Assembly: GCA_965262485.1 (NCBI GenBank)
Contig: OZ253540.1
Span: 1,044,711 to 1,108,710 of the forward strand
From: Dehalococcoidia bacterium
GTDB lineage: Bacteria > Chloroflexota > Dehalococcoidia > Lucifugimonadales > UBA3495
Reading direction: 5' to 3'
Length of the DNA stretch: 64,000 nt
Shown here: piece after piece, positions 1 to 64,000 of the stretch
Layout of the letters: every line of letters begins with the position of its first letter
Numbering within the stretch: position 1 is the first letter of the stretch
The notes under the pieces: generated by a model
Database searches by the model: none
What the model saw: only the letters and a program-made list of their open reading frames with translations
What the model was told of the DNA's origin: nothing
Position numbers and translations under genes: made by a program

Positions 1-597
1 GCAGCGGTGGAGGAGCATAAACGGTTGTCGGGAGAAGTATTTGCAGACCTGCGAGTGGGATTGTTGCACGGAAGGATGTCGGGACGCGAAAAAGACCGTG
101 TGATGAGACAGTTTCGCGATGTGGACCTGGACATTCTGGTTGCAACGGCAGTGGTGGAAGTGGGGATAGATGTCCCGAATGCGACCGTGATGCTCATAGA
201 CGGTGCGGAACGATTTGGCTTATCGCAACTGCATCAATTTCGGGGGCGCGTTGGGCGCGGGGAATACAAAAGCTACTGCCTGCTGATGTCGGAGTCCGAA
301 TCGGATCGGGCAATGGAGCGGCTGGCAGCTTTGGAATCAACGCGGGACGGTTTCCAGTTGGCCCAGATCGATTTGCAGATACGCCATGAAGGAGACATCT
401 TCGGCACATCTCAAAGCGGCGAACAGACGGCCCTGCGTATCGCCAATCTATTCGACCAGGATCTGATGGCGCTGGCCAGAAGAGAAGCCGCAAACATCAT
501 GGAGACTGACCCGGAACTAACCGATCCCAGGAATGCCGGCATTGCCGAGGAACGGGATCGGTTCCTCACCCGTGCTGAGCAGCATATCGGGGATTAG
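1..597 (+). CDS. recG: ATP-dependent DNA helicase RecG, C-terminal part (5' end lies outside the window)
   Basis: Reading frame is open from base 1. Helicase motifs V-VI are present (VATAVVEVGIDVPNATVM, QLHQFRGRVGRG), with a RecG-type C-terminus. Stop TAG at 595-597. Confidence 0.9.
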   Translation, partial: AAVEEHKRLSGEVFADLRVGLLHGRMSGREKDRVMRQFRDVDLDILVATAVVEVGIDVPNATVMLIDGAERFGLSQLHQFRGRVGRGEYKSYCLLMSESESDRAMERLAALESTRDGFQLAQIDLQIRHEGDIFGTSQSGEQTALRIANLFDQDLMALARREAANIMETDPELTDPRNAGIAEERDRFLTRAEQHIGD

Positions 598-616
598 GGT
601 GTACGGGAATCGGAAT

Positions 617-1291
617 TCAGGCCGCGTTGTCCATGTCCCGAAACCGGTAACCGACGTTCCAGATGGTCTCTACGAATAGATGATCCGGGTCTTCTATTTT
701 GGACCGGAGACGACGAATATGCACGTCAACCGTCCGGGTTCCGCCGAGGTAGTCGTATCCCCAAACCTGGTTGAGCAGCGCTTCCCTGGTGTAAACACGG
801 CCTGGATTGGAGGCCAGCAGCGTCAGCAGCTGAAACTCTTTGTAAGTTAGGGAGATACGGCGTCCTCCCATGTTCACCTCGTAACTCTGCAGGTCGATGG
901 CAAGCTCTCCAACGCGGATCAACTGTTCCACCGCATGGCCATCGCGGCGAAAAACCAGTTGCGCGATTCTCGCTTGCAGTTCCGATGCCAACAAGGGAGT
1001 AACGATGAAGTCGTCGGCGGCGATCAACGGGTCGTATTGTTCCAGCGCACTGGGGTCGAGCACCAGGAGAGTGGGCAATCGGAGTTGAGAGACCTGCTCA
1101 ACGACCGCCTGGGCGCCGATTCCCACCGCCGCAAGGTCCAGGAGCACAGCATCCAAACTGCTGGTTTGAGCTGACTCTTCCAGTTCGAAAATGTCGCTGC
1201 CGGCTCGACAGCCAATACCGGCCTGGTCAATTTCATGGACCAAAGCCGTCATTCCGCTGCCCGGTCGAGTGAGCAAGAATACCGAATACAC
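617..1291 (-). CDS. OmpR/PhoB-family winged-helix regulator with a degenerate receiver domain
   Basis: C-terminal Trans_reg_C motifs (LTYKEFQLLTLLASNPGRVYTREALLNQVWGYDY...VDVHIRRLRSKIE...VGYRF). The N-terminal receiver-like fold lacks the acidic DD pair and the conserved Lys. Confidence 0.8.
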   Translation of the reverse strand: MYSVFLLTRPGSGMTALVHEIDQAGIGCRAGSDIFELEESAQTSSLDAVLLDLAAVGIGAQAVVEQVSQLRLPTLLVLDPSALEQYDPLIAADDFIVTPLLASELQARIAQLVFRRDGHAVEQLIRVGELAIDLQSYEVNMGGRRISLTYKEFQLLTLLASNPGRVYTREALLNQVWGYDYLGGTRTVDVHIRRLRSKIEDPDHLFVETIWNVGYRFRDMDNAA

Positions 1292-1488
1292 AGGGCCGAA
1301 CCTTTTTACCTCATCGTGCGCCGGGCGACTTCAACTGCCGTATCGTCAATGCCACATCATTGGCTGTGATTTAGCGCTACGCCTCGTTACGGTAGGGGGT
1401 GTTACAGTGGGGATATGCACCGTGGTGTTATGCTGCTGCAACGCATCGTACCAACCCAGCCTAATGGAGCCCATGCCGAGGAAGCAGA

Positions 1489-1517
1489 TTGACGTTGCAA
1501 TCAAGCCTGACTATCAT
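1489..1517 (+). promoter_or_regulatory. Candidate sigma70-type promoter (TTGACG-17 nt-TATCAT) upstream of the DUF1445/DUF4392 gene pair
   Basis: Hexamers read directly from the sequence. Spacing is 17 nt, about 95 nt upstream of the ATG at 1613. Confidence 0.35.
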
Positions 1518-1612
1518 TGCTTTGAAAACGTGCAATTCTAGCATATAGGATTAATGGTTCCTGCAACCAGTTTTTGCCATTAGTCTGGCACACAACCCAG
1601 GAGAATACGACG

Positions 1613-2410
1613 ATGACCACCGCAATCACACTACCGGCAGACCCTCCCGCCATTCGGGGAATGATCAGGTCGGGCAGTTACGATGGAGTAACCTCCGGTT
1701 TAGCCAACGGGTTCGTCCAGGCAAATTTAGCCGTGTTGCCGCGAGATCTGGCGTTCGATTTCCTCCTTTTTTGCCAGCGCAACCCGAGGCCGTGCCCTTT
1801 GCTTGAAGTGATTGACGCCGGTGAAGTGGAGCCATCGTTTACCGCCCCCGGCGCCGATATACGCACCGACGTTCCATCTTATCGGGTGTATGAGCACGGA
1901 GAGTTGGTTGCGGAGTTACCCTCCCTGGAGCAAATCTGGCGCAACGACCTGGTGTCGTTCCTGCTGGGATGCAGTTTTTCGTTTGAAGCGGCCATGTCTG
2001 ATGCCGGGATTCCGATCAGGCATCAGGAGGCCGGATCAAACGTGCCGATGTACATTACCAACATCGCAACGCAACCCGCCGGCGTGTTCTCCGGGCCAAT
2101 GGTTGTTAGTATGCGTCCGGTGGCGCAGGATAAGATAGTGAGGGCGGTTCAGGTTACCTCCCGTTTCCCGGACACCCACGGCGCTCCGGTTCACATCGGC
2201 GACCCGGAAGCCATCGGTATCCGGAACATAGAAGCGCCCGAATTTGGCGATGCCGTAGAGATCCGAGCCGGAGAAGTCCCGGTTTTTTGGGCCTGTGGAG
2301 TTACTCCGCAGGCGGTAGCCTTGAATTGCAAGCCACCCCTGATGATTACCCATTCCCCTGGCAAGATGTTTATCACCGACCGTCGTGACGCAGAATATGC
2401 GGTCATTTGA
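1613..2410 (+). CDS. UPF0317/DUF1445 putative hydro-lyase (D-glutamate-cyclase-like domain)
   Basis: Family-typical N-terminus (IRSGSYDGVTSGLANGFVQANLAVLPRDLAFDFLLFCQRNPRPCPLLEV). ATG at 1613 follows AGGAG; the listed ORF start at 1574 is TTG. Confidence 0.8.
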   Translation: MTTAITLPADPPAIRGMIRSGSYDGVTSGLANGFVQANLAVLPRDLAFDFLLFCQRNPRPCPLLEVIDAGEVEPSFTAPGADIRTDVPSYRVYEHGELVAELPSLEQIWRNDLVSFLLGCSFSFEAAMSDAGIPIRHQEAGSNVPMYITNIATQPAGVFSGPMVVSMRPVAQDKIVRAVQVTSRFPDTHGAPVHIGDPEAIGIRNIEAPEFGDAVEIRAGEVPVFWACGVTPQAVALNCKPPLMITHSPGKMFITDRRDAEYAVI

Positions 2411-2423
2411 TGCTGAGAGGATT

Positions 2424-3299
2424 ATGACCGACACAATTGAAGATATCGTATTGACTCACGACCGGCGGGGTATGGGGATTTTGCGGCCCCATCTGCCCGA
2501 CGATTATTGCCGGCGGGCGGCTCGGTACATCCTGGAGAATCCGGGGCCGGTGATAATCGTGACGGGGTTTTACATCCTCATGAGCGATGCGCCGGAAACG
2601 GACGGGCCTCCGGGAGCGATAGCAATCGGGGACGCCCTGCGCACGATGGGGGCCAGCGTTACCTACGTTGTGGATTCGCCGATGGCCGGTATGATGCAAT
2701 CCTGGTTGAAACAGCGTGGCGACCCGTCGGGGTTGGTAGAGTTCGCCATCACCGACGATCCTGATACCAATCGACAGCTGGCCTCGAATATCCTGGCGGA
2801 AGTTGAACCCGCGCTGTTGATAGCCATTGAGCGATGCTCCCCGGACGACGGCGGTGTGTACCGGAACATGCGAGGTCGCGATATTTCCCCGCAGACTGCC
2901 AGAATCGACGGCCTGTTTCAGTCGAACATACCGTCGGTTGGGATTGGAGACGGTGGAAACGAGATCGGTATGGCGAATTTAGCGCCCGTAATCAGGGATG
3001 CGGACCAGTTGCCCGATTATCCGGCCAATGTTGGTTGCGATCGACTCATCGTCGCCAGCACTTCCAACTGGGGCGGCTATGGGCTGGTGGCCGCGCTATC
3101 CAACCTGGTCGGGCGGAGCCTGTTGCCAGACGTGGACACCGACAGCGCGCTCATCCGGTACCTGGTTGACGCCGGAGCGGTCAGCGGAGTCAGCGGCGAG
3201 CACGACTACCTGGTGGACGAATTTACGCTTGAGGAGAACGCGGCGGTCCTGAATGCGTTGCATGACCATGTGGACAGGCAATTGGCCCAAGGCAGTTAG
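2424..3299 (+). CDS. DUF4392-domain protein (the other domain of eukaryotic D-glutamate cyclase)
   Basis: GFYILMSDAPETDGPPGAIAIGDAL and IGDGGNEIGM motifs as I remember for DUF4392. ATG at 2424 follows GAGAGG; earlier in-frame ATGs at 2385 and 2397 are possible. Confidence 0.7.
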   Translation: MTDTIEDIVLTHDRRGMGILRPHLPDDYCRRAARYILENPGPVIIVTGFYILMSDAPETDGPPGAIAIGDALRTMGASVTYVVDSPMAGMMQSWLKQRGDPSGLVEFAITDDPDTNRQLASNILAEVEPALLIAIERCSPDDGGVYRNMRGRDISPQTARIDGLFQSNIPSVGIGDGGNEIGMANLAPVIRDADQLPDYPANVGCDRLIVASTSNWGGYGLVAALSNLVGRSLLPDVDTDSALIRYLVDAGAVSGVSGEHDYLVDEFTLEENAAVLNALHDHVDRQLAQGS

Positions 3300-3533
3300 C
3301 CGGCGGTAAGCATTCCCAGAAACCGGAGACGCTGGTTCGCCAGTGAATTGCAGTCTGCCTCTCGCCGAAAGAACAGACACCATAACGGCGGGTTTTAGTT
3401 CTATTCTTGATACCGTTGATGGAACCCCGGACTGCGATAGCGTCAAACACGCCTATACTTCCACGGACCGCGCAGTTGCACCGGGTTGAAGGTTGGTGAA
3501 ATGCCCTGGCTCAGCGCCGGCCGGCGTAGCAGG

Positions 3534-3714
3534 CTAGCGCCTGTTGACAATTAGCAAACCAACCCGTCACTCCTGCGAAGGCAGGAGTCCAGAGCGCGCA
3601 TGATGAAGGAATCAGAGCCGTGATTAACGACTTCGGCCATTGGATTCCCGCCCCGTATCAAGTACGGGGTGACGTTCTTTCGCGGGAACGACGGTATTTG
3701 TCAACACACCCTAG
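3534..3714. mobile_element. Class-1 MITE-like inverted-repeat element, copy A (CTAG...TGTTGACAA...TTGTCAACA...CTAG)
   Basis: Shares ends and interior with the copies at 62337-62537 and 63693-63867. It is bounded by CTAG on both sides and has no ORF. Confidence 0.8.
3652..3677 (-). repeat. 26-nt hairpin module GAACGTCACCCCGTACTTGATACGGG nested in the loop of the ATTCCCGC/GCGGGAA hairpin
   Basis: Identical 26-mer at 49873-49898, 61187-61212 and 62384-62409. The homologous hairpin at 63803-63822 lacks it. Confidence 0.85.
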
Positions 3715-5711
3715 CTGACGGCCATCATTTTTTCTTCGGTGATGAGCAGTTTCTTCAACTCGAGCATTTCATCGCGAAGGTGGGCGGCCTTCTCAAATTC
3801 CAGTGAGCGCGCCGCATCTTTCATCTGGAACTCGAGATCTTTTACCACTCGGTACATATCGTCGCGGGACATCTCTTCGCGGGCGACTCGGTAGGCTGCC
3901 TTGGTCTCGGCCACGCGCCGCAAACCCTCGGTAATGTCTTTCACGGCCTTGTGGATGGATTGCGGTTCGATGCCGTTTTTCAGGTTATGGGAGTGTTGAA
4001 TCTCGCGTCGCCGGTATGTTTCGTCGATGGCTTTTTGCATGGAATCGGTAGTTCGGTCGGCATACATGATGACATGACCCGCCGAGTGCCGCGCCGCTCG
4101 CCCAATGGTTTGTATCAGTGAGGTTTGGGAACGCAAATATCCTTCTTTGTCCGCGTCCAATATCGCCACCATGCTGACCTCAGGGAGGTCGAGGCCCTCC
4201 CGCAGCAGATTGATCCCGACGACGACGTCGAACACACCGAGCCGGAGGTCGCGCAGAATCTCAACCCGGTTGAGCGTCTCAATATCGGAATGCAGGTAGT
4301 GGTTGCGGATGCCCATTTCTGACAGGTAATCCGCCAACTCCTCGGCCATCCGTTTGGTCAGCGTGGTGACGAGCACTCTTTCCTGTTGTTCGATACGTTG
4401 ACGAATCTCGTGCAGCAGGTCGTCGATCTGCCCGGTGGTGGGTTTAACTTCGATGGTGGGGTCCAGCAAACCCGTGGGACGAATTACCTGTTCCACGACG
4501 AGGCTGGATTTTTGCATCTCCACCGGTCCCGGCGTCGCGGAAACGAAAACTACCTGATTGATGTGCTCTTCAAATTCCTGGAATTGCAAAGGTCGATTGT
4601 CCAGCGCCGACGGCAGGCGGAAACCGAATTCGACCAGGGTTTTCTTGCGTGCGATGTCGCCGTTATACATACCCCGGACTTGAGGAAGCGTCATGTGCGA
4701 TTCGTCAACGAACATGAGAAAGTCGTCGGGAAAATAGTCCAGCAACGTCCATGGAGCGCTGCCCGCCGGTCGGCGCGACAAATGTCGCGCGTAGTTTTCC
4801 ACCCCGGCGCAGAAGCCGGTTTCGTCCAGCATCTCCATGTCGTAGCGGGTACGTTGCTCCAGGCGTTGCGCTTCCAGCGGCTTGCCGAGTTGGCGGAACC
4901 ACTCCACCTGCTCGTGCATTTCGGCTTCGATATCGATTAATGCCGCGTCCAGTTTTTCGCGGCTCGTTACGAAATGCTTGGCTGGGTAGATGGCGACTTC
5001 CGAACGCTCATTGAGCACTTCGCCGGTCAAACCGTCCAACGTCAGGATGCGTTCAACTTCATCACCAAAAAACTGGATGCGAACCACGAACTCCTCGTAT
5101 GCCGGTACAACCTCCAGGGTGTCTCCCCTGACGGTGAACCGACCGCGCGCCAAATCCGTGTCGTTGCGCTCGTACTGCATGTCGATGAGTTGGCGCAACA
5201 AAGCCCGCCGGTTGTATTCCTCCCCGACCTGTACGCGGGCTACCATTTCGAAATAATCGGACGGATCACCCAAGCCGTAAATGCAGGACACCGAAGCCAC
5301 GATGAGAGTGTCGCGTCGTGTGAGCAGCGAGGTTGTGGAAGCGAGACGCAGTTTATCCAACTCTTCGTTAACGCTGCTGTCTTTTTCTATGTAGGTGTCG
5401 GTACGTGGAATATACGCTTCCGGCTGGTAATAATCGTAATAGGAAACGAAGTACTCGACCGCGTTGTGAGGGAAGAATTCCTTGAATTCGGTGGCCAGTT
5501 GCGCGGCCAGGGTTTTGTTATGCGCTATGACGATGGTCGGGCGCTGGACCTGCTGCACGATGTTGGCCATCGTGAAAGTTTTGCCACTTCCAGTAACCCC
5601 CAGCAGCGTTTGATGGCGTAAACCTTCCGACAAGCCGGCCGTCAACTGGTCCACAGCCTGCGGCTGATCGCCCATCATTCCGAAGTCAGCTACCAACTGG
5701 AAATCAGCCAT
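3711..5711 (-). CDS. uvrB: Excinuclease ABC subunit B
   Basis: 666 aa. Walker [11 protein letters not shown], UvrB helicase motifs, and a C-terminal UVR domain ([18 protein letters not shown]). Confidence 0.97.
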
Positions 5712-5745
5712 TTTTCCTCACCCGGCCGTTGCGAATACTCTGGGT

Positions 5746-5774
5746 ATTATAACGGAATGGTGGAAGCATGGCAG
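5746..5774 (-). promoter_or_regulatory. Candidate uvrB promoter (CTGCCA-17 nt-TATAAT on the minus strand)
   Basis: A perfect TATAAT (complement of 5746-5751) lies about 35 nt upstream of the uvrB ATG. The -35 is weak. A 5-bp inverted repeat AATAC-N5-GTATT (5734-5748) overlaps the -10. Confidence 0.35.
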
Positions 5775-6362
5775 TCAAGAACCGCCGATACGCAGCAACG
5801 CCTGGCGGATCAGGTCTTCAACGGAATTGGATTCGGACGCTTCCAGGGATCCGATGGCCTGCCGCGCCTCGGTTAGAGATACTCCCAAAGCCATGAGCGC
5901 TTCAATTGCCTGCGCGCTGTTGCCGTCGGGAGCCGTTGATCCAACCGGATCACCAAAAGCGTCGGGAAGCTTGCCGCGAAGCTCAAGAATGATACGTTGT
6001 GCCATGCGCCGACCCACTCCCTGCGCACGACTCAACGCGGGCACGTCTTCTGACGCCACTGCCTGGCGCAATCCGTCGCCGCCCAGTTCGGACAGCACTG
6101 ACAGAGCGGAACGCGGCCCGATACCCGATACACTTGTCAACGCCCCGAACATCTCCACCGATTCCACGTTGGGGAATCCGTACAGCACGGGTTGTTCGTT
6201 TTGGATTCGGAGCACCGTGCTGAGCTGAACCGTACCGCCGACGTCACCCAGATTGATCACGGCGGACGCGGGTACGGATACCTGGAGCGTGATACCACCG
6301 ACTTGCACGTTGACCCAGTCGGAACCAACGGCCTGCAGCGTGCCGTGCACGCCGACCAACAC
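5775..6362 (-). CDS. ruvA: Holliday junction DNA helicase subunit RuvA
   Basis: 195 aa with an OB-fold N-terminus and HhH region (FGALTSVSGIGPRSALSVLS, LSRAQGVGRRMAQRIILELR). Directly downstream of ruvC. Confidence 0.9.
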   Translation of the reverse strand: MLVGVHGTLQAVGSDWVNVQVGGITLQVSVPASAVINLGDVGGTVQLSTVLRIQNEQPVLYGFPNVESVEMFGALTSVSGIGPRSALSVLSELGGDGLRQAVASEDVPALSRAQGVGRRMAQRIILELRGKLPDAFGDPVGSTAPDGNSAQAIEALMALGVSLTEARQAIGSLEASESNSVEDLIRQALLRIGGS

Positions 6363-6365
6363 TGT

Positions 6366-6887
6366 TTAGAGTTCCTGGCCCGGGACGATTTCCCGCGCAG
6401 TCAAGTCAGTCCGCGAGGCTTGCAAGAGGTGACAAAGTCCCACCGCCAGCGCATCCGCGGCATCGGATGCTGGGACTTCCTCCAGGTTCAGGGTGGACGC
6501 GGTCATCCGCTGGACCTGCTCCTTGGTAGCCGCTCCGTAATCCGTCACCGATTTCTTAACGGCTGCCGGAGAGTAGCGCGATACCGGGATTCCCTGGCTG
6601 GCGGAGCCGATCAGAACTACGGCCTGCGCCTGACCGATTGCCAGGGCGGATTTAACGAACGCCCGATCACCCTTGCCGATGAAAGGGTCCTCAACTGCTA
6701 CCGCGTCCGGCTGGAACACGTGGATCATATTCAGAATGTGGGTATGGAGTTGGTATAGCCGCACTTCGATGAGCATGGTGGCGGGTAACGAAACCACGCC
6801 GTAGTCGTCCGCCGTCGGCCCGGGATCCGCATCCAGCACTGCGTAGCCCATGTGCAAGGTTCCGGGATCGATTGCCAATACCCGCAT
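6366..6887 (-). CDS. ruvC: Crossover junction endodeoxyribonuclease RuvC
   Basis: MRVLAIDPGT...GYAVL N-terminus and a conserved acidic C-terminal motif (DAADALAVGLCH). Confidence 0.92.
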   Translation of the reverse strand: MRVLAIDPGTLHMGYAVLDADPGPTADDYGVVSLPATMLIEVRLYQLHTHILNMIHVFQPDAVAVEDPFIGKGDRAFVKSALAIGQAQAVVLIGSASQGIPVSRYSPAAVKKSVTDYGAATKEQVQRMTASTLNLEEVPASDAADALAVGLCHLLQASRTDLTAREIVPGQEL

Positions 6888-6917
6888 CAGGCGGCGCCGA
6901 CGCCGGTTGGGCCCGGA

Positions 6918-7694
6918 TTACCCACCCGATTCACCGTATCGCTCCAGCACCTCCGCCGGAAAATCGGCGTTGGTGTAGGCCTTCTGCACGTCGCCGAGTT
7001 CCTCGAGAGTGTCCAGAAGCCTGAGAGTTTGTTCAGCCGCTTTGGCCTCCAGTGGAACGATGGTTTTCGGAACCATTGATACGTCGGCCGACGATGGCTG
7101 GGCGCCTTCGTTTTCCAGAGCGGACTTTACGTTGAACAGGTTTTCGGGAGACGTGTATACCTCAAGGATGCCATCTTCAAACTTGACGTCATCCGCCTCA
7201 GCGTCGATGGCGGTTAGGCTAAGTTCTTCGGCAACCGATTCATCCGTGATTTCCAGGGTGATCACACCACGAGATTCGAAATTCCATGCCACGCATCCGG
7301 AATCGCCCAGATTACCGCCACCCTTGTTGAAAGCGGAGCGAACCTCTGACGCGGTGCGGTTCCGATTGGTGGTGAGCGCCATGACCAGGATTGCACCGCC
7401 GCTGGGTCCGTAGCCTTCGTAGGTGACCTCGGCCAGGTCTTCCATGCCTTCACCACCCTCTCCGGTGGCGCGCCGGATGGCGCGGGTTATGTTGTCCAAA
7501 GGCATGTTATTGGCGCGGGCCTGATCTACGGCAATGCGTAACCGGAAATTCGTATCCGGGTCGCCGCCGCCGCCGTCTTTGGCCGCGAGTGATATATTCC
7601 GTGCCAGTTTTGTAAAGAGGGCGCCGCGCTTGGCGTCGTTGGCCCCTTTCTGCCGTTTGATCGTTGACCACTTGGAATGGCCTGACATTTCCAA
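6918..7694 (-). CDS. YebC/PmpR-family DNA-binding regulator
   Basis: SGHSKWSTIKRQKGANDAKRGALFTKLARNI signature. The start may be the second Met (7688). Confidence 0.92.
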   Translation of the reverse strand: MEMSGHSKWSTIKRQKGANDAKRGALFTKLARNISLAAKDGGGGDPDTNFRLRIAVDQARANNMPLDNITRAIRRATGEGGEGMEDLAEVTYEGYGPSGGAILVMALTTNRNRTASEVRSAFNKGGGNLGDSGCVAWNFESRGVITLEITDESVAEELSLTAIDAEADDVKFEDGILEVYTSPENLFNVKSALENEGAQPSSADVSMVPKTIVPLEAKAAEQTLRLLDTLEELGDVQKAYTNADFPAEVLERYGESGG

Positions 7695-7831
7695 ACCTCC
7701 GTGACGCCACGAGCGAGTGATTAATCTGCCAAAAACCGGGCGTCCAGGTGGATGCTTTCGAGCAGCTCTAATTCGATAATTATCATTGCTGATTGTAGCA
7801 CTACCGCTCCAAAGGGGTCAAAAGGGAACAG

Positions 7832-9256
7832 ATGACCAAGACAGACGGCCCACGCACTACGCCTCAGGCTGAGGCGATGGGAAGCGCACCGATGTGGCGA
7901 CTGCTTGTCCACATGTCCGGCCCGCCTACTCTCGCCATTATCGTAATGGCGATGTACAGCATCGTGGACCGGGCTTTTGTCGGGCGCGCCGTGGGCATTG
8001 ACGCGTTGAGTGGGTTGTCGGCTGCGTTTCCGGCTCAGCTGTTGGCCGTCGGACTGGGACTACTGCCGGGTCTGGGTGGAATGTCCGTGATCTCCCGGGC
8101 GCTGGGCGCCCAAAACGCTGCTCAAGGCTCCCGAGTTCTCGGGTCTTCGTTGGCGATTGTGTTCCCAATGTACCTGATCCTGGTCATTGTCGGTTTGTTG
8201 CAACTGGAACCCCTCCTGGGGCTGTTGGGCGCGTCGGCCGACACCGCGCCGCACGCGCGTGAATATCTGGTCATCATATTGCCCGGAAGCTTGCTGGTTA
8301 TGGTTGCAATGAGTTGTAACCAGTATTTGATGGCAGAGGGCCGCCCGACCATCGCCATGATCCTGATGGCCGGCGGAGCCGTTCTCAATATGGCGCTGGA
8401 TGCGTTGTTCGTGCTGGTGTTGGGTTGGGGTGTTTCCGGCGCGGCGGCGGCAACCGTGATTGCCCAGGGTACGGTCGTTGCGTATCTGTTGTGGTTTTAC
8501 CTGTCGGGACGCAGCGTCCTGACAGTCACCCGGGATGCGTTGCGGCCGAGATTGCCGCTGGTGTGGGCAGTAATTACGCTGGGCTTGCCCATTTGCCTTA
8601 TCGAAGTGGCCCGCAGTGTTGTGGTCGTAGTCATCAACAACATCCTCAGCGGTTATGACAACGGAGACAGCTACATCGCGCTGTTTGGAGTAATAAATTC
8701 GGTTTTGGAGTTTGCGTTGGCTCCCTTCATCGGCGTGGCGCTGGCGTATCTGCCGCTGGCCGCCTACAACTATGGAGCCCGAAGCTACGCCAGGGTCCGG
8801 CAGGCCATCTGGCAAAGCTGCCTGGGAGCGACCCTCGGCGGTGCGCTGATCGCCGCGGCGCTGCTGCCTCTGACTGGCGTTATCATCCGCCTCTTCACGG
8901 AGCCCGGCGCCCTGCCGGAAGAAGGTGCTATTGCCATGCGGGTCGTGTTGATGGTCCTGCCCATAGTGGGGATTGAATTCATCAGCTCAATCGCATTTCA
9001 GGCGCTGGGAAAAGCCTGGCCATCGGTTGTGTTGACGGTTATTCAGCGGATCGTCTTTTTGTTGGTTTATCTGCAGGTCCTGTCCAGTTCGTTCGGGGTT
9101 TGGGGAGTCTGGTGGTCTTTTCCGGCAACCGACGTTACCGCGATGTTGCTTGGGGTGGCAGCTCTGACCATCGTGTGGAAGCGAGTGGAACGATGGGGTG
9201 AAGCCGATGCCGGCAATGGCTCAACCAACTTTGACATCGCCGGCGGTCGGCAGTAG
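7832..9256 (+). CDS. MATE-family efflux transporter
   Basis: 474 aa and about 12 predicted hydrophobic spans. MATE-like N-terminus (PTLAIIVMAMYSIVDRAFVGR). Confidence 0.85.
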   Translation: MTKTDGPRTTPQAEAMGSAPMWRLLVHMSGPPTLAIIVMAMYSIVDRAFVGRAVGIDALSGLSAAFPAQLLAVGLGLLPGLGGMSVISRALGAQNAAQGSRVLGSSLAIVFPMYLILVIVGLLQLEPLLGLLGASADTAPHAREYLVIILPGSLLVMVAMSCNQYLMAEGRPTIAMILMAGGAVLNMALDALFVLVLGWGVSGAAAATVIAQGTVVAYLLWFYLSGRSVLTVTRDALRPRLPLVWAVITLGLPICLIEVARSVVVVVINNILSGYDNGDSYIALFGVINSVLEFALAPFIGVALAYLPLAAYNYGARSYARVRQAIWQSCLGATLGGALIAAALLPLTGVIIRLFTEPGALPEEGAIAMRVVLMVLPIVGIEFISSIAFQALGKAWPSVVLTVIQRIVFLLVYLQVLSSSFGVWGVWWSFPATDVTAMLLGVAALTIVWKRVERWGEADAGNGSTNFDIAGGRQ

Positions 9257-9310
9257 CATTACAAACGACTATTGATGCATCGGTTCCAACCGGATCACAG
9301 GAGGCCTACC

Positions 9311-9769
9311 ATGGCAATGCAATCGTCCGGAGTGTCTCACATCGCGGTGTGCGTTCGAGATCTGGACAAAGCGCTGGAATTCTACCGGGACATCCTGGGC
9401 ATGACGGTAACCGTCGACAGGATGCAGGATACTTCAACCGGTGGCCTGCCCCACGTTTACGCGCACAACCGATCAACCAGGCGCCAGGCGGTGTTGACTT
9501 ACGGAGACGGAGCGGCGCCCACGCTGGTAATGACCAGCCACCCGGGTGATGACACTGACGGCGCACCGATCAAGCTTGACCAGGTGGGAATCAGCCATAT
9601 CTCGTTCACGGTGCCGGATGTCAAAGCGTTGGCCGACGAGCTAATCAGCAAGGGCGTTGAGCTGGCCGGGCCCATGGACGGATTCACCAACGCAAACGGC
9701 GAGGTTTCAAGCATTTTCGTTTACGATCCCGACGGAATACTGGTTCAGTTTGATAGCGGCGGCGGCTGA
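9311..9769 (+). CDS. VOC (glyoxalase/bleomycin-resistance/dioxygenase) family protein, paralogue 1
   Basis: GVSHIAVCVRDLDKALEFYRDILGM...GISHISFTV...FVYDPDGILVQF. ATG at 9311 follows AGGAGG. Confidence 0.8.
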   Translation: MAMQSSGVSHIAVCVRDLDKALEFYRDILGMTVTVDRMQDTSTGGLPHVYAHNRSTRRQAVLTYGDGAAPTLVMTSHPGDDTDGAPIKLDQVGISHISFTVPDVKALADELISKGVELAGPMDGFTNANGEVSSIFVYDPDGILVQFDSGGG

Positions 9770-9847
9770 TAATTGGCCGTAATTGCCGGACGCGGAGAGT
9801 TTCTGCCAGGTATGTCAAGCAGGAATGTCAAGAAGGAGAATGCCATT

Positions 9848-10306
9848 ATGCCCATGAATTCTACGGGTGTATCTCATATCGCGATCTGTGTCAGCGATCT
9901 GGATGTTTCGCTGAAGTTTTATTGTGAAGCGCTGGGGATGTCGGTGGTGAGCGACGCAATACAAGACACCACCACGGGCGGGCTGCCCCATGTTTACGCT
10001 CACAACCGCAGTACCCGGCGACAGGTGCGGTTGGCTTATGCCGACGGCGCCAAACCCACGCTGACCATGACCTGTCATCCGGGCGAATCCCCGGACGGCA
10101 CACCCATAAAATTGGATCAGGTGGGCATCAGCCACATCTCTTTCAGCGTGCCCGACACCAAGGCCCTAGCTACAAGCCTCGCGGCACAAGGTATCCCGTT
10201 GGCGGCGCCCATGGATGTCTGGACCGACGCTGAAGGGAAAGTCAGCAGTTTCTATGTTTACGACCCGGACGGAATCCTGGTGCAGTTTGACGCCGGCGGA
10301 GGCTGA
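9848..10306 (+). CDS. VOC family protein, paralogue 2 (tandem duplicate)
   Basis: About two-thirds amino-acid identity to the upstream gene by eye. Both end ...QFD(S/A)GGG. ATG at 9848 follows AAGGAG. Confidence 0.8.
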   Translation: MPMNSTGVSHIAICVSDLDVSLKFYCEALGMSVVSDAIQDTTTGGLPHVYAHNRSTRRQVRLAYADGAKPTLTMTCHPGESPDGTPIKLDQVGISHISFSVPDTKALATSLAAQGIPLAAPMDVWTDAEGKVSSFYVYDPDGILVQFDAGGG

Positions 10307-10310
10307 CGAT

Positions 10311-10847
10311 ATGTCCCACCACTATGACGAACACGACCGCGACAAGCTTGTAAGGTGGCGGCAAGAGTTGGCGTCCGCAGAATCGCAGTTGGATGAGTTT
10401 CCGGCAGCCGCGCTGTTTCTCGTCAAACCCCAGTGCACAGGCGCGCACGAGATATTCCGGAAGTACCGCACCGTATTTGAGGAACGAAACGCCCCGTTTG
10501 CGAATCTGGTCGTGTTTGGGATGCACGGCATTTCAGAGACCGTACGCGGATTGCTGGAACAGGCGGGACTGACCGAAACCGATCTGCCCGTGCTGCTGAT
10601 GGCGCCTACCGCGGAGTTGGATAACTGCATCGCGCTCACGCTGCCCTCCGGTGAGAGCCTGGAGGGCGGCGACGATCCCAACGGCGACGGCACGTGCGAT
10701 TTCATGGCGCCCTGGCAGGATGTGCTGGACCGGATACGTATCACCAGAGATGGCCGAATATTGCGGCTGATGGGCGTACAGGGTCGGCGGATGACGGGCC
10801 TGAACATCACGAAGCTGGCTGGGTCCATGTTGTCGGTTGGAGCATGA
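10311..10847 (+). CDS. Hypothetical protein (no recognisable domain)
   Basis: The ATG lies 4 nt after the VOC stop codon. 178 aa with no motif I recognise. Confidence 0.5.
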   Translation: MSHHYDEHDRDKLVRWRQELASAESQLDEFPAAALFLVKPQCTGAHEIFRKYRTVFEERNAPFANLVVFGMHGISETVRGLLEQAGLTETDLPVLLMAPTAELDNCIALTLPSGESLEGGDDPNGDGTCDFMAPWQDVLDRIRITRDGRILRLMGVQGRRMTGLNITKLAGSMLSVGA

Positions 10848-10901
10848 TTAAAGGGCGGACATTCCTGATGTTCCGCCCCTGGATCGTTGGGGTAACGATG
10901 T

Positions 10902-11771
10902 CTAACGCCGGGCGAGTTTGACCAACCTGCTACCTTCCTGGTTGTGGCCGATGTACAGGTCGCCGTGGGAATCTGCCCATACGGCATGACCCCCGGAACC
11001 GCCGATATCGATCTTGGCCAGTACTTCGCCGTCCATGTTCAGGATGGTCAGGAACGCGTCAAGTTCCACCACGTAAGCAATTCCGTCACCATCTACGTAC
11101 ATGTCGCACGGGCGGGCCAGATCGGTCCACATGTCCAGGTATTCGCCCTCACCGGTGAAGATCTGGACGCGGTTATTCTCCCGGTCGCACACCAGGACGC
11201 GGCCATCCCAGTGTACCCAGATGCCATGGGGGATGTGAAATTCACCCGGCCCGCGCTTGCCGGGGCGTCCCCAGGAGTGGAGGAGCTGACCGTCGGGCGA
11301 GAACCGGTGCACCCGGCTGTTGGCGTACCCGTCGGAAACGAACAGGTCGCCGTTGGGCGCCAGGGCGATGTCGGTACAGCGATTGAAAGGCCCGGCCGCC
11401 TTCCACATGGTCCCGTCAGGGCGGGCGCCGCCAGTGTCCGACGGGGCGTCCCAGACACCCATCGTTAGCAACGGTTTGCCGTCCAACGTGCACTTCACGA
11501 TTGCGTGGGATTCACGAACCGGCAGATATACGTGGTCTTCGCCGCTGATGAATATGCCGTGGGCGTCGGTCAGGTATTCCTTGCCCCATTCCTGAAGGAA
11601 GTCGCCTTCCCGGTCGAAAATCATGAGCGGGTGATCGCTGCGATTGAATACGTAGACCCGGTCTTGAGAATCGCAGGCCGGTTCGGCCTGGCCAATCGAC
11701 CAGCCGTCGGGTGTTTTTGCCCAGTTGTCCAGGACTTCGTAAGTAAAATCTCCACTGCCTACTGTTGGCAT
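10902..11771 (-). CDS. NHL-repeat beta-propeller protein (peptidyl-alpha-hydroxyglycine lyase-like)
   Basis: Repeated blade motifs (DRVYVFNRSDH, GDLFVSDGYANSRVHRF, VLVCDRENNRVQIF, GDLYIGHN). ATG at 11771 follows AGGAGG. Confidence 0.7.
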   Translation of the reverse strand: MPTVGSGDFTYEVLDNWAKTPDGWSIGQAEPACDSQDRVYVFNRSDHPLMIFDREGDFLQEWGKEYLTDAHGIFISGEDHVYLPVRESHAIVKCTLDGKPLLTMGVWDAPSDTGGARPDGTMWKAAGPFNRCTDIALAPNGDLFVSDGYANSRVHRFSPDGQLLHSWGRPGKRGPGEFHIPHGIWVHWDGRVLVCDRENNRVQIFTGEGEYLDMWTDLARPCDMYVDGDGIAYVVELDAFLTILNMDGEVLAKIDIGGSGGHAVWADSHGDLYIGHNQEGSRLVKLARR

Positions 11772-11820
11772 GGGTCCACCTCCTGGTGTCGTTGCGATGC
11801 CGTTGAGAGAGATTATTGGT

Positions 11821-13365
11821 TCAACTGCCGTTGGCCAATGCAATGGCCAGCTGCGCCAGCGTGCGGGTGGGGACTCCCGTTGCGCCTTTGACCAGATGCC
11901 CTTTGTTGCTGGACGAGGTTGAAGTGCCCGCGATATCCAGGTGTACCCATTCGGCGTCCTCGGCGAATTCGCGCAGCAGCATGGCCGCGGTAATGGAACC
12001 GGCCTGCCGTCCGCCGGTGTTTTTCATATCGGCCACGTCGGATCGGATCAGCTCGCGATAATCTTCCAGCATGGGCAATTCCCAAAAACGCTCGCCGCTG
12101 CTCTCACCGGCAGACTTGATCCCGCCAGCCAATGCCGCAGAATTGCCCATAATTCCCGTGCACACTTTTCCGAGTGTAACAACCATCGCGCCGGTGAGGG
12201 TGGCCACGTCAACCAGTCGGGTGATACCCAATTTGCGGGCGTAGCACAGGGCATCGGCCAAAACCAGCCGTCCCTCGGCGTCGGTGTTGATGACTTCGAT
12301 GGTCTTTCCATTCATTGCGGTTACGACATCGCCGGGCCGTTGTGCGCGACCTCCGGGCATGTTTTCCGTCGCTGCGATGAGGCCAGTGACGTTGATTTTC
12401 GGCTGGAGGGTTCCGATGGCGCTCATCGCGGCAATCACTGACGCGCCGCCGGCCATGTCACCCTTCATAGCCTCCATGTTAGCCGCCGGTTTCAGCGAAA
12501 TCCCACCGGTGTCGAAAGTGATGCCTTTGCCCACCAGCCCCAGGTTGTTCTCGGGATGGTCGGGGTCGCCCTGATATTTCAGGACGATGAGCTTGGGAGG
12601 TTCCTCGCTGCCCTGGGCTACTCCCAACAATGCGCCCATGCCATGCTGAACCATACCCTCTCGTTCGATTACATCAAAATCCAGCCCGGTTGCCTCGGCT
12701 ACGCTGCGCGCGGCGTCGGCCATGCGGGTTGGCGTCATCACATTGGCGGGATGATTTACCAGATCCCGGGCCAGCATGGTGGCCTCGGCAAGGACTTGAC
12801 CGGTTGCAACGCCACGGCGCAGAGTGTTTGCCCGATCTTCATCTATTTCGACGATTGTTACGTTATGAATGGAGCCATCGCCGTTTCCGGGCATTTCGTC
12901 GGGAGCAACATCATTGCCGTTGCTACGGTACTGGTCGAACTTGTACAGACCCAGCAGTGTGCCTTCCGTGACCGCACGCCCGCTGTCGGCCACGTCCAGC
13001 CCGCCGATGCCGGCGCCGTGGGCGATGGTCGCGTAGTCGCTTACCCCTTTGCTGCGGAGGAATCTCGCCACGCTCCCGCTGATCCGACGCACCTGGTCAG
13101 CGTCGAGATCTTCAGACTTCCCGAGTCCTGCTACCAGGACGCGAGCCGCGGGGATTTTCCCCATAGTGTGGATGAGAGTCATCTCACCAACTTTGCCGGT
13201 GATCTCGCCGTCGGCGATGAGTTCGGATATGCCTCCGCCCAAAGCGTTGTCGATCGCTCCGGTGCCTCCCCCAGGATGAGTTACGCCCTGAAAAAGGTTC
13301 ACCACCAAAGCCGGGGTTGGGTAGTGAGTGATATCGGCAGTTACGACTTCGACGCTGGTTGCCAT
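11821..13365 (-). CDS. pepA: Leucyl aminopeptidase (M17 family)
   Basis: NTDAEGRLVLADAL signature, plus VGKGITFDTGGISLKP. Confidence 0.93.
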   Translation of the reverse strand: MATSVEVVTADITHYPTPALVVNLFQGVTHPGGGTGAIDNALGGGISELIADGEITGKVGEMTLIHTMGKIPAARVLVAGLGKSEDLDADQVRRISGSVARFLRSKGVSDYATIAHGAGIGGLDVADSGRAVTEGTLLGLYKFDQYRSNGNDVAPDEMPGNGDGSIHNVTIVEIDEDRANTLRRGVATGQVLAEATMLARDLVNHPANVMTPTRMADAARSVAEATGLDFDVIEREGMVQHGMGALLGVAQGSEEPPKLIVLKYQGDPDHPENNLGLVGKGITFDTGGISLKPAANMEAMKGDMAGGASVIAAMSAIGTLQPKINVTGLIAATENMPGGRAQRPGDVVTAMNGKTIEVINTDAEGRLVLADALCYARKLGITRLVDVATLTGAMVVTLGKVCTGIMGNSAALAGGIKSAGESSGERFWELPMLEDYRELIRSDVADMKNTGGRQAGSITAAMLLREFAEDAEWVHLDIAGTSTSSSNKGHLVKGATGVPTRTLAQLAIALANGS

Positions 13366-13499
13366 TTTTTGCTCCGGTGGAATGGGATTCGCGGTGATTG
13401 CCCGATTATGCAGTCATGTGGTCGATAGCACAACTCCGCACAAGAATACGTTACCAGCGCAGGTATCCGGACGATCCCGCAGCGAGGAAACCGGCGCGT

Positions 13500-14153
13500 T
13501 TACCGAGACGGATCGAACCAACCGGTGCGTCGCAGGACTTCTTCCAGAACCGAAGCCGTGTCCTCGGGCCGGCTTACCCTCAAGTGCGGGCGTGGGACGT
13601 CCTTTTCGGCAACTGACATCCTGGTGTATATGATCCAGTCGGCGTCGCTGGCGCTCGATTCATTCAGTCCGGCAGCGCGGTCGTCCAGGCGTTGGCGCAC
13701 CAGCGCCGGATCAGCGGTGAACCGGACAATGAGGGGGTCAACTCCGGCGGCTTGAGCGACAGCGTAGAGGGGACGGCGCACCTGTTCGTTCAGATTGGTG
13801 GCGTCGAACACCACCGAATGGCCCTCGCGCAATATCTCGGCAGTGATCGCGTTCATCGCCGAGAATACGCGGCGGTGTTCCTGACGGGAATACTCCGGTG
13901 CGCTCACCAGGGTTTTTCGAATACGGTCGCTGTTGATCCAGACGAAGGAAGATCGGGAGATCAACTGCCGTGCGAAGTGGGATTTCCCCGTCCCGGGCAA
14001 TCCGCAGAGGATTACGAGCGCGGGTCCACGCGCGGGTTCCGCGGTGGAAACAGGCTGGAAGGACACCGTCGCCCGGAGGACATCGATGTCGGACGGGATC
14101 AGCCCACCGGCAGTCCAGAATTCTTGATTATCGGATCCCCGCGGTTCCAGCAT
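13500..14153 (-). CDS. P-loop ATP-binding protein (AAA_33 / kinase-like)
   Basis: Walker A GLPGTGKSHFARQL. Size and layout resemble small nucleotide or gluconate-type kinases. Confidence 0.7.
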   Translation of the reverse strand: MLEPRGSDNQEFWTAGGLIPSDIDVLRATVSFQPVSTAEPARGPALVILCGLPGTGKSHFARQLISRSSFVWINSDRIRKTLVSAPEYSRQEHRRVFSAMNAITAEILREGHSVVFDATNLNEQVRRPLYAVAQAAGVDPLIVRFTADPALVRQRLDDRAAGLNESSASDADWIIYTRMSVAEKDVPRPHLRVSRPEDTASVLEEVLRRTGWFDPSR

Positions 14154-14193
14154 GAGCTAACACCTGTTGCCCAGCCCTGAATGCGTCCCGCTA

Positions 14194-14475
14194 CTAAAAC
14201 AAGGCCCTAAGAATTGTTTGAACTACGATGAGTACGACAATTACGACCAACGGGCTGAAGTCCACCGTGCCCGTTTGGGGCAACTTTCTACGAATCGGAC
14301 CAAGCACCGGTTCCGTTACCCTGAAAACTACATCGTAGATTGTGACCAGTGCTTCCGGAAGGCGGTTGCCCTGGATGGTCATATATTGGACGACGAATCC
14401 CAGGATAATGCGTGCCAACAGTAATACGTAACACAGGGTCACCAGGAGGTTGAGCAGGGGAAAAATCTGCGGCAT
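14194..14475 (-). CDS. yggT: YggT-family membrane protein
   Basis: LARIILGFVVQY...VTEPVLGPIRRKLP...DFSPLVVIVVL pattern. The start at Met24 of the listed ORF avoids overlap with proC. Confidence 0.75.
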   Translation of the reverse strand: MPQIFPLLNLLVTLCYVLLLARIILGFVVQYMTIQGNRLPEALVTIYDVVFRVTEPVLGPIRRKLPQTGTVDFSPLVVIVVLIVVQTILRALF

Positions 14476-14503
14476 TGCAAGTTTTCCGCAGGGCCAGCGG
14501 AGG

Positions 14504-15307
14504 CTATCCCTGGCCCAGGCGAATGGATTTGAGGTACGCGGCATTCACGGCGTCTACCAGCGCTGCCGGCACGCCGGCCCGCTCCAGCGTTTGCAACCCT
14601 TCTGCCGTGGTTCCGCCAGGGGAGGTTACCATGTCCTTGAGTTCGGACGGATGGCTTCCCGATTTGACAACCAGTTCCACGCTGCCCTTTACAGTCTGCA
14701 AAGCGAGCCTTCGCGCGATGTCCCTGGGAAGTCCGACGTATACGCCCGCGTCGATAAGCGCTTCCAGAATCAGGAAAACGTAAGCCGGCCCGCTGGCGCT
14801 GAGTGCGGTAGCCATATCAAGGTATTTTTCGTCATCAACGTATATCTCATCGCCAACCGTTGACAAGATCGATTTGGTGAAGTCGCGGTGTTCGTCGTTG
14901 ACCGCGTCAGCACAAGTCCACATGGTCATGCCGGCGCCGATTTGAGCCGGGGTATTGGGCATCACCCGGATTATTCCGGGGTGCTGTGCGCCACTGGAAA
15001 GCGAATCAATCCGCGCGCCCGCGACGATGGAAAGCAGTGACTGGCTCTGGGAGAAGGACCCCCGAACATCAGCGAACACCTTTGACAAATCCTGTGGTTT
15101 CACTGCCAGCACCACGATCTCTGAACAGTCGATCACCGAGCCGTTTTTGCCGGATACGGATACTCCGTAGCGATCGGCCAAGTATTCGCGGCGGGCGGCC
15201 ACGGGTTCGCCGATGGTGACGGATTCAGGTGCGGTGATGCCGGCATCCAGGACGCCGCCCAAAATAGCTTCGGCCATAGTGCCGCCGCCGATAAACCCGA
15301 TATTCAT
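14504..15307 (-). CDS. proC: Pyrroline-5-carboxylate reductase
   Basis: N-terminal Rossmann motif IGFIGGGTMAEAI and C-terminal SPGGTTAEGL motif. Confidence 0.9.
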   Translation of the reverse strand: MNIGFIGGGTMAEAILGGVLDAGITAPESVTIGEPVAARREYLADRYGVSVSGKNGSVIDCSEIVVLAVKPQDLSKVFADVRGSFSQSQSLLSIVAGARIDSLSSGAQHPGIIRVMPNTPAQIGAGMTMWTCADAVNDEHRDFTKSILSTVGDEIYVDDEKYLDMATALSASGPAYVFLILEALIDAGVYVGLPRDIARRLALQTVKGSVELVVKSGSHPSELKDMVTSPGGTTAEGLQTLERAGVPAALVDAVNAAYLKSIRLGQG

Positions 15308-15343
15308 TGGTCTGGTCCTATCTGCCGGAGTCGTATATGAGGA

Positions 15344-16369
15344 CTAAGCCAGGCCATCGCCTCGAGCGAATGCGGCCGCCATCCGGATGGTTTCAACCAT
15401 GGACGTATGGTCAGCGACATTTTTCCCGGCGATGTCAAACGCGGTGCCGTGATCGACCGACGTCCTGATGAACGGTAAACCCAGGTTGGCCGTGATGCTC
15501 TCTTCAAAACCGTATACCTTGACCGGGATGTGACCCTGGTCGTGGTACATGCACAGTGCTACGTCGTAGCGATCGTTGATTGCCTGGTGGAAAATAATAT
15601 CGGCGGGAATGGGGCCGGTGGCATTGATGCCCTCGGATCGGGCCTCAGCCACGGCCGGGGCAATCTCTTCCGCCTCTTCGTTGCCGAGCAGGCCGCCGTC
15701 ACTGCCGTGAGGATTCAATGCCGCAACTCCGATGCGCGGCTCGGCAAAGCCCCACTTTCTGAAGTTATCGTCGGTAAGGCGCAGGAAATCGAGGATCCGA
15801 TCTTTTTTGACGTAGTCGCAGGCGATTCGCAAAGATCGGTGGGTGGTCAGGTGGACAACTCGCAGGTTTTTGGCGATCAACATCGTCGCTACTGTTTTGG
15901 CTCCGGACAATTCCTGCAGCAGTTCCATGTGTCCGATGGCTTCGTAACCGGCCATAGCCGCTGCTTCTTTGTTCAACGGAGCGGTGGCCAGTCCATCCAC
16001 CACTCCGGCCATAGCCAACTGTCCGGCTTTACTGACCCATTCCATAGCAGCTTTCCCGCACGCCACGCTGAGTTGGCCAACGGTGATGTCTTCGGCGTTC
16101 AGGTTGCCGATGTCCACGACATCCACCACGCCCGGGTTGGTTCCCGCCCCGCCGAGGTCATCGGAACGATGAATGCGCAGAGGCAGCCCCGTCATCTTGA
16201 CGGCCTGTTCCATGGCGTAGATATTTCCCACCACCACCGGCCGGCACATGTTGTAAACATTGGGATCGGACAGAGCCTTTACCACAACCTCCGGGCCGAT
16301 ACCGCAAGGGTCGCCCATGGTGATGGCAATGGCCGGGCGGTCGGTGTCCAAGTTGGAATGTTCTGTCAT
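15344..16369 (-). CDS. pdxA: 4-hydroxythreonine-4-phosphate dehydrogenase
   Basis: ITMGDPCGIGPEV, NPHGSDGGLLG and TSVDHGTAFDIAGK motifs. Start taken at Met43 of the listed ORF. Confidence 0.88.
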   Translation of the reverse strand: MTEHSNLDTDRPAIAITMGDPCGIGPEVVVKALSDPNVYNMCRPVVVGNIYAMEQAVKMTGLPLRIHRSDDLGGAGTNPGVVDVVDIGNLNAEDITVGQLSVACGKAAMEWVSKAGQLAMAGVVDGLATAPLNKEAAAMAGYEAIGHMELLQELSGAKTVATMLIAKNLRVVHLTTHRSLRIACDYVKKDRILDFLRLTDDNFRKWGFAEPRIGVAALNPHGSDGGLLGNEEAEEIAPAVAEARSEGINATGPIPADIIFHQAINDRYDVALCMYHDQGHIPVKVYGFEESITANLGLPFIRTSVDHGTAFDIAGKNVADHTSMVETIRMAAAFARGDGLA

Positions 16370-16535
16370 GGCATTGCTCTCGCTGCGAATCGGTGAGGAA
16401 CTGGTATATGTGTGCCAACAATAGTAATGGTTACAGGATGCGACCGCAACGGTACGTTTGAGACGTTGGATTACTGCACATGCAGGACCCGCCACAGTCG
16501 CATTGCGACCGGGGCGGGCCGGCGAGTCCGGTCAA

Positions 16536-19121
16536 CTACTCACATTTGTTCCATCCGCAGGAATAACAAGTCAGGCATCCTTCCTGGCTGACGACCCCGC
16601 CATTGCACTCAGGGCAGCGCCCGGCGTAGGCGCCCGGCAGGGTTTGTGGAACGGGCGCCCCATTGCCGTTAGCCTTGCCAACTGCAGGATGCGTGCTCAG
16701 ATTTGGCTGCGGCGGCATCCACGGACGAACCTCGGGTCCATCTCCGCCGAAAGCCGGAGCGCCGGTGGGCAAAGTCAGTTGCACGCCGTCAGACGCGTTG
16801 GATTCGTTGGAGACGCCGCTGGTGATGCGGTCCAGGACGATGGCGACGGCGTCCGGACCGGAACGAACCAGGGTGCCGTCATCCCAGGCGGGGCAACAGG
16901 TGATACCGCTCAATTGCTGGGAAACCTCGCTGGCGTCGATACCGGCCCGCAATGCGAGGGACACCAGCCGCGAAACCGCTTCCAGCAGTGCAGCGTCGCA
17001 GCCGCCGGCTTTGCCCATGGTGCCGAAAACCTCGAACGGCTGCCCCTGATTATCCATATTCACGGTGACGTACATGTTGCCATGACCGGTGCGGACCCGT
17101 TCGGTAATACCCTGAGTTTGGCGGGGCCGCTCCCTGGGCACGCGGGGGCTTGGTACTTCGATGACAACGGGGTTGGATTCCGGCGTGGTTGACTTGTTGG
17201 CTGATCCCGTACTGAGCACCTGGTCTGCTTTGCTGCCATCCCGATAAACGGTAATTCCTTTGCAGCCCAAATTGTAAGCGCCCTGGTATGCCGCTGCCAC
17301 ATCGGCTACGGTTGCATCGTGGGGGAAGTTGATCGTCTTGGAAACGGCGTTGTCGGTATAGGTCTGGAACGCTCCCTGCATCTGGACATGCCATTGTGGG
17401 TTGATGTCGTGTGAAACGCGGAACACGTCCTTGACCCATCCGGGCACATCCAGGTCATCCAACGAACCCGAGTTCGCCAACTCCTCCATCAATTCGGAGG
17501 AGTAAAAACCTTCGTGGCGCGCCACGGCTTCGAAATACGCGTTGCCTTCGACCAGCCTGGTGTTATCCATCACGTTGCGAACGTAGGAGAGGGCGAACAA
17601 TGGCTCGATGCCGCTGGACGCTCCGGCAATGATACTGATGGTTCCAGTGGGGGCGATGGTCACCGGCGCAGAATTTCGCATGGGTTGAGGGTTGGGGCCG
17701 CGATTGTAAACGCTGCGAGACCATTCCGGGAACACGCCGCGCCGGCTGGCAAGCTCTGCCGATGACCGGTAGGTTTGCTGTTGGACAAACTGCATAACCT
17801 GTTCGGCCATTTGCAGCGCTGCTTCGCTGTCGTAGCGGATACCCATCTGGATCAAAAGGTCGGACCAGCCCATTACGCCCAGGCCGATGCGCCGTGTTTT
17901 GCGGCTCATCTCGGCAATTTCAGGGATGGGATACTCGTTCATGTCGATGACGCTGTCCAGCATGTGGACGGCGGTTGTTATCACTTCCGCCATGCGATCC
18001 CAGTCGATCTTCACGTCGTCATTCGTGTACGTCACCATCCGGGCCAGGTTCAGCGAACCCAGGTTGCAGGATTCGTAAGGCAACAGCGGTTGTTCCCCGC
18101 ATGGATTGGTGGACTCAATATCGCCCAATTGGGGGTTGGGGTTGTCTCGGTTGATACGGTCCAGGAACACTATACCGGGGTCGCCGGTCCGCCAGGCCAA
18201 CTCGGTCATGCGTTCGAATACTTCGCGGGCATTGAGTTGTTTTACGATCTGATCGGTACGAGGGTTGATGAGGTCGTATTCCTGGTCTCGCTGGACTTTC
18301 TGCATGAAATCCTCGGTTACGGCGACCGAGATATTGAAGTTGGTGAGGTGTTGCCCGTCTTCTTTGGAGGATATGAAGGACAGGATGTCGGGGTGAGTAA
18401 CATGCAGGATGCCCATGTTAGCGCCGCGGCGCGTGCCACCCTGTTTCACCACATCGGTTGCGGCATCAAAGGCGTTGATAAAGCTGACCGGGCCGGACGC
18501 GACGCCGCCGGTGGAGCCCACAACGTCGCCCTCGGGCCTCAATCGGGAAAAGGCGAATCCGGTTCCGCCGCCGCTCTTATGGATGAGCGCAGTCTGCTTG
18601 ACTTTGGTGAATATGGAATCCAATGAATCTTCCACCGGCAACACAAAACACGCGGAGAGTTGCTGCAGCTCGCGGCCGGCGTTCATAAGCGTGGGCGAGT
18701 TGGGCAGGAATTCCAGCCGTTGCATTACTTCGTAGAAACGCTGCTCGGTATCGCGCCGAACATGTTCCGACTCACCGTACAGCAGGTCGGATTGAGAGAG
18801 GTTGTGGGCGACGCGACGGAACATGCCGTCCGGGTCTTCCAGAACGTTACCTTCCCGGTCTTTGGACAAGTAGCGCCGTTGCAATACCACTTTGGCGTTA
18901 TCGGTGAGATGCCCGTCCCGTTCGTTATGAGACCGGGCAATACCGGCGGCTACCATTGCATCCCGAATCCGGCTCCTGATAGATTCGGGCGAATCCTGGC
19001 CATTGTTCAAGCCGACGCTTCTTGCTGCTACCTCCACGATGTCCTCCTGCTTTTCAAAAACCAAGTCCCAATTTGATTGATTTTTGTTTTGGTCCCATAT
19101 TCTCGCTGGTCGCTCGCCCAT
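16536..19121 (-). CDS. nrdJ: Adenosylcobalamin-dependent (class II) ribonucleotide reductase
   Basis: 861 aa with RNR barrel motifs (NPCGEQPLLPYESCNLGSLNL, SGGGTGFAFSRLRP). Cys-rich C-terminal zinc-finger tail CPECNG...CLTCYSCGW. Confidence 0.93.
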   Translation of the reverse strand: MGERPARIWDQNKNQSNWDLVFEKQEDIVEVAARSVGLNNGQDSPESIRSRIRDAMVAAGIARSHNERDGHLTDNAKVVLQRRYLSKDREGNVLEDPDGMFRRVAHNLSQSDLLYGESEHVRRDTEQRFYEVMQRLEFLPNSPTLMNAGRELQQLSACFVLPVEDSLDSIFTKVKQTALIHKSGGGTGFAFSRLRPEGDVVGSTGGVASGPVSFINAFDAATDVVKQGGTRRGANMGILHVTHPDILSFISSKEDGQHLTNFNISVAVTEDFMQKVQRDQEYDLINPRTDQIVKQLNAREVFERMTELAWRTGDPGIVFLDRINRDNPNPQLGDIESTNPCGEQPLLPYESCNLGSLNLARMVTYTNDDVKIDWDRMAEVITTAVHMLDSVIDMNEYPIPEIAEMSRKTRRIGLGVMGWSDLLIQMGIRYDSEAALQMAEQVMQFVQQQTYRSSAELASRRGVFPEWSRSVYNRGPNPQPMRNSAPVTIAPTGTISIIAGASSGIEPLFALSYVRNVMDNTRLVEGNAYFEAVARHEGFYSSELMEELANSGSLDDLDVPGWVKDVFRVSHDINPQWHVQMQGAFQTYTDNAVSKTINFPHDATVADVAAAYQGAYNLGCKGITVYRDGSKADQVLSTGSANKSTTPESNPVVIEVPSPRVPRERPRQTQGITERVRTGHGNMYVTVNMDNQGQPFEVFGTMGKAGGCDAALLEAVSRLVSLALRAGIDASEVSQQLSGITCCPAWDDGTLVRSGPDAVAIVLDRITSGVSNESNASDGVQLTLPTGAPAFGGDGPEVRPWMPPQPNLSTHPAVGKANGNGAPVPQTLPGAYAGRCPECNGGVVSQEGCLTCYSCGWNKCE

Positions 19122-19191
19122 CGGGGAGCATTTCTCAAAGGCGCCTTCGGAACCGGGGAGTATCGACGCCCAGTCCCGAACATTCCAATAT

Positions 19192-19638
19192 CTAAAAAAA
19201 GTTCACCTGCCTGACAGGATTCTTGCGCGTCATGCGAGTTGATAAATCCAAATCAAAACGCAGCCCCTTGTAAAAATAGAGGACTGGCACTTCCCGCGCC
19301 GGCCGGAGGTCGAATCCCGTCAGTGTGGCCGCCACGTTCTGGACACGGTCGAATACACCGGGGGCGGAAACGGAGCGCTTACAGACTCGGCGAATCACTC
19401 CCAAATTCAAGGTAATTCCGAGTGAGGAAAGTATTTCGGTGATCTGATCGGCCATGTCTTTCAACGCACCATCAGCGACCGGGTTAGCGGCTTTGAGGAA
19501 TATAGTCAAACCGTTTTGAGTGGTTTGGCAATCAATTACCGGGAAATTCTCTCCCAGCTGGCTGGCAATATGCGACTCGGTCCCGCTGGGGGATGGTCCG
19601 CAATTGATTTCGACTTTGTACTGGACAGAATTGTGCAT
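19192..19638 (-). CDS. Hypothetical protein (148 aa) between nrdR and nrdJ
   Basis: Clean ORF with GGAG about 10 nt upstream of the ATG. No motif recognised. Looks less GC-rich than its neighbours by eye. Confidence 0.5.
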   Translation of the reverse strand: MHNSVQYKVEINCGPSPSGTESHIASQLGENFPVIDCQTTQNGLTIFLKAANPVADGALKDMADQITEILSSLGITLNLGVIRRVCKRSVSAPGVFDRVQNVAATLTGFDLRPAREVPVLYFYKGLRFDLDLSTRMTRKNPVRQVNFF

Positions 19639-19802
19639 GTAAAAAAACTCCGAGAATTGTGCGCTTCAAACGGAAGCAATAGACACAGATTTGGCGTTAT
19701 CGGTCGTCTTTATATTGATTGTACGTCAGGTCGAGGGCGGGAGATTCCCGACGTTTGCCAAGAAAGCCCCCGCCTCGACCGCTGTTTCAGACCGATAATG
19801 AA

Positions 19803-20198
19803 TCACGCAAACAGGTCATCTTCCTCCCGCGGCGCCGGCAATGCTGCCCAGCAACTGACCAAACAGGCCCGGGCTTCGCGATCCATGTCGTCTTGCAATT
19901 CGGAGAAGGGATTGGGTATCCACGAGCCACTTACGTCCTCGTCATTGACTTGCCAGTCAGACGGGACCCACATCTTCCGCAGCATCTCCTCCATGTCGTG
20001 GACCCGATTGTTGTGGGTCAACAGCCTGGTAAAGGCGGAGTACTGAACGCTGCTGCTCATAATGGTGTTGAACACCTCCATAGAAATTTGGGGTAAGTGG
20101 CGAGCTTGTGGGTTCAGTTTGAACCGGGGCACACTGCGATGGTGGCAATGCAGTGATGCCCTAATTCGCAAAGTTGGTTGGATCTGGTGATTCGTCAT
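19803..20198 (-). CDS. Hypothetical protein (131 aa), start abutting the nrdR stop
   Basis: On the minus strand the nrdR stop and this ATG read TAAATG (20201-20196). No motif recognised. An internal start at 20081 is possible. Confidence 0.4.
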   Translation of the reverse strand: MTNHQIQPTLRIRASLHCHHRSVPRFKLNPQARHLPQISMEVFNTIMSSSVQYSAFTRLLTHNNRVHDMEEMLRKMWVPSDWQVNDEDVSGSWIPNPFSELQDDMDREARACLVSCWAALPAPREEDDLFA

Positions 20199-20738
20199 TT
20201 ACGGGCGCCCAGTCGACCGGTTGCGGCGAGTGGGTGATTGTCGGCGCGACCGGCGTGTCTCGACCGCAGCCACCCCGATCAACGGTTCGGGTTGGCCGAG
20301 CTGGAAGGACCTGGCCTGCTCCTCGAAGTCGGCGGCATTCTGAAAGTCGTAATACACCGAAGCATAGCGAACGTAGGCGACTTCATCCAGGAGACGCAGA
20401 CGGTCGAGTACCATCAATCCGAGGTCGCGGGACTTGACCACGCCGCTGCCGGAACGCTGCAATTCTGCCTCAATGTCATCTGCCATTTTGTCGATGTCCC
20501 GTCGTGGAATGGGTCTGCGCGTGCAGGCCATGTTGATTCCGGCCAGCAACTTGTCGCGGCTGAACTCCTGGCGGTGGCCGTCGCGTTTTTCTACCTGCAG
20601 CACGGTCATCCTGACGACTTCGATCGTAGTGAACCGGTTGTTGCATGCCTGGCATTCGCGGCGGCGGCGAATGCCGATTTCAGTATCGCGGGAATCGGTG
20701 ACCTTGCTTTGGTTTTCTTCACAATAAGGGCATTTCAT
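20199..20738 (-). CDS. nrdR: Transcriptional repressor NrdR
   Basis: MKCPYCE...SKVTDSRD zinc ribbon followed by an ATP-cone domain. Confidence 0.95.
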   Translation of the reverse strand: MKCPYCEENQSKVTDSRDTEIGIRRRRECQACNNRFTTIEVVRMTVLQVEKRDGHRQEFSRDKLLAGINMACTRRPIPRRDIDKMADDIEAELQRSGSGVVKSRDLGLMVLDRLRLLDEVAYVRYASVYYDFQNAADFEEQARSFQLGQPEPLIGVAAVETRRSRRQSPTRRNRSTGRP

Positions 20739-20783
20739 TTGCAGGTCCGATGCTTGGTCGATTTTTCAAACAATTTTTGTAAA

Positions 20784-20797
20784 TAGCACATATTGTG
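20784..20797. promoter_or_regulatory. NrdR box 1 (TAGCACATATTGTG)
   Basis: Matches the CACwATATATwGTG-type palindrome, mainly in the right half. Centre lies 31 bp from box 2. Confidence 0.6.
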
Positions 20798-20814
20798 CTT
20801 GTGACCAATAATAC

Positions 20815-20828
20815 TACAATTTGTTGTG
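20815..20828. promoter_or_regulatory. NrdR box 2 (TACAATTTGTTGTG)
   Basis: 11 of 14 matches to the NrdR-box consensus as I recall it. Lies just downstream of the predicted -10 of the nrdR promoter. Confidence 0.6.
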
Positions 20829-20835
20829 GGCAGAA

Positions 20836-20865
20836 ATATAACATGGGCGGACATTGCCCTGTCAA
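20836..20865 (-). promoter_or_regulatory. Candidate nrdR promoter (TTGACA-18 nt-TTATAT on the minus strand)
   Basis: Perfect -35 (complement of 20860-20865) and a good -10 (complement of 20836-20841), about 100 nt upstream of the nrdR ATG. Confidence 0.55.
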
Positions 20866-20985
20866 TTTGAACGAGGATGCAGATTTCCAGCAATTTTAGT
20901 CAATCTTGCAGCGCCTGACCACGGCTCTCACCGATGATTGGCAAAGGTTGAAGATTACGCGCCGAATTAACCCGGTTTCACGAAA

Positions 20986-21018
20986 ACGGCCCCCTTTCCA
21001 AATCGGAGAGGGGGCCGT
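20986..21018 (-). terminator. Hairpin downstream of ftsZ (possible intrinsic terminator)
   Basis: 10-bp GC-rich stem ACGGCCCCCT/AGGGGGCCGT. On the minus strand it is followed by TTTCGTG, a weak U-tract. Confidence 0.45.
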
Positions 21019-21043
21019 AACCCGGAGAAGATTAAACGCGCGT

Positions 21044-22186
21044 TTAGCGGTAGAATCCCCGGCGGTTTTGCCGATGCTGGAGGAAAGTCGGCAAATCGTA
21101 ATCGCGACGGTCTGGAACATCCATTTCGCCAAGCAGTTTCGATATGTCGTCTTCCGCCTGAGGCGAATCCACCGGGAAATCGGCAGCAACCATGGTCATC
21201 TTCACTTCGTCGTCCAACCGGGGATCCCGACTGGTTCCGAAGATGATATTGGCATCGGGATCTGCCAGGTCTTCGACCACAGTGGCCGCCTCCTGCACTT
21301 CCTGAAGCGACAAGTTGTTGCCTCCCGTGAGTACGAACAAGATGCGACGGGAGCCTTCGAGCGAGATGTCCAGCAGGGGGCTCTCCGTACACTGTCGGGC
21401 GGCTTCTTTAGCCCGGCCCTGACCCCGGCCCCGGCCTATGGACAGCCACGCCTGGCCGGCCCCGGTGAGGATGGTTTTGACGTCGGCGAAGTCCACATTG
21501 ATTTCCCCGGGGACGGTAACCACCTCTGCGATGGCCGTAATGCCCTGATGCAGCACCGAGTCCGCCAATTTGAGGGCGTCTTCCCACGAGTACGAATCTG
21601 ATTGTTCGTTGTTCAAAGCCAGCAGGCGGTCGTTGGGAATCACGATCATCGTATCCACGTGCTCCCGCAACCGCTCCAGGCCTTCCTCAGCGTTTCGCCG
21701 GCGTGTCTGGGCTTCAAATCCGAAGGGGCGGCTTACTACCGCGATGGTTAGCGCTCCGCTTTCCTTGGCGATCTGGGCGACCACGGGCGCCGCTCCCGTG
21801 CCGGTTCCTCCACCCATACCGACCGCGAGGAAAACCATGTCGGATCCGCGAACCGCCTGTTCAATGTCACCGCGGGATTCTTCTGCAGCCTGGCGTCCCA
21901 ATTCCGGTTGAGAGCCGGCTCCCAGGCCGCGGGTGAGATTTCGGCCCAGGGCGATACGGTAGTGCACATCGCACCGGGACAAATGCTGCGAGTCCGTATT
22001 CATAGCGTAGTATTCGACAACAGGGAGTTTGTCTTTGTACATCCGGCTGACCGCGTTGGATCCGCCCCCGCCCACACCCAGAACCTTAATGAGTGGGACG
22101 CCGCGGCCGATTTCAGGAATCATGCCGTCGCTTTCGTCGAATCCCGTGTCGGGCTCCCAGGATGCGGAGTTATCGGGGAAAATCAT
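21044..22186 (-). CDS. ftsZ: Cell division GTPase FtsZ
   Basis: GVGGGGSNAV and GGGTGTGAAPV tubulin signatures and a C-terminal DLPTFLQ peptide. ATG at 22186 follows AGGAGG. Confidence 0.95.
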   Translation of the reverse strand: MIFPDNSASWEPDTGFDESDGMIPEIGRGVPLIKVLGVGGGGSNAVSRMYKDKLPVVEYYAMNTDSQHLSRCDVHYRIALGRNLTRGLGAGSQPELGRQAAEESRGDIEQAVRGSDMVFLAVGMGGGTGTGAAPVVAQIAKESGALTIAVVSRPFGFEAQTRRRNAEEGLERLREHVDTMIVIPNDRLLALNNEQSDSYSWEDALKLADSVLHQGITAIAEVVTVPGEINVDFADVKTILTGAGQAWLSIGRGRGQGRAKEAARQCTESPLLDISLEGSRRILFVLTGGNNLSLQEVQEAATVVEDLADPDANIIFGTSRDPRLDDEVKMTMVAADFPVDSPQAEDDISKLLGEMDVPDRRDYDLPTFLQHRQNRRGFYR

Positions 22187-22324
22187 CGTTGTTGGTCCTC
22201 CTGGTTGGTAATTTTCTAGTGGTCGTTTGGTTGGCGTATTGGTTCCGGTGAGATGGTGATCAGGTCTTTGTGGGTTAGCTGGAGCGCGAATCCAACGCCG
22301 GCGGTTGCGCAAACTGGGTTGGCG

Positions 22325-23599
22325 CTATCCGCCGCCCGATGGGCGGGCGCTGGATCGCGAAAATGGGCGGCGCAGCAACGAACCGGGTGACCAGTTCCGA
22401 TCTCCCTCTCCTCGAACTCGGCCCCGATCAGGCTGGTTTCGGTGCTTTACCGCCCATTGCAACACGCCCAATGCCGCTGCGTACTCTGGCTGGCGCAACG
22501 ATTCGGGTAGCCCGGCGTACCACAGGGGCACTCCGATCCGAACCTGCGTCCTCAGGCCGCGGGCGGTCATTTCGGCAAATCCCGGCATTCGAGAACCTCC
22601 ACCCGTCAAAACGATACCGCCCGCTGGAGCGGTATCCATGCCGGCGTGGGATAATTCCCGCTGAATCAGCTTCAACATCTGGAGAGACCGCAGGTATAGT
22701 GGTTCACAGAATTCTTGACGCTGTACGATCCGTCTGGGGTGGACCTGGGTAGCTGGCATAACTATTTCTTCGTCCGGAGACAATTCCTCCGGCAGAACGT
22801 GCCCGTGCTGAATCTTCAAGTCTTCTGCCATTTGAAAAGGCACTCTCATGGCAATCGCCATATCGCGGGTTAACTGATTGCCACCCATCGGTATTACGGA
22901 CGAATAGCAGGGAGTTCCTTCCCGGTAACACGCGATTTTGATCGTCCCGGCGCCGACGTCGATGGTGGCTACACCCATTTCCCTTTCATCGGCGGTGAGT
23001 GTGCCCTCTGCCGTTGCCAGCGGGTGCGATACCAATCCCTCGACGTGGATTTTGCACATCTCCAGGGCGCGGACGATGTTTCCCAGGGGAACCGACTTTC
23101 CCCTGACGATGTGGGCTTCCAGCTGAAGCTCGTTCGTGTGCAAGCCGGTTGGATTTCCCACACCCGAGGTCCCGTCCAGGTGGTACCGCATGGGGATGAT
23201 GTGCAGTACCTGTTCGCTTCGGCTATCAAGTTGATTCTGATAGTTTCCGGACGTTCCGTTCATCAGTGAACGGAGATGATGCTCGTTGACGGTGAGCAAT
23301 TCGTTGCCGTCGCCCAGCATTTCGCGGGAATTTTCGCTGATCAAGTGATCGCCGTTGACGACGGCGAAAAAATCGTTCACCGGATTACGTCCAACATACC
23401 TGAAACATTCCTTCAGGCTGTCGCGTATTGACTCCCGCACTTCAGCAAAATCGTCAATAGTCCCTTGACGCACGCCCAATGACGGCGCCGAGCCCGTACC
23501 CAACGGTTTTAGTTCACCCTCAGATCCCAGGCGGGCCACGACGGAGAAAACCTTATTGGTACCAATATCGATTGCGGCGTAAATTGGTTCCCTTGGCAT
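22325..23599 (-). CDS. ftsA: Cell division protein FtsA
   Basis: Actin-fold motifs (AIDIGTNKV, IDVGAGTIKIA, VLTGGGSRMPG). Directly upstream of ftsZ. Confidence 0.9.
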   Translation of the reverse strand: MPREPIYAAIDIGTNKVFSVVARLGSEGELKPLGTGSAPSLGVRQGTIDDFAEVRESIRDSLKECFRYVGRNPVNDFFAVVNGDHLISENSREMLGDGNELLTVNEHHLRSLMNGTSGNYQNQLDSRSEQVLHIIPMRYHLDGTSGVGNPTGLHTNELQLEAHIVRGKSVPLGNIVRALEMCKIHVEGLVSHPLATAEGTLTADEREMGVATIDVGAGTIKIACYREGTPCYSSVIPMGGNQLTRDMAIAMRVPFQMAEDLKIQHGHVLPEELSPDEEIVMPATQVHPRRIVQRQEFCEPLYLRSLQMLKLIQRELSHAGMDTAPAGGIVLTGGGSRMPGFAEMTARGLRTQVRIGVPLWYAGLPESLRQPEYAAALGVLQWAVKHRNQPDRGRVRGEGDRNWSPGSLLRRPFSRSSARPSGGG

Positions 23600-23689
23600 C
23601 TGCTAAATCCTTTTTGTGCAGTTCATGTAATAGCTATGTGATTCCATTTGTGGTCGTAGTCGAACGGTTTGGAGGGCAATAAACGGGCC

Positions 23690-24631
23690 TCAGATGCGCT
23701 CCACGGCTCGAAGCCGCGCACTGCGGCTGCGGGGGTTGCCCGCGATTTCCTGGGCTGACGGGCGGACGACTCTTCGGCGCACCGCGCGCATCGTGGGAAC
23801 GTGGTTACAAACGCACTCCGGCAATGCCGGGGGACAGATACAGGTGGCTGTCGCGCGGTCAATCCAGGTCTTGACAATGCGGTCTTCAAGGCTGTGGTAA
23901 CTGATGATTACGCCACGCCCTCCCGGTTCCAGCAGGTCAGTAATCACGTCCAAACCCGTGGTGAGCTGGTCCAGCTCCTGATTGACCACTATCCGCAACG
24001 CCTGAAACGTTCTCGTTGCCGGGTGGATGCCGCCACGGCGTCCTCCAACCGCTCGCGTGATTACGTCTGCCAGTTGGCCGGTAGTGGTTACCGGACGGTT
24101 GGCGACGATTGCCCGGGCGATGGCACGGCTGCGACGTTCCTCTCCGAACTGGTAGATCAGGTCAGCCAGTTCCGACTCCTGGGTACGGTTGGCGTAATCT
24201 GCCGCCGTGGCTCCAACGGGGTCGTAACGCATATCCAGGGGTTCGTCACTTTGAAAAGACAAGCCGTAGCCATCGACTTCAATCTGGCGGGAAGAGAATC
24301 CCAAATCCAGCAAAACCCCGCTCACCGACGTGATGGAGAATTGCCCCGCAATGCGATCCATCTCCGCGTAACTGCCGTGGGCGAGAATCGCCCGGTTCCC
24401 GAAGCGCGTCAAGCGCTGGCGGGCAACGGCCAACGCCCGAGGGTCCCGATCAATGGCAAGCACGGTGCCGTGTGGGGCGCAGAGATCGAGTAACGCCAAC
24501 GTGTGCCCGCCTTCGCCCACGGTGCCGTCGATGTACGTACCGCCGGAACGAACGTCCAGATACTCCATCGTTTCGGACACCATCACCGGAGCATGATGGA
24601 TGCGGTCTTTTTCGTCCGGGTTGGTTGGCAT
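23690..24631 (-). CDS. rsmH: 16S rRNA (cytosine1402-N4)-methyltransferase RsmH
   Basis: HAPVMVSE, DGTVGEGGHT and YHSLEDRIVK motifs. Start uncertain: Met45 of the listed ORF is chosen, and the ORF is open to 24763. Confidence 0.9.
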   Translation of the reverse strand: MPTNPDEKDRIHHAPVMVSETMEYLDVRSGGTYIDGTVGEGGHTLALLDLCAPHGTVLAIDRDPRALAVARQRLTRFGNRAILAHGSYAEMDRIAGQFSITSVSGVLLDLGFSSRQIEVDGYGLSFQSDEPLDMRYDPVGATAADYANRTQESELADLIYQFGEERRSRAIARAIVANRPVTTTGQLADVITRAVGGRRGGIHPATRTFQALRIVVNQELDQLTTGLDVITDLLEPGGRGVIISYHSLEDRIVKTWIDRATATCICPPALPECVCNHVPTMRAVRRRVVRPSAQEIAGNPRSRSARLRAVERI

Positions 24632-25218
24632 ATTTCCGTGTTCCCAGCGTACGAACCTGGCCGACGACGTAGAGTACGTTGGTTGCTCAATTTTTGTTTC
24701 AACCAGGGTCATTGGCGCTTCTACCCAATTGGAGTCAGTTTGGATGTCACTATCGTCCAACACTCACCAAACGGAAATTTTGATGCCCTCGTGCATGAAC
24801 CGATCCCGGAACTCAACCGCGCAGGTTAACGACAGGGCTGGCAATACCAACCCATACGCGCGCTATTTCCATCGCGAGGGCATTTCGAGTCTGCTGGTGG
24901 CAATGTAACAAAGGCGCGGGTGACAACGCCTACTATAAAAGGTGCGATGTTTAATGATTTTTGTAAAATACCAAATTTGGTCTAAATCTGATGGGGTGGC
25001 GGCAATTAGGCCCACGATGGCGTTGGGGCGCTCGTTGGGGGGTTCGTGGAGCTGACTCCGGCAGCTGGCTCGCTGCGCTTGAAGATGTCAGGCGGGTCGT
25101 GCCAACTTCCGCCGTAACTGTGGTTGTGCTATACTCAACACCCATCCGGGCAGCCCGGCGTCGACCGCCCCTGCCCGGTGCATTTTGTGAATCATTTGCG
25201 CGCTGGAGTGAATTAGCG

Positions 25219-26646
25219 GTGAAGGTCACCAGAGACAATGCGTCTCCCATCGAAGTAACCCTTACGGTTGAGATGGCCGAAGAAGACGAAAACCCGTTCG
25301 TCGAACGGTCATATCGGCGTACCGTTTCTCGAATTAATGTTCCTGGGTTTCGACGCGGTAAAGCCCCGCGACATATCGTAGAAAGCGTGGTCGGCCGTAC
25401 TGCGCTGGTTCAGGAAGCGCTGGAATTCCTGGTTCCTGAAACCTTGCACCAGGTTCTGCAAGATCAGGACGTGGAAGCGTTTGCCGAACCAAGCATCGAA
25501 ATAACGGATATAGAGCCGGTTTCGTTCACAGCCACGGTCCCGCTGGAACCATCGGTTGACCTGGGAGATTACCGGACGATTCGGGTCGAGTCGGAATCAA
25601 CCGAAGTCAGCGCCGAAGACGTTGATGGCGTGATTGAACGGATCCGGCAGGAACAGGCAGTGTGGGAACCGGTCGACCGCCCGGTGCAGTACGGCGACCG
25701 TCTCAACATCGACGTCAACGGTATGATCGACGAGGAAGTCGTGGTGGAAGACGAGGACGTGGAGTACGTGCCTGAAGAAGAGAATGTACTTCCGTTTCCG
25801 GGTTTCGCTCCCAACCTGATCGGAATGCAGGAAGAGGAAAACCGTGACTTTACCGTCACGATTCCGGAAGATTACCCTCGAGAACAGTATGCTGGTAAAG
25901 AAGTATATTTCAAGGTTGGTCTCCGGTCGGTGAAAGAGAAGAACCTCCCGGCCATCGATGACGACTTCGCCAAATCGGTTGGAGAAGGGTTTGATGATCT
26001 GGCGGCTCTCCAGGACAATATCCGCGAATCCCTGACCAATCAGGCCGAGGCGGCGGCCAGGAGCCGATTGGAACAACAAAGCCTGGAAGCCCTGTGCGAG
26101 GTTGCCATCGTTAACGCTTCGCCCATCCTGTACGAGCGGGAACTGGAAGCGATGGAATCTGAGCGTGACCGTATGCTCAGGCAGCAGAGCCTCGATCTGA
26201 ATACCTACCTGCGATTCCTGGGTAAGTCACTGGAAGAATTCCGCGACGAGATGCGCCCTAATGCGGAACGCAGACTCGTTGGCGGCCTGGTGATGCGCAA
26301 ACTGGCTGAAGTTGAAGGGATCGAGGTGTCTGATGAAGACGTGGAATCAGAGGCCGAAAGATTGATCGGGTTGTCCAGCGAAGAATCAGAGCCGGGCAAC
26401 TTGGAAAACTTGCAGCAATTCCTGGCGCTGGATTCCACCCGTGACAGTATTCGATCGTCTTTGCACAGCAAGCTGGTAATGGACCGTTTGACGGACATTG
26501 CGCTCGGGAATCTGGAAGATGAACCGGCTGAACCAACGGAAGAATCCGAGAGCGATGTTGATACCGAAGATGGCGACGCAGTTGAAGCAACGGATGTTGC
26601 CGACACCGACACCGTAAATGAATCCGACGACGAGCCTCAGGCCTGA
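25219..26646 (+). CDS. tig: Trigger factor
   Basis: GTG start giving [34 protein letters not shown] ribosome-binding motif, FKBP-like middle domain, and a roughly 45-aa acidic C-terminal tail. Confidence 0.9.
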
Positions 26647-26683
26647 ATCGTACCCGCACTCTTACTCAGGAGACCTACCAGCA

Positions 26684-27331
26684 ATGTTGCAACTCCCCAA
26701 TAACTCGGGACCTGTGTTGCCCAGCAATGTGTTACCGGGAATCATCCGACCTACCCAGGAAGGCGAACGCGCCTTCAACCCGTATTCTCTTTTGCTCCAG
26801 GCCAGAATCATCTACCTTGGAACCCAGGTTGACGATGATGCTTCCAACGCCATTGTGTCACTTTTGTTGTACTTGGGATGGGAAAACCCTGAGGAAGACA
26901 TCCACCTGTACATTAACTCGCCTGGCGGGTCGGTTCTGGACGGAATGGCGATCTACGATACCATGCAGCTTATCAAACCGGACGTGTCCACCGTTTGCAT
27001 CGGCAAAGCGGCCAGCATGGGAGCTGTTTTGTTGTCCGGTGGAGCGAAAGGCAAACGGTACTGCACACGCAATTCCACCGTACTTATTCACCAGGTGATG
27101 GGAGGCATCCAGGGCTCCGCATCGGATATCGAAATCACTGCGCATGAGATTTTGCGTTTGCGCCAACGGCTGAATACCATCTTGTCTGAGAACTGTGATC
27201 AACCGTTCGACAGAGTGTCGCGAGATTCCGACCGGGACTTCTGGATGGACGCCGAGACTGCCGTGGAATACGGAATTGTCGACCATGTTTTGACCGAACT
27301 TCCAGACATTTTGACTCGGTCCGCCGCTTGA
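26684..27331 (+). CDS. clpP: ATP-dependent Clp protease proteolytic subunit (paralogue 1)
   Basis: Ser/His/Asp contexts present ([27 protein letters not shown]). ATG at 26684 follows CAGGAG. Confidence 0.93.
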
Positions 27332-27381
27332 TCAAATCCTCTATAATCGGCACTCAATCGCGCCCAGAACAGGAGACCCGA

Positions 27382-28032
27382 ATGGCCGCTCCCTTTGAAG
27401 ATTCGCCCTTACTGCAACCTACCAACATCGTCCCCATGGTCATTGAAACAGGACCTAGGGGGGAGCGTGCGTTCGATATCTACTCGCTGTTGCTCCGCGA
27501 GCGCATTATCTACCTTGGCACTCCGATTACTGACCAGGTGGCAAACGTAATCATCGCCCAATTGCTTTATCTGGAACGGGAAGATCGCGATCGGGATATC
27601 AGCCTGTACATCAATAGTCCTGGCGGTTACATCGCGTCGGGGTTGGCCATTCTCGACACGATGAATCTGATAAACTCGCAAGTATCGACGATTTGTGTCG
27701 GAACTGCCGCCAGCATGGCCACGATCCTGTTGTCAGGTGGGACCAAAGGGAAACGGTATTGCCTGACCAACTCCACAATACACATGCATCAACCCAACGT
27801 GGGGAGTTTCCAGGGTCAGGCCGCAGATATCGAAATTCAGGCCAAAGAAATCGTGCGCCTGAAAGAGCGTTTGAACGACATTCTGGCCACTGCTACCGGC
27901 CAATCTATCGAGAAAATTTCCGACGACACCGATCGGGACTTTTTCCTGACTGCCGACGAAGCGATTGAGTACGGTATCGTGGATGAAATACTCGGGTTGA
28001 AAACTGAAGAAACCGAGGCCGAAGCAGCGTAG
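27382..28032 (+). CDS. clpP: ATP-dependent Clp protease proteolytic subunit (paralogue 2)
   Basis: [17 protein letters not shown] and DTDRDFFL contexts. ATG at 27382 follows AGGAG. Confidence 0.93.
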
Positions 28033-28090
28033 ATGCAAGAGTTTCTAACCGAAGCAGCACCTTCCGAAACAGTACCTTGGCCCGCAACAA

Positions 28091-29488
28091 ATGAGCACCG
28101 GGAACCGTAACCCGAGCCGCAATAACCTTCGGTGTTCATTTTGCGGTAACCTTTTTCCGCAAAACAAACTGCTGCGACCTCCGGGTCAGCCCCGGGGCGG
28201 TATCTGTTTTGATTGCGTTCGCGAACTGGCCGCGCATGTGGCGGAACGCAGTGAACAACGCCGCAGTCCATCGAAAAGCGGCCGTGGTCGATCCAACGGA
28301 ACAACCACCGACCCGGCCAAAACGGCGTCCGAACCGCTGGGATCGGTACCTCACATATTGGTGCCGAGAGAAATTCACGGCAATCTCGACGCATACGTCA
28401 TTGGTCAAGATAAGGCCAAGAAAACGCTGTCGGTAGCGGTATACAACCATTTCAAACGCATCAGAAGTGAAGCGACAGCTTCGGAGATCGAGGTTCAAAA
28501 ATCCAACATCTTGTTGATCGGGCCGACGGGTTCCGGAAAAACGTTACTGGCTGAAACTTTAGCCCGTTCTCTGGATGTTCCTTTCGCCATCTGTGATGCC
28601 ACTTCCCTAACTGAATCGGGCTACGTTGGCGAGGACGTGGAGAACATCCTTCTCCGGCTCATCCAGGCTGCCGACTGGGACATAACCCGCGCTGAGCATG
28701 GGATCATTTACATCGATGAGCTGGACAAGATCGCGCGCAAGGAAGGCGTGAACCGCTCGATAACGCGGGATGTTGCCGGCGAGGGCGTCCAGCAGGAATT
28801 GTTGAAGATCATTGAGGGCTGCACCGCCAATGTGCCGCCTCAGGGAGGCCGCAAGCACCCGCACCAGGAGATGTTGCAGATCAATACGCGCAACATTCTT
28901 TTTATTTGCGGCGGCGCTTTTGATGGTTTGCAGGAGATAACTACCAGGCGATTGACGATTGGATCTGCCATGGGTTTCCTGGCGCACCACGGAGGACGGA
29001 ACGATTCCGACGGAGCGAATTGCGGGACGCTGGAGCAGGTCACGCCTGAAGATTTGCTCGAATTCGGATTTATCCCCGAACTGGTCGGGCGGTTGCCAGT
29101 CGTAACGACTCTCCAGCCGCTGGACAAAGAGGCGTTGGTGGAAGTATTGGTCAAGCCGAAAAACGCCATAGTCAAGCAGTATCAACAGCTCTTTCACCTG
29201 GACGGGGTGAGGCTGGAATTCACTCAGGAAGCGCTGTTAGCCGCAGCCGAAAGGGCGTTGTCGTACCATACCGGCGCGCGGGTCTTGCGCCATATCGTGG
29301 AGGACGCCCTCCTCGAAGTGATGTACGAGCTTCCGTCGCTCTCGGACATCGACCGATGCGTGGTGCACGCGGAATCGATCAACCGAGAGGCCTCACCACG
29401 ATTGTACCGCACGGGCGGCGGGCGCTATATCTCGCTGGAGACGGCGTTGGCGCAAGCGGAACGCGAATCGCGCAAGAAATCAGCCTGA
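28091..29488 (+). CDS. clpX: ATP-dependent Clp protease ATP-binding subunit ClpX
   Basis: N-terminal zinc-binding CSFCG...CFDC, Walker [16 protein letters not shown], and Walker [11 protein letters not shown]. Confidence 0.96.
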
Positions 29489-29502
29489 TCTGCGCACATC
29501 GT

Positions 29503-30321
29503 CTAAATCGCGGGTCCGATTGCCCTCTCTATTTCCTCGGTAAGCGGAAGGCCGTCCGGGTACCGATCTGGCAGGGGAGCGCCCAGCTCATCGAGCGCTG
29601 TTCCCGGCTTTACCTGGAGCCTTCCATCCGCTACCGCCCGCAGAGTCTCGAGCATGAGCTGAGGTTCGCGGCGCAGTCCCTCCGCGCGAATCCGGGAGAA
29701 CAGGGGGTTGTCTTCTCCCTCTTCAGCCTGAATGGCAGCTGCCGCGCGCTCCGTAACGGTTTCCCAGGCATCGTCGAACGACTCTCCCCCGATCGAGAAA
29801 CTGCAGTTGGACAATACCGGGCCGCGGTCGACATCCTCTGTAGCCAAATGTATCATCGCCCCGGTTTGGGACGCTTTCGATTCGATCAGGCTCCATATCA
29901 CAGACTGCCACGTGCCGGTGGGACCATTGGGCAAAGCTCCGTGCAGATTCAGCAATGGGAAACGGCGGCACATCTCAGGGCTGAATATCAACATGTACCC
30001 GGCCAACACACACACGTCCGGGGTGTAAGGTTCCAGCAAGCGCATGACCTCCCGGTCGAAGTCCGACCGGTGTCGGCTCATGGCGCCCCCGCCGTGTTCC
30101 CGACGAAACCGGTTGGACGACAGTGTCACCAGCGGATGCCCGAGCGACCCCACCAACTCAAAAAACTCATCTGAGCCGGGGGCTTCCCCGGATTCGCGGT
30201 TGCTGAAAACGAACTCTATGGTTGCGTTCAGTCGATGATCGTAGATCGCTCTATCGACGAATCTCAACAAACTGCGAGATCCCTCGCCGCGTCCTGTTGA
30301 AAACCAACCTATGCGCAACAC
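29503..30321 (-). CDS. Formyltransferase-family protein (PurN-like fold with C-terminal extension)
   Basis: PDVCVLAGYMLIFSPE...LLNLHGALP...DVDRGPV resembles the PurN/Fmt catalytic core. Substrate unknown. Confidence 0.65.
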   Translation of the reverse strand: MLRIGWFSTGRGEGSRSLLRFVDRAIYDHRLNATIEFVFSNRESGEAPGSDEFFELVGSLGHPLVTLSSNRFRREHGGGAMSRHRSDFDREVMRLLEPYTPDVCVLAGYMLIFSPEMCRRFPLLNLHGALPNGPTGTWQSVIWSLIESKASQTGAMIHLATEDVDRGPVLSNCSFSIGGESFDDAWETVTERAAAAIQAEEGEDNPLFSRIRAEGLRREPQLMLETLRAVADGRLQVKPGTALDELGAPLPDRYPDGLPLTEEIERAIGPAI

Positions 30322-30345
30322 TGGACTAATTCGACCTGAACAAAT

Positions 30346-30681
30346 TCACAATTCGGGGTCATCTTCAAAGAACATCGGGTCGTCGGGTTCCGGGGCAAAC
30401 GGAACATCCCAGGCGCCGGCCTCGCCACCGGGGTCTGCCCCTCGGCGCATACCTGCCAAGTCTGATCCCGGGCCCGCCTGACTGATTCTCATTTCAGTCT
30501 CAGATAATAGTTGCTGGCAGCGTTTAGCCAAATCCAGACCCAGAAGATAGAGCAGTTCTGAATCGGCGAGGGACATTTCACCCAATTCAAGGCGAGAAAC
30601 TGTGTCTTCCAAACGCCGGTACGCCTCTTCAAAGCCCAATTCGCTTATTTCCTCCCGACCGGGATCACTCGACTGGTTCAT
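30346..30681 (-). CDS. xseB: Exodeoxyribonuclease VII small subunit
   Basis: FEEAYRRLEDTVSRLELGEMSLADS...LAKRCQQLL. Directly downstream of xseA. Confidence 0.8.
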   Translation of the reverse strand: MNQSSDPGREEISELGFEEAYRRLEDTVSRLELGEMSLADSELLYLLGLDLAKRCQQLLSETEMRISQAGPGSDLAGMRRGADPGGEAGAWDVPFAPEPDDPMFFEDDPEL

Positions 30682-30706
30682 CGTGATTAATGACCGATCC
30701 CCTCAC

Positions 30707-32104
30707 TCACAGGAGAGGTCGCATGGCCATTGGCGGGTTCGGCCGGGTGCGACGGCGGCGAACAGGTTGGGCGGAATCATCAGACGGTGTTGTACGTTCT
30801 CCGGCCTGGTGGTCCGAGTCGGAAGTTGGCAATGGTGGTTCGATCCTGGCTACCGCCGAGGCAAGCCCTTTTTCCGGGGATGAATCCTCCGGCACGGGTG
30901 TTGCGGCGGTGGCGTCCAGCGTACCTCCGGATACTGTGATGCACAACAAATCTCCGGGTGGGACCTGTCCGGGATCGGTGACTACGGCGGCGTTTTGGTA
31001 GCGGTTCACGACGGCAAAACCGCGACGCAAAGTGGCGGCAGGGTCCAGTGTATTCAACCTGGCGCCTAGAGTCGCGATTTCCCGGCCCTTGAGGTCAATT
31101 CGCCGCAACAAGGTAGTTGCGGACCGGTCGGCGAGATCATCAACCTGACGACGCCGGGACCCCACGTCCGGAGCGCTTCGAACCAGTCGTTGGTTGGTCA
31201 ATGCGCACGAATTCCGCAGGCGGGCGATTCGGTTGGTCATCGCGGATTCCGATTGCTGCAATCCGCCCAGGATATTGGACAGCAACTGCAATCTATCCGG
31301 TGTCGCCAGTTCTGCGGCGGCGGATGGCGTGGGAGCGCGCCGGTCCGCTACATCATCTGCGATGGTGTGGTCAGTTTCATGCCCGATTCCAGACACGACC
31401 GGTATGCCGCTGGCGAAAATTGACCGGCCGACTTCTTCGGTATTGAAGCACCAAAGATCTTCGAGGGAACCGCCTCCCCTGGCCACGATGATGACGTCAG
31501 CGGCGCCTTCATCATTGAGCCGGGAGATTGCAGCAGCAATTTGGCCGGCGGCGCGTTCACCCTGCACCGCGGTGGGGAACAACCGAAGCTCAGCGATGGG
31601 GAAACGTCGTCTCACGACGTTTTGTATGTCTTGCCAAACCGCTCCGCTAGGGGAGGTTACGACGCCGATTACGCTTGGAAATTCCGGTAGCCGGCGCTTT
31701 CGAGACGGATCGAACAATCCTTCAGATTCCAGCTGCTGGCGGAGCCGAACCAACTCCAATGCCAAAGCTCCCGAACCGACTGGCAGCGCCGCGGCGACCT
31801 GTAGATTGGCTTCACCGGACGGCCCGTAAAAGGTGAAGGTTCCACCGACCAGCACTTCCTGACCAGATTCCAGATACTCCTGGCCGGCACGCCCGCGAAA
31901 CATGACGCATCTGATACTGTTGCCGTCGCCCCGCAGGCTGAAATATGAATGCCCGCTGGCAACGGTACGAAGATTCGCGATTTCACCCTGGACGGTGAGG
32001 TCCGACAGGAGATTATCAGATTCCAGCTTTTCTTTCAGATAGCCGGCCACATCTTTGACCGAATAGACCACCGGCGAAAGCATCGTTGCGCCACCACGAA
32101 CCAC
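30707..32104 (-). CDS. xseA: Exodeoxyribonuclease VII large subunit
   Basis: N-terminal OB fold (VQGEIANLR...SGHSYFSL), VITSPSGAVWQD and IVARGGGSLEDLW motifs. Disordered C-terminal tail. The start may be Met8 (32083). Confidence 0.9.
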   Translation of the reverse strand: MVRGGATMLSPVVYSVKDVAGYLKEKLESDNLLSDLTVQGEIANLRTVASGHSYFSLRGDGNSIRCVMFRGRAGQEYLESGQEVLVGGTFTFYGPSGEANLQVAAALPVGSGALALELVRLRQQLESEGLFDPSRKRRLPEFPSVIGVVTSPSGAVWQDIQNVVRRRFPIAELRLFPTAVQGERAAGQIAAAISRLNDEGAADVIIVARGGGSLEDLWCFNTEEVGRSIFASGIPVVSGIGHETDHTIADDVADRRAPTPSAAAELATPDRLQLLSNILGGLQQSESAMTNRIARLRNSCALTNQRLVRSAPDVGSRRRQVDDLADRSATTLLRRIDLKGREIATLGARLNTLDPAATLRRGFAVVNRYQNAAVVTDPGQVPPGDLLCITVSGGTLDATAATPVPEDSSPEKGLASAVARIEPPLPTSDSDHQAGERTTPSDDSAQPVRRRRTRPNPPMAMRPLL

Positions 32105-32107
32105 GGC

Positions 32108-32674
32108 TTAGGAAACCCGCTCCGAGTAGGTGGCATTGCGCGTATCGACTTTCACAATTGACCCTGGAGTAATGAACATCGGTACGGTTATGCGCAACCC
32201 GGTTTCCAGGGTGGCCGGTTTATTGCCCCCCTGGGCTGTATCGCCTTTGAAAGCGGGAGGAGTATCGACCACTGCGAGTTCCACGTGAATGGGAAGATTC
32301 ACGTTGATGGGCGCTCCTTTGTAAAAAACGACCTCCACCATCATGCTTTCTTTTAGATAACCGAGGGCATCGCCCAACTGCTGGGCGGTGAGCTCATGCT
32401 GGTCAAAATTTTCCTGGTCCATGAAGCAATAATGGGTGCCGTCGGTATACAGGTATTGAGTTTCGCGGTGGTCAACATCGGCTAGACTGAATGCGGTGTC
32501 GTACCTTTGGAACGTGCGCTCAATGACCGTTCCGCTGACGAGATTCCGCATCTTAATCCGGGTGACGGGGGCGCGCTGTTGCATCTTGTGTCGCTCATAA
32601 TCCATCACCTGCCACGGCTGGTTCTCCAGCTCGATCACCATCCCTTTGTTGAGGTCACTAAAGCTGATGCTCAT
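32108..32674 (-). CDS. efp: Translation elongation factor P
   Basis: 188 aa. KMQQRAPVTRIKMRNL and KGDTAQGGNKPATLETG motifs. Confidence 0.95.
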   Translation of the reverse strand: MSISFSDLNKGMVIELENQPWQVMDYERHKMQQRAPVTRIKMRNLVSGTVIERTFQRYDTAFSLADVDHRETQYLYTDGTHYCFMDQENFDQHELTAQQLGDALGYLKESMMVEVVFYKGAPINVNLPIHVELAVVDTPPAFKGDTAQGGNKPATLETGLRITVPMFITPGSIVKVDTRNATYSERVS

Positions 32675-32752
32675 TTCGGTATCCCCTTAGAAAAACCAGG
32701 CCAATCGACGGACGCAGGCAAAATCCGCCTGCATTACAAGAACAACCGGCAC

Positions 32753-33208
32753 CTAATCCGCATCATGTGCGTCGTCAGATATTATTCCTGCCAGCGCTTC
32801 CAGAGCAGCAGTATAGCCTCTCCACCCAAGCCCGGCAATCTGGCCTCGAACGGAATCAGCCAAGACAGATCGCCGGCGCCATTCTTCTCTGGCGTGGATA
32901 TTACTCAGGTGCACTTCAATGACAGGGACACGGCAATCCGTAAGAGCATCTTTTAGCGACAGGCCGTAATGAGTCAATGCCCCGGCGTTTATCACCACGC
33001 CATCTATTCTTCCGAAGCAATCCTGCAGACAGTCGATCAACGCTCCCTCATGGTTGGACTGAAAACATTCCACGTCAACACCAATGGATGCAGCGACGCC
33101 CGTGATACGTTCATTGATCGCATCGAGAGACAGCGAACCATAGTGATCTGGATCGCGCCGCCCCAACACATTCAGGTTGGGCCCATGCAAAACGAGGATC
33201 TTTGTCAA
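32753..33208 (-). CDS. aroQ: Type II 3-dehydroquinate dehydratase
   Basis: ILVLHGPNLNVLGRRDP...QSNHEG...INAGALTHY...IEVHLSNIHARE. Confidence 0.93.
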   Translation of the reverse strand: MTKILVLHGPNLNVLGRRDPDHYGSLSLDAINERITGVAASIGVDVECFQSNHEGALIDCLQDCFGRIDGVVINAGALTHYGLSLKDALTDCRVPVIEVHLSNIHAREEWRRRSVLADSVRGQIAGLGWRGYTAALEALAGIISDDAHDAD

Positions 33209-33220
33209 GTTGCTACCAGT

Positions 33221-34285
33221 TCAAAATGAGGCCTGGTCTGGGTCAGGATCAGGCGCCAACGGCGCGGCTGTTTCCGGTGGATCGCTATCGGTTTCCGACT
33301 CGCGGGACAGGGGATGGAACTTGAGGTAAGCCCGGCGGGATTCCTGCTTGGTGATGTGCGTATACATCTGTGTCGTCGATACACTACTGTGACCAAGTAA
33401 TTCCTGGATGACGCGCAGGTCAGCATCGCCGGCGAGCATGTGGCTGGCGAAGCTGTGCCGGAGAGTGTGCGTATGCGTTCCGGCGCGGAGCCCCACGCGA
33501 GCCGAATACCCGCTCACCAGTTTTTCGATACTCCGCCGGGACAACCTGCCGCCGTATCGGTTCACAAACAAGGCTTCCTGTCCGGTCGAATCGGCGATCA
33601 ATTGAGGGCGGGCTTCCGCGATGTATCTTTCCAACGCATCCGCTGCCGGTTCGCCGTACAACGTATAGCGCTGCTTGTTTCCCTTACCTGTAACGAGTAT
33701 TTCCCTTCGCGCCGGTATCACGTCGCCGACGTTCATACCGTGGACCTCGGCCAACCTGACTCCGCAGGCATACAGAACTTCCAGCAATGCCCGATCCCTG
33801 ATCCCCAGGGGTGTCGATGTGTCCGGTGCGTCCAACAATTCCGACGTTTCCCGTTCATCGAGGAACGAAGGCAATGGTTTTTCCACCTTGACAGGAAATG
33901 ACCGCGCTGAAGGAACCGGGGTTGCCGCGAACCAGCCCTCCTGAACCAGGAAATTGTAAAAGGTTCGCACCGCAGCCAGCATGCGTACAATGCTGACACG
34001 GGCGTAACCCTCCGGTTTGGGCCCGTCGGACCGGCCGCAGGTGGCCAGGTGAGCCACGTAATCCCGAAGGAGCTGGCGGTCCATGTCCTGCAAGGGCCTG
34101 CCCTCCCGTCGGCAGTACGCCAGGAATTTGTGCAGGTCGTCCAGATAAATTCGGTGTGTGTTGGCCGACAGGCCCCGTTGCCCGGTAAGAAACCTGCCGT
34201 ACCGTTCCAGCAATTCCGTGGTGGCGGGAGCTGGAACCCGGTTGCCATTTATTGGCGCTTCCGGAGCGCCCGCTCTAGTCTCCAA
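33221..34285 (-). CDS. xerC: Tyrosine recombinase XerC/XerD family
   Basis: Catalytic R...HxxR...Y contexts (RLAEV, LRHSFASHML, LLGHSSVSTTQMYTH). Housekeeping dprA-topA-xerC synteny. Confidence 0.85.
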   Translation of the reverse strand: METRAGAPEAPINGNRVPAPATTELLERYGRFLTGQRGLSANTHRIYLDDLHKFLAYCRREGRPLQDMDRQLLRDYVAHLATCGRSDGPKPEGYARVSIVRMLAAVRTFYNFLVQEGWFAATPVPSARSFPVKVEKPLPSFLDERETSELLDAPDTSTPLGIRDRALLEVLYACGVRLAEVHGMNVGDVIPARREILVTGKGNKQRYTLYGEPAADALERYIAEARPQLIADSTGQEALFVNRYGGRLSRRSIEKLVSGYSARVGLRAGTHTHTLRHSFASHMLAGDADLRVIQELLGHSSVSTTQMYTHITKQESRRAYLKFHPLSRESETDSDPPETAAPLAPDPDPDQASF

Positions 34286-36731
34286 CCGTTGCCAACTCCT
34301 TGTCAGCCGGTTCGGATTGCCCGGTTTCGGCTGGCAATTCCCCTTTCCACTTGCAGTCCACGCATGAGACGCGCCCCTTGGCGGCGGCTACCAACATGCC
34401 GCTGCATTGCGGGCATGGCGTTGGCAAGGGTTGAGTGTTCACCAGAAATTCGCAAGTGGGATAATTCGCGCATCCCCAAAACGGGCGTCGCGTTTTTCGG
34501 GAGCGGCGTTCCACCAAATCGCCACCGCACTTGGGGCAGGGCACACCGCTTTTTTTGATCAGGTTTCGACGGTTGTCGCAAGGGTTTTCTTCGGCGCCGA
34601 AACCGGTGCACGCCAGGAACCTGCCGTAACGTCCCGACTTAATGACCATCGGCCTTTCGCAACGCTCGCAAATCTCGTCGGTTTCTTCCTCGAACGGCCG
34701 GTCCGGGTTCTCGCCCAAGTCTTTGGTATTGCGGCATTCGGGGTAACCGGTACAGGCCAAAAAGCGTCCGAATCGACCGGTTTTGATTGCCATCGGCTGC
34801 TGGCATTTTTCGCAAACTTCATCGGTTTGATCGGCGATTGCGAATGTTGCTGCCGCCTTGTTGATGGCCTGACTGAAAGGATCATAGAATTCCCGCAACA
34901 CCGGCACCCAATCCCGATTGCCCTGGGCTACCTCGTCGAGGTCTGCTTCCATTCTAGCCGTGAAGTTCAGATCCATAACGTCTTCAAAATGCTCGGTTAG
35001 CAAATCTGTGACGGTGAAGCCCATCCTGGTCGGAGTCAAACGGGTTTGCTCGCGTTCCACGTATTCGCGTTCAATGAGGGTAGCAATGGTAGGGGCATAG
35101 GTGCTGGGCCGCCCGATTCCCTTGTCCTCCATCGCCTTGATCAACGTAGCTTCAGTAAACCGGGGCGGCGGTTGCGTGAAGTGTTGGTTGGCAGCCAGGT
35201 TCTGGTTGATCAGCCCGTTACCGGCCGCCAGGTCGGGCAGTGCGTTCTCTTCCGAATCGACAACGTCGTCGCGCCCTTCCAGGTACACGGCTCTGAACCC
35301 GGCAAACCGAAGCACCGAACCGGTGGCCCGGAATCGGAATATTTCATCTGATTGGCCGAGGCAACGCGCATCGATGTCAACCGTGGTCGCCTCCAGTTGA
35401 GCGTCGGCCATTTGGCTGGCGATCATGCGCTCCCAAACCAGGGTGTACAGCCGCAATTGCTCTGCGCTCAGGTAGGGAGCGAGGCTCTGCGGGTCCCTTC
35501 GGATTGAGGTGGGCCGGATTGCTTCGTGGGCTTCCTGGGCGTTTTTGGAACGGGTCCGGTGAACCCGCGGCTTGTCCGGCACAAATTGTTTCCCGTAGCG
35601 ATCGCTGATATACGCGCGAGCCTCCTGAATGGCGGTCTCGGCCACATTGGTGCTGTCGGTGCGCATATAGGTGATCAAACCCACCGAGCCATCGGCGCCA
35701 ACATTCAGGCCTTCGTACAGCTGTTGGGCTACGGCCATTGTGCGTTGGGCGGTGAAGCGGAGCTTTCTCCCCGCTTCCTGTTGCAACGTGCTGGTGATGA
35801 ACGGTGGAGATGGGCGTTGCCGGCGGGGGCGTTTCTCTACGGAGTCCACCGAGTAGGCGGCGCCCTGCAACTGTGCTTCCAGGCTCCGCGCCGTGTCTTC
35901 ATCGGGGATATTCAGGCGTCTCTTGGCGTCCTTACGGGAATGCAGAGTCGCGTTGAATACATCCGGTTGATCGGGCGCGTCGGTATCTTTGTGGAGTGAG
36001 GCTTCGAGAGTCCACGATTCCACGGGAACAAAGGCGCTGATCTCGCGTTCGCGATCCACAATCATGCGCAAAGTGCCGGACTGCACCCGTCCGGCCGACA
36101 AACCCCTTTGAATTCTCTGCCACAGCAGGGGACTGATCTCGTAACCTACCAAGCGGTCCAAAATTCGGCGGGCCTGTTGTGCATTGACCAGCTGCATGTC
36201 GATTTCACGGGGATGATCGAATGCATCTTCAACCGCCTGCTTGGTGATCTCGTGGAATACTACGCGTTTCGGTTGCGGATCCAGATCTGCCCAACCCGCC
36301 GCGTTCTGCAGGTGCCACGAGATTGCTTCGCCCTCGCGGTCCGGGTCGGTGGCCAGGTAAATCTCAGACGCCTTGGCCGCCGATTTTTTCAGGTCGGTCA
36401 CCAGGGTTTGCTTGTCCCTAAGCGTAACGTATTTGGGCGTGAATTCGTTCTGAGTGTCAACACCCAGCGTTGACTTGGGCAGGTCGCGCACATGACCCAT
36501 TGAGGCGGCCACGACATATTGATTGCCGAGGATCTGGCCAACTGTCCTCGCCTTGGCCGGCGATTCCACGATTACTAAACGCTTGCCATCGGCCGATGGG
36601 ATACTGCTTTTGCGCCTGGCGGAAGTGGCAGTTTTTTTGGACGCGCCACGCGCCGAGCCGGTTTTAGCCGCGCGGCTGCTCGATTGTCGCGGCTTGGCGG
36701 TGGTGTTTTTAGTTCCGGTTTTCGGCGGCAT
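34275..36731 (-). CDS. topA: DNA topoisomerase I
   Basis: Toprim LVIVESPAKA, active-site region, and four C-terminal Cys4 zinc ribbons. Basic N-terminal extension of about 50 aa. Confidence 0.95.
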   Translation of the reverse strand: MPPKTGTKNTTAKPRQSSSRAAKTGSARGASKKTATSARRKSSIPSADGKRLVIVESPAKARTVGQILGNQYVVAASMGHVRDLPKSTLGVDTQNEFTPKYVTLRDKQTLVTDLKKSAAKASEIYLATDPDREGEAISWHLQNAAGWADLDPQPKRVVFHEITKQAVEDAFDHPREIDMQLVNAQQARRILDRLVGYEISPLLWQRIQRGLSAGRVQSGTLRMIVDREREISAFVPVESWTLEASLHKDTDAPDQPDVFNATLHSRKDAKRRLNIPDEDTARSLEAQLQGAAYSVDSVEKRPRRQRPSPPFITSTLQQEAGRKLRFTAQRTMAVAQQLYEGLNVGADGSVGLITYMRTDSTNVAETAIQEARAYISDRYGKQFVPDKPRVHRTRSKNAQEAHEAIRPTSIRRDPQSLAPYLSAEQLRLYTLVWERMIASQMADAQLEATTVDIDARCLGQSDEIFRFRATGSVLRFAGFRAVYLEGRDDVVDSEENALPDLAAGNGLINQNLAANQHFTQPPPRFTEATLIKAMEDKGIGRPSTYAPTIATLIEREYVEREQTRLTPTRMGFTVTDLLTEHFEDVMDLNFTARMEADLDEVAQGNRDWVPVLREFYDPFSQAINKAAATFAIADQTDEVCEKCQQPMAIKTGRFGRFLACTGYPECRNTKDLGENPDRPFEEETDEICERCERPMVIKSGRYGRFLACTGFGAEENPCDNRRNLIKKSGVPCPKCGGDLVERRSRKTRRPFWGCANYPTCEFLVNTQPLPTPCPQCSGMLVAAAKGRVSCVDCKWKGELPAETGQSEPADKELATVGD

Positions 36732-36751
36732 GGGTTGAGAAAGCCTCCGGT

Positions 36752-37957
36752 TCAGATGAGCAGTTTGTAGTGCATTCCGCTAACCGACTGAACCAGCCCC
36801 TTCAATTCCAGCATGGCGAGCATACTACTCACCTCCGCGACGGGGCGATTACAGAGGCCGACCAAGTCGTCAATGTGCGTAGGTTCGTCGGTGATATGTT
36901 CCAACAAGATGGATTCTTCGGGGTCGGCGGGTAGCGATTTCCTGGACTCTACCACATTAGATTGGGAAGTAAATTGCCGTTTGCCGCGTCCTTCGTGGCT
37001 CAATGCGGCATCGGCTTGATCCGGCTCCGCACTTTCGCTCAGGTCCAAGGCCATCTGCTGTGTAACTGCGCTGACGCCGATTTCAACTAATATATCACTA
37101 ACTTCGGTGACCAGTTTGGCGCCTTCTCGTATCAGTCGGTTGGTGAGCTTGCTGTTCTCCGAGTAAATGCTACCGGGTACGCAAAAGATTTCCCGGTTCT
37201 GTTCCAGGGCGTGGTACACCGTCCATCTGGTGCCGCTGGTGTTGCTGGCTTCGGTAACCAGGGTACCCAGCGTCATGCCGCTGATGATCCTGTTGCGCCT
37301 GGGGAAATTGGAGGCTTCAGGACGTACTCCCAAACCAAATTCACTGACGAGGGCGCCGCCCTCAGCTACTATACGCTCCGCCAACCCTCGGTTTTCCCTG
37401 GGATAGACAGTGTCCAACCCATTTCCCATCACTGCGACCGTTCTGCCCCCGGCATCAACTGTTGCTTGGTGGGCGCGGGCATCCACGCCGAATGCCAGGC
37501 CGCTGACGACGGTTACGCCGGCCGCAGCGAGGGCTGAACACAATTCGTCGGTGACTCGGAGACCGTAATCGGTGGGCCGACGGGTACCGACCACCGCTAC
37601 CGCGCATTCATCTCCTGGATGCAGCGTCCCTCGAACGTACAGTACCGCCGGAGCATCAAAGGTTTCCCGCAGTCTCGCCGGATATTCCTCATGGTGCCAG
37701 GTGATAGCGCCGACACTGGCCAATTCCAGTTTTTCGAGTTCGCGCTCAGGTTCGATGGTTCCCCTGGCAGCCACGATATTCTGGGCGACTTCAGTGCCAA
37801 CTCCGGCAGCCCGCAACTCGCGTGAGGAAGCCCGCCAGGCGGTCTTCATATCTCCGTCGAAATGGTCTTCCAATCGATGGAATCGGGCTGCGCCCAAGCG
37901 AGGTACCCGCGCTAAAGCTACCCAGTATTGCAAATCATGTGTGGCGGAACCAATCAC
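36752..37957 (-). CDS. dprA: DNA processing protein DprA (Smf)
   Basis: Rossmann-like core (VVSGLAFGVDARAH, VMGNGLDTVYPREN) and a C-terminal winged-helix-like domain. Confidence 0.9.
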   Translation of the reverse strand: MIGSATHDLQYWVALARVPRLGAARFHRLEDHFDGDMKTAWRASSRELRAAGVGTEVAQNIVAARGTIEPERELEKLELASVGAITWHHEEYPARLRETFDAPAVLYVRGTLHPGDECAVAVVGTRRPTDYGLRVTDELCSALAAAGVTVVSGLAFGVDARAHQATVDAGGRTVAVMGNGLDTVYPRENRGLAERIVAEGGALVSEFGLGVRPEASNFPRRNRIISGMTLGTLVTEASNTSGTRWTVYHALEQNREIFCVPGSIYSENSKLTNRLIREGAKLVTEVSDILVEIGVSAVTQQMALDLSESAEPDQADAALSHEGRGKRQFTSQSNVVESRKSLPADPEESILLEHITDEPTHIDDLVGLCNRPVAEVSSMLAMLELKGLVQSVSGMHYKLLI

Positions 37958-38117
37958 GGCGCCGATTCTATCATAGGATCGAATTTGTTAACAACGGGCA
38001 CGAGTCACCAAAAAGGGCAATCGAGAGCAACCACCAACGCTGCGATTTCTTGCTGGACATCAATCGGTAGGCTAGTATGGCAACAAACTGGACAGCACTA
38101 ATTCTGGGGAGGTTCAA

Positions 38118-39662
38118 ATGCGATACGACTATGTCGTGGTGGGCGCCGGGTCCGCAGGGTCGACAATTGCTACGCGCCTTTCGGAGGATCCAGACAAAAG
38201 CGTTCTGCTTCTGGAAGCGGGACCGGACTATCCTGATTTTGATCACCTGCCCGACGATTTGAAGTTGGGCAACAACGTGTTTTTCTCGGCCTACGGTCCG
38301 CATAGCTGGGCGTACAGCGCCCGCGTTACCGCGCAACAAACCGACCTGGTGATCCCGCGCGGCAAAGCCACCGGCGGATCGTCGGCAATCAACGGGCAGG
38401 TGTTGTACCGTGGGATACCGGAGGACTACGACCGTTGGTCAGAATGGGGCAACGACGAATGGGGTTATACGAGCGTGTTGCCGTTTTTCCGGCGGATGGA
38501 GAATGATCACGACTTTCAGGATGACTGGCACGGCACCGAAGGACCGATTCCGGTGCGTCGATACCGTCCTGACGAATGGTTGCCGCACTCCACCGCATTT
38601 AAATCGGCATGCCTGGCCCTGGGCTTCAGGGACGACCCGGACCAAAACCATCCCGAATCCACCGGCGTGTCTCCCCGGGCGCGCAACACGCTGGACGGCG
38701 TTCGCATCAGCACCGCCCTGGCGTACCTGAACCTCGCTCGCCACCGCCTGAACCTTACGCTGCGGGCAAACGTTCAGGCGTGCCGCGTGGTCTTCGATGG
38801 CAAACGCGCTGTAGGTGTAGAGGTGGAAAGCGATGGAGAACGCTTCGTCGTGGAAGGCAACGAGATTATCGTAAGCAGTGGCGCGATAGCCTCGCCGCAG
38901 CTGTTGTTGCTGTCGGGAGTAGGGCCGGCAGACCATCTGCGAGAAGTAGGCATCCCGGTTACGCATGAGTTGGCGGGAGTGGGGCAGAATTTGAGAGACC
39001 ATCCATCTGCCTGCGTCCTGTTTCGGGCCGCCGGAGACCGTCCCGACGTGCAGGCGGCGGCCATCCAGGTGGGTTTGCGGTACACCGTCGAAGGATCCCA
39101 CTTGCGGAACGACATGCAGATATCTCCGTTGCTGATGACCTCGGAACATCGACCGGCGCAGGTAGTAATTGACGATGACGAAAACTACATTGGCATCAGC
39201 GCCGGCTTGCAACTTGCGCTGGGACACGGCGAACTCAGATTGAAGTCATCAGATCCTGCTGAATATCCATACCTGGACTACAACTACTATCAGGAACCCT
39301 TTGATCTGGAGAGAATGCGGAAAGCTATTCGTACCTGCGTGGAGATTGGAACGCATGTTGCGTACCGCGATGTCCTGTTGGATCGGGTCAATCCGTTGGA
39401 TTCCGATCTGGTTGACGATGCCGCTTTGGATGACTGGCTGATGCGGAACTCGGGCACATCGCACCATGTTTCAGGCACGTGCAAGATGGGACCGGCCAGC
39501 GACGGCATGGCGGTGGTCGACCAGCACGGAAAGGTTCACGGTCTGGAGAACATCCGCGTCGCCGATGCGTCGATCATGCCCGATTGCATCCGAGCAAACA
39601 CCAACGCCACTACGATTATGATCGGAGAGAAAATCGCGGACTATGTGCGCAACGGCAGATAA
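38118..39662 (+). CDS. GMC-family FAD-dependent oxidoreductase (choline-dehydrogenase-like)
   Basis: YDYVVVGAGSAGSTIATRLSED N-terminus, GGSSAINGQV, and HHVSGTCKMG near the C-terminus. Confidence 0.9.
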   Translation: MRYDYVVVGAGSAGSTIATRLSEDPDKSVLLLEAGPDYPDFDHLPDDLKLGNNVFFSAYGPHSWAYSARVTAQQTDLVIPRGKATGGSSAINGQVLYRGIPEDYDRWSEWGNDEWGYTSVLPFFRRMENDHDFQDDWHGTEGPIPVRRYRPDEWLPHSTAFKSACLALGFRDDPDQNHPESTGVSPRARNTLDGVRISTALAYLNLARHRLNLTLRANVQACRVVFDGKRAVGVEVESDGERFVVEGNEIIVSSGAIASPQLLLLSGVGPADHLREVGIPVTHELAGVGQNLRDHPSACVLFRAAGDRPDVQAAAIQVGLRYTVEGSHLRNDMQISPLLMTSEHRPAQVVIDDDENYIGISAGLQLALGHGELRLKSSDPAEYPYLDYNYYQEPFDLERMRKAIRTCVEIGTHVAYRDVLLDRVNPLDSDLVDDAALDDWLMRNSGTSHHVSGTCKMGPASDGMAVVDQHGKVHGLENIRVADASIMPDCIRANTNATTIMIGEKIADYVRNGR

Positions 39663-39746
39663 ACCACGCCGGTCTGGCGCTACCGTTGCCAGCCGGTCAT
39701 GGATCAAAACGATCGGGCGTGTTACAGCCGGGCGAATCCTCGAAAA

Positions 39747-40664
39747 TCAGATGGTTTTTGGTACGGGGACGCCCGGAATATTAACGCTTACCCGACACAA
39801 CTCTTCGAAGGTGGTTATGTAAAGAGTGCGCCAATCGCCGCCGCCGAAACCCACGTTGGTGGCGCGTTTCCCTCCGCCCAGGGCGATGGTGCCGAGATGG
39901 CGGCCGTCAGGGCCCATGATCCAGACTCCGCCCGGCCCCGTCGAATACAGGTTGCCTTCCAAATCGCATTTCATCCCGTCGGGGACGCCGGGTCTTTCGT
40001 CGGCCAGGGCGCAAAACAGTCGGCCGTTTTCGATTCCCCCATCGGTTTTGACGTCCCACGCCTTGATCAACCCGATCCGTGAATCGTTGATATAGAGGAT
40101 GGATTCGCCAGGTGAGAAGCAAAGGCCATTTGGCCCAACGTAATCGTCTATCAGCAACGTGACCTCGCTGAGATCAGGGGAGACGCGATATACGCCAGCG
40201 AAACCCAGCTGCATATCAGGGTAGGTGTCCCGATAAGGGTCGGTGAAGTAGATGGCGCCATCGGATTTGACCACCACATCATTCGGGCGGTTCAGTCGTT
40301 TCCCCTGGTAGGAGTCGGCGACCACGGTGACGCTGCCGTCAGCTTCCTGCCTGGTTACGCGCCGCGCCGCGTGTTCGCAAGCCAGCAATCGGCCTTGGGG
40401 ATCGCGGGTCAACCCGTTGGCCTCGTTGGTATCGGACTGGAATACGGACAGTCCATCCGCATCGTTGAATCGCATCCGCCGATTGCCGCCAATGTCGCTG
40501 AACAGAAGGTAGCCGGATTCTTGCCACCACACTGGACCCTCGGCAGGCCACCAGGGCACGCCCAGGGCCGAACCGTCGCCTCCTAATCCGCTGGCCAACC
40601 ATTCGACTTCCTGGTCCAAATCCAGAATGCGCTCAAGTCCGGGGGCCACTTGTTCAATGGGCAT
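39747..40664 (-). CDS. SMP-30/gluconolactonase/LRE-family beta-propeller protein
   Basis: EGPVW, RPNDVVV...GAIYFTDP, GPNGLCFSP, PDGMKCD. Start taken at Met21 of the listed ORF. Confidence 0.8.
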   Translation of the reverse strand: MPIEQVAPGLERILDLDQEVEWLASGLGGDGSALGVPWWPAEGPVWWQESGYLLFSDIGGNRRMRFNDADGLSVFQSDTNEANGLTRDPQGRLLACEHAARRVTRQEADGSVTVVADSYQGKRLNRPNDVVVKSDGAIYFTDPYRDTYPDMQLGFAGVYRVSPDLSEVTLLIDDYVGPNGLCFSPGESILYINDSRIGLIKAWDVKTDGGIENGRLFCALADERPGVPDGMKCDLEGNLYSTGPGGVWIMGPDGRHLGTIALGGGKRATNVGFGGGDWRTLYITTFEELCRVSVNIPGVPVPKTI

Positions 40665-40784
40665 GGGTATTGCCTCCTGGGTGGGCTGGAAGATATTGCC
40701 CCGACGTCGCGAGCATAATAACACTCACTCCATGCGCCGGATGGGGAATCCCTGGTTGTTCGGTGTCAGTGGGCCTAAATGTGG

Positions 40785-41399
40785 TCAGGAGGGTGATTCA
40801 AGGGTGGCAACGCTGAATACCACCCGGAAGGGATTGCAATAAATGACCACGCTTTGGGCATTGGAAAGATCGAAATCACTCGGTATTACGTAGTTTTGAG
40901 GTCCAACATTGCCTTTCAATTTGGACAATTCCACGTACCCGGATTCGTCCAGGTCGGAGTGACTTTCCGGATTGGCGGCGTTCGCCAAAAGAACACGGAG
41001 ATCGGGGCCGTTGGTAACTCTGAAGTCTTCGAAGCGGAGCACTCGTTCCCCGGTGGCAACAATCTCGAAAATGGTGGCCGTTCCCGACCCCTTGTGAAAA
41101 GAGTCTGCGTCGCGGAATTCGCCGGTGAGCTCGGCTTGTACCGCGTTTTGATCAGCCGACCCTCCGGTCATTTGTGTCATGGGTTCGTTCATTTCGGAAT
41201 CGGCGCTGCTGGCTGCCTCGGTCATGCGAGCTTCGACGTCAGCCATGTTCATATTGGCGGGAACCACTGCCCGGGTTGCGAAGGGGAATTCCTCGTTAAC
41301 CTCGGTGGAGGAAAAGAGCGGACTACCCAGCCACCAGGCGAACCAGATTATCGGGATGAGAGCAAAGAGTCCAATTCCAATCAGTACATAACGAATCAT
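40785..41399 (-). CDS. Membrane-anchored DM13-domain protein
   Basis: N-terminal TM helix, then HKGSGTATIFE...LRFEDFRVTNGPDLRVLL...VVIYCNPFRVVF typical of DM13. Confidence 0.7.
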   Translation of the reverse strand: MIRYVLIGIGLFALIPIIWFAWWLGSPLFSSTEVNEEFPFATRAVVPANMNMADVEARMTEAASSADSEMNEPMTQMTGGSADQNAVQAELTGEFRDADSFHKGSGTATIFEIVATGERVLRFEDFRVTNGPDLRVLLANAANPESHSDLDESGYVELSKLKGNVGPQNYVIPSDFDLSNAQSVVIYCNPFRVVFSVATLESPS

Positions 41400-41488
41400 G
41401 GTTGCACCCAGTGAAGGCGTGGTACGGAACGGTAGGTTGGCAAGGACCAACGACAATAACGGTTTGATGCCCGTGGCCGCTCTTCGGG

Positions 41489-42331
41489 TCAGTTACTGTT
41501 GCGAAGTCTCTGGAGCGCGTTGCGCACCGTTTCGGCATCCTCGGCGTCGGGCATCGCCAACAGATAAGCGTTGAAATCGGCTTCTGAGGCTTGATTATTG
41601 CCGGCCTTGAGGTGTACCACGGCCCGGTCGCGTTGTTCCTGCGGTCGATCCGGGGTAACCGCCATCAACGCCCCAATAGCGGTAATGCAGCGGTCGAAAT
41701 CGTCGCTGTCCCAATAAACCGCTTTGAGGTTTCTCAGGATGCGGGCGAGTATGTCCCTGGGTGTAACCGGGTCCAGGTGGTGAGGTTCCAGGCGCATTTC
41801 TTCGCCGGCAGATTCCCGCAACAACGCTCCACATTCATCCTGATTGAGCAACAAGCCACCGTTGAATGTGTCGACGAAATAATTTGGTTCGTCCCGGTGG
41901 CGGATCAGGAAGTGGCCCGGCATACCAACGCCCAGGATCGGGACGCCGGCGCGTCGCCCGATTTCCATGCAGATTAGCGACAGCGTTACCGGAATACCCA
42001 ATCGACGAACGAGGACTTGGTGCAGGTACGAGTTGAGGGGATCGTAGTAGTTATCATGGTTGCCGGCCAAACCGATGACTCCAAAAAGCAGGTCGGTTAC
42101 CACGTTTAGTTGTTGAAGAGATGAGGAGTCCTGGGTGATGCGAGATTGAACAGCCTCGGCCATACGGTCGAGATTAGACAGGTTGGCCTCAATGTCGACG
42201 TCAGGATATTCGGTGGCGGCGATTAGCATGGCTCCGTATCCCAGGTCGAAATCGCCGCCAACCACGTCAGATTCCGGGGATTGAGTAATTCGTTGCAGTT
42301 CTAGCGTCGCGTCGGTAGCGAACATGTACAC
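41489..42331 (-). CDS. Transglutaminase-like/TPR protein (SirB1/UPF0162-like)
   Basis: RRLGIPVTLSLICMEIGRRAGVPILGVGMPGHFLIR core with a TPR-like C-terminus. Confidence 0.7.
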   Translation of the reverse strand: MYMFATDATLELQRITQSPESDVVGGDFDLGYGAMLIAATEYPDVDIEANLSNLDRMAEAVQSRITQDSSSLQQLNVVTDLLFGVIGLAGNHDNYYDPLNSYLHQVLVRRLGIPVTLSLICMEIGRRAGVPILGVGMPGHFLIRHRDEPNYFVDTFNGGLLLNQDECGALLRESAGEEMRLEPHHLDPVTPRDILARILRNLKAVYWDSDDFDRCITAIGALMAVTPDRPQEQRDRAVVHLKAGNNQASEADFNAYLLAMPDAEDAETVRNALQRLRNSN

Positions 42332-42343
42332 CGTCCCTGGGGT

Positions 42344-42616
42344 TCAGGCGTTGGGGTTGGCGCTGCGGCCACGGCGGAATTCAGCGGCGCTGACGTTCTC
42401 AACCGCCGGGTTGCCCGGGTAGCTGGATTGCTCGCCGGATACCGTGGATTCGCGGTCTAAGATGTCTCGTACCTGGGGACAATCGGCCTGGCATTTTTCG
42501 CACCACACCAGGTCGCTCGACATCAGCCGCATATTGTCTTTTTTTACGGTTGTTGTGGCCAGCGCGTACGAACAACGGGCGCACCGACTGACAATAGTTA
42601 CTTCGTTGATGGGCAT
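42344..42616 (-). CDS. Small Cys-rich hypothetical protein (possible zinc ribbon)
   Basis: CARC...CEKC pairs. 90 aa and no other motif. Confidence 0.4.
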   Translation of the reverse strand: MPINEVTIVSRCARCSYALATTTVKKDNMRLMSSDLVWCEKCQADCPQVRDILDRESTVSGEQSSYPGNPAVENVSAAEFRRGRSANPNA

Positions 42617-42660
42617 TATCTATTCCTGCGATCTAGTTGGAGGAAACGGTTTGCAGTTCG

Positions 42661-43419
42661 CTAACGGGCCGTGAACCCGCCATCCACGACCAGCTCGGCC
42701 CCGGTGATGTATGAGGCGTCGTCGCTGGCCAAAAACAACACGGCGTTGGCCACCTCTTCCTGACGCCCTTCGCGACCCAATGGAACCTGATCTTCCACCA
42801 TCGCGCTGCGGCCGGTACGTACTTCTTCCGTAGAGACGTTGCCCATCATGGGAGGCATGAATCCCGGGTGCACTGAATTGACCCGAATGTTTTCATGGCC
42901 GTAGCGCACGGCCATTGCCTTGGTAAAAAGACGTACTGATCCTTTGGAAGCGTTATAAGCCGGGTGCCCGCTCAACATGCCGACCAAACCGGCGATAGAC
43001 GATATGTTGACTATGGAACCACCGCCGTTTTGCTGCATTTGCTGTATGGCATGTTTGGCGCCCAGGAACACGCCGGTGGAGTTTATGTCCATGATGCGGG
43101 TCCAGGCATCCAGGCTGTCGTCATCCGGCACTGCCCGGCTGCTGATTCCGGCGTTGTTCACCAGCACATCCAGGCGACCAAACCTCTGCACCGCCTGGTC
43201 AACCACGTTTACCCAAGCCGGTTCGGCGGTAACGTCGGTGTGGACGTAGAGCGCTTGCCCGCCGGCCTCGTTGATTTCGGCTTCGACCCGTTGGCCGTCC
43301 TGGTCCCGGATGTCCGCGATTACAACCCTGGCCCCTTCCCGCCCGAACAGTTTAGCCTCAACCGCGCCCATACCGTGGGCGCCACCGCTGACGATGGCCA
43401 CTTTTCCTTCCAAACGCAT
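42661..43419 (-). CDS. Short-chain dehydrogenase/reductase (SDR)
   Basis: GKVAIVSGGAHGMG cofactor motif, NNAG, and catalytic YNASK. Start at Met58 of the listed ORF, after GAGGTG. Confidence 0.9.
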   Translation of the reverse strand: MRLEGKVAIVSGGAHGMGAVEAKLFGREGARVVIADIRDQDGQRVEAEINEAGGQALYVHTDVTAEPAWVNVVDQAVQRFGRLDVLVNNAGISSRAVPDDDSLDAWTRIMDINSTGVFLGAKHAIQQMQQNGGGSIVNISSIAGLVGMLSGHPAYNASKGSVRLFTKAMAVRYGHENIRVNSVHPGFMPPMMGNVSTEEVRTGRSAMVEDQVPLGREGRQEEVANAVLFLASDDASYITGAELVVDGGFTAR

Positions 43420-43668
43420 CCAAGCACCTCTACCGGCCCACACATGACGCAGGGCGAATATGGCATTGATTGACAACACGCTGCAAATGCCTTTGCAGTC
43501 AAAGGGAATTTTACCATTATGCCGTGCCTTTGCCACGGAAAAACGCCAATCCGGAAAACAAGCCTGAACTCCATAACGCGGGCTGCGCAAGCCGGTTGAA
43601 ATCGAATATCTGAAGAGGCGTAGTGTATCCTTTTGGTTGTTCTCGCAAAATCCCGGACCGGATCACCC

Positions 43669-43847
43669 CAGGGCCTTTCGGTTTTACAAGAAATCCCCTC
43701 TCCCTTGATGGGAGAGGGTTAGAGCCTGCCCCGTACTTGATACGGGGGTGAGGGTGAAGGTGTGAGATAGGGAACTATCCTGCGGCAGACTATACCCCTC
43801 ACCCCAGCCCTCTCCCACAAGGGGAGAGGGAGAATCCAAAGGCCCTG
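43669..43847. mobile_element. Class-2 MITE-like element, copy F (CAGGGCCTTT...AAAGGCCCTG termini, 9-bp direct repeat GGATCACCC)
   Basis: 10-bp perfect terminal inverted repeat. Flanking direct repeats at 43660-43668 and 43848-43856. Interior consists of CCCTCTCCC/GGGAGAGGG hairpins. Confidence 0.75.
43729..43747 (+). repeat. Core hairpin CCCCGTACTTGATACGGGG (same core as the 26-nt module) inside element F
   Basis: 19-nt identity with the core of the module at 62384-62409. The flanking context differs (GAGCCTG instead of GAACGTCA). Confidence 0.7.
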
Positions 43848-43880
43848 GGATCACCCCGGTTTGGCCGACCGAATAGTGAT

Positions 43881-44411
43881 ATGTATCAAACAGCGGTATT
43901 CATACACCTTGCGTCGGCAATAGTCTGGGTCGGCGGCAGCCTTTTTCTGGCGTTGGTACTGCTGCCGGTGTTGCGGAAAATCGCCGCTGAGTCAGCGCAG
44001 GGGGAATCCAACGTCGGGCTGCCGCCCGGCGTGCTGGGTTCGGTTGCGAGGCGTTTCCGGTTGATATCGTGGTTATGCATAGTATTGCTGGTGGCCACCG
44101 GGTTTTATATCCTGCCGAGCAGGTATGGGATAGGGTTCGACGATTTTTTCACCCTGGGTGGGCACTTCGTTGGCACGCTGCAAATAAAAGTGGCGCTGGT
44201 AGCAGTGGTAATCTGGTTGAGTTTCATGCACGACTTCTGGTTGGGGCCATACGTGAACCGCTTGCTCGAAGCCGTGCAGTCCGGGGCTGAACCTCACCGT
44301 CGGTTGGGATCGCTCAGAAGAACATTAATATGGGTGGCACGGGTCAACGTGGCGCTGATGGTAGCCATAGTTGTAGTTGCGGTCACCATGACCAGAGGCG
44401 TTCCGGTTTAG
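43881..44411 (+). CDS. Integral membrane protein (about 4 TM, conserved His residues; CopD/MsrQ-like role possible)
   Basis: Hydrophobic spans with His in FIHLAS, GGHFVG and FMHDFW. Lies directly upstream of the Moco-domain gene. Confidence 0.55.
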   Translation: MYQTAVFIHLASAIVWVGGSLFLALVLLPVLRKIAAESAQGESNVGLPPGVLGSVARRFRLISWLCIVLLVATGFYILPSRYGIGFDDFFTLGGHFVGTLQIKVALVAVVIWLSFMHDFWLGPYVNRLLEAVQSGAEPHRRLGSLRRTLIWVARVNVALMVAIVVVAVTMTRGVPV

Positions 44412-44450
44412 CCGCAACCTGAACCCGGTGGATATGGTACCGGCTGCGGG

Positions 44451-45029
44451 GTGCGTTTGGAGACCGGGTACGCTCACAGGGAGGTACGGAAATTGACTAA
44501 CCGAGGCGATGCGGATGTTTATGAATCATTGCCGGTTTTTGATCACCACCACGGACGCCCTGATGTTTGGCGCGGGTTGCTCGTGGGCGGTTCGGTAAAA
44601 CGTCCCCGGACGTTCACTGCTGAAGAGCTCGCCCTGCTAAGTGGGGACAGCATAACCGATGATTTCCGGTGCGTAGAGGGATGGAGTGTGCCCGATCAAA
44701 CCTGGGGTGGTGTCCGGTTGGATGTCATTCTCAGTGCGGTAGAACCTTTGGACAATGCCAGGTACGCCGCGATTTCTGCCGCCGACTACACCGTTGTGGT
44801 ACCACTGGACCGGGATATTGCTGGCGACATATTGTTGGCGACGCGCCTCAATGGATCGATTCTGCCTGAGGAACACGGCGGGCCGTGCCGGTTGGTGAGC
44901 CGGGACCAGGCGTGTTACGCCAGCGTCAAGTGGGTTGACCGCATCGTAGTGTGTGAACACGCCCCGCCGGAAACCGCCCGCGACATTGCCATGGAACGCA
45001 ACCGGGCCGCTAGGGGTTCAAATCCTTGA
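44451..45029 (+). CDS. Small molybdopterin-binding oxidoreductase domain protein (YuiH/MsrP-like)
   Basis: FRCVEGWSVPDQTWGGVRL...LATRLNG..LPEEHGGPCRLV...KWV, typical of the SUOX-fold Moco domain. No signal peptide. Start codon uncertain (GTG). Confidence 0.75.
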   Translation: MRLETGYAHREVRKLTNRGDADVYESLPVFDHHHGRPDVWRGLLVGGSVKRPRTFTAEELALLSGDSITDDFRCVEGWSVPDQTWGGVRLDVILSAVEPLDNARYAAISAADYTVVVPLDRDIAGDILLATRLNGSILPEEHGGPCRLVSRDQACYASVKWVDRIVVCEHAPPETARDIAMERNRAARGSNP

Positions 45030-45723
45030 AACGATAGCCCAGGCCCCGCTCGCTCAGGATGTATTCCGGGTTCCGGTGGTCTTTCTCTAATTTTTGCCGC
45101 AAGTAAGTTACGTACGTCCGAACGTACTGATGCTCACCGCGATATTCGGGACCCCAAACGCGCTCCAGCAAAGTGTCGTGGCTCAACAACTGGCCGGCGT
45201 TGTTTACCAATTGATACAGCAATCTGTATTCGGTGGGCCGAAGGTGCATGGGCGTACCGTTCGCCACCACCCGACTCTGGTCGAAGTTAATGGTGAGCCA
45301 GTCGTCTACCACTACTTCCTGGAGGCGCGGAGGTTCGGTGGCTTCGATCCGCCGGAACAGCGCGCGGATGCGTGAAACGAGCTCGCGAGGGCTGAAGGGC
45401 TTGGTCAGATAATCGTCTGCGCCCAGATCCAACCCGGCAACCCGATCACTTTCGTCACCACGGACCGTAACGAAAATTACCGGAACCGAGGATTCGGATC
45501 TGATGCGCCGCAGCGTCTCGAACCCGTCGAGGTTCGGCATCATAACGTCCAACACGATCAGGTCCACCGGGTCGTCGCCATGCAGCACGTCGAGGGCTTC
45601 TTCGCCGTTCCTTGCGGTGGCGACGTTGAATCCCTCGACTTCGAGATTCATGGACGTAAAGCTCACGATATGGGGTTCGTCGTCCACCACCAGAATGGTA
45701 CGTTTTTCGGCCGCGGAGGTCAT
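45010..45723 (-). CDS. OmpR-family response regulator (canonical receiver)
   Basis: ILVVDDEPHIV, DLIVLDVMMP and DDYLTKPF receiver motifs plus a winged-helix C-terminus. ATGA overlap with the upstream kinase stop. Confidence 0.92.
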   Translation of the reverse strand: MTSAAEKRTILVVDDEPHIVSFTSMNLEVEGFNVATARNGEEALDVLHGDDPVDLIVLDVMMPNLDGFETLRRIRSESSVPVIFVTVRGDESDRVAGLDLGADDYLTKPFSPRELVSRIRALFRRIEATEPPRLQEVVVDDWLTINFDQSRVVANGTPMHLRPTEYRLLYQLVNNAGQLLSHDTLLERVWGPEYRGEHQYVRTYVTYLRQKLEKDHRNPEYILSERGLGYRFKDLNP

Positions 45724-47300
45724 CGGCTTACCACCGCCTCGGGGAAGGTTAAGGTGAACGAAGAACCCATTCCAAGCGCGCTCTCCACATGGATGGCGCC
45801 GCCGTGGGCGGTCATCACGGCGTCGCAGATGTAGAGACCAATGCCCATGCCGCGCGTTTGGACAGAGACGGCATGTTGAGAACGGTGGAATCGTTCGAAA
45901 ATGCGACGGGTTTCCCACCGGGGAACGCCGACACCGTGGTCCTTCACGGTCAAGGTAACACCGCCGGCAGTGTCGGTATCGACCAGAACTTCGATCGAGC
46001 CGCCGTCGGGTGAATACTTTACCGCATTGTCCAACAGGTTCATGATGACCTCCTCGAGCAGGCCCGGGTCGCCGGATACGGTCGGGAGATCATCAGGGAA
46101 CCGGACCGAGAAATCGTGGTTGCTGGCGCCGGGTTGCAGCCGGCCTACCGCTTTTTGGGCGAGAGCTGACAACTGAACCAGTTCAAGATTGATTGGCAGT
46201 TCGCCGGTTTCCAGACGGGATGCCAACAGCAACCGGTTCATCAATTGACTCATGTGGTCGGTTTCTTCTTCGATGGCTTCGAAAATGCGGCGCAGCGTGC
46301 TGGAGTCCCAGTCCGCATCGGAACGCGAAAGGGTGTTGGTGTACCCCTTGATAATCGCCAGAGGGGTTTGCAATTGATGACCCAGCATTGACAAAAAGGC
46401 CGATCGCATATCTTCCGTTTCACGCATTCGGGTCATATCGCGGACGTTTACGACGGCGTTCAACGGCAGCATCTCGGGTGAACGGACCACCGAATAGACC
46501 AACGCCACGTCAGTACGTTGCCCGTTGCGAGAGCGAACGCCAGCGGCCAACTCGGTCACGTGTTCCGGTTCAGGAACGGGAGAGTGCAACATTGGGCATT
46601 GACCCGGGCAGATTGGTCGGCCTTCCCGGTCCCGCCAATTTAGCGCAACTGCACACGGTAAACCGATCAGGTCTTCGCCCGAACGCCCCAGCAACCGTTC
46701 CATGGCAGGGTTCACGCTGACGATACGACGTGCCGAGTCAACAGTGTAAATTCCGTCAGCGCTGCCCTCCAAAATCGATTCGACGCGCCGTTTTTCCTGC
46801 GCCAACAGGTGGGCCAGGCGCGCCGACTGCACGGCGATGGCAGCCTGCTCGGCGAAGGCCGCCAGGACGGGCGGGTCAAGTTGCGAGAAATTGGCGGCTT
46901 GGGATGATCGGAGCACAACAATCAGCCCGACGGTTTCACCGCCGGTGCGCAACGGAACCGCCATGACGGGGTTTTGCATCTGGCCGGTGGTTGATACCGG
47001 CAAGGCAGATTGCCTGAACAGGGCGGAAAGCAAGGCGAATTGCTCCCGGCTGAGCGCCAGGTCCGGAATGGCCTCGTTCAGCAATGGGCTGATCCGCGCG
47101 ATCTCGCCGGCGCCCAGGCCATAAGAACCGGTGACCACGAATTTATGGGAGGCGTCGTCCCAGGTGGCCACCACCGCAGCGCTGCCGCCCAACGCGCGTA
47201 CAGCGTTCCGCAGGACGTTTTCCAGTTCGGGCTGCAGCTCGGGGAATTCGTCGCCCGAGGATAGCTGGGGTGTTGCGCCGGTACGGTGTTGATTGACCAT
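45720..47300 (-). CDS. Sensor histidine kinase (GAF-PAS-HisKA-HATPase)
   Basis: H-box SAFLSMLGHQLQTPL, N box LLDNAVKYS, and G boxes DHGVGV and GMGIGL. GAF-like and PAS-like N-terminal modules with no obvious TM segment. Confidence 0.9.
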   Translation of the reverse strand: MVNQHRTGATPQLSSGDEFPELQPELENVLRNAVRALGGSAAVVATWDDASHKFVVTGSYGLGAGEIARISPLLNEAIPDLALSREQFALLSALFRQSALPVSTTGQMQNPVMAVPLRTGGETVGLIVVLRSSQAANFSQLDPPVLAAFAEQAAIAVQSARLAHLLAQEKRRVESILEGSADGIYTVDSARRIVSVNPAMERLLGRSGEDLIGLPCAVALNWRDREGRPICPGQCPMLHSPVPEPEHVTELAAGVRSRNGQRTDVALVYSVVRSPEMLPLNAVVNVRDMTRMRETEDMRSAFLSMLGHQLQTPLAIIKGYTNTLSRSDADWDSSTLRRIFEAIEEETDHMSQLMNRLLLASRLETGELPINLELVQLSALAQKAVGRLQPGASNHDFSVRFPDDLPTVSGDPGLLEEVIMNLLDNAVKYSPDGGSIEVLVDTDTAGGVTLTVKDHGVGVPRWETRRIFERFHRSQHAVSVQTRGMGIGLYICDAVMTAHGGAIHVESALGMGSSFTLTFPEAVVSR

Positions 47301-47359
47301 GGCTGATCCTCAATTTCATATGCAATTTTAACATTAAGCCGGTTGGAATCAGGTGTCTG

Positions 47360-47611
47360 TTGGACGACAATAGATTCAGAACGCTGATGGACGGTGGCCA
47401 CGCTGTCCGCCAGAAGGAGGTAGCGATACCAAGGTATTCTTACCGATGCACATCGTGCGACCATGAGTATGACCAGCGGGAGAGTTTTGGAGCGCCTTCC
47501 GAAGTAGAATGCCCGGCTTGCTCGGGCGTGGCCCGGCGTAAGTTTCACGCCGTACCGATTATCTACAAAGGCTCCGGTTTTTACACCACCGACTACGCCC
47601 GAAAAAAGTGA
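47360..47611 (+). CDS. FmdB-family zinc-ribbon protein
   Basis: YSYRCTSCDHEYD...ECPACSG. The family N-terminus aligns with Ile23 (ATA at 47426), 5 nt after AAGGAGG, so the true start is uncertain. Confidence 0.75.
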   Translation: MDDNRFRTLMDGGHAVRQKEVAIPRYSYRCTSCDHEYDQRESFGAPSEVECPACSGVARRKFHAVPIIYKGSGFYTTDYARKK

Positions 47612-47680
47612 ACCCGACCTCCGCGGTTCATTTGGTCATCTAATCACAATACACACAATCCAATATAAAGGAGGCACTCA

Positions 47681-47971
47681 GTGGCCAGTTTCACACCCCT
47701 AGGCGAACGAATAGTCATCAAGCCGATGGAACAGGAAACCCAGACCCGGGGCGGCATCCTGCTCCCGGACACTGCGAAAGAGAAGCCCCAGGAGGGCGAG
47801 GTCATCGCCGTTGGCTCGGGCCGCGTCGCTGACGACGGCTCCCGCATCGCCATGGAACTTTCCGTGGGCGACAAGGTCATCTATTCCAAGTACGCCGGCA
47901 CCGAGTACGAAGACGGCGACGACGAATATCTGATCATGCGCGAGTCCGACGTTCTGGCCAAACTCGGCTAG
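47681..47971 (+). CDS. groES: Co-chaperonin GroES
   Basis: [10 protein letters not shown]...[25 protein letters not shown] start after AAGGAGG. Confidence 0.96.
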
Positions 47972-49654
<1,683 letters not shown>

Positions 49655-49676
49655 CCACTGGAAATCCACGGATTTG

Positions 49677-49713
49677 CGCCGGAGCGGGATCGTGTACCCG
49701 CTCCGGCGTTTTT
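49677..49713 (+). terminator. Rho-independent terminator of groES-groEL
   Basis: 12-bp perfect stem CGCCGGAGCGGG/CCCGCTCCGGCG with an 8-nt loop, followed by TTTTT. Confidence 0.85.
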
Positions 49714-49736
49714 ATGCCTGGGGCACATTGGCGAAC

Positions 49737-49955
49737 CAGGGCAAACGCATTCTAACTTTAGGGGACCTCATATACCGTCATTCCCGCATATACCGTCATT
49801 CCCGCGAAAGCGGGAATCCATACAGCTTGCTTCCATACAGTTGACGTACAACCAAAGGACCTGGATTCCCGCCCCGTATCAAGTACGGGGTGACGTTCTT
49901 TCGCGGGAATGACGGACGCCAGCAAAGCCGATTAAATTAGAATGCGTTTGCCCTG
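49737..49955. mobile_element. Class-2 MITE-like element, copy B (19-bp perfect TIR CAGGGCAAACGCATTCTAA, 10-bp direct repeat ATTGGCGAAC)
   Basis: TIRs at 49737-49755 and 49937-49955. Direct repeats at 49727-49736 and 49956-49965. The interior carries ATTCCCGC hairpins and the 26-nt module. Confidence 0.85.
49873..49898 (-). repeat. 26-nt hairpin module nested in an ATTCCCGC/GCGGGAAT hairpin loop
   Basis: Identical 26-mer in the identical GAAA|...|GC context on the minus strand, as in the other copies. Confidence 0.85.
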
Positions 49956-50085
49956 ATTGGCGAACCGAGTAGATTTACGTTATCCCAAGGTTGGGGTATA
50001 TTGAGCGTGGCTCATTATGTGATTATCCGCCGTTTCGATCCACCGGCGACGGCGGGCCGACAGCGAGCTTCGACTGAAATCCACC

Positions 50086-51450
50086 ATGCTTGAAAAAATC
50101 CTCGGCTGGCGTCCGCCAACCCCTTTCTACTATGGTTGGCTGGTGCTGGCGATGGGATCGCTCTGTACCGCCGCCGGTTCCAGCGTGTCGCAAGTCGTGC
50201 TTGGCACCGTGCAGGTTTACATCGTGGAGGAGACTCACTGGAACATCGGGACGTTGTCCATTGCGGTTACCGCTGGCACCTGGTGCTCGGGTGTTTTGGC
50301 GCCGTTCGCCGGTCGCCTTGCTGACCGCTTCGGTCCCAGATATCTGATGACAATGGGGTTGATAGTCGTAGCCTGCGCGCTATTTGCGCTGTCTTCCGTG
50401 GACAGTTCCTCGTTGTGGCAATTCTTTGTTGCTTATATCATTGGCCGGTCCATCAGCAACCCATTTTTGATCGGCGTAGTGCCACGAACCGCAACGGTCA
50501 ATTTCTTCCGTAGGCGGCGCAATATCACGCTGGCAATCTCCGGAATGGGCCGCCCTATCGGTGGGGCCATCAACATACAGATAATCTCGTTGATTGCGTT
50601 ATCGCAAGGCTGGCGAGCGTCATACGGTTACCTGGGCGTGTTCATGTTGGTGCTCACGGTGCCGGTATTTTTCATCATGCGCCGGAATCCGGAAGAAATC
50701 GGTTTGCTCCCTGATGGCGCCAGACCCGCTGTTGGATCAGGTCAAACCGGAAGGTCTTCCGCAGACCGCAGGGCCGCGGGCCGAACCGATGCTGACCTGG
50801 CGCCCGAATTCAGCTGGACCGTGCGTGAAGCGATGCGAACCCGCGCGTACTGGTGCATAGCGGGCACGGCGATATTGGCGGTGATAGCATCAGCCGGGTT
50901 GGGATATATCCTGGTTCCGTATCTGGTCAGCACAGCAGGGCCTGGGCTGTCGAACGCGCAAGCGGCTGGGGTCGGGAGCCTGGGAGCGGTGCTCGCCATG
51001 ACCACGTTGATCTGGGGAATCCTGGCCGACCGGTTTGGCCCGCGTCAATGCATGGTGATGACGATAGCGGGAGCGGTTCTAACCCAGGTGTTCCTGATGA
51101 CAGCGGTCAACTCGGTGTTGACGGCATACATTTTCGCTGTCCTGTGGGGATTCTTCTCCAACACCGTAGGGACGCTGGAGCACATGTTACTGGCTCAATA
51201 CTTCGGGCGCGGCTCTTTCGGGGCGATTCTCGGTTCTCTGGGGCCATTGCAAACCACCGCGCTGGGCATCGCGCCGGTATTTGGCACCTTTCTTCAGACG
51301 GCAACCGGCAGCTACGCCATCGTGTTTGCCGTGCTGGCAGCCATGTATGCAATGGCCGGAATGCTCATTTTCCTGGCCAAAGCGCCTGCATTGCCTCCGC
51401 GGGCGGTGCAAATGGCCCGGGACGCGCAGGATGCGCCAGCAACGGTATAA
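50086..51450 (+). CDS. MFS transporter
   Basis: 454 aa and about 12 hydrophobic spans. GRLADRFGPR motif in loop 2-3, repeated as ADRFGPRQ in the second half. Confidence 0.85.
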   Translation: MLEKILGWRPPTPFYYGWLVLAMGSLCTAAGSSVSQVVLGTVQVYIVEETHWNIGTLSIAVTAGTWCSGVLAPFAGRLADRFGPRYLMTMGLIVVACALFALSSVDSSSLWQFFVAYIIGRSISNPFLIGVVPRTATVNFFRRRRNITLAISGMGRPIGGAINIQIISLIALSQGWRASYGYLGVFMLVLTVPVFFIMRRNPEEIGLLPDGARPAVGSGQTGRSSADRRAAGRTDADLAPEFSWTVREAMRTRAYWCIAGTAILAVIASAGLGYILVPYLVSTAGPGLSNAQAAGVGSLGAVLAMTTLIWGILADRFGPRQCMVMTIAGAVLTQVFLMTAVNSVLTAYIFAVLWGFFSNTVGTLEHMLLAQYFGRGSFGAILGSLGPLQTTALGIAPVFGTFLQTATGSYAIVFAVLAAMYAMAGMLIFLAKAPALPPRAVQMARDAQDAPATV

Positions 51451-51495
51451 TCCAGGCGACATTCACAACAAGAACGTCGATAAGGAGGCACACCA

Positions 51496-51888
51496 ATGCC
51501 AGGCAAAAATTACGTCAATCCATCAGGTATCAGCGACCCGTCGCCGTCAGGATTCACCGCGGTTGTGCAGGCCGGCAACACCGTGTATATCGCGGGTATG
51601 GTCTCTCAAGATGAAAATGGCAACGTCGTGGGCGCGGGCGATGCCGAAGCCCAAACGACGCAGATTTGGCATAACATCGAAGTGGCCGTCAGTTCTGTTG
51701 GTGGCAGCCTGTCGGATATCGTGAAGACCACCACGTATATTACCGGTATCGAACATGCCGGCGCGGTGCGCGCGGTGCGTGGTCGTCTTTTCCCGAACAA
51801 TCCGCCGACCAGCACTCTTTTGGTAGTGAGCGAGCTGGCAAACCCGGCCTACGTGGTGGAAATCGAGTCGATCGCTGTGCTCGATTAG
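51496..51888 (+). CDS. RidA/YjgF-family enamine/imine deaminase
   Basis: VYIAGMVSQD...AEAQTTQIWHNIE...VKTTTYI...PPTSTLLVV...VEIESIAV. Confidence 0.9.
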   Translation: MPGKNYVNPSGISDPSPSGFTAVVQAGNTVYIAGMVSQDENGNVVGAGDAEAQTTQIWHNIEVAVSSVGGSLSDIVKTTTYITGIEHAGAVRAVRGRLFPNNPPTSTLLVVSELANPAYVVEIESIAVLD

Positions 51889-52007
51889 GCCGCCGCCCGG
51901 GCGGAGCAATTCCCGCGTTGACCAATGCGCCGGCGCGGGGTTGGCCCCGGCATCAGGAATCCATGAGCATGCAAGGGCAAAGGGTGATGGCGCGAGCCGC
52001 CCGCCAG

Positions 52008-52259
52008 CTAGAATTCGGAGTCAGGACCCTGCTGATGGAGGCGTTTCTGTTCCTGCAGGACTATCCACATCCGATGCCACACGAAACGGCGTTCAGGGTC
52101 CTGGAGGCGGCGGCCAATCAACTGGCGAACAGTCTGCACCGCCTGGCCGGCAAAGAACCCCCAATGCCCAGGCTCCTCACGCATCCAGCCCGCAAGACGG
52201 TCAGGATTGGAGACAACGACCTCAGCCAGCACAGCGTCCAGGTCGGTCTCGGCCGCCAC
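52008..52259 (-). CDS. Small GatB/YqeY-like domain protein
   Basis: DLDAVLAEVVVSNPDRLAGWMREEPGHWGFFAGQAVQ resembles the GatB C-terminal/YqeY helix bundle. GTG start lies 4 nt after the thiS stop. Confidence 0.45.
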   Translation of the reverse strand: MAAETDLDAVLAEVVVSNPDRLAGWMREEPGHWGFFAGQAVQTVRQLIGRRLQDPERRFVWHRMWIVLQEQKRLHQQGPDSEF

Positions 52260-52263
52260 GGTT

Positions 52264-52467
52264 TTATCCGCCTCCTACAGGCCTTACTATTTCCAGGGCA
52301 TCGCCTTCGTTTAGCTGCACCGCCGCGAAATCCTGTTTGCGAATAACCTGACCGTTGTAACCGACCGCGATGAAACGCATGTTGATATCAATCGTGGACA
52401 AGTAGCTCTGCAAATCGAGCCCATTGTCGATTTCCCGGGGTTTGCCGTTCACTCTCAACGTAATCAT
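52264..52467 (-). CDS. thiS: Sulfur carrier protein ThiS
   Basis: 67 aa, beta-grasp size, C-terminal ...VRPVGGG. Located in the thi operon. Confidence 0.85.
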   Translation of the reverse strand: MITLRVNGKPREIDNGLDLQSYLSTIDINMRFIAVGYNGQVIRKQDFAAVQLNEGDALEIVRPVGGG

Positions 52468-52476
52468 GGCAGAAGT

Positions 52477-53175
52477 TTACCTACCGTTGCTGGTTGCGTG
52501 TTCTGTAACACTGCCTGTTATCTGGGGATCCGGCTGTAAACCGATAGCGTCAAGCATAGCAGATTTCAAGCCCCTGGCCGATGCTTCCGGGTCGTCGCTG
52601 GCGAGAATGCTGGTGATTACCGCCGCTCCCCAAGCTCCGGCTCCCATTACATCGGCCACGTTGGTAGTGTCGATTCCGCCGATGGCAACCAGGGGCAGCG
52701 ATACGCCGGCATCGCGGATACGGGTCAACAATCCCGGGCCGGCCGGTTCTTCGCCGGGGTGGGAACGGGTAGCGAACATAGTGCCGACGAGCAGGAAATC
52801 TGCACTGGTGGCAGCCGCTTCCAGTGCCCCTTCGACCGAGTGGACGGAACGGCCAACAATGGCCTCCTCCCCCACGACCCGGCGGACCAGGTCGGCGGAC
52901 ATCGCCGCTTCACCCAGCTGAACGCCGTCGGCTCCACCGGCCACCGCCACGTCAGCGCGTTCATTGACCAACAGCAGCGCCCTGCCTTCGGTTACGTTCC
53001 GCAAGGTTGAAGTAAGCGAAAACACAGCCTGCCCCGGCAAATCTTTATCGCGCACCTGTACCACGTCAACGCCGCCGGAGATGGCTGCCGCAACGCGGGC
53101 CGGCATCTCATCCGCAGCGCAGACTGTGCGATCAGTCACGAGGCACAAGCAGGGATAGGGCAACGATGGCCGCAT
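52477..53175 (-). CDS. thiE: Thiamine-phosphate synthase
   Basis: LCLVTDR, VQVRDKD, GVQLG and IGGI motifs. Confidence 0.9.
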   Translation of the reverse strand: MRPSLPYPCLCLVTDRTVCAADEMPARVAAAISGGVDVVQVRDKDLPGQAVFSLTSTLRNVTEGRALLLVNERADVAVAGGADGVQLGEAAMSADLVRRVVGEEAIVGRSVHSVEGALEAAATSADFLLVGTMFATRSHPGEEPAGPGLLTRIRDAGVSLPLVAIGGIDTTNVADVMGAGAWGAAVITSILASDDPEASARGLKSAMLDAIGLQPDPQITGSVTEHATSNGR

Positions 53176-53188
53176 GGCGCGAAAGCGG

Positions 53189-53977
53189 CTAGTTTGCTAC
53201 CACGGGTTGGGGCACATCGGAAGTCGGACTGCTGGCGATGGCCTCGGTGCGCACCGGGATTCGGCCGGCCAGGTAAGCCTGCCGTCCGGCTTCGACTCCT
53301 TTGCGGAAGGCATCCGCCATCATAGACGGGTCCTGGGCCTGCGCGATGGCCGTATTGACCAAGACGGCGTCTGCACCCATCTCCAGAGCCTTGGCGGCGT
53401 CGGAAGGCACTGCCAAACCGGCATCCACGACGACGGGGATGGTAGCGTTTTCCAGGATGATCCTGATTTCTTCGCCGGTATGGATTCCCTGGCCGGACCC
53501 GATGGCAGAACCCAGAGGCATGACGGTGACGCACCCGACGTCTTCGAGATTCTTGGCGAGCACCGGGTCGGCGTGGATGTAAGGCATGACCTTGAACCCT
53601 TCGGCCACCAATTGCCGGGCGGCTTCCAAAGTGCCGTTGGGATCGGGGAAAAGGTACTTGGCGTCCGGTATGACTTCGAGCTTCACAAAATCGGTTTGGG
53701 TAACTTCCCGGCCCAACCGAGCCACAAAGAGCGCCTCTTCAACCGACCGACAACCGGCGGTGTTGGGCAGGATCTGGTATTTGTCCCAGTCGATGTAATC
53801 CAGGATGGTTTTCTCATCCGGATTGTCCAAGTCCAACCGACGGATGGCGACGGTAACCATCTGGGAACCGGAGGCTTCCAGGGAATCAACCATGTCCTGC
53901 ATGGTTCGGTGACGTCCAGTACCGACTATCAATCGGGAATGGAAAGATACTCCCCCAATTATCAGTTCATCGGTCAT
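53189..53977 (-). CDS. thiG: Thiazole synthase
   Basis: SRLIVGTG...VTVAIRR...LPNTAGC...[16 protein letters not shown] at 53977 follows AAGGAGAG. Confidence 0.95.
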
Positions 53978-54035
53978 CGGGCCACTCTCCTTTACCGAGC
54001 CACGCATTGATTTTGCAAGAGGCTCACGGCATCCC

Positions 54036-54065
54036 AAAAGCAAAACCGCCAGACGAACCGGCGGC
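54036..54065 (-). terminator. Attenuator hairpin with U-tract between the TPP aptamer and thiG
   Basis: Minus strand reads GCCGCC-GGTTCGTCT-GGCGGT followed by TTTTGCTTTT. Confidence 0.65.
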
Positions 54066-54084
54066 TTCATCAAAGCTCTACCAA

Positions 54085-54178
54085 CTGTTCCTGCGCCGGC
54101 ATTACCCGGATCCGGTACAGACGGTCGGCGACGAATTTGGCCGCCCTCTCAGCCTGGTTTACCCAAGCTCCCGCCAGA
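54085..54178 (-). promoter_or_regulatory. TPP (THI-box) riboswitch
   Basis: Minus strand reads ...GGGAGC...GCTGAGAGG...ACCGTCTGTACCGGATCCGGGTAATGCCGGCGCAGGAA, matching the conserved CUGAGA and ACCUGAUCUGGAUAAUGCCAGCG cores. Upstream of thiG. Confidence 0.9.
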
Positions 54179-54242
54179 ATTGCGTGAGGGTTCAATTGTT
54201 CTGAAAATGTAACACTACCAACGGGTTGAAGTCAATTCCAGA

Positions 54243-54400
54243 GGAAATTGCGAAACTCCAGTCCCTGCTTTCTGTCATTGCCAGGAGCTCCCGCTCATCC
54301 TGAGCCTGTCGAAGGACGTGGCAATCCCGTTGCAGCAACGGCGGCGGTTTCAGCGACGAGATTGCCGCGCTGCGCTCGCAATGACAAGTTTCGCAATTCC
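54243..54400. repeat. Compound palindromic intergenic element (about 160 bp)
   Basis: Nested inverted repeats: ATTGCGAAACT/AGTTTCGCAAT, TGTCATTGC/GCAATGACA, GGCAATC/GATTGCC, and a central CCGTTGC-A-GCAACGG. No ORF. Confidence 0.6.
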
Positions 54401-54529
54401 AGAACGTGCGACCAGGTCGTGCAGCAATTGATTGGTCGAATCGGCGGCTACTCGAACGCAAAACGCATTCTCAACAGGGACTCGACACGTTCGGGGGCTC
54501 TCCAATTCTCGGCAAATGTGAGCCGGCGG

Positions 54530-55201
54530 TCAAACCTCGTACTCCGACACGGTTTCCGGGATAATGAGCGCAGCTCCGGTGACAGACTGGACATCGGACG
54601 GCGTCCACCCGGGAGCGGTTTCACGCAGCACCATTCCATCGGGAGTGGGTTCCAATACGGCGACGTCGGTTACTATCAACGAGACGCACGCTTTTCCAGT
54701 CAGGGGATAGTCGCAATCCTGAACAACCTTGGGGTTGCCTTGGCGGTCATTGTGTTCCATGGCCACTATGACCTTGCCGGCGCCGGCAGCCAAATCCATG
54801 GCTCCCCCGATGTTGCCGACTCCACGCTCGGGAAGGATCCAGTTAGCCAGGTCGCCGGTAGCGGAAACTTGGTGAGCCCCCAATACCGTTACGTCCACGT
54901 GCCCGCCCCGGATCATGGCGAATGCGTCAACCGAGGAGAAGAATGCCATTCCCGGCACACATTCCAGGAACTGGCCTCCAGCGTTGATGAGGTCGATGTT
55001 TTCGTTGCCGTCTTCCGCCAACGGTCCACAGTTCAGTACGCCGCTCTCGCTGTGGTAACACACGACGCTGTCGTCTGCCACGAACATTGAGACCAACGTG
55101 GGGATGCCGATGCCCAGGTTAACATACGCGCCCGGAGGCAATTCTCTGGCCACCCGCATTGCGATGATGGCGCGGTCCAGTCGTTCTTTTTCTACAGTCA
55201 T
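54530..55201 (-). CDS. 3-oxoacid CoA-transferase subunit B (canonical)
   Basis: RVARELPPGAYVNLGIGIPTLV...HSESGVLNCGP, keeping the catalytic Glu of the SENG-type motif. Confidence 0.9.
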   Translation of the reverse strand: MTVEKERLDRAIIAMRVARELPPGAYVNLGIGIPTLVSMFVADDSVVCYHSESGVLNCGPLAEDGNENIDLINAGGQFLECVPGMAFFSSVDAFAMIRGGHVDVTVLGAHQVSATGDLANWILPERGVGNIGGAMDLAAGAGKVIVAMEHNDRQGNPKVVQDCDYPLTGKACVSLIVTDVAVLEPTPDGMVLRETAPGWTPSDVQSVTGAALIIPETVSEYEV

Positions 55202-55218
55202 GCGCGGGTATTCCGTTA

Positions 55219-56541
55219 TCAGTCGTAGCCTGTGAAACCATCGGGGCGCCTGACGATGCGTTGCACGAACACGCCGGGCGTGACGATTTCCTCGGGATCA
55301 AGTTGGCCGGGTTCCACTATTTCATCCACCTCGGCAACAGTGATGCGGGCAGACGGGGCCATGACGGCGTTGAAATTGCGTGAAGTACCGCGATACACCA
55401 GGTTACCTGATGTATCGGCCTTGTGTGCCCGGATCACGGCGAAGTCGGCGCGCAAACCGTATTCCAGGATATAGGGCCGTCCGTCGAACTCCCTTTGCTC
55501 TTTGCCTTCGCTGATGAGGGTGCCGGCGCCAGTCGGGGTGTAGAACGCAAGCACGCCGGCGCCGCCGGCGCGCAACCTCTCTGCCAGGGTTCCCTGAGGA
55601 ACGAGTTCCAGATCCACCTCGCCGCGTCGGTACGCCAACTCGAACTCGGATGGGCGCGACACCGACGGCGACACCGGGAAAGAGGCGATGGCCTTTGCAA
55701 CCTGTCCGTTTTCGATAAGGATGCTGTGGTCAATTGCCGTCCTGCCCGGAGGTGTGCCAAAGCTGACCACCCGTGCAATCCCGGCGGTGTTGCTAACGAT
55801 GGTGAGGTTTTTCTTTCCAGTGTCCCGCACGGCAACCAACAGGTAATGAGCCATACCGCCGGGTCCCCCGAATCCGTCGATGAATACGGTGGCGCCGTCG
55901 GGCAGGTCGGCCAGGGCGGACAAACCGTCGGAGTAAACCTTGCTGGGAGGTTGCCCAGGATGGGGAGTGCAATCCATTTCCCGTAACGACGGAGAAGCCG
56001 ACAACTTCGCACCGAAAACGGATTCGACATCCTGAACATTCCAACCGGGCGCAACTTCCTGCAACACGAACCGGCCTTCGTGTGTTCGAATGACTCCCAC
56101 ATCTGACACCACCAGATCCACGCAATTGATGCCGTCGGGCGGGAGGTTCAGCCGGTTGACCAATAGACCGGGGCGAGCTTCGTTGGTGGTGAGAAGTATC
56201 GCCACAACCCGTCCGGCGTTGGCAGCCAGATCAACGGTGTTGCCGGGCTGACCGGCTCCCGATACACCGGTGAAACAACCGTAGGCATCGACTTGCGCCG
56301 CATTCAGCACAGCCATGCTAACGTAACCGCCGCGGGTGATGGCTGCTGCATCCGCCGCAGTTGCCGGAATCCCGTTCAGAGTTCCGTCGTTGTTCAGGAA
56401 CCATGCCCCAAGGCTGGCGGGGGTGGATTCTTTGATGCCAGGCGCGAAATCCGGTTCGACCGCCACCACCATGCCGGGGGTGATCTCGCAAGCCACGCGC
56501 CGGGCAATTTCGAACGGATCCAATTTTCTGGCGGACATCAA
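55219..56541 (-). CDS. Fused CoA-transferase: degenerate B-like N-terminal half plus canonical A-subunit C-terminal half
   Basis: Residues about 1-190 align to subunit B but read FLNNDGTLNG where SENG is expected. Residues about 200-440 carry A-subunit motifs (GATVFIDGFGGPG, VPQGTLAERLRAGGAG). Confidence 0.8.
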   Translation of the reverse strand: MMSARKLDPFEIARRVACEITPGMVVAVEPDFAPGIKESTPASLGAWFLNNDGTLNGIPATAADAAAITRGGYVSMAVLNAAQVDAYGCFTGVSGAGQPGNTVDLAANAGRVVAILLTTNEARPGLLVNRLNLPPDGINCVDLVVSDVGVIRTHEGRFVLQEVAPGWNVQDVESVFGAKLSASPSLREMDCTPHPGQPPSKVYSDGLSALADLPDGATVFIDGFGGPGGMAHYLLVAVRDTGKKNLTIVSNTAGIARVVSFGTPPGRTAIDHSILIENGQVAKAIASFPVSPSVSRPSEFELAYRRGEVDLELVPQGTLAERLRAGGAGVLAFYTPTGAGTLISEGKEQREFDGRPYILEYGLRADFAVIRAHKADTSGNLVYRGTSRNFNAVMAPSARITVAEVDEIVEPGQLDPEEIVTPGVFVQRIVRRPDGFTGYD

Positions 56542-56551
56542 AGCTTTTGGC

Positions 56552-57226
56552 CTACGTACCTCGAGTGGTTTGTACGACGCGGTTAACGAAAATTCCGGGT
56601 GTGATTACCAGCTCGGGGTCTATGATTCCCGGTTCGCCGACAGTGTTGACCTCGGCGACGCAGACGCGCGCGGCGGCGGCCATGGTGGCGCTCCAGGCCC
56701 GCTGATTGCCCTGGTACATAACGTTGCCCAACGTGTCGGCGACGGATCCGCGAATCAATGCGAAGTCGGCTCGCAACGGCAGTTCGAGAACACACTCTAC
56801 GCCGTCGATCACGCGCACTTCCTTGCCGGCCGCGAACCGGGTGCCCGCTCCCACCGGGATCAGGACCCCGCCAATCCCGGCGCCGCCGGCGCGCAGGCGT
56901 TCGGCCAAAGTGCCCTGGGGCACTTCCTCGACCGCAAGGCCCGGGGACGTCAGACGGGATGCGTCCACCCTCGCAACCAGATCATCCGGTGGATTTGGGG
57001 AAATGATCCTGGTGATTTGTCCCGACGCCACCAATGCGGCGACCATGGAGTCAGGCCGGCAGTCGGAGAAATCACATACGCAGGTGAGCCCGCCAACGCC
57101 GGAATCGGCCAGAGCCGCCAGAAGGGAGGAGGGTTCAGTAGCCGCAGACGCGCCGCTGATCAGAATGGTGGCGCCCGTCGGCACATCGCCCACAGCAGCG
57201 GCCGGGGAGTTGTAAACTTTGGTCAT
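56552..57226 (-). CDS. CoA-transferase subunit A-like (divergent)
   Basis: VPQGTLAERLRAGGAGIGG is conserved, but the N-terminal GGFG motif reads ISGASAAT. Confidence 0.8.
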   Translation of the reverse strand: MTKVYNSPAAAVGDVPTGATILISGASAATEPSSLLAALADSGVGGLTCVCDFSDCRPDSMVAALVASGQITRIISPNPPDDLVARVDASRLTSPGLAVEEVPQGTLAERLRAGGAGIGGVLIPVGAGTRFAAGKEVRVIDGVECVLELPLRADFALIRGSVADTLGNVMYQGNQRAWSATMAAAARVCVAEVNTVGEPGIIDPELVITPGIFVNRVVQTTRGT

Positions 57227-57391
57227 GTCACCGCACGCAGGTTGATATGGCGATCATTTTATCGCAATCCGCCGGCGTGATAAAGCGGCAGGGACTTAAA
57301 CCGGCCTTGCCATAATGCCCGCAGCCCCATTACCATTCAGGGGCCGCGGTCAAAGATCCGCAATCGACCCCGCCGGCGCCCAACGTGAACC

Positions 57392-58174
57392 ATGCGATAC
57401 CAAAGAATCAAGCACATACTGGAGCCACCCTACGCGGAGATCCAGCTGATACCGGCCGGCGGCCCGATTACGATTGACGAGCTGCTGGCCGCCGAGATCA
57501 TAGATATATGCGACGAGCTGCTATTTCAGGATGACATACGTGTGGTATCCATAACGGGGCAGTGCCAGGCATTCGCAACGGGACGAATCTCACCGCCGGA
57601 CGATATTGTTGCAGCCGATACGTTGGAACAGCTCGACTGGATCAACGGGTTGAAAGCAGCGGGGGCCGTGGCCGGGCTGCCGATGCCCGTGGTGGCGGCG
57701 CTGAACGGCGATACCACCGCCCACGGCCTGGAACTGGCGCTGGCGGCCGATCTCCGGATAGCCGCGGATTCCGTTGTTGTGGCGGCGGGAAAGATTGATC
57801 AAGTGGGATTTCCCTTCGATGGCGCCACACAACGCCTGCCGCGTCTCGTTGGGCCGGCGTTGGCCCGGGACATGCTGCTCACCGGCAGGACATTGACCGC
57901 CGCCGAGTGCCTGGCTGCAGGATTGGTGAACCGGGTGGTGGCCGCAAACGAACTGAACGCCGCCGCCCGGGCGTTGGCGAGTCAGATAGTGGACGCCGCG
58001 CCCATCGCCAGCCGGTTTGCCAAGGAAGCAGTGACGGCCGCCGGGGATATGACGCTGGAGCAAGGTCTCAGGCTGGAGGCGGACCTCAGCATAATTCTTC
58101 AAAGCACGAGCGATCGCGAAGAAGGGTTGCTGGCTTTCCGCGAAAAGCGCGTCGCCCGGTTCCTGGGTCAATAG
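57392..58174 (+). CDS. Enoyl-CoA hydratase/isomerase (crotonase) family protein
   Basis: VAALNGDTTAHGLELALAADLRIA...DGATQRLPRLVG. The second catalytic Glu position reads Gln. Confidence 0.85.
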   Translation: MRYQRIKHILEPPYAEIQLIPAGGPITIDELLAAEIIDICDELLFQDDIRVVSITGQCQAFATGRISPPDDIVAADTLEQLDWINGLKAAGAVAGLPMPVVAALNGDTTAHGLELALAADLRIAADSVVVAAGKIDQVGFPFDGATQRLPRLVGPALARDMLLTGRTLTAAECLAAGLVNRVVAANELNAAARALASQIVDAAPIASRFAKEAVTAAGDMTLEQGLRLEADLSIILQSTSDREEGLLAFREKRVARFLGQ

Positions 58175-58192
58175 AGTGAGGCTGCCCTGATT

Positions 58193-58732
58193 ATGGTTCG
58201 GCTGGACATTCACACGCACGTCGGCGAAATGTTTGGTTTCCAACCGCCCACTCCTGAAATGGCTGAAATGGTAATTGGGCAGATTCAGTCCGCCGGGCTG
58301 GACGGAATCGCAGTTACGGATCACTGGCGACGCGACTGGGGGCTGGCGTTGCACCGGGTAGTGGAACGCGAATTCCCGAATCAGGTAATCATCATCCCGG
58401 GTCAGGAGATCGACGTGCGCCCCGCCTCGAGTCCGTTTGACGAGTACCACTGCACCGAGTTGTACCTGCCGGGAGGGCGTTTGTTCAGAACTTATTGCCA
58501 TCCGGGTTACTACACCCCGAACATTATCATCGAAGAAGGAATCCATGGGATCGAGGTGACGAACCACCATCACGACTGGCACATCCGACGTCCACTGGTA
58601 GAGCGCGTCGCCGAGACTCACGATCTGTTGTCGTTCAACGTCAGTGATGCCAACATACTCCACGAGATTGGAGCCGGGAGTACGGAAGTAGATCTCGATG
58701 AAATGATGCGTCGGGCAATCCCGCTCGACTGA
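58193..58732 (+). CDS. Small PHP-like metal-dependent phosphoesterase domain protein
   Basis: DIHTHV, AVTDHW, YCHPGY and a His-rich NHHHDWH motif. 179 aa. Confidence 0.6.
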   Translation: MVRLDIHTHVGEMFGFQPPTPEMAEMVIGQIQSAGLDGIAVTDHWRRDWGLALHRVVEREFPNQVIIIPGQEIDVRPASSPFDEYHCTELYLPGGRLFRTYCHPGYYTPNIIIEEGIHGIEVTNHHHDWHIRRPLVERVAETHDLLSFNVSDANILHEIGAGSTEVDLDEMMRRAIPLD

Positions 58733-58744
58733 CTGACGCCCTGT

Positions 58745-59482
58745 TTGCTTATGTCCGACCAGTTTTCCACCATCATCTACGAAAAACACGGCAGCGTGGC
58801 ACATCTGTCCCTGAACCGACCGGCGCAGCTGAATGCCTTTTCGGTGGCCATGCGGGACGACTTTGCAGAGGTTCTTTCCGCAGTGGCCGAGGATCCCGAC
58901 GTGCAATGTCTGCTGATTACAGGCCAGGGGCGCGCATTTTGCGCCGGAGCAGACCTCAGCGAATTTGGTTCAGCGCCTTCGCAGGTCATTGCGCGCCGGG
59001 TACGCTGGCAGCGCGACGTTTGGGGCCAACTGATTGGCCTGCGACAGCCGATCGTGGTTGCTGTGCATGGATACTGCATCGGCTCCGGGGTAGAGATCGC
59101 GCTGCTGGCCGATGTACGCATAGCGGCGGTTGACGCCATCTTTGCGCTGCCTGAAGTGCGGCTGGGAATGATCCCGGCCGCCGGCGGGACCCAAACCGGG
59201 CCGGCCAACATGGGCCCGTCGAGGGCTCTGGACCTGTTGCTGACCGGCCGACAGCTGGGAACGAAGGAAGCGTTGAATCTTGGCCTGATAAGTCGCGTCG
59301 CTCAGCCTGACGAATTGATCGCCGACGCCTGGGAAATCGCCGGGCAACTGGCGGCTCAACCTGCCCATCTCAATTCCAGGTTGCGCCGAAGCCTGCGCGA
59401 GGGGGCCGACCTGTCCCTTAGCGCCGGGCTGGACATGGAACAGAAACTGGCAGCAGCAGCTATGGGCGCCGGTTCCCATTAG
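58745..59482 (+). CDS. Enoyl-CoA hydratase/isomerase family protein
   Basis: LITGQGRAFCAGADL, VAVHGYCIGSGVEIALLADVRIA, LPEVRLGMIPAAGGTQ. Confidence 0.88.
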   Translation: MLMSDQFSTIIYEKHGSVAHLSLNRPAQLNAFSVAMRDDFAEVLSAVAEDPDVQCLLITGQGRAFCAGADLSEFGSAPSQVIARRVRWQRDVWGQLIGLRQPIVVAVHGYCIGSGVEIALLADVRIAAVDAIFALPEVRLGMIPAAGGTQTGPANMGPSRALDLLLTGRQLGTKEALNLGLISRVAQPDELIADAWEIAGQLAAQPAHLNSRLRRSLREGADLSLSAGLDMEQKLAAAAMGAGSH

Positions 59483-59503
59483 GGTTTACACCCCGGAGAG
59501 AGG

Positions 59504-61057
59504 ATGAATACTACCGAGTTTTTGATGATTGCATCGGCCATAGTGCCGGATCGTACCGCCATCGTATTTGAAGGCGTCAGGTACTCTTTTGAAGAGTTGC
59601 AAGAGCGCGTCAACCGGTTGGCAAACGCCATGTCGAATCTGGGGATCGGGCCCGGGGATCGAGTGGCCGCGATGCAAACGAATTGCAATCAACTGCTGGA
59701 GATATACTTCGCGGCAGCGCAGTTGGATGCAATCTATGTGCCCATCAATTTCCGGGCCAAGCAGGAAGAACTGATCACGATGCTGGACATTGCGGAACCG
59801 GCGCTCCTGTTTTTGGGCGAACGGTACTTGTCGCTCGTTCCCGCTGATGAGACGTGGGCCGGTCGGCAGGTTGTGATGCTGGACGGCGACGCCGCAAATG
59901 GGCGTATTGGATACGACGCGCTGATTGCCGGGGGTGAACCGGATCAATTGCATTTTCCAGAGGACGATGAGGACGCCACCACGGTTATTATGTTTACTTC
60001 CGGCACTACCAGCGTGCCCAAGGGCGTCCAATTGACCCATGACAGCTTTGGCACGTTCCTGCTGACGAACGTGACGCCAGCGGATCCCGACATCGAGGAA
60101 ACCAACTTATTGACGGTGCCTCTGTATCACGTAGCCGGACTGCAAGCGGCGCTGGCAGCGGTATTCGGTGGGCGCACTCTGGTGGTGATGCCTCAGTTTG
60201 AAGCGGAGTCCTGGATGCGCCTGGTCGCGGAGCACCGGGCGAACCGGGCGATGCTGGTGCCGACGATGTTGAAAAGAGTAATCGATCATCCGCAGTTTGA
60301 TGATTACGATTTATCCTCACTGGACGTCATAACCTATGGGGCGGCGCCGATGCCGCTGCCGGTTATTCGCGAGGCCATTGCCAAATTTCCCAACGCAAGG
60401 TTTATCAACGCCTTCGGGCAAACTGAAACCGCGTCCACCATCACGATGCTGCCTCCGGAAGACCATGTGCTGGAGGGGAGCCCGGATCAAATTGAACTCA
60501 AACTGCGCCATCTGACTTCGATTGGCAAACCGCTGGACGATGTGGACGTTATGATTGTGTCGGAGGCCGGGACGCCGGTTGCCGCGGGAGAAGTGGGGGA
60601 GATCGTTGCCCGTGGGCCGCGCCTGATGAGTGGATACTGGCGGCAGGATGACGCCACCGCCGAAACGTTGCGCTCGGGCTGGCTATACACCGGGGACCTG
60701 GCCTGGCAAGACGAGGACGGTTACATCTACCTGTCGGGCCGGGCGCGGGATTTCATCAAACGCGGCGGCGAGATGGTATCGCCTGAGGAAGTTGAGCAAG
60801 TGCTGGTGGGGCACCCCGACGTGGAAGAGGTGGCAGTAATAGGCGTGCCCGACCTAGAGTGGGGCGAGGAAGTGCGGGCCGTGGTGGTGCGCAACAACCA
60901 GCAAATCAGCGAAATAAAGCTGATCGAATACTGCCGGGATCGGCTGGCGAGCTTCAAACGCCCCACCTCGGTGGTGTTTGTGGATGAGTTGCCCCGCAAT
61001 GTTATGGGAAAGGTGGTAAAACGGGATTTGCGGGAAGAGCTGGGCCTTCCATCCTGA
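59504..61057 (+). CDS. AMP-dependent acyl-CoA synthetase/ligase
   Basis: AMP-binding motifs MFTSGTTSVPKGV, YGQTE-like FGQTE, TGDLA and GRARDFIKRGGEMVSPEEVE. Confidence 0.92.
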   Translation: MNTTEFLMIASAIVPDRTAIVFEGVRYSFEELQERVNRLANAMSNLGIGPGDRVAAMQTNCNQLLEIYFAAAQLDAIYVPINFRAKQEELITMLDIAEPALLFLGERYLSLVPADETWAGRQVVMLDGDAANGRIGYDALIAGGEPDQLHFPEDDEDATTVIMFTSGTTSVPKGVQLTHDSFGTFLLTNVTPADPDIEETNLLTVPLYHVAGLQAALAAVFGGRTLVVMPQFEAESWMRLVAEHRANRAMLVPTMLKRVIDHPQFDDYDLSSLDVITYGAAPMPLPVIREAIAKFPNARFINAFGQTETASTITMLPPEDHVLEGSPDQIELKLRHLTSIGKPLDDVDVMIVSEAGTPVAAGEVGEIVARGPRLMSGYWRQDDATAETLRSGWLYTGDLAWQDEDGYIYLSGRARDFIKRGGEMVSPEEVEQVLVGHPDVEEVAVIGVPDLEWGEEVRAVVVRNNQQISEIKLIEYCRDRLASFKRPTSVVFVDELPRNVMGKVVKRDLREELGLPS

Positions 61058-61249
61058 CTAGGCCATGCTGACATTTGAGATATAAGGCGATTTCGCTAAC
61101 CCCAGTTCGTCATTCCCGCGAAAGCGGGAATCCAGAGTACTCTAAATGTGAACGATGTCTGCTTTCCAAAGCGCCTGGATTCCGGCCCCGTATCAAGTAC
61201 GGGGTGACGTTCTTTCGCCGGAATGACGTGAAATGTCAACAGAACCTAA
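61058..61249. mobile_element. Class-1-related MITE-like element, divergent copy C (CTAG...TGACATTT...AAATGTCA...CTAA)
   Basis: Ends are related to copies A, D and E at the same 7-nt offset from the flanking YTAR. Interior has hairpin, spacer, then a hairpin carrying the 26-nt module. Confidence 0.6.
61187..61212 (-). repeat. 26-nt hairpin module nested in an ATTCCGGC/GCCGGAAT hairpin loop
   Basis: Identical 26-mer. The host stem carries a compensated C:G to G:C swap relative to the other copies. Confidence 0.85.
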
Positions 61250-61320
61250 ACTGCCATACTGGCTGAGTTACTATCCTGATTTGACCGAACCACAAGGAAA
61301 CCAAACCGGCAGGGAGCGAC

Positions 61321-62256
61321 ATGAAAATTGCAGTGATGGGAGCCGGCGGCGTCGGCGGGTACTTCGGCGGGTTATTGGCTCGCGGCGGACACGACGTAAC
61401 GTTCATCGCCCGCGGTCAACACCTGGATGCCATCCGAAGCAACGGGCTCAAAGTGATCAGCGCCAACGACGGTGAGTTTACGGTGCATTGCGGCGCCACC
61501 GACGACCCCGCCGCTGCGGGTGTGCATGAGTTGGTAATCTTCGCCGTAAAGATGTACGACAACGAACAGACTATGCGCCTGATCCAACCGCTGGTTGGCC
61601 CCGAAACAATAGTCCTGACCCTTCAGAATGGGATTGATAACGGCGATCTGCTGGCCGACATTTTTGGTCGGGAGCGGGTGATGATCGGATCCGCGTACCT
61701 TGAGGGTCGCATCGACTCGCCGGGCGTGGTGACACAAGGTGGCCCCGGCGCCGCATCCTTCGGCGAACGCACGCCGGGAATTACGGAGCGCGGTGAGATG
61801 CTGCTGGGCGTGTTCCAGCAGGCCGGCTGGCGCGTGGAACTACTGGAGAACATGACGGGGATGCTGTGGAAGAAGTTCGCTTATCTGGCGGGTTCGGCCG
61901 GAGTGTGCGCCGCCAGTGGGTGCACCTACGGGGAACTGCGTTCGATTCCTGAAACCAGGGAAGTGATCAGAACCGCCATTGCCGAAGCGTTGGCAGTCGG
62001 CGCAGCGACCGGAGCTCCACTGGAACCTAATTCGCTGGAGTGGTCGATGTCGGCGCTGGACAACTTCCCGGCCACCGGGATGGCGTCGTTGGCCAAGGAT
62101 TTTGCGGACGGACGACCCGTGGAGCTGGAAGGATTAACGGGTACGGTTATCAGGATGGGCCGTCAGAATAATGTCCCGACACCGATGAACGACGCCATTT
62201 ATGCCGTGTTGAAACCGCGGGCCAATCGGATAGAAGCGGAACAGGACCGGCGATAG
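61321..62256 (+). CDS. panE: 2-dehydropantoate 2-reductase (ApbA/PanE family)
   Basis: MKIAVMGAGGVGGYFGG Rossmann start. LQNG, KFAY...S and EL..L.G motifs of the ketopantoate reductase fold. Confidence 0.85.
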   Translation: MKIAVMGAGGVGGYFGGLLARGGHDVTFIARGQHLDAIRSNGLKVISANDGEFTVHCGATDDPAAAGVHELVIFAVKMYDNEQTMRLIQPLVGPETIVLTLQNGIDNGDLLADIFGRERVMIGSAYLEGRIDSPGVVTQGGPGAASFGERTPGITERGEMLLGVFQQAGWRVELLENMTGMLWKKFAYLAGSAGVCAASGCTYGELRSIPETREVIRTAIAEALAVGAATGAPLEPNSLEWSMSALDNFPATGMASLAKDFADGRPVELEGLTGTVIRMGRQNNVPTPMNDAIYAVLKPRANRIEAEQDRR

Positions 62257-62336
62257 GGGTCGCTAATTCGGGGAGCCGGAGCGCCGTTGACCGCCGGCGG
62301 TTCGATCCCCGCTAACCGGGGGTTGGGATTCGGGTT

Positions 62337-62537
62337 CTAGAGCCTGTTGACAATTAGCAAACCAGTCCGTCACTCCTGCGAAAGAACGTCACCCCGTACT
62401 TGATACGGGGCAGGAGTCCAGAGAGGGTATGACGAAAGAGTCAGAACCGTGGTTAACGACTGCGGCCACTGGACTCCCGCTTTCGCGGGAATGACGGTGG
62501 TTAAGCGGGAATGACGGTATTTGTCAACACATCCTAG
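62337..62537. mobile_element. Class-1 MITE-like element, copy D
   Basis: About 95 % identical by eye to copy E, apart from a 26-nt insertion at 62384-62409. CTAG at both ends. Confidence 0.85.
62384..62409 (+). repeat. 26-nt hairpin module nested in the CTCCTGC/GCAGGAG hairpin loop
   Basis: The same 26-mer in a different host hairpin. The homologous hairpin in copy E (63725-63753) has the loop empty. Confidence 0.9.
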
Positions 62538-62899
62538 CTTTCCGGGTAGGTGAGTTTCAGCAGGACGTGCCGCCGGTTCTGGGTGTGGGGACGCACGTGT
62601 TCGGGCCAACGGCCGGCTTCAACGGCTACGGCCCACTCCGGACTGGTCAGCACTTCGGGGTTGTCCACCTGGTATACGGCATGGTGCTTGGGAGTGCCGG
62701 GGATTTCAATCTCGCGCACCTCGCCCCCCATCGCCATGACCAATCGCTGAGTCTCGTATCGGGTTACTTCACGGACGCCGGGCACCTGGTTCAGCATGGG
62801 GCAATGCTCGGTGTTATAGACGTCGTTGAACAATGATTCGTGCTGTGGGTCAATGTCCATACTGGCGATGAACAGATACCTGGAATGCAGATCGGCCAT
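62534..62899 (-). CDS. Hypothetical protein (possibly an EthD/DUF4286-like ferredoxin-fold protein)
   Basis: 121 aa. YLFIASMDIDPQHESLFNDVYNTEHCPMLNQVPGV resembles that family only loosely. Confidence 0.55.
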   Translation of the reverse strand: MADLHSRYLFIASMDIDPQHESLFNDVYNTEHCPMLNQVPGVREVTRYETQRLVMAMGGEVREIEIPGTPKHHAVYQVDNPEVLTSPEWAVAVEAGRWPEHVRPHTQNRRHVLLKLTYPES

Positions 62900-62920
62900 G
62901 AAACGCCTCCCTTGTCAGCG

Positions 62921-63619
62921 TTAGTGTGAGTGGTGGAGCATTTGCCCGGCCAGCGTCCAGTCGGAACGGGCCGCGGGCATGTTACCCAGGGCGGCGTAGG
63001 CTTTGCCGCGCGACACGTAGGCGGCGGTGTGTCGATCGTTCATTGAGATGACGTTGGTAAACGCCGCCACCGCCGGTTCGTTGTATCCAGCGTCGCGCAA
63101 CGCCATACCCAACCAATAATGAGTTTCCGTGTCATCGGGGGCCAGGGTTGCCGCCTGCCGTAAATCCTGGATTGCCCCATCGAAGCAAGCCAACTGGTGT
63201 CGCGCTCGGCCTCGCAAGAGCCAGATTGCTGGCGACTCAGCGTTGATATCCAACGCGTGGCTGCAATCGCTGACGGCCCCCCGGTAGTCGCCCAGAGTAA
63301 ACCTGGTATTGCCACGGAGCAGCCACGCTTCCGGTCGAAGTTGGTCCAGCTCGATGGCCAGCTGGAGGTCTTGCAACGCCGCGTCGTGGCGGCCCAGGGC
63401 CACCAACGCTTCGGCGCGGCAAATGCGAACGTCGGCAAGGTTTGGGTCGATGAGCACGGCAACGTCCAGGTCTGCCAGTGCGGATTCCACCCGGCCCATG
63501 CGGAGGAGGGCCGCGCTACGCTGCAGGTACGGCTCAACCGTGCGGACGCCGGCATTGATGATTTCGCCGGCGTCCAGAACCATCTGGCGCAATTGGCTGG
63601 CATTTATTTCCGCAGACAA
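62921..63619 (-). CDS. TPR-repeat protein
   Basis: Six to seven 34-residue repeats with an A..Y...G.......A..D...A pattern. Confidence 0.8.
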   Translation of the reverse strand: MSAEINASQLRQMVLDAGEIINAGVRTVEPYLQRSAALLRMGRVESALADLDVAVLIDPNLADVRICRAEALVALGRHDAALQDLQLAIELDQLRPEAWLLRGNTRFTLGDYRGAVSDCSHALDINAESPAIWLLRGRARHQLACFDGAIQDLRQAATLAPDDTETHYWLGMALRDAGYNEPAVAAFTNVISMNDRHTAAYVSRGKAYAALGNMPAARSDWTLAGQMLHHSH

Positions 63620-63692
63620 TATGGATCACGCAGTCAACGGCAACGGACAAGGCATCGGCAGTTTTTACAGGAGCGGCGGAGATGCGTTTGGC

Positions 63693-63867
63693 CTAGAGCC
63701 TGTTGACAATTAGCAAACCAACCCGTCACTCCTGCGAAAGCAGGAGTCCAGAGAGGGTATGATGAAAGAATCAGAACCGTGATTAACGACTGCGGCCACT
63801 GGATTCCCGCTTTCGCGGGAATGACGGTGGTTAAGCGGGAATGACGGTATTTGTCAACACACACTAG
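63693..63867. mobile_element. Class-1 MITE-like element, copy E (both hairpin loops unoccupied)
   Basis: CTAG-AGCC-TGTTGACAA...TTGTCAACA-CACA-CTAG. Serves as the reference copy for the family. Confidence 0.85.
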
Positions 63868-64000
63868 AAAGCACGCCGGTGCGAGTAGTCAATTTCTTCG
63901 TTGGTGATGAATTCGAGGAGCACGGCGTTGCCGTCCTCATTCTGGCGACGAGCGCGCTGGAACGCAGGAATAATCTCAGCGGGGTCGGTGATGCGTTCGG
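63864..64000 (-). CDS. C-terminal end of a thiamine-diphosphate-dependent enzyme (acetolactate-synthase-like); 5' part lies outside the window
   Basis: Minus-strand frame reads ERITDPAEIIPAFQRARRQNEDGNAVLLEFITNEEIDYSHRRAF*. Only 45 codons are visible. Confidence 0.55.
   Translation of the reverse strand, partial: ERITDPAEIIPAFQRARRQNEDGNAVLLEFITNEEIDYSHRRAF

Follow-up and report, generated by a model that had tools for sequence, protein, structure and literature searches.

The question raised by this locus is how an identical hairpin of 26 nucleotides came to lie at one exact position within the loops of hairpins that differ from each other. The window, that is, the whole 64,000-nucleotide stretch of DNA that was analysed, carries four copies of this module, GAACGTCACCCCGTACTTGATACGGG, with 26/26 identity, in comparison to 0 expected by shuffling. 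A preliminary description had placed the copies at 3652-3677, 49873-49898 and 61187-61212 on the minus strand and at 62384-62409 on the plus strand, and had read them as copies of one element that goes into hairpin loops at a single position, in one orientation and without duplicating the target, through transposition in the style of IS200/IS605 or REP/RAYT. All four were recovered at these positions and strands by exact matching, together with reading of the sequence at each site. The module is built from a 3-nt leader (GAA), the tag CGTCA and a 7-bp hairpin, CCCCGTA-CTTGA-TACGGG(G), with 2-3 nt between its left edge and the CGTCA tag downstream. The 19-nt core of the module is CCCCGTACTTGATACGGGG, of which the window holds a fifth copy at 43729-43747 (+).

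Filled and empty hairpins within composite elements

The order of parts is the same at all four sites: a CGTCA tag (CGTCG at E1, the first of five composite elements, E1 to E5), a 7-nt arm, GAAA, the 26-mer, a complementary arm starting with GC, and TCCAG (TCCAA at E1). The filled hosts, which are of the NTS type discussed below, have the stem TTCCCGC at 3641-3693 (-) in E1 and at 49861-49914 (-) in E2, the stem TTCCGGC at 61175-61228 (-) in E3, and the stem CTCCTGC at 62368-62421 (+) in E4. Both arms covary in compensatory pairs, which bears out the claim that the host stems differ and gives three stem types. The module lies between GAAA and the closing G of the stem-loop at 4/4 sites, as had been described, with the edge of the insert uncertain by one base (GAAA|G...GGG|G or GAAAG|A...GGGG|C). 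The base that follows the inner palindrome of the module is a C in all cases, and it comes from the host arm because the insert precedes the closing G. A DNA fold of the composite hairpin in E4, a check that the preliminary description had called for, gave a Y-shape in which the inner hairpin is stacked on the outer 3' arm.

A spacer of 40-50 nt follows every filled hairpin, and beyond the spacer lies a second hairpin of this kind, inverted and unfilled. These empty partners lie at 3565-3591 (+) in E1 (stem CTCCTGC, loop GAAG), at 49794-49821 (+) in E2, where the hairpin fits the NTS consensus as published as well as the SRM pattern, and at 61108-61135 (+) in E3 and 62469-62496 (-) in E4, where it fits the SRM pattern. 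A further composite, E5 (63693-63867), has both of its hairpins empty: the left one at 63724-63751 (+) is the unfilled counterpart of the E4 host, and the right one, at 63799-63826 (-), is that of the E1 host. The alignment of E5 with E4 showed 95-96% identity and that of the reverse complement of E5 with E1 showed 92% identity, and in each the gap is exactly 26 columns with 0 duplicated bases. The claim that removal of the module restores the intact hairpin of sister copies without duplicated bases is thus confirmed for sisters of 92-96% identity. The module sits in the left hairpin of E4, in the right hairpin and on the other strand of E1, and in neither hairpin of E5, that is, at both ends of one family of elements, with fixed ends and in different stems. 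E2 and E3 have about 12 further bases in common after the hairpin (CCAGGnnCTTTGG), so that these two may descend from one filled unit; to account for the four copies of the window, the module must then have been acquired separately at least three times.

The composites themselves are mobile elements of more than one kind. E1 (3534-3714) is a MITE bounded by CTAG, with inverted ends TGTTGACAA and the module in its right-hand NTS; E4 (62337-62537, module in the left-hand NTS) and E5 belong to the same family, the three being 92-96% identical to each other. E2 and E3 are different composites. E2 (49727-49966) is a MITE that carries an NTS doublet and has 18-nt inverted ends, AGGGCAAACGCATTCTAA, and an 11-bp direct repeat, ATTGGCGAACC, and its site is empty in the relatives L201 and L202. 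The E3 region (about 61060-61255) is also an NTS doublet, in place of which the relative L119 (95-96% identical) has 25 unrelated bases. E5 is flanked by CTAG on either side, and L119 has no E5 and a single CTAG at this place, which is the pattern of a TA/CTAG-targeting miniature transposon. This pattern is typical of IS630/Tc1-like elements. Terminal inverted repeats, a target-site duplication and an empty site, the marks of a DDE-type MITE, are thus found together for E5 (CTAG) and for E2 (11 bp). The same test on the module gave no target duplication at any filled/empty pair, and the possibility that the module is itself an IS630-type MITE or a solo inverted repeat was ruled out, there being no TA or other duplication at its flanks. 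This possibility had been considered because the leader TAGAGCCTG also begins the MITE of E4 and E5 and a few module copies are full palindromes. On reading of the sequence, E1 and E4 overlie two TAG stop codons, those of uvrB and a 121-aa open reading frame.

Comparison with relatives showed how these elements change over time. E4 is present and filled in L119 as well, so its insertion is older than about 5% divergence, and no ongoing movement is thereby observed. The orthologous module in L119 differs by one substitution, which means that the module does mutate; of the claim that the hosts have diverged and the module has not, the identity of the four window copies therefore holds, with the L119 orthologue as the exception. 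Wholly different repeats are found in L200 (97% identical) at the E2 site and at the 43.7-kb site, and these intergenic spots are hot spots of turnover. No gain or loss of a single module at an orthologous hairpin was caught among the relatives reached, which show whole composites replaced. Since the filled hairpins lie within MITE-like composites, which are present in some strains and absent from others, they multiply passively.

Occurrence of the module across phyla and hosts

In a scan with one genome per species, the exact 19-mer core was found in more than 117 loci from many phyla. Among the matches listed, Dehalococcoidia is the most frequent source, and the other carriers include Syntrophaceae and other Desulfobacterota, several cultured Pseudoxanthomonas species, Methylococcales, Nitrosomonadales, Nitrospira, Patescibacteria, Binatia and others. 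The flanks of the core fall into three leader classes among the matches listed: AGCCTG, with an insert of 24 nt, which is the commonest and occurs across phyla; GAACGTCA, the window type with an insert of 26 nt, in Dehalococcoidia only; and GGAGTTTA, in Syntrophaceae and other Desulfobacterota, Nitrospiria and one Chloroflexi MAG. Elsewhere, too, the window-type module is always found at the GAAA|...|G position of a hairpin. Its hosts there have at least six different stems, among them TTCCGGC, CTCCGGC, CTCCTGC, TTCCAGC and TACCGGC, and come from at least seven genomes of Dehalococcoidia; complete assemblies of this class with the 26-mer include OZ244795.1 and OY763072.1. Whether the flanks are always GAAA|...|G, as the preliminary description had asked, can thus be answered with yes for the GAACGTCA type, and four more copies with the leader TAACGTCA lie outside GAAA loops: those in L002 and L038 are within an IS630 transposase gene, and the other two are in L033 and L065. 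The AGCCTG class has no clear CGTC tag, its left edge being 4-5 nt from a putative TGCC tag, and its variants with other stems or loops retain pairing. The GGAGTTTA class has the NTS hairpin family as its host, but in the orientation opposite to the host tag.

Read on the strand of the module, the hairpin always abuts the 3' arm of the host. Based on the criterion of a perfect 6-nt host arm, this geometry was found for 37 of 130 copies (28%) among the matches listed, in comparison to 3/130 for the mirror arrangement and 2% for random positions. The module is neither scattered in arbitrary contexts nor part of one longer conserved unit, the two outcomes that had been named as evidence against the loop-insertion pattern. 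A unit that enters loops at one position, in one orientation and without duplication therefore stands as far as the clean gaps and the at least three events go, and it has to be widened for Box C motifs, for insertion sequence genes and for the one class that is opposite to the NTS tag.

Searches beyond these genomes returned little. The exact 26-mer had 0 matches in the JGI metagenome collection, viral contigs gave one match, which was to the 19-mer core only, and plasmids and E. coli genomes gave no real match to a 42-nt module-bearing query, so that no vector for horizontal spread was identified in these sources. A literature search by sequence returned no paper that prints the module. The Rfam search of the whole window at gathering thresholds returned a TPP riboswitch only, and the search by E-value of 61-64 kb returned nothing relevant.

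The fifth copy in the window had been noted as lying in another context, and this context is an inverted pair of Box C / intrastrand-triplex motifs at 43695-43830. In the left motif, AGCCTG and the 19-nt hairpin (43723-43747, +) form an insert in loop 2 (TTA|) that separates TTA from the third strand, and the right motif is empty; not only the context but also the leader thus differs from that of the GAAA loops. The Box C motif, as TM-ECO, is an abundant repeat that is conserved across more than 260 genomes, and no gene is known to mobilise it (Holder et al. 2015, PMC4666352). It resembles the module in this last respect and in being cross-phylum, intergenic and associated with local instability. 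It is a different repeat, in the second loop of which insertions are unreported (PMC4666352).

Transposase genes are a further host. An IS630-family transposase gene in L027 carries inserts of AGCCTG plus hairpin, and its comparison with the IS630 paralogue in L078 showed four clean gaps of 24, 25, 23 and 22-23 nt. Each gap corresponds to AGCCTG plus the hairpin minus the last G, placed before a G, with a left flank that is usually CAG. The L027/L078 pair is a case of seamless insertion into sequence unlike the hairpin repeats. One 24-nt insert is in frame (SWLN-PVSSTGQA-MAEIE) and at least one other disrupts the frame. Four further such inserts were found in the adjacent region 500-850 of L027, which we took to be part of an IS5-type transposase gene, and IS5-type genes elsewhere are also targeted. 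Short palindromic selfish elements that can lie in coding sequence, sometimes in frame as with the 24-nt insert in the IS630 gene, are represented by the Rickettsia palindromic elements, which unlike the module are 100-150 bp long, and some module inserts break the reading frame. The GC clusters of yeast mitochondria are likewise short palindromic selfish elements that can occupy coding sequence, sometimes in frame. The 19-nt core thus occurs across phyla and in several unrelated hosts, of which the NTS/SRM family is the one found in the window composites.

The host hairpin and the Ssn nucleases

At the sequence level, the host hairpin is base for base the NTS of Neisseria, or Ssn-related motif (SRM; CGTC-1 REP, dRS3). 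Four empty window hairpins with the stem TTCCCGC fit both the NTS consensus, CGTCATTCCCGCGMAVGCGGGAATCYRG, and the SRM pattern, in comparison to 0.65 expected in shuffles. The 28-nt NTS and the degenerate SRM pattern were defined by Chenal et al. (2025, PMC11893778), who reported that such repeats flank genes for SsnA, a single-domain GIY-YIG protein of 94 aa, which binds the NTS solely as single-stranded DNA and in one orientation and cleaves a few nucleotides upstream. The C following the palindrome is the most important position for SsnA binding, and the cut would lie 3 nt 5' of the NTS, as gathered from what the text of that paper says of NTS37 and NTS28 and not from oligonucleotide sequences; the role of Ssn nucleases outside Neisseria is left unexplained there (PMC11893778). 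In the classification of Di Nocera et al. (2013, PMC3733652), REPs form GTAG-tagged and CGTC-tagged super-families, with CGTC-1 including the dRS3 of Neisseria, and the CGTC-tagged repeats are mostly head-to-head dimers, apparently without a dedicated (tyrosine) transposase. The same authors described REPs within small palindromes (Thermomicrobium roseum, GTAG-23) and REPs inside genes (PMC3733652).

The host hairpins agree with CGTC-1/dRS3 in the CGTC/TGTC tag, the loop of 4-5 nt, the CCA-type tail, the head-to-head dimers and the lack of a known dedicated tyrosine transposase (PMC3733652). The module, in contrast, has a stem of 7 bp that starts with CCCC and not with AT, is mainly a passenger inside other repeats and has no tail in its nested copies, so that the stem of 8-9 bp, the A and T at the first two positions and the CCA tail that define CGTC REP families 1-4 are not found in it. 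In comparison to the NTS and SRM, the window has host hairpins that equal CGTCATTCCCGCGMAVGCGGGAATCYRG, and the module shares the layout of tag, palindrome and C, with its 5' edge at the offset of the SsnA cut. The module sequence CGTCACCCCGTACTTGATACGGGG fits the SRM blocks of tag (HGTCW), palindrome, loop and palindrome, and the full SRM pattern with the 3' tail RNCYNB had no match among nested or solo copies; in the nested copies, the 3' arm of the host stands where the SRM tail would be. The module differs from the NTS/SRM repeats in this tail and in its stem and loop, and the window has no ssn gene, whereas the paper on NTS and SRM describes free-standing repeats and a nuclease, and no hairpins nested in loops (PMC11893778). 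These likenesses suggest that the module is a reduced member of the NTS/SRM superfamily.

No GIY-YIG gene was found in the 64-kb window. At L114, a Sericytochromatia contig, TGTCG-CCCCGTACTTGATACGGGG occurs three times in the 560 nt that precede a gene for a GIY-YIG protein of 98 aa (Pfam E = 1.4e-13). With the protein of this gene, 80 metagenome loci were fetched, which were thus chosen independently of the module. Matches to the SRM pattern were found in 49/80 of these loci, mostly as TGTCATTCCCGCGAAAGCGGGAATCCAG, the host hairpin of the window, and 175 of 226 NTS-type hairpins in them have a 4-nt loop. About 10 NTS hairpins in the same loci hold another TGTC-tagged hairpin, which again lies against the 3' arm and in many cases carries the leader AGC(C/T)TGTC, and others hold tandem arrays of the 5' half-site. 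Such nesting is thus a habit of the repeat superfamily in general and not of one 26-mer. A near-copy of the module hairpin was found in 1 of the 80 loci (L140), so that L114 is the one link between this particular hairpin and an Ssn clade.

Possible routes of spread

The reading that we prefer, with a probability of roughly 45%, is that the 26-mer is a tiny non-autonomous tagged hairpin which is copied on single-stranded DNA into hairpin loops, its 5' end being set by an Ssn-type nuclease and the joining being done by another activity. Insertion would occur when hairpins extrude, at single-stranded positions and above all at the 3' edge of the loop of an NTS/SRM hairpin, where the module hairpin would come to stack directly on the 3' arm of the host. 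An Ssn-type GIY-YIG nuclease that binds tagged hairpins and cuts about 3 nt upstream of the tag would define the 5' end of the module, and the joining may be carried out by host replication and repair or by an additional partner. No mobilising gene was found at module-bearing loci, and we thus infer the mechanism, including the single-stranded step and the identity of the enzyme, from the elements themselves. Speaking for this reading are the exact repeats, the 26-column gaps, the one-sided geometry (37/130 versus 3/130), the 26-mer at the GAAA|...|G position in other Dehalococcoidia, the other TGTC-tagged hairpins nested with this geometry and the clean inserts in the IS630 gene. An Ssn-type enzyme is suggested by the left edge of the module, which matches the offset of the SsnA cut, by the C that follows the palindrome, by the three copies of the same hairpin at the L114 gene and by the host hairpin that flanks 49/80 of its homologues. 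Counting against such an enzyme are the window without a GIY-YIG gene, the single direct link at L114, the module without an SRM tail, its stem unlike the described CGTC families and the AGCCTG class without a clear CGTC tag. Ssn enzymes, moreover, are known as nucleases and are not known to join strands, which also speaks against this part of the reading. Further points against are that the offset of the cut is taken from text, that the left edge of the AGCCTG class lies 4-5 nt from its putative tag, and that the E4 insertion is older than a 5% split.

The transposition in the style of IS200/IS605 or REP/RAYT that had been proposed for the module is not supported by our analysis, since no Y1 gene is tied to it in the module-bearing loci and the known partner of the host family is a GIY-YIG nuclease of single-stranded DNA. 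That a Y1/HUH transposase (RAYT, IS200/IS605 TnpA or IS91-like) cuts the hairpin out and reinserts it 3' to a short target by peel-and-paste seems to us unlikely, even though the REP/REPIN-RAYT and IS200/IS605 systems resemble the module in their small tagged hairpins, action on single-stranded DNA, seamless insertion and inverted doublets, and the module has the fixed orientation, the lack of target duplication and the hairpin-centred unit that such an enzyme would produce. Its loop CTTGAT includes CTTG, the target of IS91, and TTGAT, that of ISDra2, some hosts (L106, L109, L068) have CTTGAT immediately before the module, and the module strand shows a weak bias against the locally G-rich strand (18/57, p = 0.0075 uncorrected and sensitive to the threshold). 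The gene that the preliminary description had asked for was sought with two probes: IS200 TnpA had 0 matches in 0.94 Mb, comprising all open reading frames of 118 module loci, and E. coli RayT had one, a RAYT at L047 2346-2936 (-) with Pfam Y1_Tnp below threshold, which is flanked by GTAGGGGCGGTTCGCGAACCGCCCCTAC, a different REP of the GTAG type. Clustering of the open reading frames of the 118 loci gave only housekeeping families and DDE insertion sequence transposases, and the latter are themselves targets. The module has no GTAG tag and no associated RAYT or TnpA flanked by the same repeat; it is a single 26-nt hairpin, in contrast to the two different subterminal hairpins of IS200/IS605 and its miniature forms, and its left target is only loosely NAG or AAA instead of a fixed tetra- or pentanucleotide. 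Furthermore, it is identical across phyla, whereas REPIN populations are lineage-specific, and CGTC-tagged repeats have been reported without a dedicated tyrosine transposase (PMC3733652).

The remaining explanations require no transposase, and we regard them as less probable still. Spread without a dedicated enzyme, by events between hairpin repeats at stalled forks, either replication template switching or short-patch gene conversion, is quite improbable in our judgement; it would agree with the junction microhomology of 1-2 bases (AG|AG..., ...GGG|G), the tandem arrays of NTS half-sites with slippage-like variants (window 49776-49790 and 62497-62515) and the partial tandem duplication of the module in L085, but the same ends recur in many phyla and in non-homologous hosts (NTS loops, loop 2 of Box C and IS630/IS5 coding sequence), the host stems differ right up to the insert, and gene conversion would be expected to leave tracts of varying length. 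We give even less weight to the proposal that the module is kept for a function in the cell, for example by turning an NTS into a terminator of the opposite strand or into an RNA-stabilising hairpin, with its spread perhaps secondary. The antisense strand does read as a GC hairpin plus GACGTTCTTTC, the terminator scan flagged two copies, and 4/4 copies are preceded by a gene reading into this strand, as judged from the orientations of the open reading frames. The T-run is weak, on the other hand, terminator-like sites are not enriched (4 found in comparison to 3.3 expected in shuffles), the core lies within transposase coding sequence and Box C loops without such a tail, and no Rfam family was matched. 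The least credible of all is that the long-loop hairpin is ancestral and the GAAA form arose by repeated precise deletion, or that the four copies stem from one filled unit. All four window copies do share the arrangement of filled hairpin, spacer and inverted empty hairpin, and the bases that E2 and E3 have in common past the hairpin may mark one event; against an ancestral long loop stand the 4-nt loop of 175/226 hairpins in independently chosen loci, which is also the form characterised with SsnA, and the lack of flanking direct repeats to drive deletion. A single origin is opposed by the opposite ends that the module occupies in E4 and E1, by the empty member E5, which is a recent insertion, and by window data that point toward filled copies being polyphyletic among empty ones.

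The hairpin of the host had already been described. The results showed that NTS, Box C and this hairpin, all of them cross-phylum, form a nested modular system, and annotation pipelines should expect such inserts within transposase genes and beside stop codons. For the proliferation of CGTC-tagged repeats such as NTS and dRS3, a concrete clue is provided by a unit of 24-26 nt whose filled and empty sites compare cleanly and whose ends and geometry relative to the host hairpins are fixed, and the agreement of its left end with the reported offset of the Ssn cut turns this into a question that can be tested with oligonucleotides. A broader proposal, to which we would assign rather low odds, is that Ssn-type GIY-YIG nucleases, beyond a restriction-like role, determine which unit is mobile in a superfamily of tagged hairpins that extends across the bacteria, and that the nesting records the register of the reaction. 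If this is true, the register would be a cut about 3 nt upstream of the tag, followed by joining at the 3' edge of the loop of another hairpin, and it would be the first mechanistic handle on how the CGTC REP/NTS repeats, and perhaps Box C, spread and cross phyla.

MITE-like elements and their insertion sites

Three of the composite elements that carry NTS hairpins (the host hairpin family made of a tag and a stem), namely E1 (3534-3714), E4 (62337-62537) and E5 (63693-63867), were found to belong to one MITE family with inverted ends TGTTGACAA and CTAG at the boundaries. A relative of 95-96% identity lacks E5 and retains a single CTAG at the site, and the TAG stop codon of uvrB is the exact position of E1, as the TAG stop of a 121-aa ORF is that of E4. 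The sequence TAGAGCCTG occurs three times in the window (43720, 62338 and 63694) in comparison to 0.2 expected, and in every case it marks a repeat's left edge: in one it precedes the hairpin, and in the other two this shared leader forms the start of the E4 or E5 MITE.

In a second MITE type, E2 (49727-49966), the inverted ends are AGGGCAAACGCATTCTAA and there is a direct repeat of 11 bp, ATTGGCGAACC; the E2 site is empty in the relatives L201 and L202, and the same spot in a third relative, L200, is occupied by a different repeat block of 343 nt. At 43667-43849, an inverted pair of Box C/intrastrand-triplex motifs is enclosed by an outer palindrome, CCCAGGGCCTTT...AAAGGCCCTGGG, and this site in L200 holds an NTS doublet (two inverted NTS hairpins) within a different palindrome.

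Strand opposite the module and a riboswitch

On the strand opposite the 26-nt module, a GC hairpin with GACGTTCTTTC after it gives a terminator-like sequence at 3651-3690(+), 49872-49911(+), 61185-61225(+) and 62412-62372(-), and a neighbouring gene reads into this strand at 4/4 module copies. At 54071-54184 on the minus strand, between the ORFs at 53174-54010 and 54248-55090, lies a riboswitch of the TPP class (Rfam RF00059, 56 bits).

Half-sites, duplications and inserts

It was also observed that the tag and 5' arm of the NTS hairpin, which make up its 5' half, are repeated in tandem with up to four in a row at 49776-49790, 62497-62515 and 63827-63845 in the window, and in the outside loci L124, L162 and L164. 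These tandem half-sites resemble the product of renewed copying that begins each time at a fixed point close to the tag. In L085 (Pseudoxanthomonas yeongjuensis), a partial tandem duplication of the module, with TACTTGATACGGGG twice, is found near locus position 470.

As for other repeats, a Dehalococcoidia MAG contains a classical RAYT gene (L047, 1900-3000) with GTAGGGGCGGTTCGCGAACCGCCCCTAC REPs on either side and one copy inside the gene, and inverted copies of GTCCTTCGACAAGCTCAGGACGAACGG flank a GIY-YIG gene in L103 (1440-1860). GTCCTTCGACAAGCTCAGGACGAACGG, a further repeat of wide distribution, also acts as host to the AGCCTG-type module, in which the 19-nt core follows the leader AGCCTG, in L075, L096 and L111.

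Nine AGCCTG-plus-hairpin inserts were found within 2 kb of L027 (300-2300), across two adjacent IS transposase genes, which we interpret as a fragment of IS5 type and a gene of IS630 type, and the remaining 5.7 kb of this locus contains zero such inserts. The inserts seem to accumulate in IS genes.

Follow-up and report, generated by a model that had tools for sequence, protein, structure and literature searches.

CGTC-tagged REPs, dRS3 and NTS repeats are present in hundreds of copies per genome in many phyla, and a partner nuclease, Ssn, was described in 2025 (PMC11893778). A CGTC-tagged REP comprises an unpaired CGTC (or TGTC or CCTC), a stem of 8-9 bp beginning with AT, a loop of 4-5 nt, and a short CCA-like tail; no dedicated transposase was reported for these repeats, and their CGTC-1 family was equated with the dRS3 of Neisseria (Di Nocera et al. 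2013, PMC3733652). The NTS consensus, CGTCATTCCCGCGMAVGCGGGAATCYRG, and the degenerate SRM pattern, HGTCWYN(0-2)YYVSBRHN(0-5)WNVSBRGN(0-2)RNCYNB, were given by Chenal et al. (2025, PMC11893778). According to the same study, SsnA binds its hairpin in single-stranded DNA (ssDNA) and makes its cut upstream of the tag, at a distance of a few nucleotides; its activity is abolished if the stem sequence is changed with the structure kept (PMC11893778). REPINs are mobile as doublets, whereas single copies are regarded as immobile (PMC3116915).

Tagged hairpins of this kind are numerous in the Dehalococcoidia (Chloroflexota) genome studied here (4.15 Mb, 60% GC, 3 contigs), in which the strict NTS consensus has 144 matches and the SRM pattern 310. 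The window, i.e., the whole stretch of 64,000 nt that was analysed, corresponds to C1:1044711-1108710 (positions with the prefix C1 are those of the contig, all others those of the window) and contains four copies of one 26-mer, compared to none in 100 shuffles (Table 1). Judged by their sequence, the hairpins housing this 26-nt unit are NTS / CGTC-1 REP (dRS3-like) repeats that serve as building blocks of MITEs: the host hairpin displays all CGTC-1 features, namely the CGTC tag, a stem of 8 bp starting with AT, a loop of 4 nt, and the CCA tail. Hairpin 2 of copy E (minus strand) fits the NTS consensus by eye, and hairpin 1 of copies D and E, a variant with the stem ACTCCTGC, lies just outside both the strict NTS consensus and the SRM pattern; by our reading, a single stem position appears to be responsible for the departure from the latter.

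The unit itself is a CGTC-REP variant. It has the tag and a 5-nt loop (CTTGA), its stem is 7 bp long and begins with CC, and there is no CCA tail. Positions 3-26 of the unit, from the tag through both arms, match the SRM pattern; in the loop context the 3' tail (RNCYNB) is absent and the full pattern is not matched, the only match being found at the second of the IS630-like sites described below, where the flank happens to supply the tail. A search against Rfam yielded no family match, the sole match being a sub-threshold chance one in a coding region. As ssDNA, the unit hairpin has a predicted fold of -7.6 kcal/mol. In the predicted ssDNA fold of the filled hairpin 1 the outer stem is kept, and the inner hairpin is flush with the outer 3' arm, such that all 13 unpaired nucleotides lie on the 5' side and form a 13-nt 5' bulge.

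Table 1. Location of the repeat copies, hairpins and units in the window and of the two candidate nuclease genes on contig C1
Feature	Location	Strand	Description
Copy A	3534..3714	+	D/E-type host element, 181 nt, without the 20-nt duplication; hairpin 1 empty, hairpin 2 filled
Unit in hairpin 2 of copy A	3651..3676	-	Orientation relative to the GAAA loop as in D
Unit in NTS hairpin of a different host element	49872..49897	-	
Unit in NTS hairpin of a third host element	61186..61211	-	CCGGC stem
Copy D	62337..62537	+	Class-1 MITE-like host element, 201 nt, CTAG to CTAG; hairpin 1 filled
Filled hairpin 1 of D	62368..62421	+	CGTC-ACTCCTGC-GAAA(G)-[unit]-(G)CAGGAGT-CCAG; NTS variant, CCTGC stem
26-nt unit	62385..62410	+	AACGTCACCCCGTACTTGATACGGGG: AA, tag CGTC, A, stem CCCCGTA, loop CTTGA, stem TACGGGG
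Hairpin 2 of D	62469..62497	-	NTS-type, CCGTCATTCCCGCGAAAGCGGGAGTCCAG, empty
20-nt half-hairpin duplication of D	62485..62519	+	GCGGGAATGACGGTGGTTAA then GCGGGAATGACGGTA
Copy E	63693..63867	+	D/A-type host element, 175 nt; hairpins 1 and 2 empty; CTAG at each flank
Empty hairpin 1 of E	63724..63751	+	CGTCACTCCTGCGAAAGCAGGAGTCCAG; vacant insertion point between 63740 and 63741
Ssn1 GIY-YIG gene	C1:3084747-3085031		PF01541 match C1:3084801-3085019, E = 6.7e-16
Ssn2 GIY-YIG gene	C1:3375291-3375575		PF01541 match C1:3375300-3375521

Copies D, E and A belong to one family of host elements (class 1). In copy D, the termini of the element form imperfect inverted repeats (CTAGAGCCTGTTGACAA / TTGTCAACACATCCTAG), and two inverted NTS-type hairpins are present in addition. 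The element is a MITE with terminal inverted repeats and CTAG target duplication, since the site of E is empty in two relatives (G013 and G062), where it reads GCGTTTGG(C)CTAGAAAGCACG, also written GCGTTTGG(C)CTAGAAAG, and is occupied here by an element with CTAG on both sides. A global alignment of D with E yields exactly 8 substitutions and a single gap of 26 nt, in agreement with the about eight substitutions and one clean indel reported in the initial annotation. Across hairpin 1, D reads CTCCTGCGAAAG[AACGTCACCCCGTACTTGATACGGGG]CAGGAG (unit in brackets) and E reads CTCCTGCGAAAGCAGGAG; in a wider reading, D is ...CGTCACTCCTGCGAAAG[AACGTCACCCCGTACTTGATACGGGG]CAGGAGTCC... and E is ...CGTCACTCCTGCGAAAGCAGGAGTCC.... 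The loop is occupied in the one and vacant in the other, as had been described, and also the account of copy A as lacking the duplication that D and E possess, with an empty hairpin 1 and the unit reverse-complemented in hairpin 2, agrees with the sequence. The difference between D and E is a genuine all-or-none presence of a 26-nt module. Their designation as sister copies stands only in part: among class-1 copies the 20-nt (GGTTAA) duplication is restricted to D and E, but the GGTTAA module is present also in another MITE family and in G013, so that it gives no direction for the change between D and E.

The family comprises 45 full copies of ~155-201 nt. Both loops are empty in 26 of them, loop 1 is filled in 17 and loop 2 in two, and not a single copy is filled in both. 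With lengths of 155, 175, 181 and 201 nt, the copies include each of the four possible combinations of presence and absence of the unit and the 20-nt duplication, so that at least one of these two characters must be homoplastic. The initial annotation had named a state in which its interpretation would fail, i.e., all other copies filled in both loops and the empty ones produced by assembly collapse; the 26 doubly empty and zero doubly filled copies are the opposite of this. An artefact of assembly or alignment, with the empty states representing collapsed repeats, is very unlikely also on other grounds, and no observation spoke in its favour: the assembly consists of 3 contigs, filled and empty states each recur many times, and the independent assembly of G013 has a filled D as well as clean orthologous differences.

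Genome-wide, 76-77 copies of the unit are found if up to 2-4 mismatches are allowed, 69 of which are identical. In 68 cases the unit is situated in an NTS hairpin of the form GTCAYTCCNGC-GAAA-GCNGGARTCC, and in all 68 it occupies one position and has one orientation relative to GAAA, namely at the 3' edge of the GAAA loop just before C (GAAAG^CNGGA). Empty hairpins of this NTS form number ~270-310. Loop occupancy differs among stem types, with 18/224 for CCCGC, 15/57 for CCGGC, 12/36 for CCTGC and 12/27 for ACTCCGGC; filled stems are of at least four types, and the unit resides in at least 8-10 different host contexts. Stems of filled hairpins exhibit mismatches more often than those of empty ones (13/68 vs 18/269, P = 0.004, the two sets being ascertained slightly differently), a weak hint that a filled hairpin might be released from whatever keeps NTS stems intact.

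Outside of hairpins, the unit is rarer and is followed by YCRG. Two copies of an IS630-like gene (~82% identical) carry two units each, at GTAGT^TCAGG and GAGAAGG^CCAGC, and neither site is occupied in two other paralogues; the four paralogues, 78-82% identical, exhibit exact presence or absence of 26 nt at each of the two sites, and the transposase reading frame is restored when the 26 nt are taken out of the IS630-like gene. A further unit is found in a second IS at TCGAT^CCAGA. The comparison of empty and filled IS630-like paralogues sets the borders of the unit as AACGTCACCCCGTACTTGATACGGGG, without target duplication. The length of 26 nt in the initial annotation was right, but its edges (GAAC...GGG) have to be moved by one base to the right (AACG...GGGG); within NTS loops the two placements are indistinguishable because a G flanks both sides. 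The 5' border is 2-3 nt upstream of the unit's own CGTC tag and the 3' end is the foot of the hairpin. No direct repeats >1 nt were seen flanking the unit, and neither the NTS-loop site nor the two IS630 sites with an empty paralogue exhibit a target duplication, the second IS having no empty copy for comparison. Although the non-hairpin sites have hardly any homology to the loop context, the two ends of the unit are identical there, which is the strongest argument for the discreteness of the 26 nt.

The unit is confined to one genus. Allowing for <=2 mismatches, it was detected in 18 of the 25 genus genomes sampled and in none of 16 further families of that order; a perfect unit is present in 32 of the 54 species genomes that make up the genus set. 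The bare 19-nt hairpin core, CCCCGTACTTGATACGGGG, is more widespread: ~256 copies with three main tails are found in this genome, and its range extends to many phyla, in which other 5' tails precede it and it is often nested within the loops of other tagged hairpins.

Within the genus, the interval from D to E is 96% identical between the present genome and G013, an independent chromosome-level assembly, and 93% identical in G062. In G013, D is present, its unit occupies the same loop, its duplication spacer differs (TTGAAGA), and E is absent; G062 has neither of the two. As D is filled in G013 in the absence of E, copy E must have been inserted in the present lineage after D was filled, and the D/E pair does not represent a simple insertion into D. 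Consequently, two courses may be considered for E on the basis of these sequences: either it lost the unit precisely, or it derives from an unsampled empty source, with the right half of D later converted. A metagenome scan by exact matching for the D-locus allele, filled or empty, gave no matches.

When 40 unit sites of this genome were mapped onto G013, ~12 were filled in both species and ~24 were located in host elements absent from G013. From this mapping it follows that the unit spreads mainly as cargo of MITEs and that gain or loss of the unit alone at existing loops is rarer. Such single events do exist: the hairpins at C1:1488093 and C1:3119126 are clean cases that are filled here and empty in G013, and near C1:3948700 a site is filled in G013 and empty here, amounting to three clean orthologous filled/empty hairpins, in both directions, between two genomes of 96% identity. 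Together with the IS630-like sites and the combinations among the host copies, these orthologous hairpins support the earlier claim that the 26 nt are gained or lost as a discrete entity more strongly than the D/E pair does by itself.

The extreme form of this carriage, in which a few original entries were multiplied by MITE copying and all empty loops, including that of E, arose by precise, hairpin-promoted deletion, is quite improbable in our view. It conforms with the fact that most unit-bearing hosts are lineage-specific MITE insertions and with D having been filled before E existed. It does not readily explain the number of host contexts and stem types, the three sites inside IS genes, or the fills that each of the two sister species has of its own. 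Furthermore, empty NTS are canonical across phyla, whereas the unit occurs in one genus only, and the lack of flanking direct repeats >1 nt does not favour deletion by slippage. Finally, units are 10-fold less diverged than their hosts. Units in class-1 hosts exhibit 2 differences in 494 nt, compared to 131 in 2945 nt in the hosts (P = 5e-8), and variation by region is highest in the host spacer (4.8%) and the terminal repeat (4.6%), lower in the NTS hairpins (1.7-1.9%), and lowest in the unit (0.4%). Likewise, the two filled IS630 copies are ~18% diverged, and their units differ at 2/52 positions. This low divergence points to recent arrival, constraint or homogenisation of the unit.

Homogenisation is part of what we regard as the main rival explanation, i.e., templated transfer of a patch between dispersed NTS by gene conversion or template switching, in which the 26 nt would not be mobile themselves. 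A break or a stalled replication fork at a hairpin would be repaired from another NTS, with the conserved arms as short homology, and either the filled or the empty state would be copied. Identical position and orientation without target duplication in 68 loops would follow directly, gains and losses would be accounted for alike, and ~24 empty CCTGC-type templates would be available for a precise loss in E. At C1:3119126 the loop of the empty orthologue is GCAG instead of GAAA, so that the loop sequence changes along with the unit, which fits this explanation better than simple insertion. GGTTAA-type modules common to different MITE families demonstrate that exchange does occur, and hairpins are less variable than spacers, as homogenisation predicts. 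On the other hand, at three independent non-NTS sites the same two unit ends are found with almost no flanking homology, chimeric stems, which combine 5' and 3' arms of different types, are not over-represented in filled relative to empty hairpins (2/68 vs 6/269), and empty templates outnumber filled ones ~4:1, such that unbiased conversion should erase the unit. As an explanation for the whole pattern, patch transfer is therefore judged rather unlikely; nevertheless, templated conversion between NTS copies may well contribute part of the turnover within hairpins.

Concerning candidate enzymes, a peel-and-paste mechanism by an HUH/Y1 transposase of the IS200/IS605 or RAYT type, as proposed for REPs and REPINs, would be in line with several features that are generally known for IS200/IS605 and are discussed in PMC11893778: the lack of target duplication, orientation-specific insertion beside a short sequence, a hairpin at the element end, and ssDNA loops as targets. 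However, PF01797 (Y1 HUH transposases, including RAYTs) was detected in none of 41 genomes, i.e., this one, of which roughly 7% is missing from the assembly, and 40 relatives, with positive results in control genomes. In addition, the unit has one hairpin, whereas the IS200/IS605 family has two distinct ends, and its tag is CGTC, not GTAG, the former being the tag of the REPs without a reported dedicated transposase (PMC3733652). Mobilisation by Y1, RAYT or IS200 enzymes was rejected on the PF01797 result and is considered very improbable; on the same result the unit does not belong to the REP/REPIN-RAYT system, and the single hairpin in place of a left and a right one, together with the lack of PF01797, also speaks against a miniature element derived from IS200/IS605 (PATE). 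A master gene between inverted hairpins of the unit type was looked for as well, and only ordinary genes were found there.

In contrast to Y1 genes, two GIY-YIG genes are present (Table 1). Ssn1 and Ssn2 encode 95 aa each and share 64% identity. Inverted NTS are located on either side of Ssn1, at 3084715 (+) and 3085047 (-) of contig C1, such that the arrangement of the NTS/SRM-Ssn system, a single-domain gene of ~95 aa with the motif on each side, is found here; Ssn2 is preceded by seven tandem 41-nt repeats of an NTS variant. Against NCBIfam, Ssn1 gave weak GIY-YIG-type matches only, and against PDB sequences the top matches were WD-40 repeat proteins, taken as irrelevant, and one weak match was to a UPF0213 protein (1zg2). 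CGTC-tagged hairpins adjoin the gene at 11 of the 13 ssn-type loci that were inspected in the genus, and at nine of these 11 they are present on both sides; the two without such hairpins are the most distant GIY-YIG homologues. The flanking hairpins are NTS; the unit's own hairpin flanks no Ssn gene at the 13 loci. Outside the genus, a Sericytochromatia MAG contains an Ssn homologue at a distance of 370 nt from hairpins that have a TGTC tag and share the 19-nt core in identical form.

Among the 54 genomes, the numbers of perfect units (0-69) and NTS (0-291) per genome are correlated (rho = 0.83), and genomes with a close Ssn homologue have more of each (P about 1e-4, without phylogenetic correction). 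Loop occupancy given the number of NTS was not significantly associated with Ssn presence (P = 0.13; 54 genomes, likewise uncorrected for phylogeny), and the unit-rich genomes G060 and G050 (14 and 13 units) have no Ssn match. The orientation of the units exhibits no bias relative to local GC skew; as the skew is patchy and no replichores could be defined, this comparison is uninformative.

Our preferred explanation, held with slightly more than even confidence, combines passive spread in MITEs with occasional moves of the 26 nt alone by ssDNA hairpin processing that involves Ssn. On the first level, the unit is mostly carried as cargo in transposing MITEs. On the second, occasional level, the 26 nt would enter or leave a site alone, with fixed ends, fixed orientation and no target duplication. 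Entry would be preferred at the 3' edge of the GAAA loop of an NTS hairpin (GAAAG^C), and rarely at a non-hairpin site before YCRG. The reaction might be a hairpin-guided cut-and-join of ssDNA, with an Ssn-family GIY-YIG nuclease as candidate cutter, since the position at which Ssn cuts relative to its hairpin motif would coincide with the 5' end of the unit, 2-3 nt upstream of CGTC. That an Ssn protein, or any given enzyme, cuts the unit is suggested by this positional agreement, and we likewise infer how the 3' end might be formed and joined. GIY-YIG nucleases hydrolyse DNA and form no covalent intermediates, so that joining would need another activity. Moreover, as SsnA is specific for the stem sequence, an Ssn protein specific for NTS need not recognise CCCCGTA/TACGGGG. 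The stronger version, according to which the 26-nt hairpin is itself a mobile element, moved as ssDNA by Ssn GIY-YIG nucleases together with host joining functions, is speculative, and we consider it unlikely. If it were true, the unit would be the smallest known mobile DNA element, a GIY-YIG ssDNA nuclease would for the first time be seen to drive the proliferation of a repeat, and the multiplication of NTS, CGTC-REPs and SRM across bacterial phyla would be accounted for.

Independently of the enzyme involved, a tagged single hairpin can be compared in this genus between sites that are exactly empty and sites that are filled, which gives a handle on how such repeats multiply. The sites establish what moves (26 nt), where it ends, and which target it prefers, namely the 3' edge of the GAAA loop before C, and they give an idea of the tempo, with few unit events per ~4% sequence divergence compared to many MITE transpositions. 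A vague question about multiplication can thereby be recast as defined assays of Ssn proteins with oligonucleotides and plasmids. At the same time, the sites advise caution, in that the high copy number and identity of a tiny repeat can stem mainly from riding in larger MITEs.

Compared to known systems, the class-1 host shares with MITEs the terminal inverted repeats, the CTAG duplication, and a clean empty site in relatives. The unit, on the other hand, does not have the characters of a DDE-mobilised MITE: apart from its own stem it has no inverted terminal repeats, a target duplication is lacking, and with 26 nt it is too short for a double-stranded circle or a DDE synaptic complex. The small dispersed repeats (SDR) of heterocystous cyanobacteria are reportedly hairpin-forming, 21-27 nt long and nested in other repeats, and their mobility is said to have been deduced from filled/empty comparisons; as tiny nested hairpin repeats they resemble the unit, but phylum and sequences differ, and we know of no link of SDR to NTS or Ssn at that time (2008). 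With REP/REPIN-RAYT and IS200/IS605 elements, the unit has in common the short hairpin repeat with a 5' tetranucleotide tag, the ssDNA logic, the specific orientation, and the lack of target duplication. The differences are that no Y1 gene is present here and that the singlet behaves as the unit, in contrast to the doublets of REPINs.

The similarity to CGTC-1 to CGTC-4 REPs is closer: the host hairpin is CGTC-1, the unit resembles CGTC-2 to CGTC-4 in its tag and 5-nt loop, and mosaic intergenic arrays as well as REPs within palindromes and genes were already noted for them (PMC3733652). Different from these REPs and from the dRS3/NIME of Neisseria, one tagged hairpin is nested here within another, at a fixed nucleotide of the loop, exact empty sites can be compared, and the host is a genus of Dehalococcoidia. 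To the NTS/SRM-SsnA system, the locus is linked by host hairpins that fit NTS, by single-domain GIY-YIG genes of ~95 aa, one of them in the order NTS-ssn-NTS, and by the tag-plus-hairpin layout of the unit, with a 5' border a few nucleotides upstream of the tag, where Ssn cuts. Nested motifs, filled and empty sites, and a mechanism of spread are not described in PMC11893778, and the unit differs by its CCCCGTA stem, its 5-nt loop, the lack of the 3' tail (RNCYNB), and the lack of an Ssn gene flanked by it. Despite these differences, the unit belongs to the CGTC-REP / NTS / SRM group, as a nested member or a variant, and does not constitute a new kind of system.

Since copy E of the class-1 host MITE, whose two NTS-type hairpins (of the CGTC-1 REP type) are empty, i.e., lack the 26-nt unit in the GAAA loop, is missing from both nearest relatives, it is a recent insertion. 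The class-1 MITE duplicates the target sequence CTAG, and at E as well as at the filled copy D the neighbouring minus-strand gene ends with a TAG stop codon that overlaps this duplicated tetranucleotide.

Between this genome and its sister species (around 96% identical), the same unit-bearing MITE is found in opposite orientation at two orthologous sites, which could be due either to in-place inversion or to re-insertion at the same target. Several orthologous intergenic sites carry an NTS-bearing MITE in this genome, whereas a different repeat (of the ATTGCGA type) is situated there in the sister species; the spacers between genes seem to act as hot spots of insertion. On the larger scale, GC skew changes its sign many times across the 4.07-Mb contig C1, and therefore many rearrangements, or assembly joins located at repeats, are suggested.

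Concerning the units within IS630-like transposase genes, those of both gene copies are nearly identical, although the copies themselves exhibit only about 82% identity, and the same sites are also filled in the sister species, as they are in further MAGs of Dehalococcoidia (L010, L046). The two units of each gene are oppositely oriented, and every one of them breaks the reading frame. Genome-wide, outer-stem mismatches are found in 19% of the filled vs 7% of the empty NTS hairpins, i.e., about three times as often.

Half-hairpin duplications are a recurrent feature next to NTS hairpins; they consist of the tag, the 5' arm and about 7 nt (20-21 nt in total), with at least two spacer variants (TTGAGGT, GGTTAA). 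Immediately upstream of the second of the two Ssn-like (GIY-YIG) genes lies a tandem array of an NTS variant.

Positions of the repeats, units and compared sites (window or genome coordinates)
Feature	Position	Remark
MITE copy E	window 63693-63867	compare L149, L150, around 2650-2660
Half-hairpin duplication	window 62485-62519	beside NTS hairpin of D
Half-hairpin duplication	window 63815-63849	beside NTS hairpin of E
Half-hairpin duplication	C1:3084670-3084740	same kind, upstream of Ssn1
Seven tandem 41-nt repeats	C1:3374900-3375260	CGTCGTTCCAGCGYAGGCTGGAATCC in each
IS630-like gene, two 26-nt units	C1:3903700-3905200	outside window
IS630-like gene, two 26-nt units	C1:1906650-1907860	outside window
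Opposite-orientation MITE with unit, site 1	C1:2076389	vs L184
Opposite-orientation MITE with unit, site 2	C1:2673453	vs L191
Sites with differing elements	C1:1094582, 2453489, 3656524	vs L173, L186, L198 (sister species)
19-nt hairpin, examples	C1:3904800, C1:184471	loci L009-L125

The 19-nt hairpin CCCCGTACTTGATACGGGG occurs around 256 times in this genome, with loop variants CTNGA and, genome-wide, the main 5' tails AACGTCA, ATTGCGA and (A/G)GAGCCTG. In several transposase families, the GAGCCTG-tailed form is present as an insert of 27 nt that keeps the reading frame (PVSSTGQAL) and exhibits compensatory stem changes. Exact copies of the 19-nt hairpin are found in many phyla.
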